A DNA stretch of 63,328 nucleotides, filler included, from Octopus bimaculoides (lineage: Eukaryota), in assembly GCF_001194135.2 (NCBI RefSeq). It is 5 parts of 4 records of this genome, joined end to end, with 100 filler letters (N's around TTAATTAATTAA, not from the genome) between each part and the next. Parts side by side here need not be neighbours in the genome. Positions count along the whole stretch, not along the records: positions 39,964 to 50,593 come from NC_068984.1; 4 more parts are not named here. One strand, 5' to 3'. Shown piece after piece: positions 1-63,328 of this stretch. A program made the translations under genes and the position numbers. Below the pieces are notes generated by a model. That model searched no databases. It had not been told where the DNA came from and saw only the letters and a program-made list of their open reading frames with translations. The stretch's first letter is position 1; every line of letters begins with the position of its first letter.

Positions 1-136
1 AAAGGGGAGTTAATCTTGTATTTATACATGCAGTATTGACATAAATGTCCATAATTATATATATATATATATATACATATATGTATATACATATATGTAT
101 ATACATATATGTATATACATATATATATATATATAT

Positions 137-173
<37 letters not shown>

Positions 174-1389
174 ATTTCATATATACACATACATATGTGT
201 ACACACATACATACATACACAAACATGCACACATATATACACATACATACACATACATAGACACACTCATTCATATACATACATTTATACGTAAGTACAC
301 ACGGTAGTCGTGTGGTGATGAATACTAAAGCAGTGCTATATGTATAGGAAAATTATGCTTATATTAACTAGTAAGATCTTTTCTTCCCTCCTATCTCATA
401 GCGTTGCAACATCCAACGGTTCTTTTCAAATACGTTACGTAGCAATCTTCTCTATCTACAGTTATCACATTCAGTTAAAATGTCTTACGGTTAAGCTGGT
501 TCCTATGTATTTCCCAGAAGAGAAGATTACATCTTTATCAACATCACCTATTCCTATGGAAGGAACCATTTGTAATCTTCGAAACATATGTTGGAAATAA
601 AAGAATTCATTTAACATATGCGTATTACTCCATTTACTAATTTTTATATTTACTCAATTACCCAAAATAACAGAGAGTTTCTACCCCATAAACAGGAGTT
701 ACACCACAGTCATTTTGTGATCTTTGCTAGCCTGGTATCTATTAACCAATTTATTTTATCGGAGTTAATTATTAACCAAGAGAAAATAAATACATATAAT
801 AGAATNNNNNNNNNNNNNNNNNNNNNNNNNNNNNNNNNNNNNNNNNNNNNNNNNNNNNNNNNNNNNNNNNNNNNNNNNNNNNNNNNNNNNNNNNNNNNNN
901 NNNNNNNNNNNNNNNNNNNNNNNNNNNNNNNNNNNNNNNNNNNNNNNNNNNNNNNNNNNNNNNNNNNNNNNNNNNNNNNNNNNNNNNNNNNNNNNNNNNN
1001 NNNNNNNNNNNNNNNNNNNNNNNNNNNNNNNNNNNNNNNNNNNNNNNNNNNNNNNNNNNNNNNNNNNNNNNNNNNNNNNNNNNNNNNNNNNNNNNNNNNN
1101 NNNNNNNNNNNNNNNNNNNNNNNNNNNNNNNNNNNNNNNNNNNNNNNNNNNNNNNNNNNNNNNNNNNNNNNNNNNNNNNNNNNNNNNNNNNNNNNNNNNN
1201 NNNNNNNNNNNNNNNNNNNNNNNNNNNNNNNNNNNNNNNNNNNNNNNNNNNNNNNNNNNNNNNNNNNNNNNNNNNNNNNNNNNNNNNNNNNNNNNNNNNN
1301 NNNNNNNNNNNNNNNNNNNNNNNNNNNNNNNNNNNNNNNNNNNNNNNNNNNNNNNNNNNNNNNNNNNNNNNNNNNNNNNNNNNNNNNNN

Positions 1390-1447
1390 TGACAGAAGAG
1401 TCTTTAGCTGGGGGTTGCGCGTTTTGAGATCATTCACCTGTTCATAC
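1390..1447 (-). CDS. GH18 chitinase, third visible coding exon (partial, runs into N gap)
   Basis: Minus strand ...tctatccag|G TAT GAA CAG GTG AAT GAT CTC AAA ACG CGC AAC CCC CAG CTA AAG ACT CTT CTG TCA = (L)YEQVNDLKTRNPQLKTLLS. This is the GH18 segment that precedes the (I/V)GGW motif. The phase-2 start completes the TT left by exon 4805-4997 (TT+G = Leu). Confidence 0.9.
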
Positions 1448-1450
1448 CTG

Positions 1451-1495
<45 letters not shown>

Positions 1496-1511
1496 TGTGT
1501 GTGAGAGAGAG

Positions 1512-1563
<52 letters not shown>

Positions 1564-1630
1564 GGAGAGGGAGAGAGAGAGAGGAAGAGTGAGCGAGTAA
1601 ATGAGTGGGTAAGTGAGTGAGTGAGAGAAG
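1451..1630. repeat. Compound microsatellite (GATA)11-(GT)n-(GA)n abutting the chitinase splice acceptor
   Basis: Directly visible; GATA units span 1451-1494. Confidence 0.95.
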
Positions 1631-3405
1631 GGGTTATACACATAATAGGGTTTAGATTCGCTGAGTAAAGATAGCAAGGTTTGATGGTTTGTGATGCTAA
1701 TCAGATGTGATGTTTGTAACGTTTGCAATGTTTGTAATATTTGTTATGTTTGTGAGGTCTGTGATATTTGTTCGTTATGGAATATATAAGATGATAGTCA
1801 GGTACCCACGCTAAAGGAATTGAATCAATGAAACAAACTAGGTTCACAAAACCTATCCTTTGAACTGTAGCCGATAGTTTAGACTATTAGTTATTTAGAA
1901 TGAAGCAGGTGGATCATGGTGGGATCAGTAGATCTCTAGGCTAAATACTTTGTACTGAGTTAATTTACCTTGATCATTTAATTTATTAACTGAAATCCTT
2001 TCGGAAATGGCTTTAGCTTTCATCCTACTGAGGTCTATTAACTAAGTACCAGTCATGTAATGAGAGATGTTTTGTAGCTTATACCATCTCCAAAAGTATG
2101 TTGCTTTGTAGAAATAATTATTGTTATAAGGCTGTGGTGACATGGCGTAAGGTAGTGATACAGAAAATCACAGATTTGTCTTCTCTCATTGCCTCAACAC
2201 TCTGACAATGGTCACATGTAGCGTTTCTCGTTATTTAGTCAGAGGACGAAGGACAGCGCCTATCACCTTTTCAAGGACACTGAGACTATCGGGAAGAAGG
2301 GCAGTGTCTTTCACCTTTTTCAAGGATTCCAAGTGGTCTGGCCCTAATCCTTACAACAAAGTGAATGCCACAAAAGGCACTAAGGCTTACGTGTTGGTGT
2401 TATATCGGTGTTAAATGGGTTGGATCTATATAATAAGAAAACACAGGTCACTCTATGGAGCTTCAATACAGTTTCATATTTCACTCACAAATCTTTGGTC
2501 GTTGCGTAGTTATAGTAGAAAGGAATTGTCAAAGGAGTTAAGCAAGGTCAAACCCAAGACCATATAGCTGCAAATAGAACTTCATCACACAGCCTTGTCT
2601 GGGCCCATAGTTCTAAGATAACGACGTTATGAGTGTCGTGTAGTATGATATAATCCTGCGGTAACAACAATGACTAATTGATAAGATATTTGTTAGGCGG
2701 CAGTGGTGAGTTTAAATTCTTCCTACAACGACTTATCAGAATTGTTACAGAGTCAAAACTCCTACACTAGAATTTAGATAACAGCGATAGGTTTGATTAG
2801 TCGAACTTCAGAAAAGTCTTGGATATTTTTATTGTTATAGATTGTATCTGTAGAGTGTATGTTAGCTGGTTACTTTCTTTGAATGAAAATCCTTGCTTTC
2901 CGAGATTGTCACTTAGAGATTTACTAACATAACATAGTGCATCAATAATTATCTTTGTAAAATGTGAATTTGTAATCTAATAGAGAAGCTGCAAGATTCG
3001 AAACAGTTTTCTTTAAATATTCTCTTTTTCACTGATTTAGGAACAAATATTCTCACCTGAAGGACAGCTAACTCTTATGACTATACATATTTTTTTCTTT
3101 TCTGTCATAAACATCTGTCAAGCCTGTTATGTTTGTGCTTGGAGGCAGTTTTGAAGCAAATGTGTCATCAGTGTTTTTTGTGTTGAATAAATTCAATAAC
3201 AAAAGTAGTCTCTGTATTTATTCCAAAGCAGTCTTTCCTCTAGGTGGTGCTTCAATACTGTTTTAGTAACAATGCTTGGCAAAATTGGAGATAGTAGCGC
3301 AATTACATTTTTGAGCAGATGCTAATCACGTATTATATCTTCTAAGAAATGTGACATAATCAACATCTGAAGCAGCATTGGTGAGGGGGATGCGATTAAA
3401 AGTTA

Positions 3406-3485
<80 letters not shown>

Positions 3486-4340
3486 TGTGTGTGTGTGTAT
3501 GTGTATATGTGCGTGCACTTATGAATGCATGATGTATTTATGTGTGCATTCAAGTATTTATTCATGTGTGCATGTATGAACAAGCAAGTGTGTATACTTA
3601 TGTACGTTTGTAGGGATGTGAGTATATCACGGAAAAGCTCCGAAACAAAAAATATATATAATTTACTATGAGAAATAACTCAACTTTTAGATCACCAAAT
3701 TTACCCCTCTCTATCTGTCTCTATCAGGCTCTCTCTTCAACTCTCTCTCTCTATATATATATTTATCACACTCTTTATCATTCTCTCTGTATATGTATAT
3801 TTTTCACGCATGTTGCGCCCTCCCTCTCTCCATCTCATGATATGACATACAATGCAATAGCAACAGCGTCTGTCTAGCTCTATGTAAATTATTTACATGC
3901 CTCTCCGACCATTTTACATAACTTTATTCACTAAAACTTAAAACTTGTTAAAGCTTCTTACAACTTTCGTTGTTGTAATGTTTTGCTTTCGTTTAGTTTA
4001 AAACTTCGTCGACTCAATTGTTTTCATTTTGTGATAGAGAACTATCATGCAGAGAATGCTAGCGTTCAAGTCCTTTTTCTGATTGGGCAAAAATGATCAA
4101 AACTTTAAAGCTCTGTAGCATTTTTCAAAACTTTTTCTGGAATAAATGAATCACAAAATCGGATTCGGCGTGAAAATGTACATTAAGAAACTAAATTTTC
4201 ACTTAATTTTAAGATCTAAAAATCTGTGATAATAACAGAAAGGATCCCTCTATATATAAATTTACCACCACCTCTCTCTCTCTCTCTCTCTTCGTATATG
4301 TATATCACTCACGATGAGAGTGTTTATGTTTGTGTGAGTT

Positions 4341-4383
<43 letters not shown>

Positions 4384-4804
4384 ATCTGTGTAAGTGTATG
4401 TGTGTGTTTGTGAGTGTGTGTGCGCACACGTATGAGTGTGTGCATGTTTGTGTGCGTGTATGTGTCAGTGTGTGTATATGTATGTGTGTAAGGAATTTCA
4501 TTAGGGCGACAAAATCCAAATACCCTCAAAAAGCTTTTGCAATAAGTTAAGAAAAATCTTTACATTTATACACCAAATGGGAAAACAAAAATTTAGTTAA
4601 TCAATACATTATAAATTGCCCCAAATAATACAGAAATCTGCTCTGATCAAGAGGCCTATCTCTCAGAGAAAACATGATCTGGGATGGAATAAAAAAAAGT
4701 ATTGAAATAAAGGGATTCTATTGTTAAAATTGCCGGTAACGACGGGATACTCAACTAGCAAACTACAAGAATTATTAGAAAAGAAATATGATACAATCAC
4801 TTAC

Positions 4805-4997
4805 AATCCCTTTGACCATGGTGTACTTTTATCATTCCATTCGGCAGGCTGTAACTTGTAGTTAGTAACTTTAGCAAATGCGAAGCAAATATGGGTGCAT
4901 AATTGCGGGTCAATATCACTTGGAAGAAATTTTCCAGCACCTTTTCTGTACTGGGACCAGTTGGTATAGTAACATACTCGACGGAGCTCACCTGCAA
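4805..4997 (-). CDS. GH18 chitinase, second coding exon (start of catalytic TIM barrel)
   Basis: Translation (VA)GELRRVCYYTNWSQYRKGAGKFLPSDIDPQLCTHICFAFAKVTNYKLQPAEWNDKSTPWSKG(L) matches the animal GH18 N-terminal signature VCYYTNWSQYR...DPxLCTH...AFA. Acceptor catttatttccag (alternative ttgcag at 4992), donor GATT|gtaagt. This frame is not in the ORF track. Confidence 0.93.
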
Positions 4998-5357
4998 CTG
5001 GAAATAAATGTTATTAATAGAATTAATTTAAAATCTCAGGATTTTAAGCGATATCTATGTACTATACATGCACCTTTGATAAGTTGTAGTGCACCTGAGC
5101 ACTATACTCAATAATTTCATTATTATCATTACTATATGGTTTTAGATTATGTATTTTTACATAAAAAAGAACACGATGGTCAACTTGGAAAATTCTTTGA
5201 TCAAGATTGATCTGGAACTAACCAACAAGAATAATAACGCATCCTTTTACGTTCTGAATGCAACTCCTGACTGACTATATTACTTTCCATGATAGCATTC
5301 CCTCGTCTAAGAAATAGATAAGTAATAATTCTGAATCTATAAACGTTGGATACGTAC

Positions 5358-5427
5358 CAATGCTCACTGTAGTAGACAACAACAGCAGCAGGAGAGGCGA
5401 GAGTGAAGTAATGCTTGCTCTTTCCAT
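5358..5427 (-). CDS. GH18 chitinase, first coding exon (signal peptide)
   Basis: ATG at 5427 gives MERASITSLSPLLLLLLSTTVSI plus 1 nt, a hydrophobic signal peptide. Donor G|gtacgt is phase 1 and matches the next exon. An acceptor ttatttttttgcag lies 9 nt upstream of the ATG, so the exon starts at 5436. Confidence 0.85.
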
Positions 5428-5616
5428 TTTGTTGCACTGCAAAAAAATAATGACGAACTTGTAGCTTTTACAGACTATTTATATATGTATCCTGTCACGG
5501 ATGTAAGTGGGTTTGTCTCTAAAGCTAAGTGTGTATATTTCTGTGCGCGCACACGTGTGTGTGTGTGTGTGTGTGTACGTGTGTGTGTGTGTNNNNNNNN
5601 NNGTGTGTGTGTGTGT

Positions 5617-5657
<41 letters not shown>

Positions 5658-6079
5658 TGTATGTGTGTGAGACTCTCTGTGTGTGTTAGTATTTGTGTGC
5701 GCGCGCGTGGCTATAACTTTCAGTTTCTGTATATTTCGCTTTCTCTCTTTCTCTCTCCATCCAAGTACACAAGCATACAAAGACACAAACTCTTAAACAG
5801 ACACCCACCCACACACACACGCACACTATCATACGAACAAACGATAAACTTAGCTAGTGTGCCAGGCAACAAAGCAAAACAAAATACAAAGAAAGACTAT
5901 ATCAAATCACAAAAAGAAAAAAAATGACCTGTTCTCAGAGAAATGACACAGGTTTGACTCGATAAATCAAAGGAACAATTTCCTCAACGCACCTTCCTAT
6001 GACCCCATTATCGGCGCAGGTACGATCAGGAGAGCAGTTGCATGGAAATATAACCTTTCCCCAACTCACGAGACCAAAC

Positions 6080-6470
6080 CCGCCGCACCCATCCGTAACT
6101 GCAGCACCCAACAAGTCTTTGGTTCTGTGAGGTACTCCCTACCCATAACGATGTAGCAGATCAGAGGTTTCCAATCAGGAGAACTGGGAGGCCGCGTGGT
6201 TACATGATTTAGTGGACACATGATAACAGGTTTTCCCTCATCTTGCCGAACACAACACTTGTACCTGATGTTCTTTGTGCAGTATGAGTCTGATGGTGGA
6301 CCCCGCCACCGCTAGGTGTTCGGCAATGGTCCTCATTGACCCATTGTGGTTGATGTTGATAAACTCCCAGATCTCCTGGATGCTCACTGCTGTGAATATT
6401 AATTTCTCTTGGTCTCGAATGTCAGAGGTTTCTAGGACTTTCTTGGCACTGAACATATAGATCTGATTAC
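6080..6470 (-). mobile_element. Degenerate, internally deleted Tc1/mariner transposase remnant
   Basis: HTH-like segment SMRTIAEHLAVAGSTIRLILHK (ORF 6238-6456) is followed by RPPSSPDWKPLICY, resembling the WPPxSPDxNPxDY motif. Confidence 0.6.
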
Positions 6471-6774
6471 GTTCAAGAAGCTAGTGATCTCTGAAACATT
6501 ATTGTTGGCACAACACGACATGCCTTTTCATTTCTTTTATCACATTAGAATCTTACAAGTTGATGCTGGCGATATGTCTGAAAGAGAAGTTAGGAAGTTA
6601 AAATTTGTTGCATGCTGCATGACATTACGTTCAGTCATTTTCCATTTATATCTCTTTAAATGTCCCTTTAATGCTGTATTCACAATTACAAAGCGCACAC
6701 TATATACAAAAACTTATTCTACTGAAGTTGAGGCAATAACTTTTACACAAACATACAAGCAGACTTACACATTC

Positions 6775-7117
<343 letters not shown>

Positions 7118-7427
7118 CATGCTTTTTAGTCTCTCCTTCTGATGAAGGTTAATCTCTGCTATATTAAATCCCTTTCCCTTTACATCAAAGCGTTAAGATA
7201 ACGCCATCTTTGTCAAACATTGCTCCACCTGTGTTGTTCTGTTATCATTCAATGAATCTCTACAACACGCGCGTGCGCTCACATACCCATACACATTTAC
7301 ACACTCATATATGAATGTATGTATGTATGTATGTATGTATGTATGTATGTATGTATGTGTGTGTGTATGTATGTATGTGTATGCATGTGCAGATGATGAT
7401 GATGATGATGAAAAGGGGGACGATAGG

Positions 7428-7499
<72 letters not shown>

Positions 7500-9558
7500 T
7501 ATCCCCATAGAACGAGAAAGAAGAATTAACATGCGTAGTATAAACATGTTTATATGTGCACATGTTGAGAGCTTTGGGATACAGCAGAGACGAGACGGCA
7601 GATGGACGGCAGACAGACGCGGAGAGCTATTGACAACAGCGACAACGAAACATTCAGCGACAGAGACACTGACCAGCAGTTAACATTTTGACTATTATTA
7701 CAATTACACCAAAAGCAATAACACTCAAATTCTCTCGATATCTTATTGCTCGTAGTAACGACAGTATTTGATTTTTGTGTACGAAAAGAATAAACATTTT
7801 GTTTGTCAATAAATCGCTGCCTTCTCCAGTGTTCTTTTTCGTACGTACCAAATAGTTTCTTATCTTCTTAATTACCCAGCTATGCCTGTTGACAATAGCT
7901 CGAACATGAAAAGTATCAAAATAACCTTTCCTTTATCAGCCTAAGAATGCATCACGTTAAATGACAGCAAGCTTCCTCCTTTCGAAGACTTATACTGCTT
8001 CTGTTGCTGTTTATTACCAAATCAAGCCTTATCGAAGACACCAATGATCAAGAGCATTCCAGCCACCCAACCTTTATTTTTTTTTCTAAGAAATAATGCA
8101 CCTAGAACCACTATTCTTTTAAATAAAACTGTAATATAGGATTTCCCGATATTTCCCTCCCGTTTCTGGTATGTCCACTCTGCAGACACCCCCATCGGCT
8201 GGCGAAAATGAATACGTTGAAATATTTACACTCACGTTTCAATGTTAATATTATATACGTGGTTTTGGTGTCCTACTATGTAAACCTCCATACTAAAAGA
8301 ACATTCCTTGTTTAGCTAAAATCATGCAATCTACCACTCAACGACTGATTTACCTATTCTAATAAGACTAAGGCATGTAGTCTTTTAAACTTACTCACTC
8401 TATGTTTATCACTCGTCTAATATGATACAAATGCTTATCTTGCTCGACTCTCTGTTTCCCAAGCTGTCAATCTGTTTTTATTATACATCTTCAAGAAACC
8501 TTATTTAGTACATTATTCTATCCATTTCCAGTAATATCAAAATTGTAAGTTATCGAAGAAAACTAGGACATATAGCGTTACACATACGAAATATATTTCG
8601 CACTTACTGAAGTGACTGAAAAAATTGTATCAGATATGTCCCCAAGTTGAAATTTTCAAATCATAACAATTTCGACAACATTTATGTGCTAATACAAATC
8701 AATGTGGTTGGCTAAAAATGTTTAATCAACTAAAATTGCATTCGTAGTGAGGAGGAAAAGCTGTTGTATAATGGTCAATATCGATCAAGAAAGCAAGGGA
8801 ATATCTTATTTTTATATTGTTTAGTCAGTAGTGTTTATCATGGTTACTGTGACTGGAAGGGAGGAAGTTATCCCAAGACTTGAGAGTTAAATGGAATGAA
8901 TGCAACAGAGTATATCCCGTTAAAGGCGACCAAAGGTCACAAAGTGGTTTAAACCAATTAAAGCTACCACTCATGAACAGGAGAATAGGCTGAGCCCACC
9001 CAATGGGCTACCATGCAGTTTCCATCAACAAAAGGTCACAGCAAATACTTTGTTTGACCCGAGGCTATTGTCCAAGATACCGCGATGGCTATAGACATCG
9101 ATTAACATAGAATATCTATATAAATACATAAAATGTGAAACTTTCCCTGACAATTTGTCGAGTTTTCTTAAAATACCATTAATAATCTTAAACTTGATCG
9201 TTATCATGTGATACAATTAAAATCTTTCTTACATTTTGTCATTGAAGAAAATATCATTTTTTAAACAAGAGTTCAACAGTTATCGATAACCATTTTGAAG
9301 AAAATATAAAGGTTGTTGTTTATCCCTAATTCACTTCTAATTTATTAGATTTATGATCAAAGGTGTTCCAGCCCTGCCCATCACATCATTTAAGGGACAT
9401 GTAAGTCAACATGATTTAATGTGTTCTTCCAATCTTTCAGACTGTCAAGTGTAACATGAAAGCCATTTAGTTGCTTTTTCTAGGAGGCTGAGCAATCATT
9501 TAGAGTCTCTCTAGTTAACTCATAAAACAATAGGCAGTAATATACAGTAAAGCATAAG

Positions 9559-9997
9559 GCAGCGAGCTGGCAGAGTCGTTAGCACGCCCGGCGAAATGCT
9601 TAGCGGCATTTCGTCCGTCTCATGTTCTGAGNNNNNNNNNNNNNNNNNNNNNNNNNNNNNNNNNNNNNNNNNNNNNNNNNNNNNNNNNNNNNNNNNNNNN
9701 NNNNNNNNNNNNNNNNNNNNNNNNNNNNNNNNNNNNNNNNNNNNNNNNNNNNNNNNNNNNNNNNNNNNNNNNNNNNNNNNNNNNNNNNNNNNNNNNNNNN
9801 NNNNNNNNNNNNNNNNNNNNNNNNNNNNNNNNNNNNNNGCTTAGCGGCATTTCGTCCGTATTCAAATTTCGCCGAGGTCGACTTTGTCTTTCATTCTTTT
9901 GGGGTTAACAAAATAAATACCAGTTGAGCACTGGGGTCGATGTAATCGACTTACCCCTCCCCCGAAATTGCTGGCCTTGTGCAAAACATTTGAAACC
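9559..9997 (+). mobile_element. tRNA-derived SINE family A (GGCGAGCTGGCAGAA...CCTTTCATCCTTTCGGGGTCGATAAA type), split by gap
   Basis: Matches the family seen more completely at 62038-62272. Further copies or fragments lie near 18050, 26670(-), 30350(-), 31740, 33800(-), 35590(-), 36465, 40545(-), 43640(-), 43900(-), 46770(-) and 61510. Confidence 0.85.
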
Positions 9998-10558
9998 AAT
10001 ATGTAGTGAGGTATTAGTGTTTATGTTTCAAGTAGAAAACAACTGGAATCATTTCAGATATACAAAATATATGCATAGTAAAAACTTTGATCTCCAACGT
10101 GAAGAACATAAAACTACCCGGCACGATAACGTTCTTTGAAAATAAGAAACTATTTCAGTTCTGTACTGAAAAACTCAGATATTGTTTCGTGATAAGAAAA
10201 AACGTTACAGGTGACATTAATTATAATTTCAAAACAACCTTCTAAAGGTCGTCTGTGATTAGGAAACAGAGGAATAAGTAAAGGTGAGTATTGTTGATTT
10301 TGCGTGAAGTTAATTTCCTTATCATTTAATTTTGTTTCGAATTATTGTGTCTACTTTCCTTTTAAACAGTGATGCTTGTACTTGTTCAATCCTTTGCAGC
10401 ACTCCCAGTATTATATTTCACGTAGTAGGGTTGTTATTTCAGTCGAGATAATTTTATAATTGACCTATTTTGTGCACTTTCAACGAAAATTGCATAGTAA
10501 TACATTGTATATTATAGTCTAGGAAACACGCGCGCACGCACACACGCGCGCGCGCGCG

Positions 10559-10599
<41 letters not shown>

Positions 10600-12203
10600 G
10601 CACGCACGCACGCACGCACGCGCGCGCACAGATAAATACACACGGCGAGAGAGGTGTTTGTACACCTGGGGCGAAAATTGTTAGTTCCCTCAAATCGTGA
10701 GCAAATCCATGACTAGGATAATAGAAGAGGTAATAGAAAAATTCGATTTAAATACAATAGATCAAAAGGAAGCTGAAACAATGAAGGATGGGAAGAAAGA
10801 AAGAAAGAAACAAAGAGAGAAACAAACAAAGGGGAAGGGAAAAGGTGACATCATATAAAGCCGGAAATGAGTCGCATTGGTGGAGAGAAGTTGTCAGCTA
10901 GGAAATTAGGTGTATATGGTGAATAGATGTGTGTTTATGGAGAGGCAGTGTGAGTGTGTGGAAGTGTGTGCTGTGCGTTTGGTGTAAGCGAGTGAAAGGG
11001 GGTAGTGTGTATTATTGTATGTATGCAACAGGTGATTCAGATTCTTATTATTGAGGTAAAGGTTTAAGGTATGTGTGCGCGTGTGTGTGCGCGAGCGTGC
11101 ATTAATATGTATCTATGCAAGAATTTGTGCACATGTATATGTGCTAGTGCATATTATGGATCTTTGTGGTTCTCGTCCCTATTTACAATTTTATTCTAAT
11201 TGTTTTTAAATTTGGTATATAGATTAAGTTTTGTATAGTAATTATGAAAATGAAATTCATTTGTCTTATAAATCCATAATTAAAAAGTTGTTAGCCTTTA
11301 AAATTTGTAAAATTTGAGCATTTTAACCAATCAGAAGCGAATATTTTAGACATCACCGTGACGAAGAAGTCTGTTACTATAGTAACCAAAGCAAAGAAGC
11401 ACCACGTGTTCAATAGCTGAATGCGAAAAGCTCTGTTTCTATAGGAACCAAAAGCTGCTGAGTATGCGCACAAGGAGTGCAACTACCACGTGTTCTATAA
11501 TTGTTTGTTTTCATAACAGATGGGACTCACGCTCGACAAACTGAAAGTACCTGGGCATGGCTGACTCTTATATTTGTGAATTTATGTGGAGAATGGGATA
11601 CGTGAAAGATAACTTACTTTATAAAACCATAGAGTGTGTTGCAAACTTTCGTTCTTGAACTTTTTTTAACTAATAAATGTCTGTTTTAAACATTCTTTTG
11701 ACCGTTATTTCTAGCAATTCCTGTTGGCTTGTTCGTAGCTTTTGAATATTTAATTTGCTCGTGGATGTTTTAATATTATCTTTGCTCGTGTATATTTTAA
11801 TGTTTTGACTGCTATTTCTAGCAACTCCTGCTGGTTTGTTTGTTCGTAACTTCTAAATATTCAATTTTCTCGCGTAGCCAGTTTAATGTTTTGACATGCC
11901 GATGCCCTCCGATCCATGACGGAAGAGGTAGCGAACGCGCTGTTTTCTGATTGGCTGAAAATTCTGAAAATTATCAAACTTTGATCACCTGTAACATTTT
12001 ATCAACATTTTTCTGGAATAACTGAATAACAAATTCAAATTCAGCGTCAAAAATTACAACTATATGATACATTCAAAAAACTTTTTAAAGATAATTGTAA
12101 ACAGTGACGAAAACCACAAAGATCCCATATTACAACCACGTGAGCATCTCATGTTGGTATGCGTATGTATGTATGTATGTATGTATGTATTACGTACGTA
12201 TGT

Positions 12204-12396
12204 GTCCTGACTTTAAGGGTATCGCGAAGGGCCTGGCTGGAGGCTCAACCTTCCGGGTTCTTTTACGGGTCTTAGAAAACTGAAGGATGCTGCAATATGT
12301 GTGTGAATCTGTGAGGGGAATATGTTGGTTAAAATCATAATTAGCCGATCGTCTTGGATTTTCTTTTACCCAAAGCCGGAAATTTTTCAGCACCTA
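12204..12396 (+). mobile_element. Mariner-derived MITE (copy 1)
   Basis: About 200 nt, clearly homologous to 49231-49426. It ends in caaagccggaaatttttcagcacc, the reverse complement of the other copy's left end ggtgttgaaaagttcctggcttt. Confidence 0.75.
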
Positions 12397-12659
12397 CACT
12401 ATATCTTTTATCTTTTACTTGTTTCAGTCATTAGATTGCGGCCATATTCAGGAACCGCCCTGAAGAATTATCGACACCAATATTTATTTTTTAAAAGCCT
12501 GGTACTTATTCTAGCGTTCCTTTTTGCCGAACCGCTATATCACGGAGACGTAAACATGCCAAGAAAACTGAGTTTGTCCTTCAACCTATTCGTGACCATC
12601 ATCCCGCACTGCCCCTACTGTATATGCTGCTGAGAGAGCCTTAAAAACTGTTTCCTCTT

Positions 12660-13353
12660 TCATATACCTTGGTTTCATTGTGTCTAGTGATGCTAAGATG
12701 GATAAAAAAAATTGAGTCCAGAATCGGGACGGCTAGTTTCACTTTCGGTAAGGTTTATCACAGACTTTGGAACAGCCACGATGTATCGTTGACGGTGAAA
12801 GACGATGTATATAAATCGGTGGTCTTAACAATATTGTTTTATGGTGCTGAATCTTGGAATCTGTACCAGAAGTGCATCAACCAGCATAACGCTTGCATAT
12901 GCGATGTTTGCATACTCTCCAACATATTCGTAACAGTGACCATATTCATAACAGTGAGGTGCTAACAAAATACAATATATCAAGTATTGAAGCCATCCTC
13001 ATCAAAATACAGCTTAGATGGTTATGTCATCTCTCACATATGAGTGATATCAGAATTCCGAAGCAACTTCTCTTTGGGTAATTCCTAATAGGAAGGTCAA
13101 CTGGAAAGCCACTCTTGCGCTTCAAAGACAAACTAGAAGATAATCTAGTTTGTTCTTGGAAAACAAAGCATCAGAACGCAGGACCTGACGCCAGTCCTGC
13201 TTCTCAGTTCAAAGACTGGAGCAAAGCTGACTCCAACATTGAGATCAACTTCGTGCAAGCATGAAGGTACGCAAGCAAAACGCTGCTTCTCAAAATGGAA
13301 ATCTTACCTGCCATTGTAGGTTTGTGGCACGAAGCAAAGCAGACCTTGCAATC
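12660..13353 (+). mobile_element. RTE-clade (BovB-like) LINE, degenerate post-RT C-terminal region
   Basis: Frameshifted translation IESRIGTASFTFGKVYHRLW...VYKSVVLTILFYGAESW...QLRWLCHLSHMSDIRIPKQLLFG...PLLRFKDKL...CHCRFVARSKA, typical of the RTE ORF C-terminus. Confidence 0.85.
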
Positions 13354-14429
13354 CNNNNNNNNNNNNNNNNNNNNNNNNNNNNNNNNNNNNNNNNNNNNNN
13401 NNNNNNNNNNNNNNNNNNNNNNNNNNNNNNNNNNNNNNNNNNNNNNNNNNNNNNNNNNNNNNNNNNNNNNNNNNNNNNNNNNNNNNNNNNNNNNNNNNNN
13501 NNNNNNNNNNNNNNNNNNNNNNNNNNNNNNNNNNNNNNNNNNNNNNNNNNNNNNNNNNNNNNNNNNNNNNNNNNNNNNNNNNNNNNNNNNNNNNNNNNNN
13601 NNNNNNNNNNNNNNNNNNNNNNNNNNNNNNNNNNNNNNNNNNNNNNNNNNNNNNNNNNNNNNNNNNNNNNNNNNNNNNNNNNNNNNNNNNNNNNNNNNNN
13701 NNNNNNNNNNNNNNNNNNNNNNNNNNNNNNNNNNNNNNNNNNNNNNNNNNNNNNNNNNNNNNNNNNNNNNNNNNNNNNNNNNNNNNNNNNNNNNNNNNNN
13801 NNNNNNNNNNNNNNNNNNNNNNNNNNNNNNNNNNNNNNNNNNNNNNNNNNNNNNNNNNNNNNNNNNNNNNNNNNNNNNNNNNNNNNNNNNNNNNNNNNNN
13901 NNNNNNNNNNNNNNNNNNNNNNNNNNNNNNNNNNNNNNNNNNNNNNNNNNNNNNNNNNNNNNNNNNNNNNNNNNNNNNNNNNNNNNNNNNNNNNNNNNNN
14001 NNNNNNNNNNNNNNNNNNNNNNNNNNNNNNNNNNNNNNNNNNNNNNNNNNNNNNNNNNNNNNNNNNNNNNNNNNNNNNNNNNNNNNNNNNNNNNNNNNNN
14101 NNNNNNNNNNNNNNNNNNNNNNNNNNNNNNNNNNNNNNNNNNNNNNNNNNNNNNNNNNNNNNNNNNNNNNNNNNNNNNNNNNNNNNNNNNNNNNNNNNNN
14201 NNNNNNNNNNNNNNNNNNNNNNNNNNNNNNNNNNNNNNNNNNNNNNNNNNNNNNNNNNNNNNNNNNNNNNNNNNNNNNNNNNNNNNNNNNNNNNNNNNNN
14301 NNNNNNNNNNNNTATATATATATATATATATATATATCATCATCATCATCATCATCATCATCAGTTAACGTCCGCTCTCCATGCTGGCATGAGTAGGACG
14401 GTTTGACTGGAACTGATGAGACGGTGAGC

Positions 14430-14483
<54 letters not shown>

Positions 14484-14758
14484 TGTGTGTAATTTCGCTC
14501 AGGCATAGGTGTTCTAATAACCTGCAGTTATACTTAATATACATATGCTTCAAATTAAAATGTTAGTCGAGCACAGTGCGTAATCAAAAGTTGAATAAAC
14601 GACAAGGGAACAGGAATTAGATTAATCAACTTCATTAGCTTACAACTGTTTCTGCTCTAAGGTGCAATACATCCAAAGCTGAGTGCTTGTTCGTCACCTT
14701 ATAGCTTCCTCGGAGAAATTTATTACGTAATTCCTGTTCCCTTAGCACTTATTTAAAT

Positions 14759-14795
<37 letters not shown>

Positions 14796-15314
14796 GCATA
14801 TACATTAGTTGCATATAAATGAGACCCTACAGCTAGATAACAGTTATACACGAGTCCCCACTTCTATATAGTATATATATATACAGAGATTTCCATATAT
14901 AAACCTCTTACATGGAACAAGTGTCTCATACATTGTTGTTACATAGATTATAAGGTTTCATTTTTAACTGGTATATTGTTGTAAATTCTCATGTATAAAA
15001 CTGTTATGTAGATATCGGGGGTCATGTATAAAACTGTTATATATATATATGATGCATTTCATGTTAAAATTGTTATATACATGTAGAGTCAGATTTATAA
15101 GATGTTAAATTGATACAGGGTCTCATACATAAAACTGTTATATAGATCTAGAGTACTGTATATAAAATCATTATATATCAATAGATGTAGTATCTCGTTT
15201 ATGCTGAAAATATGATTACATTTCAGTTGAACATCTATTTTTTCTTCAGCCCTCTTTCACAATCTGCCTGACTTTAACTCTCTACGTGAATCGCATCTTA
15301 GAGTGGCGAATAAA

Positions 15315-17366
15315 CACTGAGGACACATATTTTACTGAATGATATCTGACATTTGATTCTGAGTAATTTGGGTGAGCTGAATACGAATTTTAACTCGGTT
15401 TGGCTCTATCAGTTTCCTGATTCTTGTCAATAGTTTATGTGCCATCTTCCACATTTTTCAAATTAGGGCTAAAAAGTTGAGTCATGAGTTCGAATCTATT
15501 TTCAAGTTTCAGGAATCCAAGTAGTTCAAACTACTGTAAAATTACATTATAACGACAGAAATGACTTAAAAGAAAAAAATATAGATATATGAAGCTTTCA
15601 CTCTGGTAAAAATTTTCTTTTATAAAACTGTCAAGTGTATTTCCTTGTTAATGACAGGTCTCTTTTCAAGCACCAACGGTAATCAGCCATCATATGGAAA
15701 TCCCACCGTCTTTGGTACCGTTTCTCCATAATTTTGATATCTTGGTGGAATCTCTCTCCTTTTTCATCACTTATAGCACCTAAATTACTTGGAAATTGGT
15801 CAAGATGGCTATTAATAAAATACATTTTAGCGCTCATGTTGCAACCTAATTCTTTGTAGACCCTTAAGTGTTTTTTTACGATTTCTTCGTTGTCTGCCCT
15901 ATAATTGCCTAATAAGTTTTCTATCAAACCCACAAATGAGAACCAGGCATTTTGTTTCGCGTTCATTCATTACATTAGAAAAATCACGGTCTTTAATTAA
16001 TGTTCTTATCTGTGAACCGTCGAAAATTACTGCCTTGATTTCTTCATAACTTAAACTAGGAAATTTTGAAGTTATCTAAAGCATTTACATACTGTTTAAT
16101 GAGGCCTAGTTTGATACGCAAAGAGGGAAATATAATTTTATCTCTGATCACTAAAGCTGGATTCATTACGTTTTTACTCCGACTGTAAGTGATGTTCGTA
16201 CTGGCCAGATTTGTTTGAAATAATATTCTTCCTTGGCTCTGCTGTCCCATGAGCAAAGGAAACATGGATATTTAGTGTAACCTGCATGTTGTCCTAACAG
16301 AAAATTAAACATTTTAAGTCAACACATATGATCCACTTGTGCTCCCTATGTTAGATAAGATTTAAAACCTTTTCTATATGTTCATAATTTTTTTTTATTT
16401 TGTTGAGTGCTCAATCGGTATCGAGCCGTATAGATTGCCATTATACAACAACACACACTTAAGACTTCTTTTCGTACTGTCTAAACACAAGCGCCAATCA
16501 TTTTCATCATAAGACTCAACTCCCATCTCCTGTAACAAACCAGATATGTCTCAGCAATATACTAAACAATCCTCTGTTCTAAAATATTTAAGAAGTTCTT
16601 CTCTTTATCTGTGTTTGAAGTAAGCAAGTTTTTCTCTCTAAGTCTTGAAGCTAAAATTTCCACAGCCTTTTTCGGCAAATTTAGATCCCTTACAAGATCA
16701 TTCAACTCAGCCTGGTTAAACTTTTGCGGGTCATTTTGACTTTCAAATACGCTGGGGACAAAATCAATGTCAGATTCCTCAGAGTTCATAACAATATTTT
16801 TTGGAACATCAACTAGTTCTTGAAGTGGGAGGCTCTTAAATATTGGAATGGGGATTTCATTTCAATGTAGCACAGGTCGTATCGCAGTGTCGAAATTTTG
16901 GCATTCGATACAATGTTTATTTTTCTTAGTGAAGCCCGAAGTTTTGACAAAACAAAAGTAGCAATCAGTTTCATGGTTAGTAGGCTCTCGCCACCCCTGC
17001 TTAGAAAAAAATGTGTCAGGAGGTCATCGCCCTTGTATCGCAATTAAGTTAAATTCTATTGAACCATTCTTCTCTGACTCCCATTCGATTAAATTCAGCT
17101 TCTTTATTTTTATTCAAAATTAGTCGAACGTGGGTAAAAACACACAAAGCAGACTGTGTCAAGCGCCTGTTTGTCGGCGTTTGGAAAAGCTTTAACAAAA
17201 GTGACGAGAGACTTACTTTTATTAATGTTATCAAAAGTTACCATCCCAAATCAGGACTTGATAGAGCAAAACCGAATAAAACTTCCAGCTCAGTGCACCT
17301 AAATTTCAAAGAACTAATTGTCAAATCTAATTCATTAGACAAAATATTGAAATTTGTTCCCCAGTG
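15315..17366 (-). mobile_element. Chapaev3-like (CMC superfamily) DNA transposon, TIR-bounded, inactivated transposase
   Basis: Fragments FNQAELNDLVRDLNL..ILASRLREKNLL, IIFPSLRIKLGLIKQYVNALD and GCNMSAKMYFINSHLDQFPSNLGAISDEKGERFHQDIKIMEKRYQ..MMADY. Termini are CACTGAGGACACATATTTT (15315) and the reverse complement CACTGGGGAACAAATTT (17366). Both ends share a subterminal ...CGGTTT(T/G)GCTCTATCA block. The superfamily name comes from my recall of these motifs. Confidence 0.75.
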
Positions 17367-18896
17367 TAACCATTCTCGTATTCATCCAACATCAGTAGCC
17401 ATGCTGTCTTTTTAAATAGAGTAACTTTTGTTATACAACCAATCCTTAGTAAATGCTTCAACTTTTTAAATCTAAATTTTGTTAATACCCTCACTTACAT
17501 ACATCACCCGTAATAATATCTATTTAGATTAAACATATTCTTTGAAAACACCCAATATACCATTGGTTACTCTTTTCTATCACAAACATCAAAGCTACAG
17601 GGCCTTATCACAATTATTATGCATTGACTAATGTAAAACTATTTTTTTTAAATGGCCTAAAATCACCACTGGGGAATAGGAGCAGTGAATGAACTACAAC
17701 TTTTAAATTGAGTGTATTATGTTTCAAAGGGGTTTATACCTGAAACCTGCAATTAGTCTGACTCAGAATAGTATGAAGTGCAGTGAAATCAAACAAAGCA
17801 ACAAAGATAAGGATTTAGAGACACAAGGTCCGAGTCAATGACCAATTCAGTTTTAAGTGTACACTAAACAACAAGCCTATTCAGGAATGTGTATCTACTT
17901 TCTGACTTCCGTTAAATTATAACTAGAAGAAAGATAAGCTGATAAACAAATGTCGCTTATTGTTTCGACAGGCGTTTATGTCTACATTGTTTTTAGAGTG
18001 ATGTGTATGTGAGTTTGTATAAGAATTCAGTTGGTTTCTAACAATGGTGGTGTGAATGGTACATTCGGTAGAATTCCAGACAAAATGCTTTCGAATATTT
18101 GGTTACATCCATTAAAATTCTGAGTTCAAATTCCACCAGAGTCAATAGTGCAGTTCACTTTTTCAACATTAAACGCTAGAATAGAGTTCATTGACTTTGA
18201 CCCCCTTACCAAAATTTTTAATCTTGTACCAGTGACATCTAAGAAAAGAATGAATTCACAAAAACAGTTAACTCGGAGCAACTCATATAATGTATTCTGA
18301 GATTAAATTATTTGAGAATTGACTGTTCATTATCTCTTTCCTTCTTTTACACTTACTTTATTTCTCTCACTTGCTTCTTTTCTCTCTCTCTCTCTNNNNN
18401 NNNNNNNNNNNNNNNNNNNNNNNNNNNNNNNNNNNNNNNNNNNNNNNNNNNNNNNNNNNNNNNNNNNNNNNNNNNNNNNNNNNNNNNNNNNNNNNATAAC
18501 AGCGTTTCTCAACCTTATCATTTCGGGTCCCCTGTTTCGATTGGATGCACTCAAATATGTATAGCGAACGCACGACATTACGATCGTGGACCGAATACTT
18601 TAATCATTATGCCTCGCACCATATATATATATATTGTTGCACTGGCGATTGCAAGACCGCGATTTCGATTCCTAGACCGAGTGGCACGTTGTGTTCTTGA
18701 GCGAAACACTTCACTTTGCATTGTTATAGGCTACTCCACGCGCGCGCGCGTGCGCACACACATGCACACACACAAATATGTGCGTGTGCACCTATACATA
18801 TATACACAGACACATAAACACACAAATATAATATATGTGTGTGTGTGTGTGTGTGTGTGGAGTTTCGCATGTCTGTATGTGTGTGTTGTGTGTGCG

Positions 18897-18941
<45 letters not shown>

Positions 18942-19002
18942 TGCTCCAGCGTGGCCTCAGTCAAATGACTGAAACAAGTAAAAGAATAAAAGAATTTATA
19001 TA

Positions 19003-19680
19003 TAGTGGCTGTGTGGTAAGTAGCTTGCTTACCAACCACATGGTTCTGAGTTCAGTACCACTGCGTGGCACTTTGGGCAAGTGTCTTCTACTATAGCCTC
19101 GGGCCGACCAAAGCCTTGTGAGTGGATTTGGTAGACGGAAACTGAAAGAAGCCCGTCGTATATATGTATATATATATATGTATGTGTGTTTGTGTGTCTG
19201 TGTTTGTCCCCCCACCATCGCTTAACAACCGATGCTGGTGTGTTTACGTCCCCGTAACTTAGCGGTTCGGCAAAAAGAGACCGAGAGAATAAGTACTAGG
19301 CTTACAAAGAATAAGTCCTAGGGTCGATTTCCTCGANNNNNNNNNNGGGCAAGTGTCTTCTACTATAGCCTCGGGCCGACCAAAGCCTTGTGAGTGGATT
19401 TGGTAGACGGAAACTGAAAGAAGCCCGTCGTATATATGTATATATATATATGTATGTGTGTTTGTGTGTCTGTGTTTGTCCCCCCACCATCGCTTAACAA
19501 CCGATGCTGGTGTGTTTACGTCCCCGTAACTTAGCGGTTCGGCAAAAAGAGACCGAGAGAATAAGTACTAGGCTTACAAAGAATAAGTCCTAGGGTCGAT
19601 TTCCTCGACTAAAGGCGGTGCTCCAGCATGGCCGCAGTCAAATGACTGAAACAAGTAAAAGAGTAAAAGAGAATATATAT
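19003..19680 (+). mobile_element. tRNA-derived SINE family B (TGTGGTAAGTAGCTTGCTTACC...TTGGGCAAGTG...internal TA/TG microsatellite...CAGTCAAATGACTGAAAC)
   Basis: Family copy with an apparent duplication across a 10-N gap. Other copies lie at about 12400(-), 23600, 26140, 33295, 33425(-), 43020-43480(-), 49427 and 55113-55507(-). Confidence 0.9.
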
Positions 19681-19904
19681 ATATATTTCTACTAATACAT
19701 ATAATCACCTTTTGGACATAGACTTTTGTGTTGTCTTTCTCATTGTTGATGCCGTTCCCTATAAATGCATAAATGTAATTTTTAATAAATAAATTGCACC
19801 TCATATTCGTGGCTTCGATGGAGTTATAAGGTGTTATTCATGTACTCAACTATAAGTACATCTTATAAAAGAAACATCTGTAAGCTAATGAAGTTTACAG
19901 TAGT

Positions 19905-20200
19905 AGGCATCTGTCAGTCTCGAGAGGCCATGGATCTGCGCCCAGAGAAATAGTGTCAAATGCTGATAGAAGTGCAGCGTCTATTGTGGCTGTACAGACC
20001 CACACGGGAGTGACAGTCCGGCATATAGCGACTGTATTCGAAGGAGCTCTCTGTCGGTGCTACTGGTTTTTCCTTCCGTCGAGTGCGCTTTTCTTTAGTG
20101 GCGAGCTCCTGTTTTCCGTACTTTACCGCCGCGGTTAGACAGCGCTAAAGTGTCTTCTCCAGGTCAGTTTTTTCATGGGAGATTGGTAGTTGCTCATGCA
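19905..20200 (-). mobile_element. Probable RTE-clade LINE 5' region remnant
   Basis: GC-richer block containing gtcagtctcgagaggccatggatctgcgcc, which I recall from RTE/BovB-like elements; no ORF evidence. Confidence 0.35.
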
Positions 20201-20680
20201 ACACGTTTCCCCTCTCCACCACTACCCTTGTAAACCAAGGGAAGGGCGAGGGCCAATACGACTTGGCACTAGTGGGGACCGCAAGATAATCATTTATTCC
20301 TTTGACATCTCATTTTCTTATTACTGCTCTATACTCGTCTCACTTTCTTCTGAAACATACGTAAATTGAGTCCCACACCAGGTTATTAGTCTCGCAATGC
20401 CTAAACGAAATATTAGAACATGAAAACTCCCATTCGGAAGTTCTATAAGTGTATGTATGCATATGTGTTCCAGCATGACTGCACCTGCATGACTGAAAAG
20501 AGTAAAAGAATAAAACTATATATATATATATATATATTTGTTTTGCAAGATTTTTGATGTGAAATCGTGTGTTGAAACAGACGTATGCGATATATGCGAT
20601 ATATCACAAGGTTAACCCCATCCAATGCCTCTCCGAAATCGAAAAGTCGTTCACAAAAATACGTTGGGATTTAAACATGT

Positions 20681-20952
20681 ACAACAACAACAACAGCAAC
20701 AACACAAGTGACAACAACAACAATAACCGCAGCAACAACACGAATGACAACAACAACAATAACCGAAGCAACAACATGAATGAAGACAATCACAACAACA
20801 ACAATACCAACGATAACCGCAGCAACAACAACATGGATGAAAACAATCACAACAACAATACCAACAATAACCACAGCAGCAGCAACAACACAAACAATAG
20901 AGACTGCAGCAACAACAACAGCCGTAGCAACAACAGCCGTAGCAACAACAGC
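20681..20952. repeat. AAC-derived higher-order tandem repeat
   Basis: Two units of about 36 nt (aacaacaacaataaccgcagcaacaacacgaatgac) are followed by two longer related units (...aatcacaacaacaataccaac...). Confidence 0.85.
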
Positions 20953-21351
20953 NNNNNNNNNNNNNNNNNNNNNNNNNNNNNNNNNNNNNNNNNNNNTTAA
21001 TTAATTAANNNNNNNNNNNNNNNNNNNNNNNNNNNNNNNNNNNNNNNNNNNNATACATATATATATATATAAATACATATAATATTCCCTGTATGTTTTA
21101 AGGGTACATAGTTTACAGTTATATAATTTTCATTGTACGTTTGTTGCATGGGTGTATACATTTTCACTGTATGTATGTATTTTGTAGGAGTATATAATCT
21201 TCAATATATACGTCATATTTACTTTTTATAATAAGATGCTGCCTTATGCGAATGTAAGAATTCGTTATTGACTCTGAGAGACCTTATTTTCACGGAGACT
21301 AATAACATACTTGTAGAATTCATCTTTGAAACTGATGGAGAGAGAGAGAGA

Positions 21352-21410
<59 letters not shown>

Positions 21411-21543
21411 NNNNNNNNNNNNNNNNNNNNNNNNNNNNNNNNNNNNNNNNNNNNNNNNNNNNNNNNNNNNNNNNNNNNNNNNNNNNNNNNNNNNNNNNNN
21501 NNNNNNNNNNNNNNNNNNNNNNNNNNNNNNNNNNNNNNNNNNN

Positions 21544-21607
<64 letters not shown>

Positions 21608-23731
21608 CTCCAATACGTGTATACGTAAGGTTAAGCAGTTTCTGTTCACTTCGATATAGACATGAACTTGTAACCTCTAGGTTTCTATTCCAGAGACGAC
21701 AGCTTAGCCAAACAGACTGTTTTCAATATTATCTGTTCAAGTCCTGCAACGACTCTGTCTTTAGATCGCCAGGCGAATGCATTCCACTAATAATCACTTC
21801 TTGGAATTACGGAAATACATTTGCTACATCACAATCTCGGAGTTGAATTTTAATTAGCTCAAAGTAAAATTAAATCAAATTAAAATATGTAAATTAATAG
21901 TTTGTATCGGTTGGTGCTTATACATTTCATTGTAGTTCCATCCTTATTGGGAAAACAGGATGAAAACCCGTCAGGAATTTTGTAATCTCAGCAAGTCTTG
22001 GAGAACTGAACTAATCGAAGATTCATGTTGACATCGTTAATATTGAGCATAAGGATCAATATCCTTGATATCCAGCAAGTAACGAGAATTTCGGTATCAC
22101 AAGTCATTGGAATCAAGAAGTAAATCGAATGTCGATAATATGAGGCCATTCGGTGGAAGTAGTGGAAATATTTGGGTAGTATATAGATTTTATCCATCCC
22201 TGGATGGATAAAAATCACTGGATTCAGTGGATTCTTTGATCTATAGAATAACGTATTACAGTTCAATAATATGGCTAGGAGGGAGTGGAAACTTTTTTCT
22301 CAAAACCATCTGCAATATTTGATTGAAGGAGGTAACAAACTCTCTTTCCTCTGTATCAAATTCCTCAAGACTTCTACATGTTTCTAAGTTTAAAAAAATC
22401 TAATCGCATTTGAAGAGCAACAGAGACAGCCTTCAGCATTAGACAGCCTCAAAAGAAATGTTGTGACACAAGTTTGATAAATTTTCATTACGTGGTTTGA
22501 GAAGGGAGATGCGAATTCTTGATAAAAGAACTCTTTAATAAGTCGTTTTGGTTATCTTAGAAGAGTTTCTCGAAATCTCCTGCTGGAGCAGAGATTCTAC
22601 ACACAACGACAGACAGACATTCCTGAACATGTCTCGATGATCAAAATACAGTGTTTGAATGCATTATGTTCACTCTTAATGTATATGTCAATGTGTATAT
22701 TAATAAACATATGTCATTGTATATATTAACGAATATATATTAATGTGTATTTTTTAGAATTAATTTTAGCAGAAAAAACAGAGTGACTGAAGGGCCTAGA
22801 CTTTCGTAGGTCAGCACTTGGCAAATTTATCGCCAAACCTGTATGTTAAGGAATATATATCAATGTATATAAATAAATATTCACTTTTTATGATGGAAAC
22901 ATTGTTTTAATGTATTATAGTCACTAGTCATGTGTTGTACACATTTAAGTCTTTTTTTCTATTGGAAGTTGTATTACATTGTTTCAAATTCTCTTTGTCC
23001 ATTTAACCTCTCGTTTGTGACATGTTGGAAAAATAACTTATAAACATCGTCTGTTTAGCGTTTCTATAAAACATTTAGAGATGTAGTTAGTCAATAACTA
23101 TGGAAATGTTTGTTATTTGAAGCAAAACCTGATCGTGTTGTCGATTTAACATTTTGTAGCAAACCATAATTCCAACCACAGAGACATGCCAAATTATAGT
23201 GTGCTTTGAGACTATCCTACACCTCCATCCTAATTCAAAAGATGACTGCGTGGAGTGCCGCGCGGAATTTAAGTCATCTATCCGTATATAATTGGGAAGG
23301 TGGAAAAGATGTCTACAGTGGAGAGACTCAAAGTGGATAGAGTCGTGTGTTTTGATTTCCATTGTTTCGAATCCCCTCAAGTGGTTGGCTTCTGTTTATT
23401 CCTGTTACACTATCAAGGTATTCCTCTATAATTCCAACAAAAGTCTTCAAAATGGTAATGACATGCTTCAGAAAGTAAATCTTTGACAAAAGAGGCCATC
23501 GATTCGTAACAGAGCGCGATCGACGCCAGTTTTCTTGTCTTCAGAGTTCACCCGAGTCAAAGGAATTCAGTAATAGATACAAATACATAGTTTTTTAACA
23601 TGTCAAAACTTACAGGCTGCGTGGTAAGAAGTTTGCATCCCAACCCCATAGTTTCGGGTTCAGTCCCACTACGTGGCATCTTGGGCAAGTATCTTCTACT
23701 ATTGCCTAGGGTTGACCAAAGCTTATTATTC

Positions 23732-23802
23732 GGGCATATGGTGTAGTGGTTAAGAGCTCGGGCTACTAACCCCAAGATTCCGAGTTCGATTCCAAGCAGT
23801 GA

Positions 23803-23847
<45 letters not shown>

Positions 23848-24065
23848 TGATGATGATGATAATAATAATAATAATAATAAAGTAAAACATAAAATAATAA
23901 TAATAACATCGAAAAATACCTTAGGAATGAGAACCCAGGTTCGAAATTTCCCCAAGACACCTGATGAAGGCTGGAGAGTATATCAGCCGAATCATTGTGT
24001 TAACAAAGATGAGGACAAATATCCATCCAATGTAAATAATGTAAATAATGTATATAATTCCTCAT
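23732..24065 (+). mobile_element. tRNA-headed SINE with (TAA)n spacer and hammerhead-like 3' module
   Basis: Box A TGGTGTAGTGG, anticodon-like arm ggg-CTACTAA-ccc and box B GAGTTCGATTCC are followed by (TAA)n. Then comes gacac-CTGATGA-a-GGCTG(gagagtatat)CAGCC-GAAT-CATT-gtgtt at 23956-24001. Confidence 0.7.
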
Positions 24066-24277
24066 CTGTATTATGGGAATTTATAGTCAGCATATAGAAG
24101 CTGCAGGTTCCGAAACAATTGTTCATAGTTATGTATGTATGTATGTATGTATGTATGTATATATATATATACATGTGTATGTGTGTATATATATATATAC
24201 ATGTGTATGTGTATATATNNNNNNNNNNNNNNNNNNNNNNNNNNNNNNNNNNNNNNNNNNNNNNNNNNNNNNNNNNN

Positions 24278-24318
<41 letters not shown>

Positions 24319-24962
24319 ATATACATGTATGCATGTATACACACACACACATATCAAAGCAGTAGATTGGAGAAACATTTCGGTATTATATATATATCCT
24401 ATTACACATATTTAATTTGTTAATAGGAGTTACACAATTGTACATGTAGAATTTCTAATAGAAGATATCTTACATGTTTTCTGCTACATGTACAATTTTT
24501 TCCAATCTTCTGCTTTAATATATAATTACTCTGCAAAAAATATTTTCCAGAACTTTCAATGATGTTCCTGAATTTCAGAAGAAAGGAATCTGGGATTAAG
24601 ACTTGACCTCGTGCAGCTATTTTCTTTTTTTGACGACATGAAATCAATTTTGTATCCACGTCATTGTATAGCGGAAACTTCCCGGGATTGGATCAACGTG
24701 TAGATATATTTTCATGTGGGAGTCATGTGTGTACATATATCTTCATATATGAGTCAATCTGGATTATAGATTGTGAAGGTAGTTAATCCTGCGCCCTGCA
24801 TTAAACGTATAACCTATTAACTTAGTTAACAATAACAACAACAAATAGACAAAACCAGGTAAAAGAATAACATAAATAAATAAAAAATCTATCAATTGAA
24901 AAGTGTAAAAAATAATGCAAAACCAGAACAATAAAAATATAGAAGAGAGCTGAAAATAAGTT

Positions 24963-25061
24963 GACAGCGTAAGGTGAAGGGACAGCGTAAGGTGAGGGGA
25001 TGCCGTAAGGTGAGGGGATGCCGTAAGGTGAGGGGATGCCGTAAGGTGAGGGTACGCCGTA
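24963..25061. repeat. 18-bp minisatellite, 5.5 copies (GAYRSCGTAAGGTGARGG)
   Basis: Units start at 24963, 24981, 24999, 25017 and 25035, with a partial unit at 25053. Confidence 0.95.
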
Positions 25062-25646
25062 TGTGTGTGTGTGTGAGTATGTATATGCATATATGTATAT
25101 GTATATATATAAATATATACATATGCATGTGCGAGGGTGAGCGCGCGCGTTTGTGTGTATATAAGTACGCTTATATGTATGTATATATGTATATGTGTGT
25201 ATGTGTGTGTACATATATGTATATATACATATACATGCATACGTACACACACACACACACACACAGAGGGGGGAGAAAGAAAGAGAAAGAGAGAAAGAGG
25301 GGAGTGATATATATTCAGAGACTCATTCACATATATTAATTTTATAATGGAAAGACGTAGAAGGAAAAGAATAAGAGAACCACTCCTCCCACCGCCACCA
25401 CAACCCCTCCTCTGCATCTGTAGAAGAGGTTGGGTGGATATATGAAGTTGGGTGTAAATATGGGGTTGGGTGTGTGTGTAGAAGATGAAGAAGTTATCTA
25501 AGACAACAATCAGGAGAATGGAGAAAACGATTTCAATAAAATCTTTTAAAGAAAAGCTTTTAATTCTTTTCAAAAATTCACCGATGTCGTTTTTTTTTAA
25601 AAACATTAATTCCGCTTCTATGTAAATAACTCTATGGTGTGTGTGC

Positions 25647-25682
<36 letters not shown>

Positions 25683-25711
25683 ATGTATATATGTGTGNNN
25701 NNNNNNNGTGC

Positions 25712-25747
<36 letters not shown>

Positions 25748-25869
25748 ATGTATATATGTGTGTGTGTGTATATTGTGTGTATGTAAATGCGTGCACATAC
25801 ACTTGTGTGTATGTAGGTTTCTATCAATCTAAATAGGTGTATATATATATATATGTATATATATATCTA

Positions 25870-26002
<133 letters not shown>

Positions 26003-26513
26003 ACATATATGTATATATATGCATTTATCTCTACACACAAATATATTACATATAGTTATGTATACGTATGATATGCATATCAATCTAAACATAAATATAC
26101 ACATATTTAAACATATATATATGTGTAAATATGTGTGTGAGTGCACAGGCGTAGCTGTGTTGTGAGTAGCTTGCTTCCCAATCACATAGTTCCGGGTTCA
26201 GTCCCACTGCGTGGCAACTTGGGCAAGTGTCCTTTACTATAGCCTCGGACCAACCAAACCCTTGCGTGTGGATATGGTAGACGGAAACTGGAAGAAACCC
26301 GTCGTATCTATATATATGTGTGTGTGTGTATTTGTGTGTGTATGTGTGTGTATGTGTATATATGTGTGTGAGTGTGTGTAAGTGTATGTGTTTGAGTGTG
26401 TATTCGGTTTATAAATATATTTCATTGATATTTTGATTTTCAGAAGAATCGAATTAGCAAAAATAAAAGAAAACTTAAATACGCTACTTCTACTGCTACT
26501 GCTGCTGCTGCTG

Positions 26514-26551
<38 letters not shown>

Positions 26552-26857
26552 GCTGCTACTGCTACCATATCGCAGACGGCAGCCATAGTTCGGCCCGCTG
26601 AAATCAGTGAAGATAACTACAACATCAATGAGAATAATATTGGTTCCAAACCTTGAAACAAGATCAATTTCGAGGGAGGAGATAAATCGATTACATCGAT
26701 CCTCAGTATGTGACTGGTACTTATTTTATCGACCCCAGAAGGATGAAAGGCAAAGTCGACCTGGCCGAAATTTGAACTGAAAACGTAAAAACGGACGAAA
26801 TGCTGCTGAGTATTTGGCCTGGTGTGCTAACCATTCTACCAGCTTCTTGTCCTTATG

Positions 26858-26904
<47 letters not shown>

Positions 26905-26907
<3 letters not shown>

Positions 26908-27290
26908 TCATTCTTTTATTGGCCACAAGGGCTCATATAAAATTACATTAATAGACATGCAACAACATAAAAGACAAAAACAGGACGATACAAGGGGTTT
27001 TACAATGTGTAAGCAATATAAATAACAATTAAAAGTAAACAAATTAAAACTCCCAATAAAGGGAGGCGCTTTAAGGACCTCGTGGAAAAACCCACAAAAG
27101 TCATGGGTGCCTGAACAACAGGGCAAGAGCCCTTCTGCTTTTGTTTACAGGTGCACGCTCGGAATTGGTCCTTTTACACTTGACCATTCTTCCAACATTC
27201 ACCCACCTTTCAACAGTATGAGTACATATTAAATTTTATTAAACTTGAATGGCTTCTTGTGTGTGGTTTGTAGATTCTGATAGGAGTTCA
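26905..27290 (-). mobile_element. Tx1/L1-clade LINE 3' end
   Basis: Minus strand reads ...VERWVNVGRMVK (ORF2 C-terminus-like), then a T-rich 3' UTR ending cccttgtggccAATAAAagaatgaa plus a (TTA)n tail. Confidence 0.55.
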
Positions 27291-27354
27291 TATTTTGTTA
27301 TTACAAGAGGATAGTGTGGAGATATGAATTCCATGTGATGTTCATTTAAAGGGG

Positions 27355-27411
<57 letters not shown>

Positions 27412-27548
27412 NNNNNNNNNNNNNNNNNNNNNNNNNNNNNNNNNNNNNNNNNNNNNNNNNNNNNNNNNNNNNNNNNNNNNNNNNNNNNNNNNNNNNNNNN
27501 NNNNNNNNNNNNNNNNNNNNNNNNNNNNNNNNNNNNNNNNNNNNNNNN

Positions 27549-27583
<35 letters not shown>

Positions 27584-27606
27584 TCTTTGCTTATTTCCTC
27601 GTGTTC

Positions 27607-27642
27607 CTTTCTGTTGAAGTGCGTAGGCTCGAAACGTAAAAG
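27607..27642 (+). ncRNA. Minimal type I hammerhead-ribozyme-like motif (variant core)
   Basis: cttt-CTGTTGA-a-gtgc(gtag)gctc-GAAAC-GTA-aaag. Stem I is cttt/aaag, stem II is imperfect, and the palindromic GAAACGT gives a minimal stem III. The core deviates from CUGANGA at position 6. Confidence 0.45.
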
Positions 27643-28051
27643 ACTTTCTCACCTTCCTGAGCGTTAAAAGATGGTGAAGGCAGCGTCAGGACTGTTGTTT
27701 CAAGTACTATTTACCTCCTTCCGTGACCTTATCGAAATCTTTGACGCCAAAGTTTGGTAGTTTTTAAATGTTTAGGTTCCAGAAAAAGAAAATGACGAAT
27801 CCCGACCCCATTCCGAAGAGCGAAAACGAAACGGAACTGACCAGTTCCTCAGGAGCCTCGTCAGTTTAGCAAAAAGAAACAAGAACAGTTTTTAACGTAG
27901 GCTTAAAACAATTAAAAGAAAGAACTAAAGAGCGATTTGAAGGGGCGGGGGTCTTGCCAAAACAACATCAACAACAATATTAATAATTATTATTATAGCC
28001 ATCGATCATCATAATCGTCATATCATCATCATCATCGTCTTCGTCATCACC

Positions 28052-28083
<32 letters not shown>

Positions 28084-28200
28084 CATCATCATCGTCGTCG
28101 TCGTCGTCGTTGTCAAATGATAATGAAGATCAAATAAAATCGATATCAACTTCCGAAGAAAACTAATCAGCTTGGTTCACCTTTATTGACATGTTGATGC

Positions 28201-28213
28201 TGACCTTTGACCT
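28201..28213. promoter_or_regulatory. Perfect DR1 nuclear-receptor element (TGACCT T TGACCT)
   Basis: Exact AGGTCA-A-AGGTCA on the minus strand; function untested. Confidence 0.35.
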
Positions 28214-30219
28214 GTGTATGTCCAATGTTGTGTGTGTGTGTGTGTGTGTGAGTAAAGTTGCAGCTGTTTTAGTTTTCTTTATGTTTGTCCACTATAACAA
28301 GAGAGACGAGTGTGTGTGTGTGTGTGTGAGTGTGTGAGTGAGAATGAGAGAAAGAAAATGAAAGAGGAGAGAGAAAGAGAAGGAGAGTGAGAGACAGAGA
28401 AAGAGAAACATATTGAGAGAGACAGAAAGAGATAGCTATTGTTGTAAAGATGAAATGCTGTGAGCGAACGAGAGAGAGAGAGAGAGAGAGAGAGTGCGAG
28501 GGAATGCAGCTATGACGTCATCGGGCTAGATTAAACATAAACTAGATGTAAGTCTACGAGATAATTAGATACTCGTTGCTTAAGATGGAGTTTTATTGGA
28601 CACATTGGAACGGAAGTGGGTTTGGGTGACGACAACAGCGTCGTTAGGAAAATTATTATTTGTATCTTGAAGATCTTAAGGAGCACACACACACACACAC
28701 ACACACAGAACACACATACACAAACGCACACACACACACACACACACGCACACACAGAGAGAGCACACACACACAAACGCACNNNNNNNNNNNNNNNNNN
28801 NNNNNNNNNNNNNNNNNNNNNNNNNNNNNNNNNNNNNNNNNNNNNNNNNNNNNNNNNNNNNNNNNNNNNNNNNNNNNNNNNNNNNNNNNNNNNNNNNNNN
28901 NNNNNNNNNNNNNNNNNNNNNNNNNNNNNNNNNNNNNNNNNNNNNNNNNNNNNNNNNNNNNNNNNNNNNNNNNNNNNNNNNNNNNNNNNNNNNNNNNNNN
29001 NNNNNNNNNNNNNNNNNNNNNNNNNNNNNNNNNNNNNNNNNNNNNNNNNNNNNNNNNNNNNNNNNNNNNNNNNNNNNNNNNNNNNNNNNNNNNNNNNNNN
29101 NNNNNNNNNNNNNNNNNNNNNNNNNNNNNNNNNNNNNNNNNNNNNNNNNNNNNNNNNNNNNNNNNNNNNNNNNNNNNNNNNNNNNNNNNNNNNNNNNNNN
29201 NNNNNNNNNNNNNNNNNNNNNNNNNNNNNNNNNNNNNNNNNNNNNNNNNNNNNNNNNNNNNNNNNNNNNNNNNNNNNNNNNNNNNNNNNNNNNNNNNNNN
29301 NNNNNNNNNNNNNNNNNNNNNNNNNNNNNNNNNNNNNNNNNNNNNNNNNNNNNNNNNNNNNNNNNNNNNNNNNNNNNNNNNNNNNNNNNNNNNNNNNNNN
29401 NNNNNNNNNNNNNNNNNNNNNNNNNNNNNNNNNNNNNNNNNNNNNNNNNNNNNNNNNNNNNNNNNNNNNNNNNNNNNNNNNNNNNNNNNNNNNNNNNNNN
29501 NNNNNNNNNNNNNNNNNNNNNNNNNNNNNNNNNNNNNNACACACACAAACACAAACGCACACACACACACACACGCACACACACAGAACGCACACACATA
29601 CACACACACATAACTCATACACATTCATATATACGCATATACACATATATTCATATACACATATATGCATACAGCACACATACACACATATTCATATATA
29701 CATATCTACATCCACACACACATGCACACACATAATAATGCAACACACACACATTCATATATACATATCTTCATCTTTGTAGAGATCTGTTAGTAGCTGT
29801 TACTTGCTGAAATATTTTATGACTCTGACCTCGAAGAGCAGGATTTTTTGCATGAAATTGTTATGTTTAGGACGTGCGCTCAGCAGACGAGATTACCAAG
29901 AATGTGTGAGCGAGATGTCGACTTTGAAGGTTCGAGTTGGGCTATGTTTATCTTTGAAGGATTGTGGGATACGACGTAGGGTTGTTGGTATGAGTAGCGA
30001 TGGTGTTGGGTGATGGAGACAAAATTGACATTGTGAAGTTTTCGAGAATGTCTTCGAGGTGTGTGAGGAAGGAGGCAGCGATGAAGGAGTGATGTCAGAT
30101 ATCCAGGCAGGATGTGATGATTCCAAAGTGTGGAACACTTTGGAAGAGTGAGGAGGGCAGCATCCAAGTAGAACCATCCTGACCGAGATGTTTGTGGAGA
30201 TCTTTCTGGAAAGGGATAA

Positions 30220-30250
<31 letters not shown>

Positions 30251-30761
30251 TAAAACGAAACAAAAAAGAAACGATCGGTTGCAGTTTGAGAAGCGATAGA
30301 TTATAGCAAGATGTGTGATGCGTCGAGATATTGGTATTCCTGCAGGAGTTCAGTAAAAGACAACCAGTTTGTAGGGGTGCTGGGGGTGAAGGTGGTATTG
30401 CAGCTAATTACAAAAATGAAAGGCAAAGTAAATCCCGAACGCATTTGAACTCAGAACGTAATGACGGACGAAATGCCGATAAGCATTTTGTCCGGCGCGG
30501 TAACAATCCTGCCAGCCTGCTGCCTTAAGGATGAACGAAAGAGAATTCAATAATGTTTTAGTGTTTGTTTAGTCCCAATTTAGTTGTGATTGAGTAGATC
30601 TAAGATCAAAAGTAGGTTGTTATCCTAACTGAGTAGATTTAGGATTAAAAAACGCGCTCCAGTCTTGCCCATCCTGTTATTTGCAAGACAAAATGTCTCT
30701 AAAACTAAATATCAAATGTAATTTTAGAAATAATCTTTTTCGAGAGATCCTAATGTGTGTG

Positions 30762-30810
<49 letters not shown>

Positions 30811-31473
30811 NNNNNNNNNNNNNNNNNNNNNNNNNNNNNNNNNNNNNNNNNNNNNNNNNNNNNNNNNNNNNNNNNNNNNNNNNNNNNNNNNNNNNNNNNN
30901 NNNNNNNNNNNNNNNNNNNNNNNNNNNNNNNNNNNNNNNNNNNNNNNNNNNNNNNNNNNNNNNNNNNNNNNNNNNNNNNNNNNNNNNNNNNNNNNNNNNN
31001 NNNNNNNNNNNNNNNNNNNNNNNNNNNNNNNNNNNNNNNNNNNNNNNNNNNNNNNNNNNNNNNNNNNNNNNNNNNNNNNNNNNNNNNNNNNNNNNNNNNN
31101 NNNNNNNNNNNNNNNNNNNNNNNNNNNNNNNNNNNNNNNNNNNNNNNNNNNNNNNNNNNNNNNNNNNNNNNNNNNNNNNNNNNNNNNNNNNNNNNNNNNN
31201 NNNNNNNNNNNNNNNNNNNNNNNNNNNNNNNNNNNNNNNNNNNNNNNNNNNNNNNNNNNNNNNNNNNNNNNNNNNNNNNNNNNNNNNNNNNNNNNNNNNN
31301 NNNNNNNNNNNNNNNNNNNNNNNNNNNNNNNNNNNNNNNNNNNNNNNNNNNNNNCATTAACATTGATGGCATAACAAATATAAATGGAATTGTTATTTGG
31401 AAGCAGCACCGGCAAACGCTGCCGCCGCCGTCACCACCACTACCACCACCACCGCCGCCACAGCCGCCGCCGT

Positions 31474-31526
<53 letters not shown>

Positions 31527-32396
31527 GCATAAACACGAAACCAGCCAACCAAGAAACCTGCCTACAGTCGATCGACCAGCTGAAAATAGCAGGCAAATCA
31601 TGTCGGATAATGTTGTCCTGAATTCAATGGAACTCGGTGGAAAGGTCACAGCTGGAATGATTGTGATAATATCTTTGCACGTTCATATTTGACCGAGGAG
31701 TAAACTACTCCACGATAACTACCCATACTATTTCTGCAACAATTTCCGCCGAGATCGACTTTGCCTTTCATCCTTTCGGTGATCGATAAAATAAACACCA
31801 GTTAAGCACTGGGGGTGGGGATCGATGTAATCGACTAGTCACCTCCTCCGAAATTGCTGGCCATGTACCAAGGTTTAAAACCAACATTATTACTACAACA
31901 ACCACAAAAATACAATAACAACAGCAATAACAACAATGAGAAAAACAATGACAAAAACAATAGCAACGTAAAGAAAAAAAACAGGTTCCACTCGGCTAGC
32001 GCCATCTTTTCCTTGTTATCGCCACAGACTGTGAGTTGCCAAAGTGACAACTGCAGCTTCCAACCAATGTTTTGGCCTGAAGCCATACATCAAGTTCGAT
32101 AGATTCCTTATCAACTACGATTCCAGCCAATTATCTAACCTTAACTAATCACTTCAGCCATTTCCAACAGACTTAATCAACAATGATCAGGTAAAATTTG
32201 AAGAGGCATCTTCCATGCTCCTTATGTCTGCTGCTGTCATCAATTTGGCAATCTTCGGGACTGATTCTTTAAATTCATTAAATCATCGAATTCCACGAGT
32301 TTATCTCATCGAAGTTAATGTCTTGTGGCTGGAGTGGAACCCATTGACAAGAAGGAATACATTAACATATATATGAGGAGAGAGAGATAGATAAAG

Positions 32397-32471
<75 letters not shown>

Positions 32472-32595
32472 GAGAGAAAGGGAGAGGGAGAGCGAGAGAG
32501 TGAATTACGGTGACATCTTGAAGTAAGATATATTTCAGTGATCTGTGCGTGTCATTGCATTGTGCATGTGTGTGTATGTGTGTGAACATGCGTAT

Positions 32596-32636
<41 letters not shown>

Positions 32637-32653
32637 ATATCCATACATACAGA

Positions 32654-32693
<40 letters not shown>

Positions 32694-33077
32694 TGTATAT
32701 ATATATGTATATGTATGTGTATGCATGTATATGTNNNNNNNNNNNNNNNNNNNNNNNNNNNNNNNNNNNNNNNNNNNNNNNNNNNNNNNNNNNNNNNNNN
32801 NNNNNNNNNNNNNNNNNNNNNNNNNNNNNNNNNNNNNNNNNNNNNNNNNNNNNNNNNNNNNNNNNNNNNNNNNNNNNNNNNNTATATATATATATATATA
32901 TATATGTATATGTATGTATGTGTGTATGTATATTCATATATATACACACACATACGCACTACATACATACATATTTATATACATACATACAAATATGTAT
33001 TACAGATATACATATAAATGTTATGTATGTATGTATGTGTGTATATATATATATATGTATGTATATGTATGTATGTA

Positions 33078-33116
<39 letters not shown>

Positions 33117-35944
33117 GAATACACACACACACGCATGCGTACAAACAGGCATTCAGAAACATGCACACACATTCAAATACGCAAGTGTCCATTTTATATA
33201 TTCATTGGCCAAACTGCGTTGACAGCGGACTCCATCTTCCGCCATCCATTTCGTCTGAAGGTTTTGCTTTGCTAAATGTATAAAGTACATTAGGTAGAGG
33301 AGCGGTTGTGTGGGGAGAAGCTTGCTTCCTAACCAGATGGATCCGGGTTCGGTCCTTCGGCGGGGCATCTTGGGCAGGTGTCCTCTACTATATATATATG
33401 TGTGTGTGCGTATATGTATATATATATTGTTTTATTTGTTTCAGTCATTTGACAGCGGCCATGCAGGAGCACCGCCTTTAGTCGAACGAATCGACCCCAG
33501 GACTTATTCTTTGTAAGCCTAGTACTATTTTTTTAGTTTCTTTTTGCTGAACCGCTAAGTTACGGGGTCGTAGACACACCAACATCGGTTGTCAAGCGAT
33601 GGTGGTGGGACAAACACAGACAATATGCAATATGTTTCTTCCTTTTTAAAAATGTTAGAATGTGATTTGTGGGACGTTTAACTACTGTTTCTAGCAAGTG
33701 GAGTAACCATGTAGAAATTCCCTGGGGAAGGAAAACTGGAGTTAAATTGTAAATTGATGGAAGATTCCTTATTGCCACAAACAGGAATATCCTTTCTACT
33801 CTAGGCACGAGACCAGAAATTTTTTTTTTGGGGGGGATGAGTCGATTACATCTACTCCAGTACTCTACTGGTACTTAATTTATCGCGTCCGAAAGGATGA
33901 AAGGCAGAGTCGACCTCGGCGGAATTTGAACTCAGAACGTAACGGCAAGCGAAATACCGCTGAGCATTTCGCCTGGCGTGCTAACGATTCTGTCAGCTGG
34001 CTGCCTTCCATAAACAGGAATATCATTAAAAGAATATTGGTAAAATTTCGCAAAAACCGACTAAGAAATGTATATTCTTTCTTAAGTCTTTTATTATTTA
34101 TGAAAAATGTCAAATATGTAAAAGACAAAATTATGCGCAATTGAATATCGAGAAAAAAAAAAGAAAGAAGTTTGATCACATTTCATGGAAAATATCGCGA
34201 TTCCATTTTCGAAAGAGATATTCTTTCATAAGAACTGTCAATCTTTACAGTTGCTATCGCACTCACAGGAAAATCTTAAGAATCTGCAAATTCTTTGTCT
34301 CAGTGAAGAATATTAATACATGTCTTGTTGTCCCAGACTAGATTTGATTGTAATTCTTCACTGGCACCAACAGATCAGACATCGATAAATTACCACGTGT
34401 TTGGAATAATGCTGTAAGTTGTCTCCGAGTCAGGCTTCCCAATCCGTAAAATATTGTTATGGAAATCTAAACTGGCAAAATATTGATCGGAGAATAACAT
34501 CCGATATTACATCAATACATACATACATACATACATACATACATACATACATACATACATACATACATACATACACTAATATTTATATATGTGTGTGCGT
34601 GTATGTGAACGCATGAGTGTGTGTATGTATACACTTACATATGTGTATACATATATAAGTATACATATATAAGTATATATTACACACACACACATATGTA
34701 TGATGCCTTCCTTCCATGGCATTGCTTCTATTACTTTTTCTAATTCCCATAAGATTAAGAACTTACGCAAATTTACCATAATTCCTAAGAGCCAAACATA
34801 AGCTAAGAGATCTTTTTGTCTAGATTTGGGATATTTCTGAAAATTATTATAAAAGTAGAAAGTGTTGGGAAGGAATTAATGAGAAATAGAAGAAAGCACG
34901 AATGTATGCAACATCTCGGTATATGTATGCAACAACAGGAATTCTGTGAATGGTGGTGTATAACACTCGTATATAACGGACAGAATGCTGAGTGTATGCG
35001 TGTACGCGAGAGTGTATGTTATACAGCAGCGAATATATTTTAATTTCGTTTTTATATGTCCGCGGCGTTGGAGAAGTTAGAACGATTATTGCAATAAAGA
35101 GAAATGCCATTCACGGAATCTTAGAAGTCAGGGGAAACTAATTCCAGTAAATATTTTTAAGATTGACACATACAAACTAAATCATCAGCGTTACTGTGTA
35201 AATTTGGGCGTTTTTAGCTCTAAACCAGTTTAGTGTTGTCTTTGCCCGATCGTTGTAGCGTCTGACATTATATCATCAAGGGAACTGGTTGAGGAATATC
35301 TCGTACCATTATGGGAAGCAACTGATCGAAAGTTGCTCATTCAATATCCTTTCTATGTATGGCCTCACCAATGTCGAAATAGACACAACAATTATTCTTT
35401 GATTGAAAATAAATTGTGCGATTGTCTGCTTCTGTACCATTTTTAGTGGCCTAAAGTGTGGTAGGAATCCGTTGGATAGTCTTCATAGAAAACCGAATCT
35501 CTCCACTCCAACAGCCAAACTGTATTAATGTCTTCATTAGAATTCGGATAGAGAATTGATTACCATTGTCAGAGTATCATAATAATGGGTTCAAGTTTTA
35601 GCACACGGCCAGAAATTTCGGGGGTTGGGGTAAGTCGGTTACATGAGCCCCAGTGATCGACTGGTCCTTATTTTATCGGCCCCGAAAAGATGAAAGGTAA
35701 AGTCGACCTCGGCGGAATTTGAACTCAGAACGTAAAAATGAACGAAATGCCGCTATTTTGTCCGGCGCGCTAACGATTCTGCCGGTTCGAGGCCTTAAAG
35801 AGCAACAAAATAACAGACTCAGACAAATCTAATCAATCATCATTGTAATTAACCGATTACTAATGAACCCAGAGGCAAGTTTACAAACTAACCCTCGACA
35901 ATTAATTATATGATCGCTCAGCAATAATTAACTCTACACAAATG

Positions 35945-36265
35945 TTGTTGTTGTTGTTTGTTCCTTCTCGAGCCATACCTGGCTCATATAAGGGCCAGTT
36001 TCCCGGTTTCATTGGCGTATAGGTTCCCCCACCTAGACCGGACGCCAGTCCGTCACAGGTGAGCTGCTAGATGCAGGAAGAAAGAGTGAGAGAAAGTTGT
36101 GGTGAAAGAGTCAGCAGAGGTTCGCCATTACCTTCTGCCGGAGCTGTGTAGAGCTTAGGTGTTTCGCTCATAAACACACACACATCTCCCGGTCTGAGAT
36201 TTGAACTCGCAATCCCTCGACCGCTTAGTCCGTTGCACTAACTACTAGGCCATGTGCCTCCACAA
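35945..36265 (-). mobile_element. tRNA-derived SINE family C with (CAA)n tail
   Basis: Minus strand begins GTGGAGGCACATGGCCTAGTAGTTAG...GAGTTCAAATCTC (boxes A and B). The central block caggaagaaagagtgagagaaagttgtggtgaaagagt is shared with the copy at 50155-50550. Confidence 0.8.
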
Positions 36266-36329
36266 CTCTACACAATTAGCAGGAATTTTTTGTTAACAAT
36301 TCAATTTATAATCACTTAAAGAATGTTAT

Positions 36330-36428
<99 letters not shown>

Positions 36429-37782
36429 TACCTGGAAATCAATTTGGTAATATTAAAGTCACACCTAAGACAGCGAGCCGGCAGAATCTTTAGCACGCCG
36501 GACAAAATGCTTGGCCGCATTTCGTCTGTTTTTATGCTTTGAGTTCAAATTCTGCCGAGTTCGACTTTGCCATTCATCTTAACGAGTTCGATAAAATAAG
36601 TAGCAGTTAAACACTGGGATCGATGTAATCGACTAGCCCTTCCCCTCAAAGCTGATGGCCTTGTGGCAAAATTTGAAACCATTATTAAAGTCACACGTGG
36701 ACATAATGACCGTATTTGAAGGTGATCGATGGGAAGGGAATCAATCAGATAATTTCTGTCCATCGATGAACAGAATTTACCTCCATTCAGAGGAGATTGT
36801 TAAGAAGCAATAAGATGGAATCAAACAGACGATATTGTCTGATGAATGGATCGTTTGGTAGTTTCAACGATTCCTCTGATTTCATCAACGGTAACATCTC
36901 ACTGAAGGATACAGTAAGTGGCTGAGTATCCATACGACGTTTGTACTATTAATGTAATTTCTGGGTAGAATCATTGTGGAACAATATTTAATAAAAGTGC
37001 AGCATTAAATTATGGATAGGCTTCACTCAATTTTACTTTCTAAGTTTGGGACGATGAAAGGCGTGAGTAGGAGTTTGCTTTTTGAATTATTTAAAAAATT
37101 TCCTTATAAGTTTCAAATTTTCAATTGTAAAGTGGTCTGCAACTGGACTTCAACGCTAAATATAAAAGAACTTAATCCCTCACTGACCTACTATACATCT
37201 CTCAGAAGAGAATATCAAACTCCATTGGATCAATGTGAGACATTTGTAAGCTTCAAGTCGGATTTGTTATGAACTGTAGGAAGGAAGAACTCACAGTATA
37301 CAAGATAGAATCTAAATATTATATGGCATTTTGTCCTGCAGTGTGTCGTTTTTGCCACTTGACAATCTTCGCTATGTAAATAAGAGTAACAAACGTACAA
37401 CAGAATCAACGCCATCATTAATATCAACCAAAAGACATGAACAAACATCTCGTCTCGTCTTTACAAATGTCAGTGAAAAAAAAAAGAATTTACAACCAGA
37501 TGTGCGTGCGTGTGTGTGTGTGTGTGTTAAGGTCATTCAGTACAGTGTGTTAGCAAGATGGTAGCCATCATCATCATCGTTTCCTTCAACACGGTTCGTC
37601 TTTAAATCTTTGCTATGCAGACGCACCTTAAAATGATATTTACTAACATGTTGCTGACACCAGAATTGAATGTAATAAACGATTTACGATACGGAACCGG
37701 TCGTAAAACGAGACAAACTTCGACGTTCAAAATAAATATCCTTAGTATTTAAATAAGCGTTAACATGCAAAGGCTTATATAT

Positions 37783-37849
<67 letters not shown>

Positions 37850-38384
37850 CATACACACACACACATTTACACGTACATATACATTTTATTAAATGCACGA
37901 CTATGTTCAAGTTTTAACTTTTTTATTGCATATTTTTCCTATAGTCCCAGCTTTTCACAGTTGGTTTGGAACAGTAAAGTTCCTCAATCCACATCCAACG
38001 TTTGTTGACCTTCCTTTTCTCATCATCGAGAACTGAATAACGCCGAACACATTGAATTCAGTCCAATTCTTGATAATGAGATTATGAAGGTAGAGAAACG
38101 TCGGATATGGATTTCGAAACTCTGCTGTTTTAAACCATCTGTAAGAAGCTCAAAAGAAAATATGGAAAATAAAGTAAAAATAAAACTTAAAGAAAGTCGT
38201 ATATTTAATGAAATATGCATAAAAAATTATTATTTATTTCCTTAACTCCCTTTTATGCAAGAACCTTATATGAACCACATATTTATAAATATATACATAT
38301 GTGTCCGGGATGCATTTGGTTTGTGTTTGAGCATGTGAATATTATCATATATGGGTTTTCACAGGTTTCGAAATATAAGTTTTG

Positions 38385-38635
38385 GATATGAATGAAACGA
38401 TAAAATCTTACAATGGAATGACTGGAAATAACTTCAGGAACAGATACAAACAACATTTGGTTTCGTTTCGGGATCAGAACAAAAGACGTGTAACAGATTT
38501 ATCCACCATGGTATGGACCCTTCAAGAGAGGAGCGTGGACAGTCCCTATATAAATTGGTGTAGCATAGCTAAAGCCAGCAAATATAGGGGACGAGGTGGC
38601 AGATGCAGCCTCTGCATCAATAGAAATTAAATGTC
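38385..38635 (+). mobile_element. Penelope-like element GIY-YIG endonuclease remnant
   Basis: SYNGMTGNNFRNRYKQHLVSF...TDLSTMVWTL...INWCSIAKASKY...RCSLC matches the PLE pattern Y(I)GxT..FK.RY..H..SF...T.LS..IW.L...C.LC. Confidence 0.7.
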
Positions 38636-39311
38636 ATAATACTCACAGGGAACATTTTGAATATTAGGGAAGAAACGATTCAAACTTCAAAATTTTAAGC
38701 ATCTCACCTCACCCACCCTGCCACCAATCTAACCAAGATAAATAACTGGATATCGGTTATATACCCAAGATGCATTGCATACTCCTGGTAACTCTTGTTG
38801 GCATTCTAAACTGCACAAATGTGTATAACACACATAACGTAACCCACAGTCATGACGTCACACGATTCACAGGTAATATGTCTATAGAAAGATTCTTAAG
38901 ATCTTTGAATATACACACATTCAAACATCAATCAAATGTATACAGGATACGTATACCTGTTTATAAATGTAGGTGAGCATGAACGTTCTCGCATAACGTA
39001 ATTAAGGCATTAATTGATCTATGGTGAACGCAAGGTCTTGCAAAAATCTAAGGCTAACGTAAAGGAGATCAGAATTTAGAAATCTTTAAGTTACCGCTCC
39101 TGTTCAGTGTATTCAGTTTGAAGTCCCGCGCTTGCAGCTTCGTATATTCTTATCGAAAATAGATCTTAAAGTTGACAGCTTGAAGTTATTGTGGATATTC
39201 TCTCCGCATGAAACCATTGGTAGCTTTGTTATCCTACAAATAAAGAAATATTTATTCACCGAATACGCTGCTCAGCTCCCATTCCCACTGTTCAATACTA
39301 TCGCACGTACA

Positions 39312-39350
<39 letters not shown>

Positions 39351-39353
39351 ACA

Positions 39354-39384
<31 letters not shown>

Positions 39385-39963
39385 GCACGCACACATACAG
39401 ACAGACAGACACACTTACACACACACATACATATACATATGCATTTATGTGCAGAACCACGACAATAATATGAGGATATCAAGCAGGAGGACGCTCACCG
39501 ATCGATATAATACATCAATAAATAAGGCAGTTGATATGTTAAATGGGTTTTAAACCATTCTAAGGGATTTTCCCTTTTACAATATGTTCCGTCAGAATTT
39601 CCTTTCCATTTCCATCACAGCGGGGAAGCAATATGCAACATGGCAGATTTAAATTCTCTACACCATTTTAGGCTCCTCGTAAATCAGTAAACTATGATTT
39701 TTTATGGAATTGGCGATAATCAGCAGCATTTTCAAAGCAAATAATTCAAACCGAAGCCGAGTTGCGAAATGTGTGACGGGAATCTGAAATGGCAGTTCAG
39801 TTCTCTGTCATTGTATTGACACCTTCTTCACGAAAATAAGCTTATATATATATATATATATATNNNNNNNNNNNNNNNNNNNNNNNNNNNNNNNNNNNNN
39901 NNNNNNNTTAATTAATTAANNNNNNNNNNNNNNNNNNNNNNNNNNNNNNNNNNNNNNNNNNNN

Positions 39964-40318
39964 TCAATACCAGCAGATGACAACGTTTCTCTAAAAGAAA
40001 TGGAAAAACTTTCAAAATACAAAGACCTGGAAATAGAGATAACTCGAATGTGGAATCTAAAAACAGAAACAATTCCTATCATAGTAGGTGCCTTAGGTAT
40101 AATAAAAAAATATTCAGACAAATACATAACAAAAACACCAGGACTTACAAATATATATAACATACAGAAAATTGCACTACTGGGCACTGCACACATTCTA
40201 CGCAAAACACTTTCAATACAGTAAACATAAGAGCACCACAGCAAACCACAGCACATACCCAAGGCGCACAGAGCTGCGCTCGGTAGTGAAGTGAAAGCAC
40301 GTTATAAAAATAAAACTA

Positions 40319-40349
<31 letters not shown>

Positions 40350-40350
40350 T
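39964..40350 (+). mobile_element. R4/Dong-like RLE non-LTR retrotransposon 3' end with 3' UTR and (TAA)n tail
   Basis: IPADDNVSLKEMEKLSKYKDLEIEITRMWNLKTETIPIIVGALG...IQKIALLGTAHILRKTL* is followed by the UTR and (AAT)n. Confidence 0.85.
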
Positions 40351-40354
40351 TTTC

Positions 40355-40545
40355 TAACATACAGAAAATAGCACTATTAGGCACTGCAGATGTCCTATGT
40401 AAAGCACTTTCAGTATAGTGAAAATAACAACATTACAACAAACCACAGCACACACCCAAGGCACACAGAGCTGCACTTGGTAGTGTAGTGAAAGCACTTG
40501 ATAAAAATAAGACTACCAAATAATGATAATAGTCATAATAATAAT
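40355..40545 (+). mobile_element. Second, older 5'-truncated copy of the same R4/Dong-like 3' end
   Basis: acatacagaaaatagcactattaggcactgca...aaaccacagcacacacccaaggcacacagagctgc... aligns to about 40158-40325. Confidence 0.85.
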
Positions 40546-41074
40546 AATGATCCTTTCTACTATAAGCACAATGCCTGAAATTTGGGGGGAGAGGGTAAGT
40601 TGATTACATCGACCCCAATGTGTAATTGGTACTTATTTAATTGACCCAGAAAGGATGAAAGGTAAAGTCGACCTCAGTGGAATCTGAACTCAGAATGCAA
40701 AGATGGACCAAATGCTGCAAAGCATTTTGCTTGGTGTGCTTAATGATAATAATAATGAAAAGAAGAATCTGGAGTATGGAAACTGTAAAGGTTATACCTC
40801 TAATAGCTGTGTATTAGGAACTGGCAGTAAATGATATAGACAAATGATTGACAGAGATTGGAATAGAATATCATGTAGAGCTTCAATGGAAAGTTTGCCT
40901 CTAAGGAAAGATTATCAGGAGGGTTTTGAGCACTTGAAAGATTATTGAAAGCTTTTCGAATAGTTAAGGCTACAGGTAGTAACCCACTACCCACATAAAT
41001 TCAGCCGGGAATAAGAACAAACCTGAATCAAATAATGATGATGATAATAATAACAATAATAACAACAACAATAA

Positions 41075-42515
41075 TAATTTCCTTAGTCTACAAAGAGCAA
41101 AGATGTGGTATGACCAAATCCTAGGAGTTATTGAGAATGAAGATCGCAAAATCCTGTGGGATGTGATGATTTGGTGTGACCATCAGATCGGACATTAGAA
41201 GCCTGATATTGATGTGGTGAACAAAAAAAATAACTTGCATGTTAATTGACATAGCAACAGGATCAAAGAGAAAGAAGGGAAGGTGAACAACTATCATGAT
41301 TTGAAGTGGGAAATATGCAGGTTGTGGGTGGGTGCGCTGAAAGTGTAGCTGCTAGAATAAGAATAGCCTGGGCAAAGTTTAGAGAGCTCTTACCTCTGCT
41401 GGCGACAAAGGGACTCTCACTCAGAGTAAAAGGCAGACTGTATGACGCATGCGTACGAACAGCCATGCTACATGGCAGTGAAACATGGGCTGTGACTGCT
41501 GAGGACATGCGTAAGCTTGCAAGGAATGAAGCCAGTATGCTCCGCTGGATGTGTAATGTCAATGTGCATACCCGTCAGAGTGTAAGTATCTTGAAAGAAA
41601 AGCTGAACATAAGAAGCATCAGTTGTGGTGTGCAAGAGAGATGATTGCGCTGGTTTGGACGTGGTNNNNNNNNNNNNNNNNNNNNNNNNNNNNNNNNNNN
41701 NNNNNNNNNNNNNNNNNNNNNNNNNNNNNNNNNNNNNNNNNNNNNNNNNNNNNNNNNNNNNNNNNNNNNNNNNNNNNNNNNNNNNNNNNNNNNNNNNNNN
41801 NNNNNNNNNNNNNNNNNNNNNNNNNNNNNNNNNNNNNNNNNNNNNNNNNNNNNNNNNNNNNNNNNNNNNNNNNNNNNNNNNNNNNNNNNNNNNNNNNNNN
41901 NNNNNNNNNNNNNNNNNNNNNNNNNNNNNNNNNNNNNNNNNNNNNNNNNNNNNNNNNNNNNNNNNNNNNNNNNNNNNNNNNNNNNNNNNNNNNCACATAA
42001 GATGTACCATCTTGAGCGTGACCATTGCCAGTACCGCCTGACTGGCCTTTGTAGGGTTTTCGAGCGAGATCGTTGCCAGTGCCCTGGACTGGCTCTTGTG
42101 CGGGTGGCACATAAAAGACACCATTTCGAGCGTGGCCGTTTTCGTGCGGGTAACACGTAAAAGCACCCACTACACTCTCTGAGTGGTTGGCGTTAGGAAG
42201 GGCATCCAGCTGTAGAAACTCTGCCAAATTAGATTGGAACCTGGTGTTGCCATCCGGTTTCACCAGTCCTCAGTCAAATCGTCCAACCCATGCTAGCATG
42301 GAAAGCGGACGTTAAACGATGATGATGATGATGAAGATGATGGGCCATAAAGAGAGTGGACGTTATACCAATAGTAACTGGCACACTTGGAAGTATCAAC
42401 ACTCAGCTACCAACACAATTGGAAAAGATTGGTACAAATGGGAAGATAGAACACCTACAAAAATCCCCATTGCTTGGAACTGCAAAAGTCCATCCTCCAC
42501 AGTTCTTGAAGCATG
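41075..42515 (+). mobile_element. R4/Dong-like RLE fragment split by an RTE insertion (parts 41075-41327 and 42341-42515)
   Basis: Left part: ENEDRKILWDVMIWCDHQI..KPDIDVV..CMLIDIA..KWEICRLW. Right part resumes AIKRVDVIPIVTGTLG..IEHLQKSPLLGTA. Confidence 0.75.
41328..42340 (+). mobile_element. 5'-truncated RTE-clade LINE with intact 3' UTR and (GAT)n tail
   Basis: GGCAESVAARIRIAWAKFRELLPLL..VKGRLYDACVRTAMLHGSETW..MLRWMC..LRWFG; 3' end catgctagcatggaaagcggacgttaaacgatgatgatg. Short copies of this tail also lie at about 14340(-), 44670-44860, 48330-48480, 48925-49060(-) and 49840-50050. Confidence 0.9.
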
Positions 42516-44934
42516 ATCAATAAACAAATGTCACCTTAGTCTACTGGTTGTGGACAGTCAACGCTTTCCATCATACCCAGCAAAATAAGCTGTGAGTTTT
42601 CATCAAACAATGTTTTCTTACATTGGTACAAAGCCCAAACTATATTTGGACAGAAAGAAGATGTAGTCAGCCTCACAAGTATCTTATTTCATCAAACTTT
42701 AAAGAATAAACGGCAAGGTTCACCCAAGTGGGATTTGAACTCAAGAAGTAAAGGGCCATAATAATCTCTAAATCTAGGCACAGGTCATACATTCTGGAGG
42801 ATGATGCAGTTGATTATCTCAGCTCCAGTACTTGACTGGTTTGTATTTTATTGATTCTGAAAGGATGAAAGAGAAAGTCACCACTTGAAAAACAAAGAAA
42901 AGCAAGTAAGGAAAGTAGGGAGATGATAGTTCACAAAATGATTGACATGAATGAGTCCTTTGAAGATAAAAAAATAGGGGCAAAATTATGAAAGGTAAGG
43001 GAAGGATCAATTGGATTTATCTCAGTGTTTAATCTTATATCTTCTACTTGTTTAGTCATTAGACTGTGGCCATGTTGGGGTATTGCTTTAAAGAATTTTT
43101 AGCTGAATGAATCTACCCCAGTGGTTATTCTTTTTCTTTTTAAGCCAAGTACTTATTTTATTGGTCTCTTTTGCTGAACTGTTAAATTATGGGAACATAA
43201 ACACACCAACACCAGTTACTGAGCAGTTGGCAGGGGAGGAGGAATGACACAAGGGCATACACACACACGCACGCACACACACACACACACACATGCACAT
43301 ATACACATATGATGGGCTTCTTTCATTTCCCGTCTATCAAATCTGCCTGCAAGGCTTTGGTCACCCCGAGCTTAGGATAGGAGACACCTACCCAACATGC
43401 CAAGCAGTGGGATTGAACCTGGAACTATGTGGTTGGGAAGCAAACTTCTTACCACACAGCCACATCCGCACCTATAAAAATTAGGTAAGGAATTACGTAA
43501 GTAGAAGATTATTCTATCGGCCCTGGATGGATTAAAGATTAAATGGCAGGATTTGAACTCATCATGTAGAAGGATGTGATGAAATATAGCATGGCAAGGT
43601 GTCTGACATTCAAGTGCTAACATTTCTGCCACCTCACTGCCTTAATCCTCTCTACTCTAGGTAAGAGGCTCAAAATTTGGGGAAAGGGGATGAGTCGATT
43701 ACATCGACTCCAGTACATAACTGGTACTTAATTTATCGACCTCCCACAAGGATGAAAAGCAAAGTTGGCCCCAGTGGCATTTGAACTCAGAACGTGAAGG
43801 CAGATGAAATACTGCTAAGCGTGTCGTCCGGCATGCTAATGATTCTGCCAGCTCACTGCCATGGCACTCATCAGACTTAACAAGAACAATAAAACAACAA
43901 CAATCCTTTCTTCCACAGACACAAGGCCTGAAATTATGGGGGAAGGAGGCTAATTGACATCATTAACCCCTAAACTTAACTGGTACTTACTTCATTGACC
44001 CCTGTCCAAAAGGATGAAAGGGAGTCAGCCTTGGCAGAGTTTGAAATCAGAATGTAAAGCCAGAAGAAATGGCACTAAACATTTTGTCCAGTCCCCTTTT
44101 AAGGGTAGGAAGGATTATCAGAAGGGTTTTGAGGACTTGAAAGATTATTGAAAGCTTGTGGATATCTAAGTTGACAAGTAGTAAATTCTACAAAGAATAA
44201 GAACAAACCTAAGTCAAATTGACTAATCATAATAATATCTAGTTGCAGCAGAAGGCTACATATTTTTGTAGGGAAGAGGTGGTATAAATTGGAGTGGGAT
44301 AATTCCTGCACTTGCCTTTTAGTTATGTTACTGATCCCTGAAGAATAAAAGGCAAACTCAACTCAGTGGGGTTTGAACATGGAACATAAAAGTATATGAT
44401 TGAAAACAAGTATTTTTTTTCCAGCAGTGTGATTCCTGTTGAAGTAAATTGAAATGATTCTGAGCACAGATTGAAACTAGATTATCATACTAGTTTCTTA
44501 AGAACTTATTGCTCACACACATATGCATGCACACATGCACACACACATATGCATGCACACATGCACACATACATACTCATACTCACACAATGAAATATAT
44601 CATAAAAAAAATAATGATAAGAACATAATTGAATACACATTTTGATATGTTTGAAAAAAAAAATGAATTAATTGTTGGCAAGTTCATGACTCTATGCCAC
44701 ATAAAAAGCACTAAGTCCACTCTGTTGAGAGGTTGGTATTAATCCAGCTGTAAAAATCCTGCCAAAACAGTCACAGAGGTCTGGTACAGGCTTTGGCCTG
44801 GCTGGATCTTGTGAAACTGTCCCACCCATGCTAGCATGGAAGGCGGACGTTAAACAATGATGATAAGTCTTGTGCATCATTCTGAATTTGAGATCTTTCA
44901 TTGTACAAACTATTTAGATGATGTCAAATGGCTG

Positions 44935-46350
44935 TTATAAATGAGGGCACAGTTTATTTTGGGCCTCTTTGACCATTTTGCTAAGAATAACAGGTGGAAT
45001 ATAAGTGTAAAAATATTTTTTTTCATACAGGTAATCAACATTTTGCCAACTAAGATATGTAAGGTTCCGCCAATGTGCCATGCTGCGGAAATGAAGATTG
45101 GTTGTTGGCCAGTAGCGGGGATAGAGTTCCAAAAGAGCAGCATGGTCTGGCAAAAAGAGGCTAAAAGATAAAGCAGCACCATGCATGCCAATCAAAATAT
45201 CAGTTGTGGAAATTAAAGTAAGTTGCTCCTTAACAGGGAGTTTATCAAGCTGTACCCCTCTTACAAGATGTCCTTTGAGAAGATTCTGAATCGTTACTGA
45301 TAGTTCATTTTCATTTTTTATTTTTCGAGTAATGAGCCCTGAAGGATTATGTATATGTGAAATATAGTCCCGGCGCCATATAAATAAAACTGAAAGGTTT
45401 TGACAGTTCAGATTCTTATAGTCTCGAATATGGTACTGTCCAAGAAAGAATTTTTTAAAATTAGACAAATATGAGACTAATGAATTTGTGTACATCCATA
45501 AGGGTGTCCAGTCATTCAGTATACTAAAGGCGATTTGAGATAATATTGGTGTTTTTCCACAAGGATAAAGAGGACTGTTGTAGCCCATAATACTCCAGAT
45601 TAGATTGTTATATGTAGTAGGCTCCTTGATGTCTTTAGCGAAGATAACATTGTTAAACAACTGGTACCATATGCTAATTAGTAGACCTTTAGGATGGTTA
45701 TCGAGAAGTAAAATATTTGTTTCAGCAGGTGTACTATTGAAAATCTTCATCATTAAAAAGGCATTGTAAAAATCAGTCATGGAATGAAAAAGATTTGCAT
45801 ATTCATAACGTTCAATAGCTATTGTAAGACGTGGTTCTATCTTTACAGTTTTGATAATGTCCGGCTGAAATTGAGTAACAGAAAACCATTTGTTAAGATG
45901 GTTATTTCCTCTAAACTCATATGATGGCTTTTTTTTACATTTTACAGAGAAATAGCCATCAGAAAAAACTATTTTTTTCGGTGCTGTCCACTGTTTGTCA
46001 GTAGTTTCCTGAACAAATTCAGCATTTTTAGACGGGTTCAAAACAATATTTTTGAAAAATGCAAACTCATTTCCATAGCCAACAAAAGAGCCATCACATG
46101 CAGATATATTTTGTTTTAGTAGAGACAAGATAGCATTTCCATTGCTGTCATAACCAAAACCTTTGTTCTGTCCAGAATATTGAGCAGATTTCTTTGCAAA
46201 ATCTACTATTGATGTCACATTTACCTGTAATAGAAGCCATAGTATGAAGAAAAGAAATAGAACACCTGCAAGGTTATGATGTTTGCGTCCGAAGTGTTTT
46301 GCAGCAATGCCGAAACATAACGCCTGAGAATATTTGTGGGACAATTTCAT
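44935..46350 (-). CDS. Glycosyltransferase family 61 protein, type II membrane, 471 aa, single coding exon; plant beta-1,2-xylosyltransferase-like motifs
   Basis: Uninterrupted ORF. The track's start at 46446 lies in an intronic polypyrimidine tract; a strong acceptor (ttttttttattatttcag) at 46373 precedes the ATG at 46350. TM segment LAGVLFLFFILWLLL. GT61 motifs: ERYEYANLFHSMTDFYNAF, ILLLDNH, FIWRRDYISH..P.G...RKIKNENE, EQLTLISTTDILIGMHGAAL, LLELYP, HFRSMAHWRNLTY. Confidence 0.92.
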   Translation of the reverse strand: MKLSHKYSQALCFGIAAKHFGRKHHNLAGVLFLFFILWLLLQVNVTSIVDFAKKSAQYSGQNKGFGYDSNGNAILSLLKQNISACDGSFVGYGNEFAFFKNIVLNPSKNAEFVQETTDKQWTAPKKIVFSDGYFSVKCKKKPSYEFRGNNHLNKWFSVTQFQPDIIKTVKIEPRLTIAIERYEYANLFHSMTDFYNAFLMMKIFNSTPAETNILLLDNHPKGLLISIWYQLFNNVIFAKDIKEPTTYNNLIWSIMGYNSPLYPCGKTPILSQIAFSILNDWTPLWMYTNSLVSYLSNFKKFFLGQYHIRDYKNLNCQNLSVLFIWRRDYISHIHNPSGLITRKIKNENELSVTIQNLLKGHLVRGVQLDKLPVKEQLTLISTTDILIGMHGAALSFSLFLPDHAALLELYPRYWPTTNLHFRSMAHWRNLTYLSWQNVDYLYEKKYFYTYIPPVILSKMVKEAQNKLCPHL

Positions 46351-47683
46351 TAGAATTCTCTCAATTGGATCACTGAAATAATAAAAAAAAAAGAAAAGAT
46401 AAAGAAAAGTTAAATTGTAAATATATAAAGAGATTAAGAGAAGCAATGATATTTATGCATCAATTTTTCTTGTTCTATTAATTAAGCAAACACTTACCAA
46501 CCACTTAAACATACAAAGTAGATAATATATTGATAATTAATCATATCAATGAGTAGAATATAAATATAGTAATAGAATATAATCGAAGTCTGGCTCTTGT
46601 AGGAGTGGTTTGCAAAAAAGAAAAAAAAAAAACTTTCCAAACCTTTCCAATCTGATAAGATTAAATAAGCAATACATTGATGTTACTGAATGTAGTATAA
46701 AAGCTTAAAACAGGAAATAATAGAATCACCTGCAAAAACGAAAATTAAAAAAAAAAAATTCATGCAACAGTGTTCATTGACCCCCGCAAAAAGATGAAAG
46801 GCAATGCCAACCTTTGCAGCATTTGACTCAGACCGAAATGTCAGAAGAAATGTCACTGTACATTTTGTCTGGTTATAGAAGAACATTAGCTGACAAGAGT
46901 AGTCAGTATAGAAATGGTGTAGTTCCAGTGCTTTAGTTAAAATACCAAAACGTTTATTGTGTAAGGCAATGATATAAAGATAGGAGAGGCTACAATGGCA
47001 AGTAATACTTGGGTTTAGAGATGAAGATGCATGGCCTAGTGATTAGTGTGGTGCACTCACAATTGAGAGATCATGGTTTCAATTCCTGGACTGGCTGTAT
47101 GTTGCATTGTATGTTTCTCTTGGAAACTTGTGCATTAAAACTGCTTGGAAATTTCATCGTTGTAATTCCTCTCTGTTAACTCAGCTTTCAAACTTATGTT
47201 TAACTAGCCTAAAAGCTGTACTCAGTGTGGACTTTTGAGCCAGCTCCTGTGGAGGGCTAATTGGGTCTGCAGCCCAAAACTAAGAGAGCTAAATAGCATG
47301 ACTATAATACGCCTATAATGACTATATGCTCCAGTGGTGTTTGACCAGAGGTTAAGGTCTGACAAGAATTAATTTTGTAATGCAATCATTCTATTGTTCC
47401 AGTCCCAAGTTGAATTCCAACTGTTGGCCAATTTGTCTTAAAGTTCTCATCTCAATGTAAAATTAATGAAGTAAATGTCATTTATCTCCCCACTGATCTC
47501 TGACGTCATCTGAGAAATGCCAACAAAGATGGCACGAATCAGCCAAGCTTTACCTGCTAGAAATAGCAACCCAAATGCTTTTAAATCAGATTTCAATGTT
47601 GGCTGTTCAAGAACCAAATGTAAAATAGATTTTCAATCCTGGGATCATCCTGATTCCAAAAAGGTATAATATGTCTATTCAGA

Positions 47684-47837
47684 CAGGGCCAACTCAAGGT
47701 ACTGGCAACTCAGGCAGTCACCTGGGGTGCCATGTGCTAGAGGGCATGACAAAGATAATTAAATTTCCATGACCGTCAGGTTGTACACGCTGAACTTCAG
47801 CTTGCCTGGGGCACCAGCAACCTTAGGGCCGGCCCTG
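47684..47837. mobile_element. hAT-type MITE, 154 bp
   Basis: Termini are CAGGGCCAACTCAAGGT and the reverse complement CAGGGCCGGCCCTAAGGT. The flanking 8-mers tattcaga and tatgtaga match at 6/8, consistent with a decayed 8-bp TSD. Confidence 0.65.
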
Positions 47838-49230
47838 TATGTAGAGCAGATGTAGACTGAGATACTGGGGTCCCAGAATTTCACTTCTATTTATTATAGA
47901 AGAAATAACAGTTGTCATGATAGTGGTGAAACATCAATAGCATCATAACGACTCACTCAGTCACTTCTCTTAAGATTAAAGGCTGTTTTTATTCCTCACT
48001 GATTAGACCCTTGTGTCTGCGTGTCTGTGAATATATGTATGTATGTATATATATGCATGTATGTGTGTGTGTTTGTCTCTCCTTGTCTTGACATCATGTG
48101 ATGGTTGTAAATGAATGTCACCATCATACAAGCAGTGTTGTTCATTTCCAATCTTCCATGAAAATCATGTCCAGGGGTGGGGGAGAGAGAGGGAGATGGG
48201 AGAGAGAGATGACAGAGAAAGGGAAAGAGAGAAAGATAGAGAGGGGATGGGAAAGAAAAGGGGAGAGAGAGAGATGGGAGAGAAAGAGAGAAACACTGCA
48301 ATTTATTAAATGAGCACAGTTGACATAAACACTTTCCCATCCCCTCAGACACAGAAAGCAAGAGAGTGGTGTCAACAAGAAAGGTATCCAACCATAGAAA
48401 ATCTACCTCAATGAATTCCATCTGACCCATGCAAGCATGGAAAAAAGGGGGTGTTGAAATGATGATGATGATGAAGATGATGATAAAAAAGTAGATAAAC
48501 TTTCCAACAAGAAAGATGGTATCTTGTTTATTGTAGATAATGAGCTCGGTGACATCCTGATAACATAAGTTGCAATTAAAATGTCATAAGTCAACCCTTG
48601 TACATTTGATGCTTTGCTGGAAATTGACATATATACAATGTATATTTTAATAACAATTATGCACAATCTTGGGATTTCTGGTATGAAAAGAATAACTATC
48701 TTTATGGGGGAAAATGTCTAAATGTCAGAGAAGTTTAGATTATTAATAACGATTAAAAAAAACAAAACAACTCAAAACAAATCAACTCTGAATTTCTATG
48801 AAGCTTTCAACTTGGGATTCATAACTATATGGGATAGGCTGTTGTTTAGCCCAAGGTCAGTACTGACTGAGCAGACCTATGATCAAAGTTTTGATGTTTT
48901 CTATATTCAGTGTATTGTTTCATCATCATCAGCATCATCGTTTAACGTCCGCTTTCCATGCTAGCATGGGTTGGACGATTTGACAGAGGACTGTTGAACC
49001 GAATGGCTACACCAGGCTCCATTCTGATCTGGCGGAGTTTCTACAGCTGGATGCCCTTATAATTCGAAAGTGATTTGGTTGTTATTTTTAGCAAGTTGAG
49101 TGTCTGAGTAAATGTTCCCATTAAGTGTGAGTATTGTTTAGCCACGGGTCATCCTTATTTGAAAAGACCTTTGATGAAAGGCAGTCAAAATGATGACCAT
49201 CTTACCATTTTATTTTCCACAAACAAGGTG

Positions 49231-49426
49231 TGAGGGGGTGTTGAAAAGTTCCTGGCTTTAAGGCTATCGTGAAAGGCCTGGCTGGAGGCCCAATCTTCGA
49301 AGTTCTTTTACAGGGCTTAGAAAAACTGAAGGACCGCTGCAATAAGTGTGTGAATCTGAGAGGGGAATATGTAGAACAAAATCACAATTATCTGACCCTT
49401 CTGTATCTTTTTTTTTTACACAAAGC
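49231..49426 (+). mobile_element. Mariner-derived MITE (copy 2), right TIR cut by a SINE B fragment
   Basis: Begins gagggggtgttgaaaagttcctggcttt; homologous to 12204-12396. Confidence 0.75.
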
Positions 49427-50154
49427 ATAGGAGTGGTTGTGTGGTAAGTAGCTTGCTTACCAAGCACATGGTTCCGGGTTCAGAGTATGCCTTAGCACAT
49501 CTTCCTCATCTTCCCTCCTTTTCCAACTGAGATAGCCATATCTCTCTACTGCAAGACACTTGTTTCTGTTGCCTCAGTCATATTTTAACCCCTCATCACC
49601 TTGCATAAAGCTGATTCCTTTAACATTTTAACATTCAGTTCGGTCACATCTGGCCTAAATAGTCTACCCATTTTATGTCCAAACTGCCCAGATCTGGCTT
49701 TGCACACCTACCCTACAGGGTCATTCTAAAACTAAACAATCACATCATCAAAGCTTTGAGATAATACCCGATTAATTCAAAGCAATGCATTTGACAAAGT
49801 AATCTGAATGCTAAAGAATTAATACTACCCCCACTATCAGCTGAGTGGGGGTCTTGTTTCGCAAGTTACATGGTGACCTCACTTGTGCCAGTGCCATGTA
49901 AAAAGTATCCAGTGCACTGTGGTTGGTGTTGGAGAGAACATCTGGCTACAGAAACCTTGCCAAAGCAGACACTGGAGCTTAGATCAGTCCTCTAGCTCAC
50001 CAGTTCCTGTCAAATCATCCAACCCATGCCAGCATGGAAAACAAGTTAAGAGGTAATGATGACAATGATGAAATTATTCCAAGAGTAGTAATGAGAAATA
50101 GAAAGTATCTAATCAATGAGATGATGTAGAGTATGTACATTACTTTAATCAACG

Positions 50155-50550
50155 TATTGTTGTTGTTGGCACTCCGTCGCTTACGACATTGAGGGTTCCT
50201 GTTGATCCGATCAACGGAACAGCCTGCTCGTGAAATTAACGTGCAAGTGACTGAGCACTCCACAGACACGTGTACCCTTAATGTAGTTCTCGGAGATATT
50301 CAGCGTGGCACAGTGTGACAAGGCTGGCCCTTTGAATTAGAGGCACAACAACAGAAACAGGAAGAAAGAGTGAGAGAAAGTTGTGGTGAAAGAGTACAGC
50401 AGGGTTTGCCACCATCTCCTGCTGGAGCCTCGTGGAGCTTTAGGTGTTTTCGCTCAATAAACACTAACAACGCCCGGTCTGGGAATCGAAACTGCGATCC
50501 TATGACTGCGAGTCCACTGCCCTAACCACTGGGCCATTGCGCCTCCACAC
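50155..50550 (-). mobile_element. tRNA-derived SINE (family C-related)
   Basis: Minus strand GTGGAGGCGCAATGGCCCAGTGGTTAGGGCAGTGGACTCGCAGTC...GCAGTTTCGATTCCCAG tRNA-like head, central block shared with the 35945 copy, (CAA)n tail. Confidence 0.8.
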
Positions 50551-50830
50551 TTTAATCAACAGTGAGTGTCAATACAACCATGTGCAAAATTATNNNNNNN
50601 NNNNNNNNNNNNNNNNNNNNNNNNNNNNNNNNNNNNNTTAATTAATTAANNNNNNNNNNNNNNNNNNNNNNNNNNNNNNNNNNNNNNNNNNNNATGACGG
50701 AGGCCCTCCGAGGAAAGACTTTTCTCCTCCGTTTTATGAGGGCCTCGTCATAGAGACCTCACGAGCCCCAAATGAAATAGAATGAGATGGGCTATCACCA
50801 ATCTCCAGCAGAGGTAAATAATTTTTCTTC

Positions 50831-52023
50831 ATGTTTACACTCAACGTAGGGTGTTTAAATGTTCGTGGCCTGGGGTCGAATTGGATAGAAGGGCGTTTCC
50901 TCAATGACTTCGGATCTCATTGATTGGATGTGATAGTAGTTACAGAAACCTGGCTGAATAGACCGAGAGGCTTTTCTCCCCTCCTAAACGGCTACGAGAA
51001 ATTTATTTCTCCAGGCCAGCCTGGAAGGGGGTGGGGTTTCACGGTTCTGTTCAGGAAAAATCTGGGTTTAGAGATAAGAGTAAACTTTGTTGATCCGGAA
51101 GGCAGGCTTGTTGTCTTGGACGTGAGGTTGGTGGCAGTTTATGCCCCCTCGAAGGCTGGACAGTCAGACTATTTTCGAGGCCTAGAGAAATTTCTAGTTA
51201 CGTCACACCCCTTACTGTTGTTAGGAAACTTTAACACAATCTGCGATGCACGCGTAGATTCTGTTGGCTTGTGTTCAAATAGGTGGAGAAACCCGTGCCT
51301 CCTCGATCTGCTGAGGCGTTTTCAGCTGGAAGATCGTTATAGTCTAGAACACCCGGACGCTCCTTTGTGGACATAGATGAATAGCGACGGGTCTTCTAGG
51401 TCTTATGAAGATAGGTTATTCGTTAGGCGTAAGGATAAAGATTTGGTTAGGTGTCCACAGTTTCATTACGTCAGCTTCAGTAACCACAAGCTTGTGACCT
51501 GTATGTTTGACTTTGATAAGTTAGGTAAACAAGGTCCCAGTTGCTGGAGACTCAACAAGTCTCATTTGGCTGATGAGGAGTATAGAAGTCGAATCAGGTT
51601 GTTAGTGGCGAGGACATTGACCGGTGCCATAATAAACAACAAATGGTGGTATGCCCTCAAATGAGCCATGGTGTTCGAGTCCATTAGATATAGTAAGCAG
51701 TTAGTCACTAGGAAAAATATAATAGAAAGAGGCTTAGCTAAGAATTTAGAAGAGGCACTGTGGTCTGGCTCTGCATCCCAAGTTTTGGCGACAAGATTGG
51801 TTTTCAACCAATACCTCGGAGCTAAACACGAGGGGTGCATAGTCAAGGCAAGCAACGTGCAATGAGACAGGAAGGAATCAAGGCGGCTGGCTGGAACCGT
51901 GTAATAGACACAACGTGGCAACGACGCTACAATAAGGTCATTTACAAACCAACAGGAGAACTTGTTAAACAAACCCGAGGAGATGTGTAAGGTCATTCAG
52001 AAGCATTTCGCTCAGCTTTTCGG
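50831..52023 (+). mobile_element. Tx1/L1-clade ORF2 5' part (APE endonuclease plus linker), with stops; no RT domain
   Basis: MFTLNVGCLNVRGL..DVIVVTETW..DPEGRLVVLDV..VAVYAP..LLLGNFN..SRSYEDR..SFSNHKLV..GPSCWRLN shows the APE signature motifs. Confidence 0.88.
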
Positions 52024-53345
52024 GTGTCAATAGTCGAAATTTATAAAGTAGGGAACGTACAAACGGTGATAATGCTGAGAGAGTTAAAGGATATAGAAAT
52101 CAGGTGTAATCCACCAGATGTTAAAACATCCAGAAAGTGGAAAGCAGAAGCAAAGACTGATGACATCCTGTCTTCATTTAGACACCGAGATATGGTAGGT
52201 GCAACGCAAATTCATCAGAAGGGATTTGGATTTGTCGCAGATCTGTTCAGACCGTCTGCAAGCATGGTGTGGAGCGAACACAGATCTGTTGTTAGCAACA
52301 GTGTCAAAGTAAGGGAAACAGAAAGAAGAGAGCTTTATTTGATTCAATGCTCTTAACAAGATCAGATGGCGAAATGGGAGGAACACATTGTGGAGAGAAA
52401 AATAAGTTGGAATAAAATATAGAAGTGGACTACATCATGTCTAAGTTTTCTGATTTACTCATCCTACAATATCTTGTCATAGCCTACAAACCTAGTAAGA
52501 TGGAGCATATCAAAGAACTATAAATGCAGACGCAGAAAAGTCAGAACACTGAAACATATTCTTTCCAACTGTTCACTGGCATTGAATAGATATACATGGA
52601 GACACAATCTGGTCCTTAAGGTTATCTTCAATGCTATAAAGAACCAAATTGCTCTCATCAACAGTGGCAAAAAAAAACACTGAAAGAACCAACCAGAGAT
52701 TTCATTACCTTCGTGCGCTCAGTACAGCAGATCCGTTTAAAGAAGAAACTTCCTGTGAGCAATGAAAAGTGGAATGGCTACTGGGAGGTGGCTGCAGACT
52801 TACGAGGGTGCCAAGAATTCTTTCTCATTCTAGTTACTAAGAAACCAGATATCATAATATGGTGTGAAAGAAACAAAGTGGTAAATCTAGTTGAGTTAAC
52901 GGTTCCGTATGAAGATAACATAGACACTGCTCGGGCTCGAAAGATTGACCGTTATGAAAACTTCATTAAGGAATGTGAAGATGCAGGCTGGAAAGCAGAG
53001 CATTTTCCAGTGACTATTGTTATCATTAGACCTAACTCATCATAAAGCAAATACCACCATGAGTAATATCCAGACTACAGTGGAAAAGGCAAGCCACTGG
53101 ATTTGGTTTTAAAAGTGACGATGAGCAATGGCTAGAAGAATATTGAGTGAAACCCGATAATCAGTTGATCTAGTAAGTGAGACCTCGTGTCAGTGAGTGG
53201 TGGGGCAGTGTGCAATGATGCTATCGAGAGAAGTCTCCGAAGCAGCACATATTCTTTCCTGATAACTCCATAAACTTGCTAGCATCCGGTATGTGGGGCT
53301 TTCAACTGGTAGCACTTGCATCTGAAAGTTCACTGCAAAACAAAC
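52024..53345 (+). mobile_element. HERO-like RLE non-LTR retrotransposon 3' part (CCHC plus PD-(D/E)xK endonuclease, 3' UTR)
   Basis: PPDVKTSRKWKAE..RHRDMVG; TLKHILSNCSLALNRYTWRHNLVL; KPDIIIW..VELTVPYEDNI..ARARKIDRY..CEDAGW; VEKASHWIW. The clade name comes from my recall of these motifs. Confidence 0.75.
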
Positions 53346-54171
53346 GTTCATCTTTGGAAACTCTCAATGATCAGATGATCTGTTATAGATACACTAAGCA
53401 CCAACTCATCATAACTACATGACTGAATTTCATAACAAAATGAAAGCGATAACATGACCAAAGTGATATTAATAAATATTTTATAATATTTCATTTCTTT
53501 TCTTTTCTTTATTTTTTCTTTTGTTCTGGTTTCAAATCTTTTAGGCTTTCATTCCTCTCGGCAGGAATGGGGAAGGCTGTCAAAATACATACCAGGTATG
53601 AGTTAGTTTTAATTCAGTCAACAGTATTTCTTCCCTACAAATCGGTGGCCTTATGTCCATGGCAGAAACACCCTTTATCTTTGTAACTGAAGGTGAGTGT
53701 GTGGTAGAAATGTTAGGAGGTCATACAAAATGCATTGAATTCAAACCTACTGAGGTAACCCTTATCTATAAAATTTCATATTTTTATAACCAAAACCGAA
53801 CTTGTAGGTGGCTGGAAAAAGAATATATCACTTAGTTCAGTTAATTTTATCCATCAGATAATGAGAACCTGAAAAAATTTATGGCCCCTGTATCTGTTTG
53901 ACTTAATGAATGGTAACCAAAAAATAATTTAGTGTGCTGAACAGAGCAATTCTGTCAATGTAATAATAATTACAGAAAAACATTTAAGAAAGTTGGTTGA
54001 AATGGATTACTGAAGCCATAAACCATTCCCAAACAGACAGTAACACATCTCCCGATTAACAACACCCAAAGATAGCTTTAAAAGTGACAGCATTTTATTG
54101 CCCATTCTGTTCAATTTTATCGCCAATTTAATGACATTTCTCAGACGAGTTTAGAATACCTCCATATAGAA

Positions 54172-54207
<36 letters not shown>

Positions 54208-54251
54208 TATGTATATATAAATATATATATGTATATGTATATGTATGTATA

Positions 54252-54300
<49 letters not shown>

Positions 54301-54400
54301 NNNNNNNNNNNNNNNNNNNNNNNNNNNNNNNNNNNNNNNNNNNNTTAATTAATTAANNNNNNNNNNNNNNNNNNNNNNNNNNNNNNNNNNNNNNNNNNNN

Positions 54401-54450
<50 letters not shown>

Positions 54451-55112
54451 TGTGTGTACCAAAATGCATCTTTTATAGAGCCAGTACGTGCACTCGTTCG
54501 TATGAGATGAGATTTGCTGTATAATTGTTTTCGTATATTAATGAATCACACCAGATGATTCATTGAAGTTACTGACTCATATGTACAAGTTAGCTCAGGG
54601 AGTGAGCGCGCTATCTGATGGCAGGAGTTTAGTAGATATTTGATAAAAGGATTACAGTCATAGCCAACTCGATTGTATCTCAGGCACAGAGACCTTGGAC
54701 TTCACTATCTAGTTTGTATTCTATTTTTCTTCTTTTTTTATCAAAGAATGTAACTGGTGAAAGACTGGGCTGACATTTAAAAATTTTTAGTGTCTCTTTA
54801 CTGAATATGTTTCAATGGATTGTTTCTATTAACTCTCACAACTTAGCTCCTATCTGAGGTTTCTAGTGCTTCAGTTTCGGAAAAAAGACTGTAGTGGGAA
54901 TGATTAGATGCCTCCGTTCACATATATAGACAGCTGTCTATAGGTAGACTATATACTCTCAGAAATAGATGAAGATTTTTTTTTTGTCTTCTATCATCTT
55001 GATTTTCTTTGCACATTGCATTGTTCTAAACCCAAGTACATTGCCTTGTTCTCTCTAGTAGATTGAAAGATGATTGGCTATTTGTACGAAGAAATATTGT
55101 ATACTTCAAGGT

Positions 55113-55507
55113 TCTTTTACTTTTAGTTGCTTCAGTCATTTGACTGCAGCCATACTGGAGCACTGCCTTTAGTCGAACAAATCTACTCCAAGACTTGTTC
55201 TTTGTAAACCTAGTACTTATTCTATCGGGTTCTTTTTCCGAACCGCTAAGTTAAGGGGACATAAACAAACCAACATCGGTTGTCAAGCGATGGTAGGGAC
55301 AAGCACAAACACACAAACATATATATATATATATACATATACCACAGGTTTTTTTCAGTTTCCGTCTACCATAACTACTCACAAAGCTTTGGTCAGCCTG
55401 AGGCTATAGTAGAAGACACTTGCCCAAGGTGCCACGCAGCGGGACTGAACCCGGAACTATGTGGTTGGTAAGCAAGCTTCTTACCACACAACAACTCCTG
55501 CGCCTAT
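55113..55507 (-). mobile_element. Full-length SINE family B copy
   Basis: Reverse complement of the 19003-19680 family, from head to CAGTCAAATGACTGAA tail. Confidence 0.9.
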
Positions 55508-58179
55508 GTTAACATCTCTAGGGTTATTTTATTGCGAATATTCTTATTTAACGTAATCGTTGATTCGTTGAATCCAAGCGAAATTTTAAATCGTTAAGTA
55601 TGGTGGTATTTCCTTGAGATAAGCAATTAGACTTTGCCTGATGGATTCCGGGAAGCAATTCCTATTTGTGATGAGTCGGGTTATTCCGTAAATGAAGTCT
55701 ATTGCTAATAATTATTTTTATTCCTTCATCTACTCGTTTTTTTCCTGTCAAACAAGTACCAATTAAAAAAAATAGAGATTTGATGTAGATCACATCAAAG
55801 AAAGAAGTCATATATCTCATCTTTTCCAGTTTTAGAGAATACAAAGACTTTACAAATGCTATGCGTCATAATATTTGATAATCATTCTTCACACTCTCAA
55901 GTATATAAAATGCTTAAACTGGATTCAAAAGACTAAATTTTTTGTTCAGGACATGAACCGAAGTAATACCCCAACACATATTGCGGCTACACACACTAAC
56001 ATCTTAAATCACATCAAAAAACAAAGCTATGCAGTTGACTGATTCAATCACCAACGCACTGTCATCTTTATGTATTCTGTCGCTACTTCAATAGCTTCTA
56101 TCCTTCTGACCTTCCTAAGTTCACACTGAGTCAACTGAAACTCATCTTGTACATCCATTCACCTCCTTTACACAAACAAGAGACGGGGCCCAGAAGTAAC
56201 TAACGACAACCGATGTCGAGTAGTTAACGTTAATAAAAGATGATTCCAACAGACTTATATTCCTCAGTTCAACAGTAAAGTAAGACATGAGACCCATATG
56301 AGCATGGTATCAACTAAATATCAAATAGTTGAAGTGGAATTGTGTAAGTGTGATGCAATAAAATGCTTAAAACATCAAGAAATAAATGAAAATTGAACTG
56401 AATGATTTACGTAATTTTTAAATGGATAAAATGACTGTGCCACAATACAGTTACTCTCTCTCTCTCTTTCTTTCTCTCTCTCTCCACGCGCGCACACACA
56501 AGCACACATAAACACAGGCACAGATATAAAGAAATGATATATAGATATCAAAGAGTTTATCATTAAGGACGCAATTTATAAACGGTCATTAAACGCCGAC
56601 AAGTTATTACATTGCAGTAAATCTAATTAGGACCGACGTACAAGTATTTACATAAACGAACAAAACGATTTTAAGAGCAACATAGCATAAAAGCAGAAAA
56701 ATCATAAATTTCCTATATACTGCATACTTTGTGTTCATAAGTTATATAATTACGATCACTTCATCAAATATATAACTACATAATTGTGATACATAATTAA
56801 ATCAAACTGATTTAAGCCAAATTAATTTTAAACACTTTTTGTTCAAATCATAAAGAATATTACGTTATGTTAATCAGAAAACCGCTACTGGTTTAAATAC
56901 ATTGAATATCTTCATTATCTTCCGGTGAAGAAGCTTTCATGAGAGCAGTTGGGTATCATAACGAGATTCTATGAAATGGTGAGTTCTTCGATAAGGTTGC
57001 AAGCCTAAAAAACACTAGGAATGACAAGTGTTGAAATAGGAATTGGAAAGATAATTTTTTTATGACATTTAATGTAACCGTAATGAACCGAGAATTAAGA
57101 AGTGATATAGGGAATTCCTTAGTTTAATAAATCGCCATTTTCCGCCGAGGCATAAATATAGTACATATTAAATATTAACTGTTGTTGTACTTGGGGATGG
57201 TCATATTGCCAGTTTAGCCAATAAATATTAACTGTATTAGTTGTTCAGTTTGTATGAATTTTAATTGTTATATCAGAAGTTATAATACTACAAAGCTGAA
57301 TGGAAAAGCGATAGAAGCAGCTCGCCATTAAAGATCTTGCAACTCAGAATTTAAGAGAACTACCCACCAGATGGTAACTGCCAGGCAATGGCGATTAATA
57401 TACAGTGCCATAGTTGAAACGAACAGCAGAAAGTATCCTAAAATGTGGCATTTTCATGAAATTTCATAAGCGCAAAAATTCATTTGTCAGTTCTGACAGG
57501 AAATGCATTACGGCTTTGTTGAATTTTTTGTGGCACCTGCGTGGGACAAATCTTCATGGAATCAAAATTATTTGGTTGATAGGGCACAATCATACAGAAA
57601 CAGCGGCTTTAAATAAAAAATGCGGCGAGACCTTTGTTTCAGCGAAAAATTAAGAATTTTTATTCAAGGCAGTATCGGTTTGAACAAAAGAACAGAATTG
57701 TTAGTACATTGTATGAATGGGCTAAGTATCCATTATCGAAATAACAGCATCCTTGAATTTCATTCTGGTTTGGAAAAAAACTCGGATTTTCAAATATTTT
57801 AGTAACATAATTTTAAATAAGATATGTATATACAGGGTGTTCGAGCTAAATTTGATTTGTTTATGCATCCTTTTTTCAGGAACGGCTCGATGTATTGGTG
57901 AACAGTTAACGGCTTTGGGTAGCATAAAGATTAAAGATGTACTTGAGAAAAGGTTAGCTGACATGCAGGGTGATAAACCATCTGAATACTGGAAAAGACT
58001 TAACTGTATCTATTCATGTCGGTTAACACGATGCTGACGTCATGAGGGCTGCTTCATATTCTGTGAACACTGTAAAGGCTGTAAGAGATGACATGGGCAG
58101 CTGCAACGGAGACTACGAAACCCTGGCCAGCAGGAAGGAACATGAGAATAGTGTCTCAGGGGAGGGTAATATCATGCCG

Positions 58180-58640
58180 CTCCATATCTTTGAATAAGGC
58201 CTTAGGCTCAATTCAGATGACTATGTTGGAGACTGTGGTCAAAACCTGACCAGAGAAGCTTACTGCTGGAAGGCCATTTGTGTGGCAGCAGGATTCGGTC
58301 CTTTGCCATACCGCCAAAAGGAATCAGAAGTGGTTGTCGGAGAATTACAACGACTTCACTAGCTCCTATTTCTATCCTCCTAATTCCCCCGATTGTAATC
58401 CCATGGATTAGTATATATGGGGCGCATTTGAGAAAAACACCAAACGCACTGCCTGCAACACCAAGGTCAGCTGGTGGCAAAAATCAAGGAGGTGTTCGGA
58501 GATATTCCAAGGGACAGAGTGAAGAAAGCATTTGCCAGGTTCCGGAGCATTCTTGAGGCTGTGTTTGTAGCTAAGGGCGGCTATTTTGAGTAAACTGTTA
58601 TTTCCCAGTCATAATCTAGTTGATTTTTTTTTTTTGATTT
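58180..58640 (+). mobile_element. Tc1/mariner (maT/DD37D-like) transposase 3' remnant
   Basis: GRPFVWQQDS..HTA; PPNSPDCNPMD..WG; KIKEVF..KAFARFRSILEAVFVAKGGYFE*. Confidence 0.8.
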
Positions 58641-59314
58641 AAAAAAAAAGACTTTTATTTTGAGATGGGATATTGTTTTCTATGCAGGCTCGGATTATAA
58701 GATGAAAGATGGGAGAGGTATAACTCAGAATACTCGAATTAAGAGCTTTTCATTTATAATGTATCACACACACACACACNNNNNNNNNNNNNNNNNNNNN
58801 NNNNNNNNNNNNNNNNNNNNNNNNNNNNNNNNNNNNNNNNNNNNNNNNNNNNNNNNNNNNNNNNNNNNNNNNNNNNNNNNNNNNNNNNNNNNNNNNNNNN
58901 NNNNNNNNNNNNNNNNNNNNNNNNNNNNNNNNNNNNNNNNNNNNNNNNNNNNNNNNNNNNNNNNNNNNNNNNNNNNNNNNNNNNNNNNNNNNNNNNNNNN
59001 NNNNNNNNNNNNNNNNNNNNNNNNNNNNNNNNNNNNNNNNNNNNNNNNNNNNNNNNATATATATTCAAATTTAATTTGATAATTTAATTTACCTTCTCTA
59101 CACATTCATACAGCTTTTCTCTAACTCGCTCTTTCGTCTCCCTATATCTTCCCTTGCATTTTCTTATCTTTTTAAACATAACGTCGAGGAATATGTCCTC
59201 ATGTTAAGTACCCGTCTTAAGCATTAAACTAATACCGTATTCAGCCTACTGAATCGTAGTGTCTTGATTCGTTTTCATTTTTTACTTTATCTAAAATTTT
59301 GTTTTCATTTTCAG

Positions 59315-59474
59315 GCATTGTATGTTTCGTGTCGATGTTAGTATCATTTTGCTTTGCAACGTCAACTGGTCCATATGTTTTTGACCTGTTCGACATGTAT
59401 TGCGCAAATATCCCTCTTCTAGTCATTGCCTTCATTGAAGTAATTGCAGTTTCATACATATACGGACTGAAACA
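59315..59474 (+). CDS. SLC6 (sodium:neurotransmitter symporter family) transporter, TM9-TM10 exon
   Basis: ttttcattttcag|GC ATT GTA... = (x)IVCFVSMLVSFCFATSTGPYVFDLFDMYCANIPLLVIAFIEVIAVSYIYGLK; donor CA|gtaagt. The SLC6 pattern G.Y...LFD.Y...PLL.IAF.EVIAV...YG is present. Confidence 0.93.
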
Positions 59475-59853
59475 GTAAGTATGACTCCTTTAAAACTCAG
59501 GAACATCTTTGAAAATGTCTTATGTCCATCATATATACATTCATGCAAAAATACATATACATATGCAAATATGTATGTGTATCCCTATATATGTATACAT
59601 ATTTTTCTCTAAATATTTTTCTCTAAATATATTATTGCTCTAATAGTTTAGAGTGCCTCCTTTTCGGATATATGAACTACTGACGGTATGTGTGTGTGTA
59701 AGTGCGTGTGCATGTGTATGTCTGTGTGTCTGGGTGTATGGGTATATGAACGTATGTGTGTGTGTATTTTTTAAAAGTATATGAAATGAACCGTGTAAAA
59801 TTTGGTTAATGGTTGCCATGAATTATGAAAATAATTAAAATAATTTTTTTCAG

Positions 59854-60016
59854 GTTTAGTGATGACGTAGAAATGATGGTTGGAATACGTCCCAGTTACT
59901 TTTGGATGTTTATTTGGCGTTACCTAGCACCTCTAGTTATGATAGTCATTTTTGTTGCTAGTTTGTTCGAAATTTTAGAGAATGGATCTTATTATATGGC
60001 ATGGGATGCAGAAAAG
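59854..60016 (+). CDS. SLC6 transporter, TM11 exon
   Basis: tttttttcag|G TTT AGT... = (Q)FSDDVEMMVGIRPSYFWMFIWRYLAPLVMIVIFVASLFEILENGSYYMAWDAEK; donor AAG|gtaaga; phases are consistent with both neighbours. Confidence 0.95.
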
Positions 60017-61349
60017 GTAAGATAACATTTTGTTTAGACACACTATCTTCTGTTGTGAATGTATTCTTTTATTCTTTCTTGGGTTTTTGTCATTTGAAAC
60101 AGACAATTTAGTCGGATATACTTTGCTAAATTTCCTTTGGATAAGTAGAAGCATCCTGGTAGGTTCAACAGAGTTACAACGAATATTTTGTTCTCACGCA
60201 AATACAACTTTCTCAGCCGGTCTTAACAACCCACCTGTTTCCCTCTAAATACAGCAGTTCATCCCTTTTCCACAAATACAATTATGTACAGCACTAACAC
60301 ACAAACTCTCTCTCACTTTCGCTCTCTCTCTCACTTTCGCTCTCTCTCTCTCTCTCATACACACATACACACACGTACGCACTTTCTACACTACCCACCT
60401 TCTTTACTTATATACTCACGTACTGCATCATCCATTCACGACTCGCCCACATTCTACAATGCTTTGTTCACTCACTACCCATTGGCACTTTGTCTTCCCT
60501 GTCATATACACTAACACCTGCCTTCACATGTTCACATACAGAAACATACCTTATTGCCATGGAGGGACCGAAAATAGAGGAAGGCCGCTGTTTTGAGGAT
60601 GGGCTAGCAGTAGAAAGAGTAAGCTGAAAGCTTAAAAAGGGTGGCTTGAGATTTCAGCCACCACTGATGACCCACTGACAAGAAGAGCATTAGCTGTTTA
60701 GATTCCAATTAAATCAAATACCCTCTAATGACATTGAACTGCCCCTGACCTAGTTACATTTTTATCGAATGTTAATGAAAGAGAGACATCTACTTTTATC
60801 TGTAATAATTTCCATTTCACCAGATTACCTTCTACGTGCTAACACTTACTCTATCATGGTAAAAGCATTTTCATCATTTTACGACTTACTGTTGCAGTAT
60901 CATACACCTTTGAGCAGACACTGGTCTCTTTATTTTCCAGTTTTCTTCAAATAGTCTTCCTGTTCCTTTTTCCTCAATCTGTCTTGATGAAAAACCTTTA
61001 CAGCAGTGTTTTTGGGACTTTGTCTATTATTTTAGTATTATTTCCACTTCACTTTTCAGACCTCTCGATTTCACTTGCTCGAATTAATTTTGTAAGAGCA
61101 GACAGCAACCTGTTGCCAAAAGTCTCACAGGTTATCCTGTGATATTTAACCGTCAGGTACCAATCTCATGATCCTAGCTGTCCCCAAAAGAGCAGTTTTC
61201 TGAGCTTGTTCTACCCTCATGTCAATCCCAACTCCTCCAGTAAATCTCTCAAACCTCATAACAGTACTCCCAGTGCCTCTACAACTACTGGGATTATTAT
61301 TATTATTGTTGTTGTTGTTATTATTATTATTATTGTCTTTGCACAGCTT

Positions 61350-61480
61350 CTAACGCTGCAGATGTACTACGGTGTCAGCTGTTCACTACCAGTGAACTAA
61401 GGTATCACCCCTTTCCAGAGTATTCGAGCGGTTCCAAGCAGTGCTGTTTTCTGCAAGTGCTCCACCCTTATTGCAACCCC
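61350..61480 (-). mobile_element. R4/Dong-like 3' end fragment between (TTA)n/(TAC)n tracts
   Basis: Minus strand reads IRVEHLQKTALLGTARILWK. Confidence 0.65.
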
Positions 61481-62037
61481 TATTACTACTACTACTACTA
61501 CTACTACTAAAGCGGCAAGGTGGCAGAATTTTTAGCACGCCGGGCAAAATTCTGAGTGGTATTTTGTCTGCTGCTATGTTCTGAGTTCAAATTCCACCAA
61601 GGTCATCCTTTCAGAGTTGATAAATTAAGTACCAGTGAAGTACTGGAGTTCATGTGATCGACCATCCCCTCCCCTCAAATTCCAGCCCTTGTGCCTATAG
61701 CAGAAAGGAATATTATCATTATTGTTGAGTGGAAAGCTAACAGAATCGTCAGCCGGCCGAACGAAATGTGTAGCGACACGAATTTCAGATCTTTTGCCAA
61801 CCGTAGAATTAATTATTTCTTTCTTTGTTTATTTATTTATCTATTTATTTATTTATTTATTTATTTATTTCCTGATCGTGTCGTACACAAATGCTGCTTA
61901 CTTATTCCATGGTGAAATATTCTCCTATATGTTAGATAGATGTTCATTCACTAAAGTGTGAAAACATTGTTATATATCAAAATAAAATCAAAATTTGGGA
62001 AGTAAGGAAACTAACAATGATTATATACAAGGCAACA

Positions 62038-62471
62038 AGGCGGCGAGCTGGCAGAAACGTTAGCACGCCGGGCGAAATGCTTAGTGGTATTTCGTCTGCC
62101 GTTACGTTCTGAGTTCAAATTCCGCCGAAGTCGACTTTGCCTTTCATCCTTTCGGGGTCGATAAATTAAGTACCAGTTACGCATTGGGGTTGATCTAATC
62201 GACTTAATCAGTTTGTCTGTCCTTGTTTGTCCCCTCTATGTTTAGCCCCTTGCGGGCAATAAAGAAATAAGAAACGTTAGCACGCCGGGCGAAAGGCTTA
62301 GCGGTATTCCGTCAAACTTCACGCTCTGAGTTCACATTCCGACGAGGTCAACTATGCCTTTCATCCTTTCGGGTTCGATAAATTAAGTACCTGTTGTGTA
62401 CTGGCGTCGATCTAATCGATTGCCCCCGCCCTCTCCAACAATTTCGGGCCTGGTGCCTAGAGTACAAAAGG
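62038..62471 (+). mobile_element. Dimeric SINE family A inside a perfect 17-bp target-site duplication
   Basis: ttatatacaaggcaaca occurs at 62021-62037 and 62472-62488. Two head-to-tail monomers with different 3' tails lie between them. Confidence 0.88.
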
Positions 62472-62604
62472 TTATATACAAGGCAACATTATCATTTACC
62501 AATATGCATTAAATATTCTGATGAATAAATAATTTATTTTGTAATGACTGTCTTCAATTTTACATATTAATCTATAAACGTTTTTGTTCGATTTTCATTG
62601 ACAG

Positions 62605-62838
62605 GGTCACACTGTGATGCAACCCCGACCATGGTGGGCGCAATTCGTAGCTGCACTTCTGATCCTCTCCTCGGTCGCATGGATTCCATTTATAGCCATT
62701 ATACGTTACTTCAACTTAGTTAAATGGGAACCTGAGACGCCAGCTTTCTTTCCAGCCGAAGAACTACGGGAAGAACGAAACATCAAGCCTCATCAAGCTA
62801 CATTTATTGAAAAATATTTCTTTGGATTTAAAGGCTGA
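62605..62838 (+). CDS. SLC6 transporter, terminal exon (TM12 plus C-tail); B0AT/SLC6A15-19-like amino-acid transporter subfamily likely
   Basis: ttttcattgacag|GGT CAC... = GHTVMQPRPWWAQFVAALLILSSVAWIPFIAIIRYFNLVKWEPETPAFFPAEELREERNIKPHQATFIEKYFFGFKG*; phase 0, matching the previous exon. Confidence 0.93.
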   Translation, partial: GHTVMQPRPWWAQFVAALLILSSVAWIPFIAIIRYFNLVKWEPETPAFFPAEELREERNIKPHQATFIEKYFFGFKG

Positions 62839-63265
62839 ACAGCAATGCAACTTTAACAAACGCGTGTATGTACAGGCTGTGCATACACACATGTATGTAT
62901 GTAAATATATACACACATATAAAATCATATATACATAAATAATCTTGTATACATTTCCAACTATNNNNNNNNNNTATATATATATATATATATATATACA
63001 CACGTGTGTGTGTGTGTGTGTGTGTGTGTGAAATCGTACAATGTTTGAATGTTTTCATGTTTTTTAGATGTCTATGGACAGAAAATTAATTAATGATACA
63101 TAATTTAAAAACTGTCACATGTTCATACATATTTAAGTACTCAATAAGCACTTATACAAAGAAACACAGGTAGAGACATACACTCAAAGCGCAAAAACAA
63201 ATTCAAATAAGTATAAACTTGTGAAAAATAACATGAGCCCACATAAATTTTATAATATATATATG

Positions 63266-63328
<63 letters not shown>

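What the first reader, a model, noticed from the sequence alone, without database searches (positions are those of the whole stretch)
44935..46350. Animal GT61 with plant beta-1,2-xylosyltransferase-type motifs: candidate for the unidentified molluscan core xylosyltransferase
Seen: an intact 471-aa type II membrane GT61 ORF. Recalled knowledge: Arabidopsis XYLT carries R-F-E-Y-A-N-L-F-H-T-V-T-D-W-Y-S-A-Y, then V-F-V-D-G-H and R-E-D-Y-L-A-H-P-R. This protein has RYEYANLFHSMTDFYNAF, ILLLDNH and RRDYISH, whereas animal EOGT has a different motif here (N-M-Y-H-H-F-C-D-F). Core beta-1,2-xylose occurs on gastropod and schistosome N-glycans, and to my knowledge the animal gene has not been functionally demonstrated. 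Inference: this may be a member of that enzyme class, or a related xylosyl/pentosyltransferase, in a cephalopod where such xylosylation is not well documented.
Basis: partly seen in the sequence, partly recalled or inferred. Interest (0 to 1): 0.8.

Follow-up and report, generated by a model that had tools for sequence, protein, structure and literature searches.

The report
Octopus plant-type xylosyltransferase-like gene
This is an intact Octopus bimaculoides gene for a Golgi sugar-adding enzyme whose nearest characterised relative is the plant enzyme that puts xylose on protein N-glycans, but databases already label it that way and it is a modified side-copy rather than the best candidate for the unidentified animal enzyme.

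Summary
The source is Octopus bimaculoides chromosome CM046604.1.

The phylogenetic prediction also holds. The lophotrochozoan clade containing this protein pairs with plant core beta-1,2-xylosyltransferase (XYLT), not with EOGT, POMGNT2 or plant MUCI21/XYXT1-type GT61 (NJ bootstrap 92-94%). Profile-profile scores are 322 against plant XYLT and 173, 91 and 79 against the other three. The UDP-binding and catalytic residues are present, and dN/dS against Argonauta is 0.18.

Three things lower the claim:
- RefSeq already names the O. sinensis and Argonauta orthologs 'beta-1,2-xylosyltransferase RCN11-like', and a 2014 paper flagged such worm and mollusc genes.
- The family is very large and multi-copy in molluscs, annelids, nemerteans and brachiopods.
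- This gene belongs to a cephalopod-specific derived paralog. That paralog has lost an N-lobe 'GGE...acidic' motif and the 'AHPR' motif, both shared by plant XYLT and most animal members. A second cephalopod paralog (LOC106875510) keeps both.

It is most likely an active UDP-pentose (xylose) transferase with a shifted acceptor. Its activity is untested.

The parts
44935..46350 (-). Complete single-exon CDS of 471 aa plus stop: a GT61 glycosyltransferase of the XYLT-like subfamily, cephalopod paralog A
   Evidence: ORF. Pfam GT61. 100% match to a called gene on O. bimaculoides CM046604.1. 72% identical full-length ortholog in Argonauta hians, also single-exon. dN/dS 0.18.
46216..46272 (-). Signal-anchor transmembrane segment (about residues 27-45) after a basic cytoplasmic tail, giving a type II topology
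   Evidence: The only Kyte-Doolittle peak above 1.6 is centred on residues 33-43. AF2 predicts a helix at 25-42.
45961..46035 (-). N-lobe loop (about residues 106-130). The family motif G-[KR]-x-GGE-x-[IL]-x-x-V...E-x-x-E-[YL], shared by plant XYLT and most animal members, is degenerate here
   Evidence: GGE is present in 52/60 other animal members and 7/8 plant XYLT, but in 0/4 of cephalopod clade A. Alignment. Deviations at positions 116, 122 and 125. pLDDT is low here.
45772..45810 (-). R181-YEYANLFHSMTD193. It contains the GT61 NxxHxxxD motif: N186 (UDP phosphate contact), H189 (proposed catalytic base) and D193
   Evidence: Aligned to EOGT N245/H248 and POMGNT2 N163/H166. Residue roles are from PMC13123520 and the SbXAT preprint. 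Conserved in 97-100% of the family.
45481..45567 (-). Insertion specific to cephalopod clade A (about residues 262-290, GKTPILSQIAFSILNDWTPLWMYTN), absent from other animal members
   Evidence: Alignment. Strongly constrained between Octopus and Argonauta, with omega 0.06 for codons 265-300. Low model confidence, pLDDT 53-64.
45313..45375 (-). R326...R342-xxx-N346: the two UDP-phosphate arginines, separated by the XYLT-type inserted loop (RDYISHIHNPSGLIT). The clade-wide AHPR is changed to SHIH
   Evidence: R326 aligns to EOGT R372 and R342 to EOGT R377 (roles). The loop is present in plant XYLT and the animal clade only, and is absent in EOGT, POMGNT2 and plant clade B. P333I and R334H occur where P is 99% and R 88% conserved.
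45163..45225 (-). Q376 and H390-GAALSF396: C-lobe uridine and donor contacts (the HGAxxT motif), with octopod-specific G393A and H396F
   Evidence: Q376 aligns to EOGT Q412, H390 to the HGA histidine and position 396 to EOGT H432. G393 is 100% and H396 90% conserved in the other members. The oyster P0241 also has F at 396.
45088..45093 (-). H420-F421 pair at the position aligned to the donor-sugar determinant of plant GT61 (SbXAT F596 / SbXXT Y462). It is shared with plant XYLT
   Evidence: 'HF' occurs in plant XYLT and the animal clade, against 'YY' in plant clade B, 'CY' in EOGT and 'PY' in POMGNT2. The determinant is described. The mapping to SbXAT is by spacing and alignment, so it is inferred.
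46373..46398 (-). Polypyrimidine tract plus AG, a putative 3' splice acceptor 22 nt upstream of the ATG. It implies an upstream non-coding (or alternative) 5' exon
   Evidence: Sequence. The same TATTTCAG|TGA(T/C)CC is conserved in Argonauta, where nucleotide similarity starts at -39 and stops at the stop codon. The O. vulgaris model P0372 joins an upstream exon at this point. No transcript evidence was obtained.

Best explanation
The gene encodes an active, Golgi-type (type II membrane) inverting GT-B glycosyltransferase of family GT61. It belongs to the lophotrochozoan subfamily that is sister to plant core beta-1,2-xylosyltransferase.

Proposed mechanism:
- UDP is held by N186, R326 and R342 (the N-R-R constellation), with Q376 and the HGA loop.
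- H189 of NxxHxxxD acts as the general base.
- The donor is most likely UDP-xylose. This is inferred from the only characterised relatives and from the shared 'HF' donor-pocket pair.
- The sugar is transferred in beta linkage onto a glycan of secretory-pathway glycoproteins.

This copy is a cephalopod-specific derived paralog. It has a degenerate N-lobe GGE/acidic loop, AHPR changed to SHIH in the loop between the two arginines, and a new constrained 25-30 aa insertion. Its acceptor specificity has therefore probably shifted away from the canonical core beta-mannose site, or narrowed. The unmodified paralog B (LOC106875510) is the likelier canonical enzyme.

Shown: family and clade membership, intact catalytic residues, purifying selection and paralogy. 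Inferred: donor, linkage, acceptor and Golgi location.
For: - Family and fold: Pfam GT61. The AF2 model has pLDDT 85 and pTM 0.82. The top 16 PDB fold matches are all POMGNT2, E 4e-16 to 4e-14.
- Clade membership: animal clade plus plant XYLT has 94% NJ bootstrap against EOGT/POMGNT2, and 92% once plant MUCI21/XYXT1-type proteins are added. hhalign of the animal profile scores 322 against plant XYLT (E 7e-43, 324 columns), 173 against EOGT, 91 against POMGNT2 and 79 against plant clade B. Plant XYLT's best partner is likewise the animal clade.
- Shared derived features with plant XYLT: the R[FY]EYxNxxHxxTD[WF]Y block, the [IV]DxH block, the 11-15 aa DYxxH loop between the two arginines, and HF at 420-421.
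- Catalytic residues: all universally invariant residues are kept (R181, E183, W228, R326, Y329, N346, E347, Q376, H390, G391, A392, E408, H420, W427). The N-R-R triad and NxxHxxxD are intact.
- Selection: dN/dS 0.18 overall and 0.06 in the clade-specific insertion. Intact orthologs exist in O. sinensis, another Octopus species and Argonauta, and two further homologs (57% and 53% identical; source species not identified) fall in the same clade at 100% bootstrap.
- Derived status: 12-13 deviations at 76 family-conserved columns, the most among the animal members, where most of the rest show 6 or fewer. GGE is lost in 4/4 clade A members but kept in paralog B. Clade A has 100% bootstrap and is separate from paralog B.
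Against: - No biochemical data exist for any animal member of this clade, so the donor and acceptor are extrapolated across about 23-26% identity to plant XYLT.
- G393A sits in a column that is otherwise 100% Gly, next to the HGA histidine, and could impair donor binding.
- The F/Y donor rule from plant xylan GT61s does not transfer cleanly. The proven UDP-Xyl user AtXYLT has F at the position where xylan xylosyltransferases have Y.
- The backbone of the animal tree is unresolved (bootstrap below 50), so orthology to any particular mollusc gene is unknown.
- The trees are NJ only, and no algal or protist GT61 was sampled.
- No expression evidence was obtained.
Confidence: 0.55

Rival explanations
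1. One reading: this gene is the cephalopod core N-glycan beta-1,2-xylosyltransferase, functionally equivalent to plant XYLT. It would act on GlcNAc-bearing N-glycan cores.
For: It falls in the clade that is sister to plant XYLT. The catalytic residues are intact and the HF pair is shared with AtXYLT. It has type II topology. Core beta-1,2-xylose is a real molluscan feature, found in gastropods and in 42% of C. gigas N-glycans (PMC8699351, PMC10301044).
Against: The N-lobe GGE/acidic motif and the AHPR motif, conserved from plants to most animal members, are lost here but kept in the second cephalopod paralog. The family has many paralogs per species, so most members cannot all be the core enzyme. 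The cephalopod N-glycans described in the reviews read (rhodopsin) carry difucosyl/GalFuc cores with no xylose reported. PMC9300197 states that core xylose seems restricted within Mollusca.
Confidence: 0.2
2. It is an active GT61 enzyme that uses a different donor (UDP-GlcNAc as in EOGT/POMGNT2, UDP-arabinose or another sugar), and so makes a non-xylose modification.
For: GT61 spans GlcNAc, Xyl and Araf donors, and a single residue can switch Araf and Xyl. EOGT is the second-closest profile, with score 173. Octopod-specific changes G393A and H396F lie beside the donor-binding HGA loop. F at 421 matches the arabinosyltransferase state in plant xylan enzymes.
Against: The same HF pair occurs in AtXYLT, a proven UDP-Xyl enzyme. 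Overall the clade is much closer to XYLT than to any GlcNAc transferase. UDP-Araf use is not known in animals (general knowledge).
Confidence: 0.2
3. It is catalytically dead or decaying: a pseudoenzyme or young pseudogene kept by chance or for a non-catalytic role.
For: It has the highest number of deviations at conserved columns among the animal members, including the otherwise invariant G393. The O. vulgaris gene models stop at about residue 275.
Against: dN/dS is 0.18 with dS about 1. Full-length intact ORFs exist in O. bimaculoides, O. sinensis, a third Octopus species and Argonauta. Every UDP-contact and candidate catalytic residue is retained.
Confidence: 0.05

Closest known systems
Plant core beta-1,2-xylosyltransferase (XYLT; Arabidopsis At5g55500 = P0121, rice RCN11; GT61 clade C; EC 2.4.2.38)
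   Same: Type II membrane GT61. Shares the R[FY]EYANLFHxxTD[WF]Y block, the [IV]DxH block, the inserted DYxxH loop between the two UDP-binding arginines, HF at the donor-pocket position and the N-terminal C-[ED]-G motif. The two are reciprocal best profile matches (score 322) and form a clade at 92-94% bootstrap.
   Different: Only 23-26% identity over about 270 residues. AHPR is changed to SHIH and the GGE/acidic N-lobe loop is degenerate. There is an extra 25-30 aa insertion after GYNSPL, plus G393A and H396F. Activity is untested.
Canonical lophotrochozoan XYLT-like proteins, including cephalopod paralog B (P0035 / LOC106875510), Haliotis, Gigantopelta, Physella, Bulinus, Crassostrea, Lingula, Owenia and Lineus members; also the Schistosoma candidates Sjp_0055390 / Smp_125150 of PMC4122909
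   Same: Same subfamily at 35-48% identity, the same single-coding-exon structure where checked, and the same catalytic motifs.
   Different: They keep the GGE...acidic loop and AHPR and lack the clade A insertion. None has been characterised either. The schistosome sequences were not retrieved here.
EOGT (EGF-domain O-GlcNAc transferase, PDB 9wjk)
   Same: GT61 GT-B fold, N-R-R triad, NxxHxxxD, Q412-equivalent and HGAG loop.
   Different: EOGT is a soluble ER protein with C-terminal HDEL and no N-terminal anchor. It lacks the loop between the arginines and has CY instead of HF. Its profile score is about half that of XYLT. UniRef's 'EOGT' label on many family members is a family-level name, not orthology.
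POMGNT2 (PDB 6xfi, 7e9j, 8kb7)
   Same: Best structural match available in the PDB fold library (E 4e-16). Shares the UDP-contact residues.
   Different: 14-16% identity. POMGNT2 has a C-terminal FnIII domain and an RxxxR spacing without the XYLT loop. The sequence match is limited to the C-lobe.
Plant xylan-modifying GT61 (clades A/B: XAT, XYXT1, MUCI21)
   Same: Pentosyl transferases of the same CAZy family with the same core motifs.
   Different: The most distant group in profile comparison (score 79). They have GGYxGNxYHEFND and YY motifs and no XYLT loop.

Membership tests
CAZy GT61 / Pfam PF04577 | Significant match to the GT61 profile above the curated cut-off | tested here: met
   PF04577 at 40.2 bits against a cut-off of 27, E 4.8e-10.
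CAZy GT61 / Pfam PF04577 | GT-B fold resembling solved GT61 structures | tested here: met
   AF2 pLDDT 85 and pTM 0.82. The top 16 PDB matches are all POMGNT2, E 4e-16 to 4e-14, TM about 0.47.
CAZy GT61 / Pfam PF04577 | N-R-R constellation for UDP phosphates (EOGT N245/R372/R377; PMC13123520) | tested here: met
   N186, R326 and R342 align to these residues.
CAZy GT61 / Pfam PF04577 | NxxHxxxD and HGAxxT motifs (SbXAT preprint) | tested here: met
   N186-L-F-H189-S-M-T-D193 is exact. H390-G-A-A-L-S keeps H-G-A, with T changed to S and the following Gly changed to Ala.
Core beta-1,2-xylosyltransferase clade (plant GT61 clade C and its animal sister group) | Groups with characterised plant XYLT rather than other GT61 lineages | tested here: met
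   NJ bootstrap 94% and 92%. hhalign 322 against 173, 91 and 79. NJ only; no algal or protist sequences were included.
Core beta-1,2-xylosyltransferase clade (plant GT61 clade C and its animal sister group) | R[FY]EYxNxxHxxTD[WFY]Y block and an inserted loop between the two arginines | tested here: met
   RYEYANLFHSMTDFY at 181-195. A 15-residue loop lies between R326 and R342.
Canonical XYLT ortholog (conserved features derived here from 60 animal and 8 plant sequences; not a published definition) | A-H-P-R in the inter-arginine loop (P 99%, R 88% conserved) | tested here: not met
   The query has S-H-I-H, Argonauta A has S-H-V-H, and the two other clade A homologs have A-H-K/V-G. Paralog B keeps AHPR.
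Canonical XYLT ortholog (conserved features derived here from 60 animal and 8 plant sequences; not a published definition) | N-lobe G-[KR]-x-GGE...V...E-x-x-E-[YL] motif | tested here: not met
   Absent in all 4 clade A proteins. Present in 52/60 other animal members, 7/8 plant XYLT and paralog B.
Core beta-1,2-xylosyltransferase (enzyme activity, EC 2.4.2.38) | Transfers Xyl from UDP-Xyl in beta-1,2 linkage to the core beta-mannose of GlcNAc-bearing N-glycans | not testable with these tools
   This needs a recombinant enzyme assay. No animal member has been characterised in the held literature.
Core beta-1,2-xylosyltransferase (enzyme activity, EC 2.4.2.38) | Type II Golgi membrane topology | tested here: met
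   Single N-terminal hydrophobic anchor at 27-45 and no C-terminal KDEL/HDEL. Golgi residence itself is inferred.
EOGT | Orthology to EOGT, soluble ER protein with C-terminal HDEL, NMYHHFCDF motif | tested here: not met
   Animal clade plus EOGT has 1% bootstrap. The query ends in CPHL and has an N-terminal anchor. The motif differs.
POMGNT2 | Orthology to POMGNT2, with a C-terminal fibronectin type III domain | tested here: not met
   0% bootstrap with POMGNT2. The sequence match covers the C-lobe only. The protein ends about 30 residues after the catalytic domain.

The most novel reading that the evidence does not exclude
The cephalopod-specific paralog has a rebuilt acceptor-side loop, a new constrained insertion and altered residues beside the donor pocket. 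It may have acquired a new specificity and make a glycan modification not yet described in cephalopods, for example xylose (or another pentose) on a non-core position or on a non-N-glycan acceptor.

More broadly, the whole family may have an unusual origin in animals. Its coding sequence was intronless in the five genes checked, all named members found here are lophotrochozoan, and it is sister to plant XYLT. Ancient loss elsewhere and gene transfer are both not excluded.
Probability: 0.3. Interest if true: 0.55.

Novelty: new member of a known kind. Interest (0 to 1): 0.35.

Why it matters
Core beta-1,2-xylose on N-glycans is an immunodominant epitope shared by plants, snails, oysters and schistosomes. 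In the literature searched here, the animal enzyme that makes it has still not been cloned and assayed. This analysis confirms that the lophotrochozoan XYLT-like GT61 family is the right place to look. It also shows the family is large and heterogeneous, and it gives sequence criteria (GGE/acidic loop, AHPR loop, HF pair) for choosing which paralog to express first. For the octopus, those criteria point to paralog B (LOC106875510) rather than the gene in this window. The window gene is better suited as a test case of how acceptor or donor specificity diversified within the family.

Tried and rejected
- Protein comparison of the query against P0035 returned no real alignment, although the two are 40% identical. 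I replaced it with local BLASTP.
- I looked for transcript evidence in the Logan contigs carrying a near-identical protein (L003, L004). They are collinear with the genome through the putative acceptor and only 90% identical at nucleotide level. They are therefore genomic contigs of another Octopus species and say nothing about expression or splicing.
- Retrogene origin of this copy is rejected. The single-exon CDS is family-wide (Argonauta paralog B, Haliotis and Pecten), and a conserved splice acceptor precedes the ATG.
- Pseudogene status is rejected by dN/dS and by the intact orthologs.
- Contamination or recent transfer is rejected. CDS GC is 0.35 against 0.385 for the piece, the gene sits in a 148-Mb chromosome, and it is conserved across octopods.
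- A profile search of PDB sequences for a plant GT61 structure (SbXAT) found none.
- I considered using the F/Y donor-specificity rule of plant xylan GT61s to predict the donor. It is not transferable, because AtXYLT itself has F at that position.
- Orthology of clade A to the GGE-less bivalve and limpet paralogs was suggested by NJ but has under 45% support, and Pinctada shows the loop was lost more than once.
- The Rfam and tRNA scans of the piece found nothing relevant.
Full report
**Observation**

The piece (39964-50593) contains a 471-codon ATG-to-stop ORF at 44935-46350 on the minus strand. The stop-free frame is 503 codons long. With the local composition, the chance of that is about 1e-16. 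Pfam assigns GT61 (PF04577) above its curated cut-off.

The only strongly hydrophobic segment is at residues 27-45, behind a basic tail. This gives a type II signal anchor, and the structure model predicts a helix there.

**Source and gene structure**

The protein is encoded once, on Octopus bimaculoides chromosome CM046604.1. Argonauta hians has a 72% identical, full-length ortholog, also as a single coding exon.

Nucleotide similarity between the two species begins 39 nt upstream of the ATG and stops at the stop codon. Both carry a polypyrimidine tract plus CAG 22-25 nt before the ATG. An O. vulgaris gene model joins an upstream exon at exactly that point. I infer a spliced 5' leader exon, but I obtained no transcript evidence. 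The Logan contigs I checked are genomic and come from another Octopus species.

The single-exon CDS is not special to this copy. Argonauta paralog B, a Haliotis member and a Pecten member are all single-exon too.

**Is it functional?**

Nei-Gojobori dN/dS between Octopus and Argonauta is 0.18 (dS about 1.0). It is 0.06 in the clade-specific insertion. Intact orthologs also exist in O. sinensis and in a third Octopus species.

The AlphaFold model is confident (pLDDT 85, pTM 0.82). Its best solved-structure matches are all POMGNT2, the GT61 structure available in that library.

I mapped the residues shown experimentally to bind UDP in EOGT and POMGNT2 (PMC13123520) and the motifs defined on the sorghum XAT structure (preprint 10.1101/2025.07.18.665579). 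The results are:
- N186, R326 and R342 form the N-R-R triad.
- N186-xx-H189-xxx-D193 is an exact NxxHxxxD.
- Q376 matches EOGT Q412.
- H390-G-A is the HGA loop.
- All 15 columns that are invariant across 72 animal and plant sequences are kept.

I conclude that this is an active UDP-sugar glycosyltransferase. That conclusion rests on sequence alone.

**Which GT61?**

I obtained the sequences as follows:
- plant XYLTs;
- EOGT and POMGNT2 sequences verified against PDB chains;
- plant MUCI21/XYXT1/XAT3-like proteins.

NJ trees with 100-300 bootstraps put the animal clade with plant XYLT at 94%, and at 92% once plant clade B is included. Alternatives such as animal plus EOGT get 0-1%.

Profile-profile comparison agrees. 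The animal profile scores as follows:

| Compared with | hhalign score |
|---|---|
| plant XYLT | 322 (E 7e-43, 324 aligned columns reaching into the N-lobe) |
| EOGT | 173 |
| POMGNT2 | 91 |
| plant clade B | 79 |

Plant XYLT's best partner is likewise the animal clade.

Several derived characters are shared by plant XYLT and the animal clade only:
- the R[FY]EYxNxxHxxTD[WF]Y block;
- the [IV]DxH block;
- an 11-15 residue loop (DYxAHPRxxG) inserted between the two UDP-binding arginines;
- an H-F pair at the position that aligns with the donor-sugar determinant of plant xylan GT61s. EOGT, POMGNT2 and clade B have x-Y there.

So the refutation condition 'groups with EOGT/POMGNT2' is not met. 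Pairwise identity to plant XYLT is nevertheless only 23-26%.

Two limits apply to this result. The trees are distance-based only, and no algal or protist sequences could be sampled.

**What lowers the claim**

First, the homology is already public. RefSeq names the O. sinensis ortholog (XP_036357780.1) and the Argonauta ortholog 'beta-1,2-xylosyltransferase RCN11-like'. JGI labels metagenomic members 'glycoprotein 2-beta-D-xylosyltransferase'. Mickum et al. [quoted passage not shown]

Second, the family is very large. There are 1655 clusters (at 50% identity) with E<1e-3 and 245 with E<1e-30. Batillaria, Pinctada, Tegillarca, Lottia, Owenia and Gigantopelta each have several copies. Every named member I saw is a mollusc, annelid, nemertean or brachiopod.

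Third, cephalopods have at least two unlinked paralogs. Clade A comprises this gene, Argonauta P0002 and two homologs of unidentified source species, P0004 and P0005, and has 100% bootstrap. Paralog B is P0035, named LOC106875510. The two do not group together, and the backbone of the animal tree is unresolved.

**This copy is the derived one**

At 76 columns conserved in at least 85% of the other sequences, the octopus protein deviates at 12 and Argonauta A at 13. Those are the highest counts among the animal members, most of which show 6 or fewer. The notable changes are:
- P333I and R334H (AHPR to SHIH) inside the loop between the two arginines;
- G393A, in a column that is otherwise 100% Gly;
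- H396F. EOGT H432 contacts uridine at this position, and an oyster member also has F.

An N-lobe motif, G-[KR]-x-GGE-x-[IL]-x-x-V...E-x-x-E-[YL], is shared by plant XYLT (7/8) and most animal members (52/60), including heterobranch snails and paralog B. It is absent from all four clade A proteins.

Clade A also has a 25-30 residue insertion after GYNSPL that is strongly constrained.

In GT-B enzymes the N-lobe usually holds the acceptor (general knowledge; also stated in the SbXAT preprint). I therefore infer a shifted acceptor specificity. On the same grounds, paralog B is the better cephalopod candidate for the canonical core enzyme.

**Biological context from the literature**

Core beta-1,2-xylose is established in gastropods and schistosomes (PMC6935376, PMC8699351). 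It is abundant in oysters, at 42% of C. gigas N-glycans (PMC10301044).

The 2019 review states that xylosyltransferase activities have been detected in extracts, but that genes and recombinant enzymes exist only for the core fucosyltransferases. My later searches found no cloned animal enzyme. A 2024 paper reports that even GnT-I had only just been cloned from a mollusc. The library is incomplete, so this is not proof of absence.

For cephalopods, the reviews I read describe rhodopsin N-glycans with difucosyl/GalFuc cores and mention no xylose.

**Verdict**

This is a real, constrained and probably active GT61 glycosyltransferase of the XYLT-like lophotrochozoan family. The most likely donor is UDP-xylose. 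The acceptor is unknown and has probably diverged from the canonical one.

It is a new (derived, cephalopod-specific) member of a known and already annotated kind. This particular gene is neither the first nor the best handle on it.

Noticed in passing
window 46373-46398 (minus strand); L002 9962-10000: A polypyrimidine tract plus CAG lies just upstream of the ATG and is conserved between Octopus and Argonauta. The O. vulgaris model P0372 splices an upstream exon onto this point. This suggests a 5' exon outside the ORF.
   Followed up: partly
P0003 / P0372 (O. vulgaris CAI9721994.1, CAI9721993.1): Both O. vulgaris gene models for the ortholog end at about residue 275 with a divergent tail (…LSQIAFIPYSRL). 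O. sinensis, O. bimaculoides and a third Octopus species have intact 470-471 aa proteins. This could be a frameshift, an assembly error or a mis-model.
   Followed up: no
L007 2001-3569, L008 2001-3437, L009 2001-3242: Argonauta paralog B, a Haliotis member and a Pecten member all have a single-exon CDS. All named family members found are lophotrochozoan, while the sister group is plant XYLT. The origin of the animal family (ancient gene lost elsewhere, or transfer) is open.
   Followed up: partly
P0040, P0082, P0084, P0094, P0088, P0103, P0048, P0104 (alignment A1, query positions about 106-130): Pectinid, Pinctada, unionid and patellogastropod paralogs have deleted the roughly 27-residue GGE/acidic N-lobe loop altogether. 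There are therefore at least two structural types of this enzyme within molluscs.
   Followed up: partly
P0040, P0048, P0050, P0053, P0093, P0370 and others: [quoted passage not shown] The EOGT label conflicts with the phylogeny found here.
   Followed up: yes
window 41666-41993 and 41306-41644 (+): There is an assembly gap of 328 N. Next to it is a 112-aa ORF with no significant Pfam match (only a sub-threshold hit).
   Followed up: partly
window 40158-40546: A 197-bp unit is repeated twice in tandem at 83% identity.
   Followed up: no
window 44506-44578 (minus strand): A CA/TG-rich microsatellite lies about 360 bp downstream of the stop codon. It gives a sub-threshold Rfam mir-297 hit (45.6 bits against a gathering score of 90), which is most likely a low-complexity artefact.
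   Followed up: partly
window 48180-48291: A GA-rich low-complexity tract.
   Followed up: no
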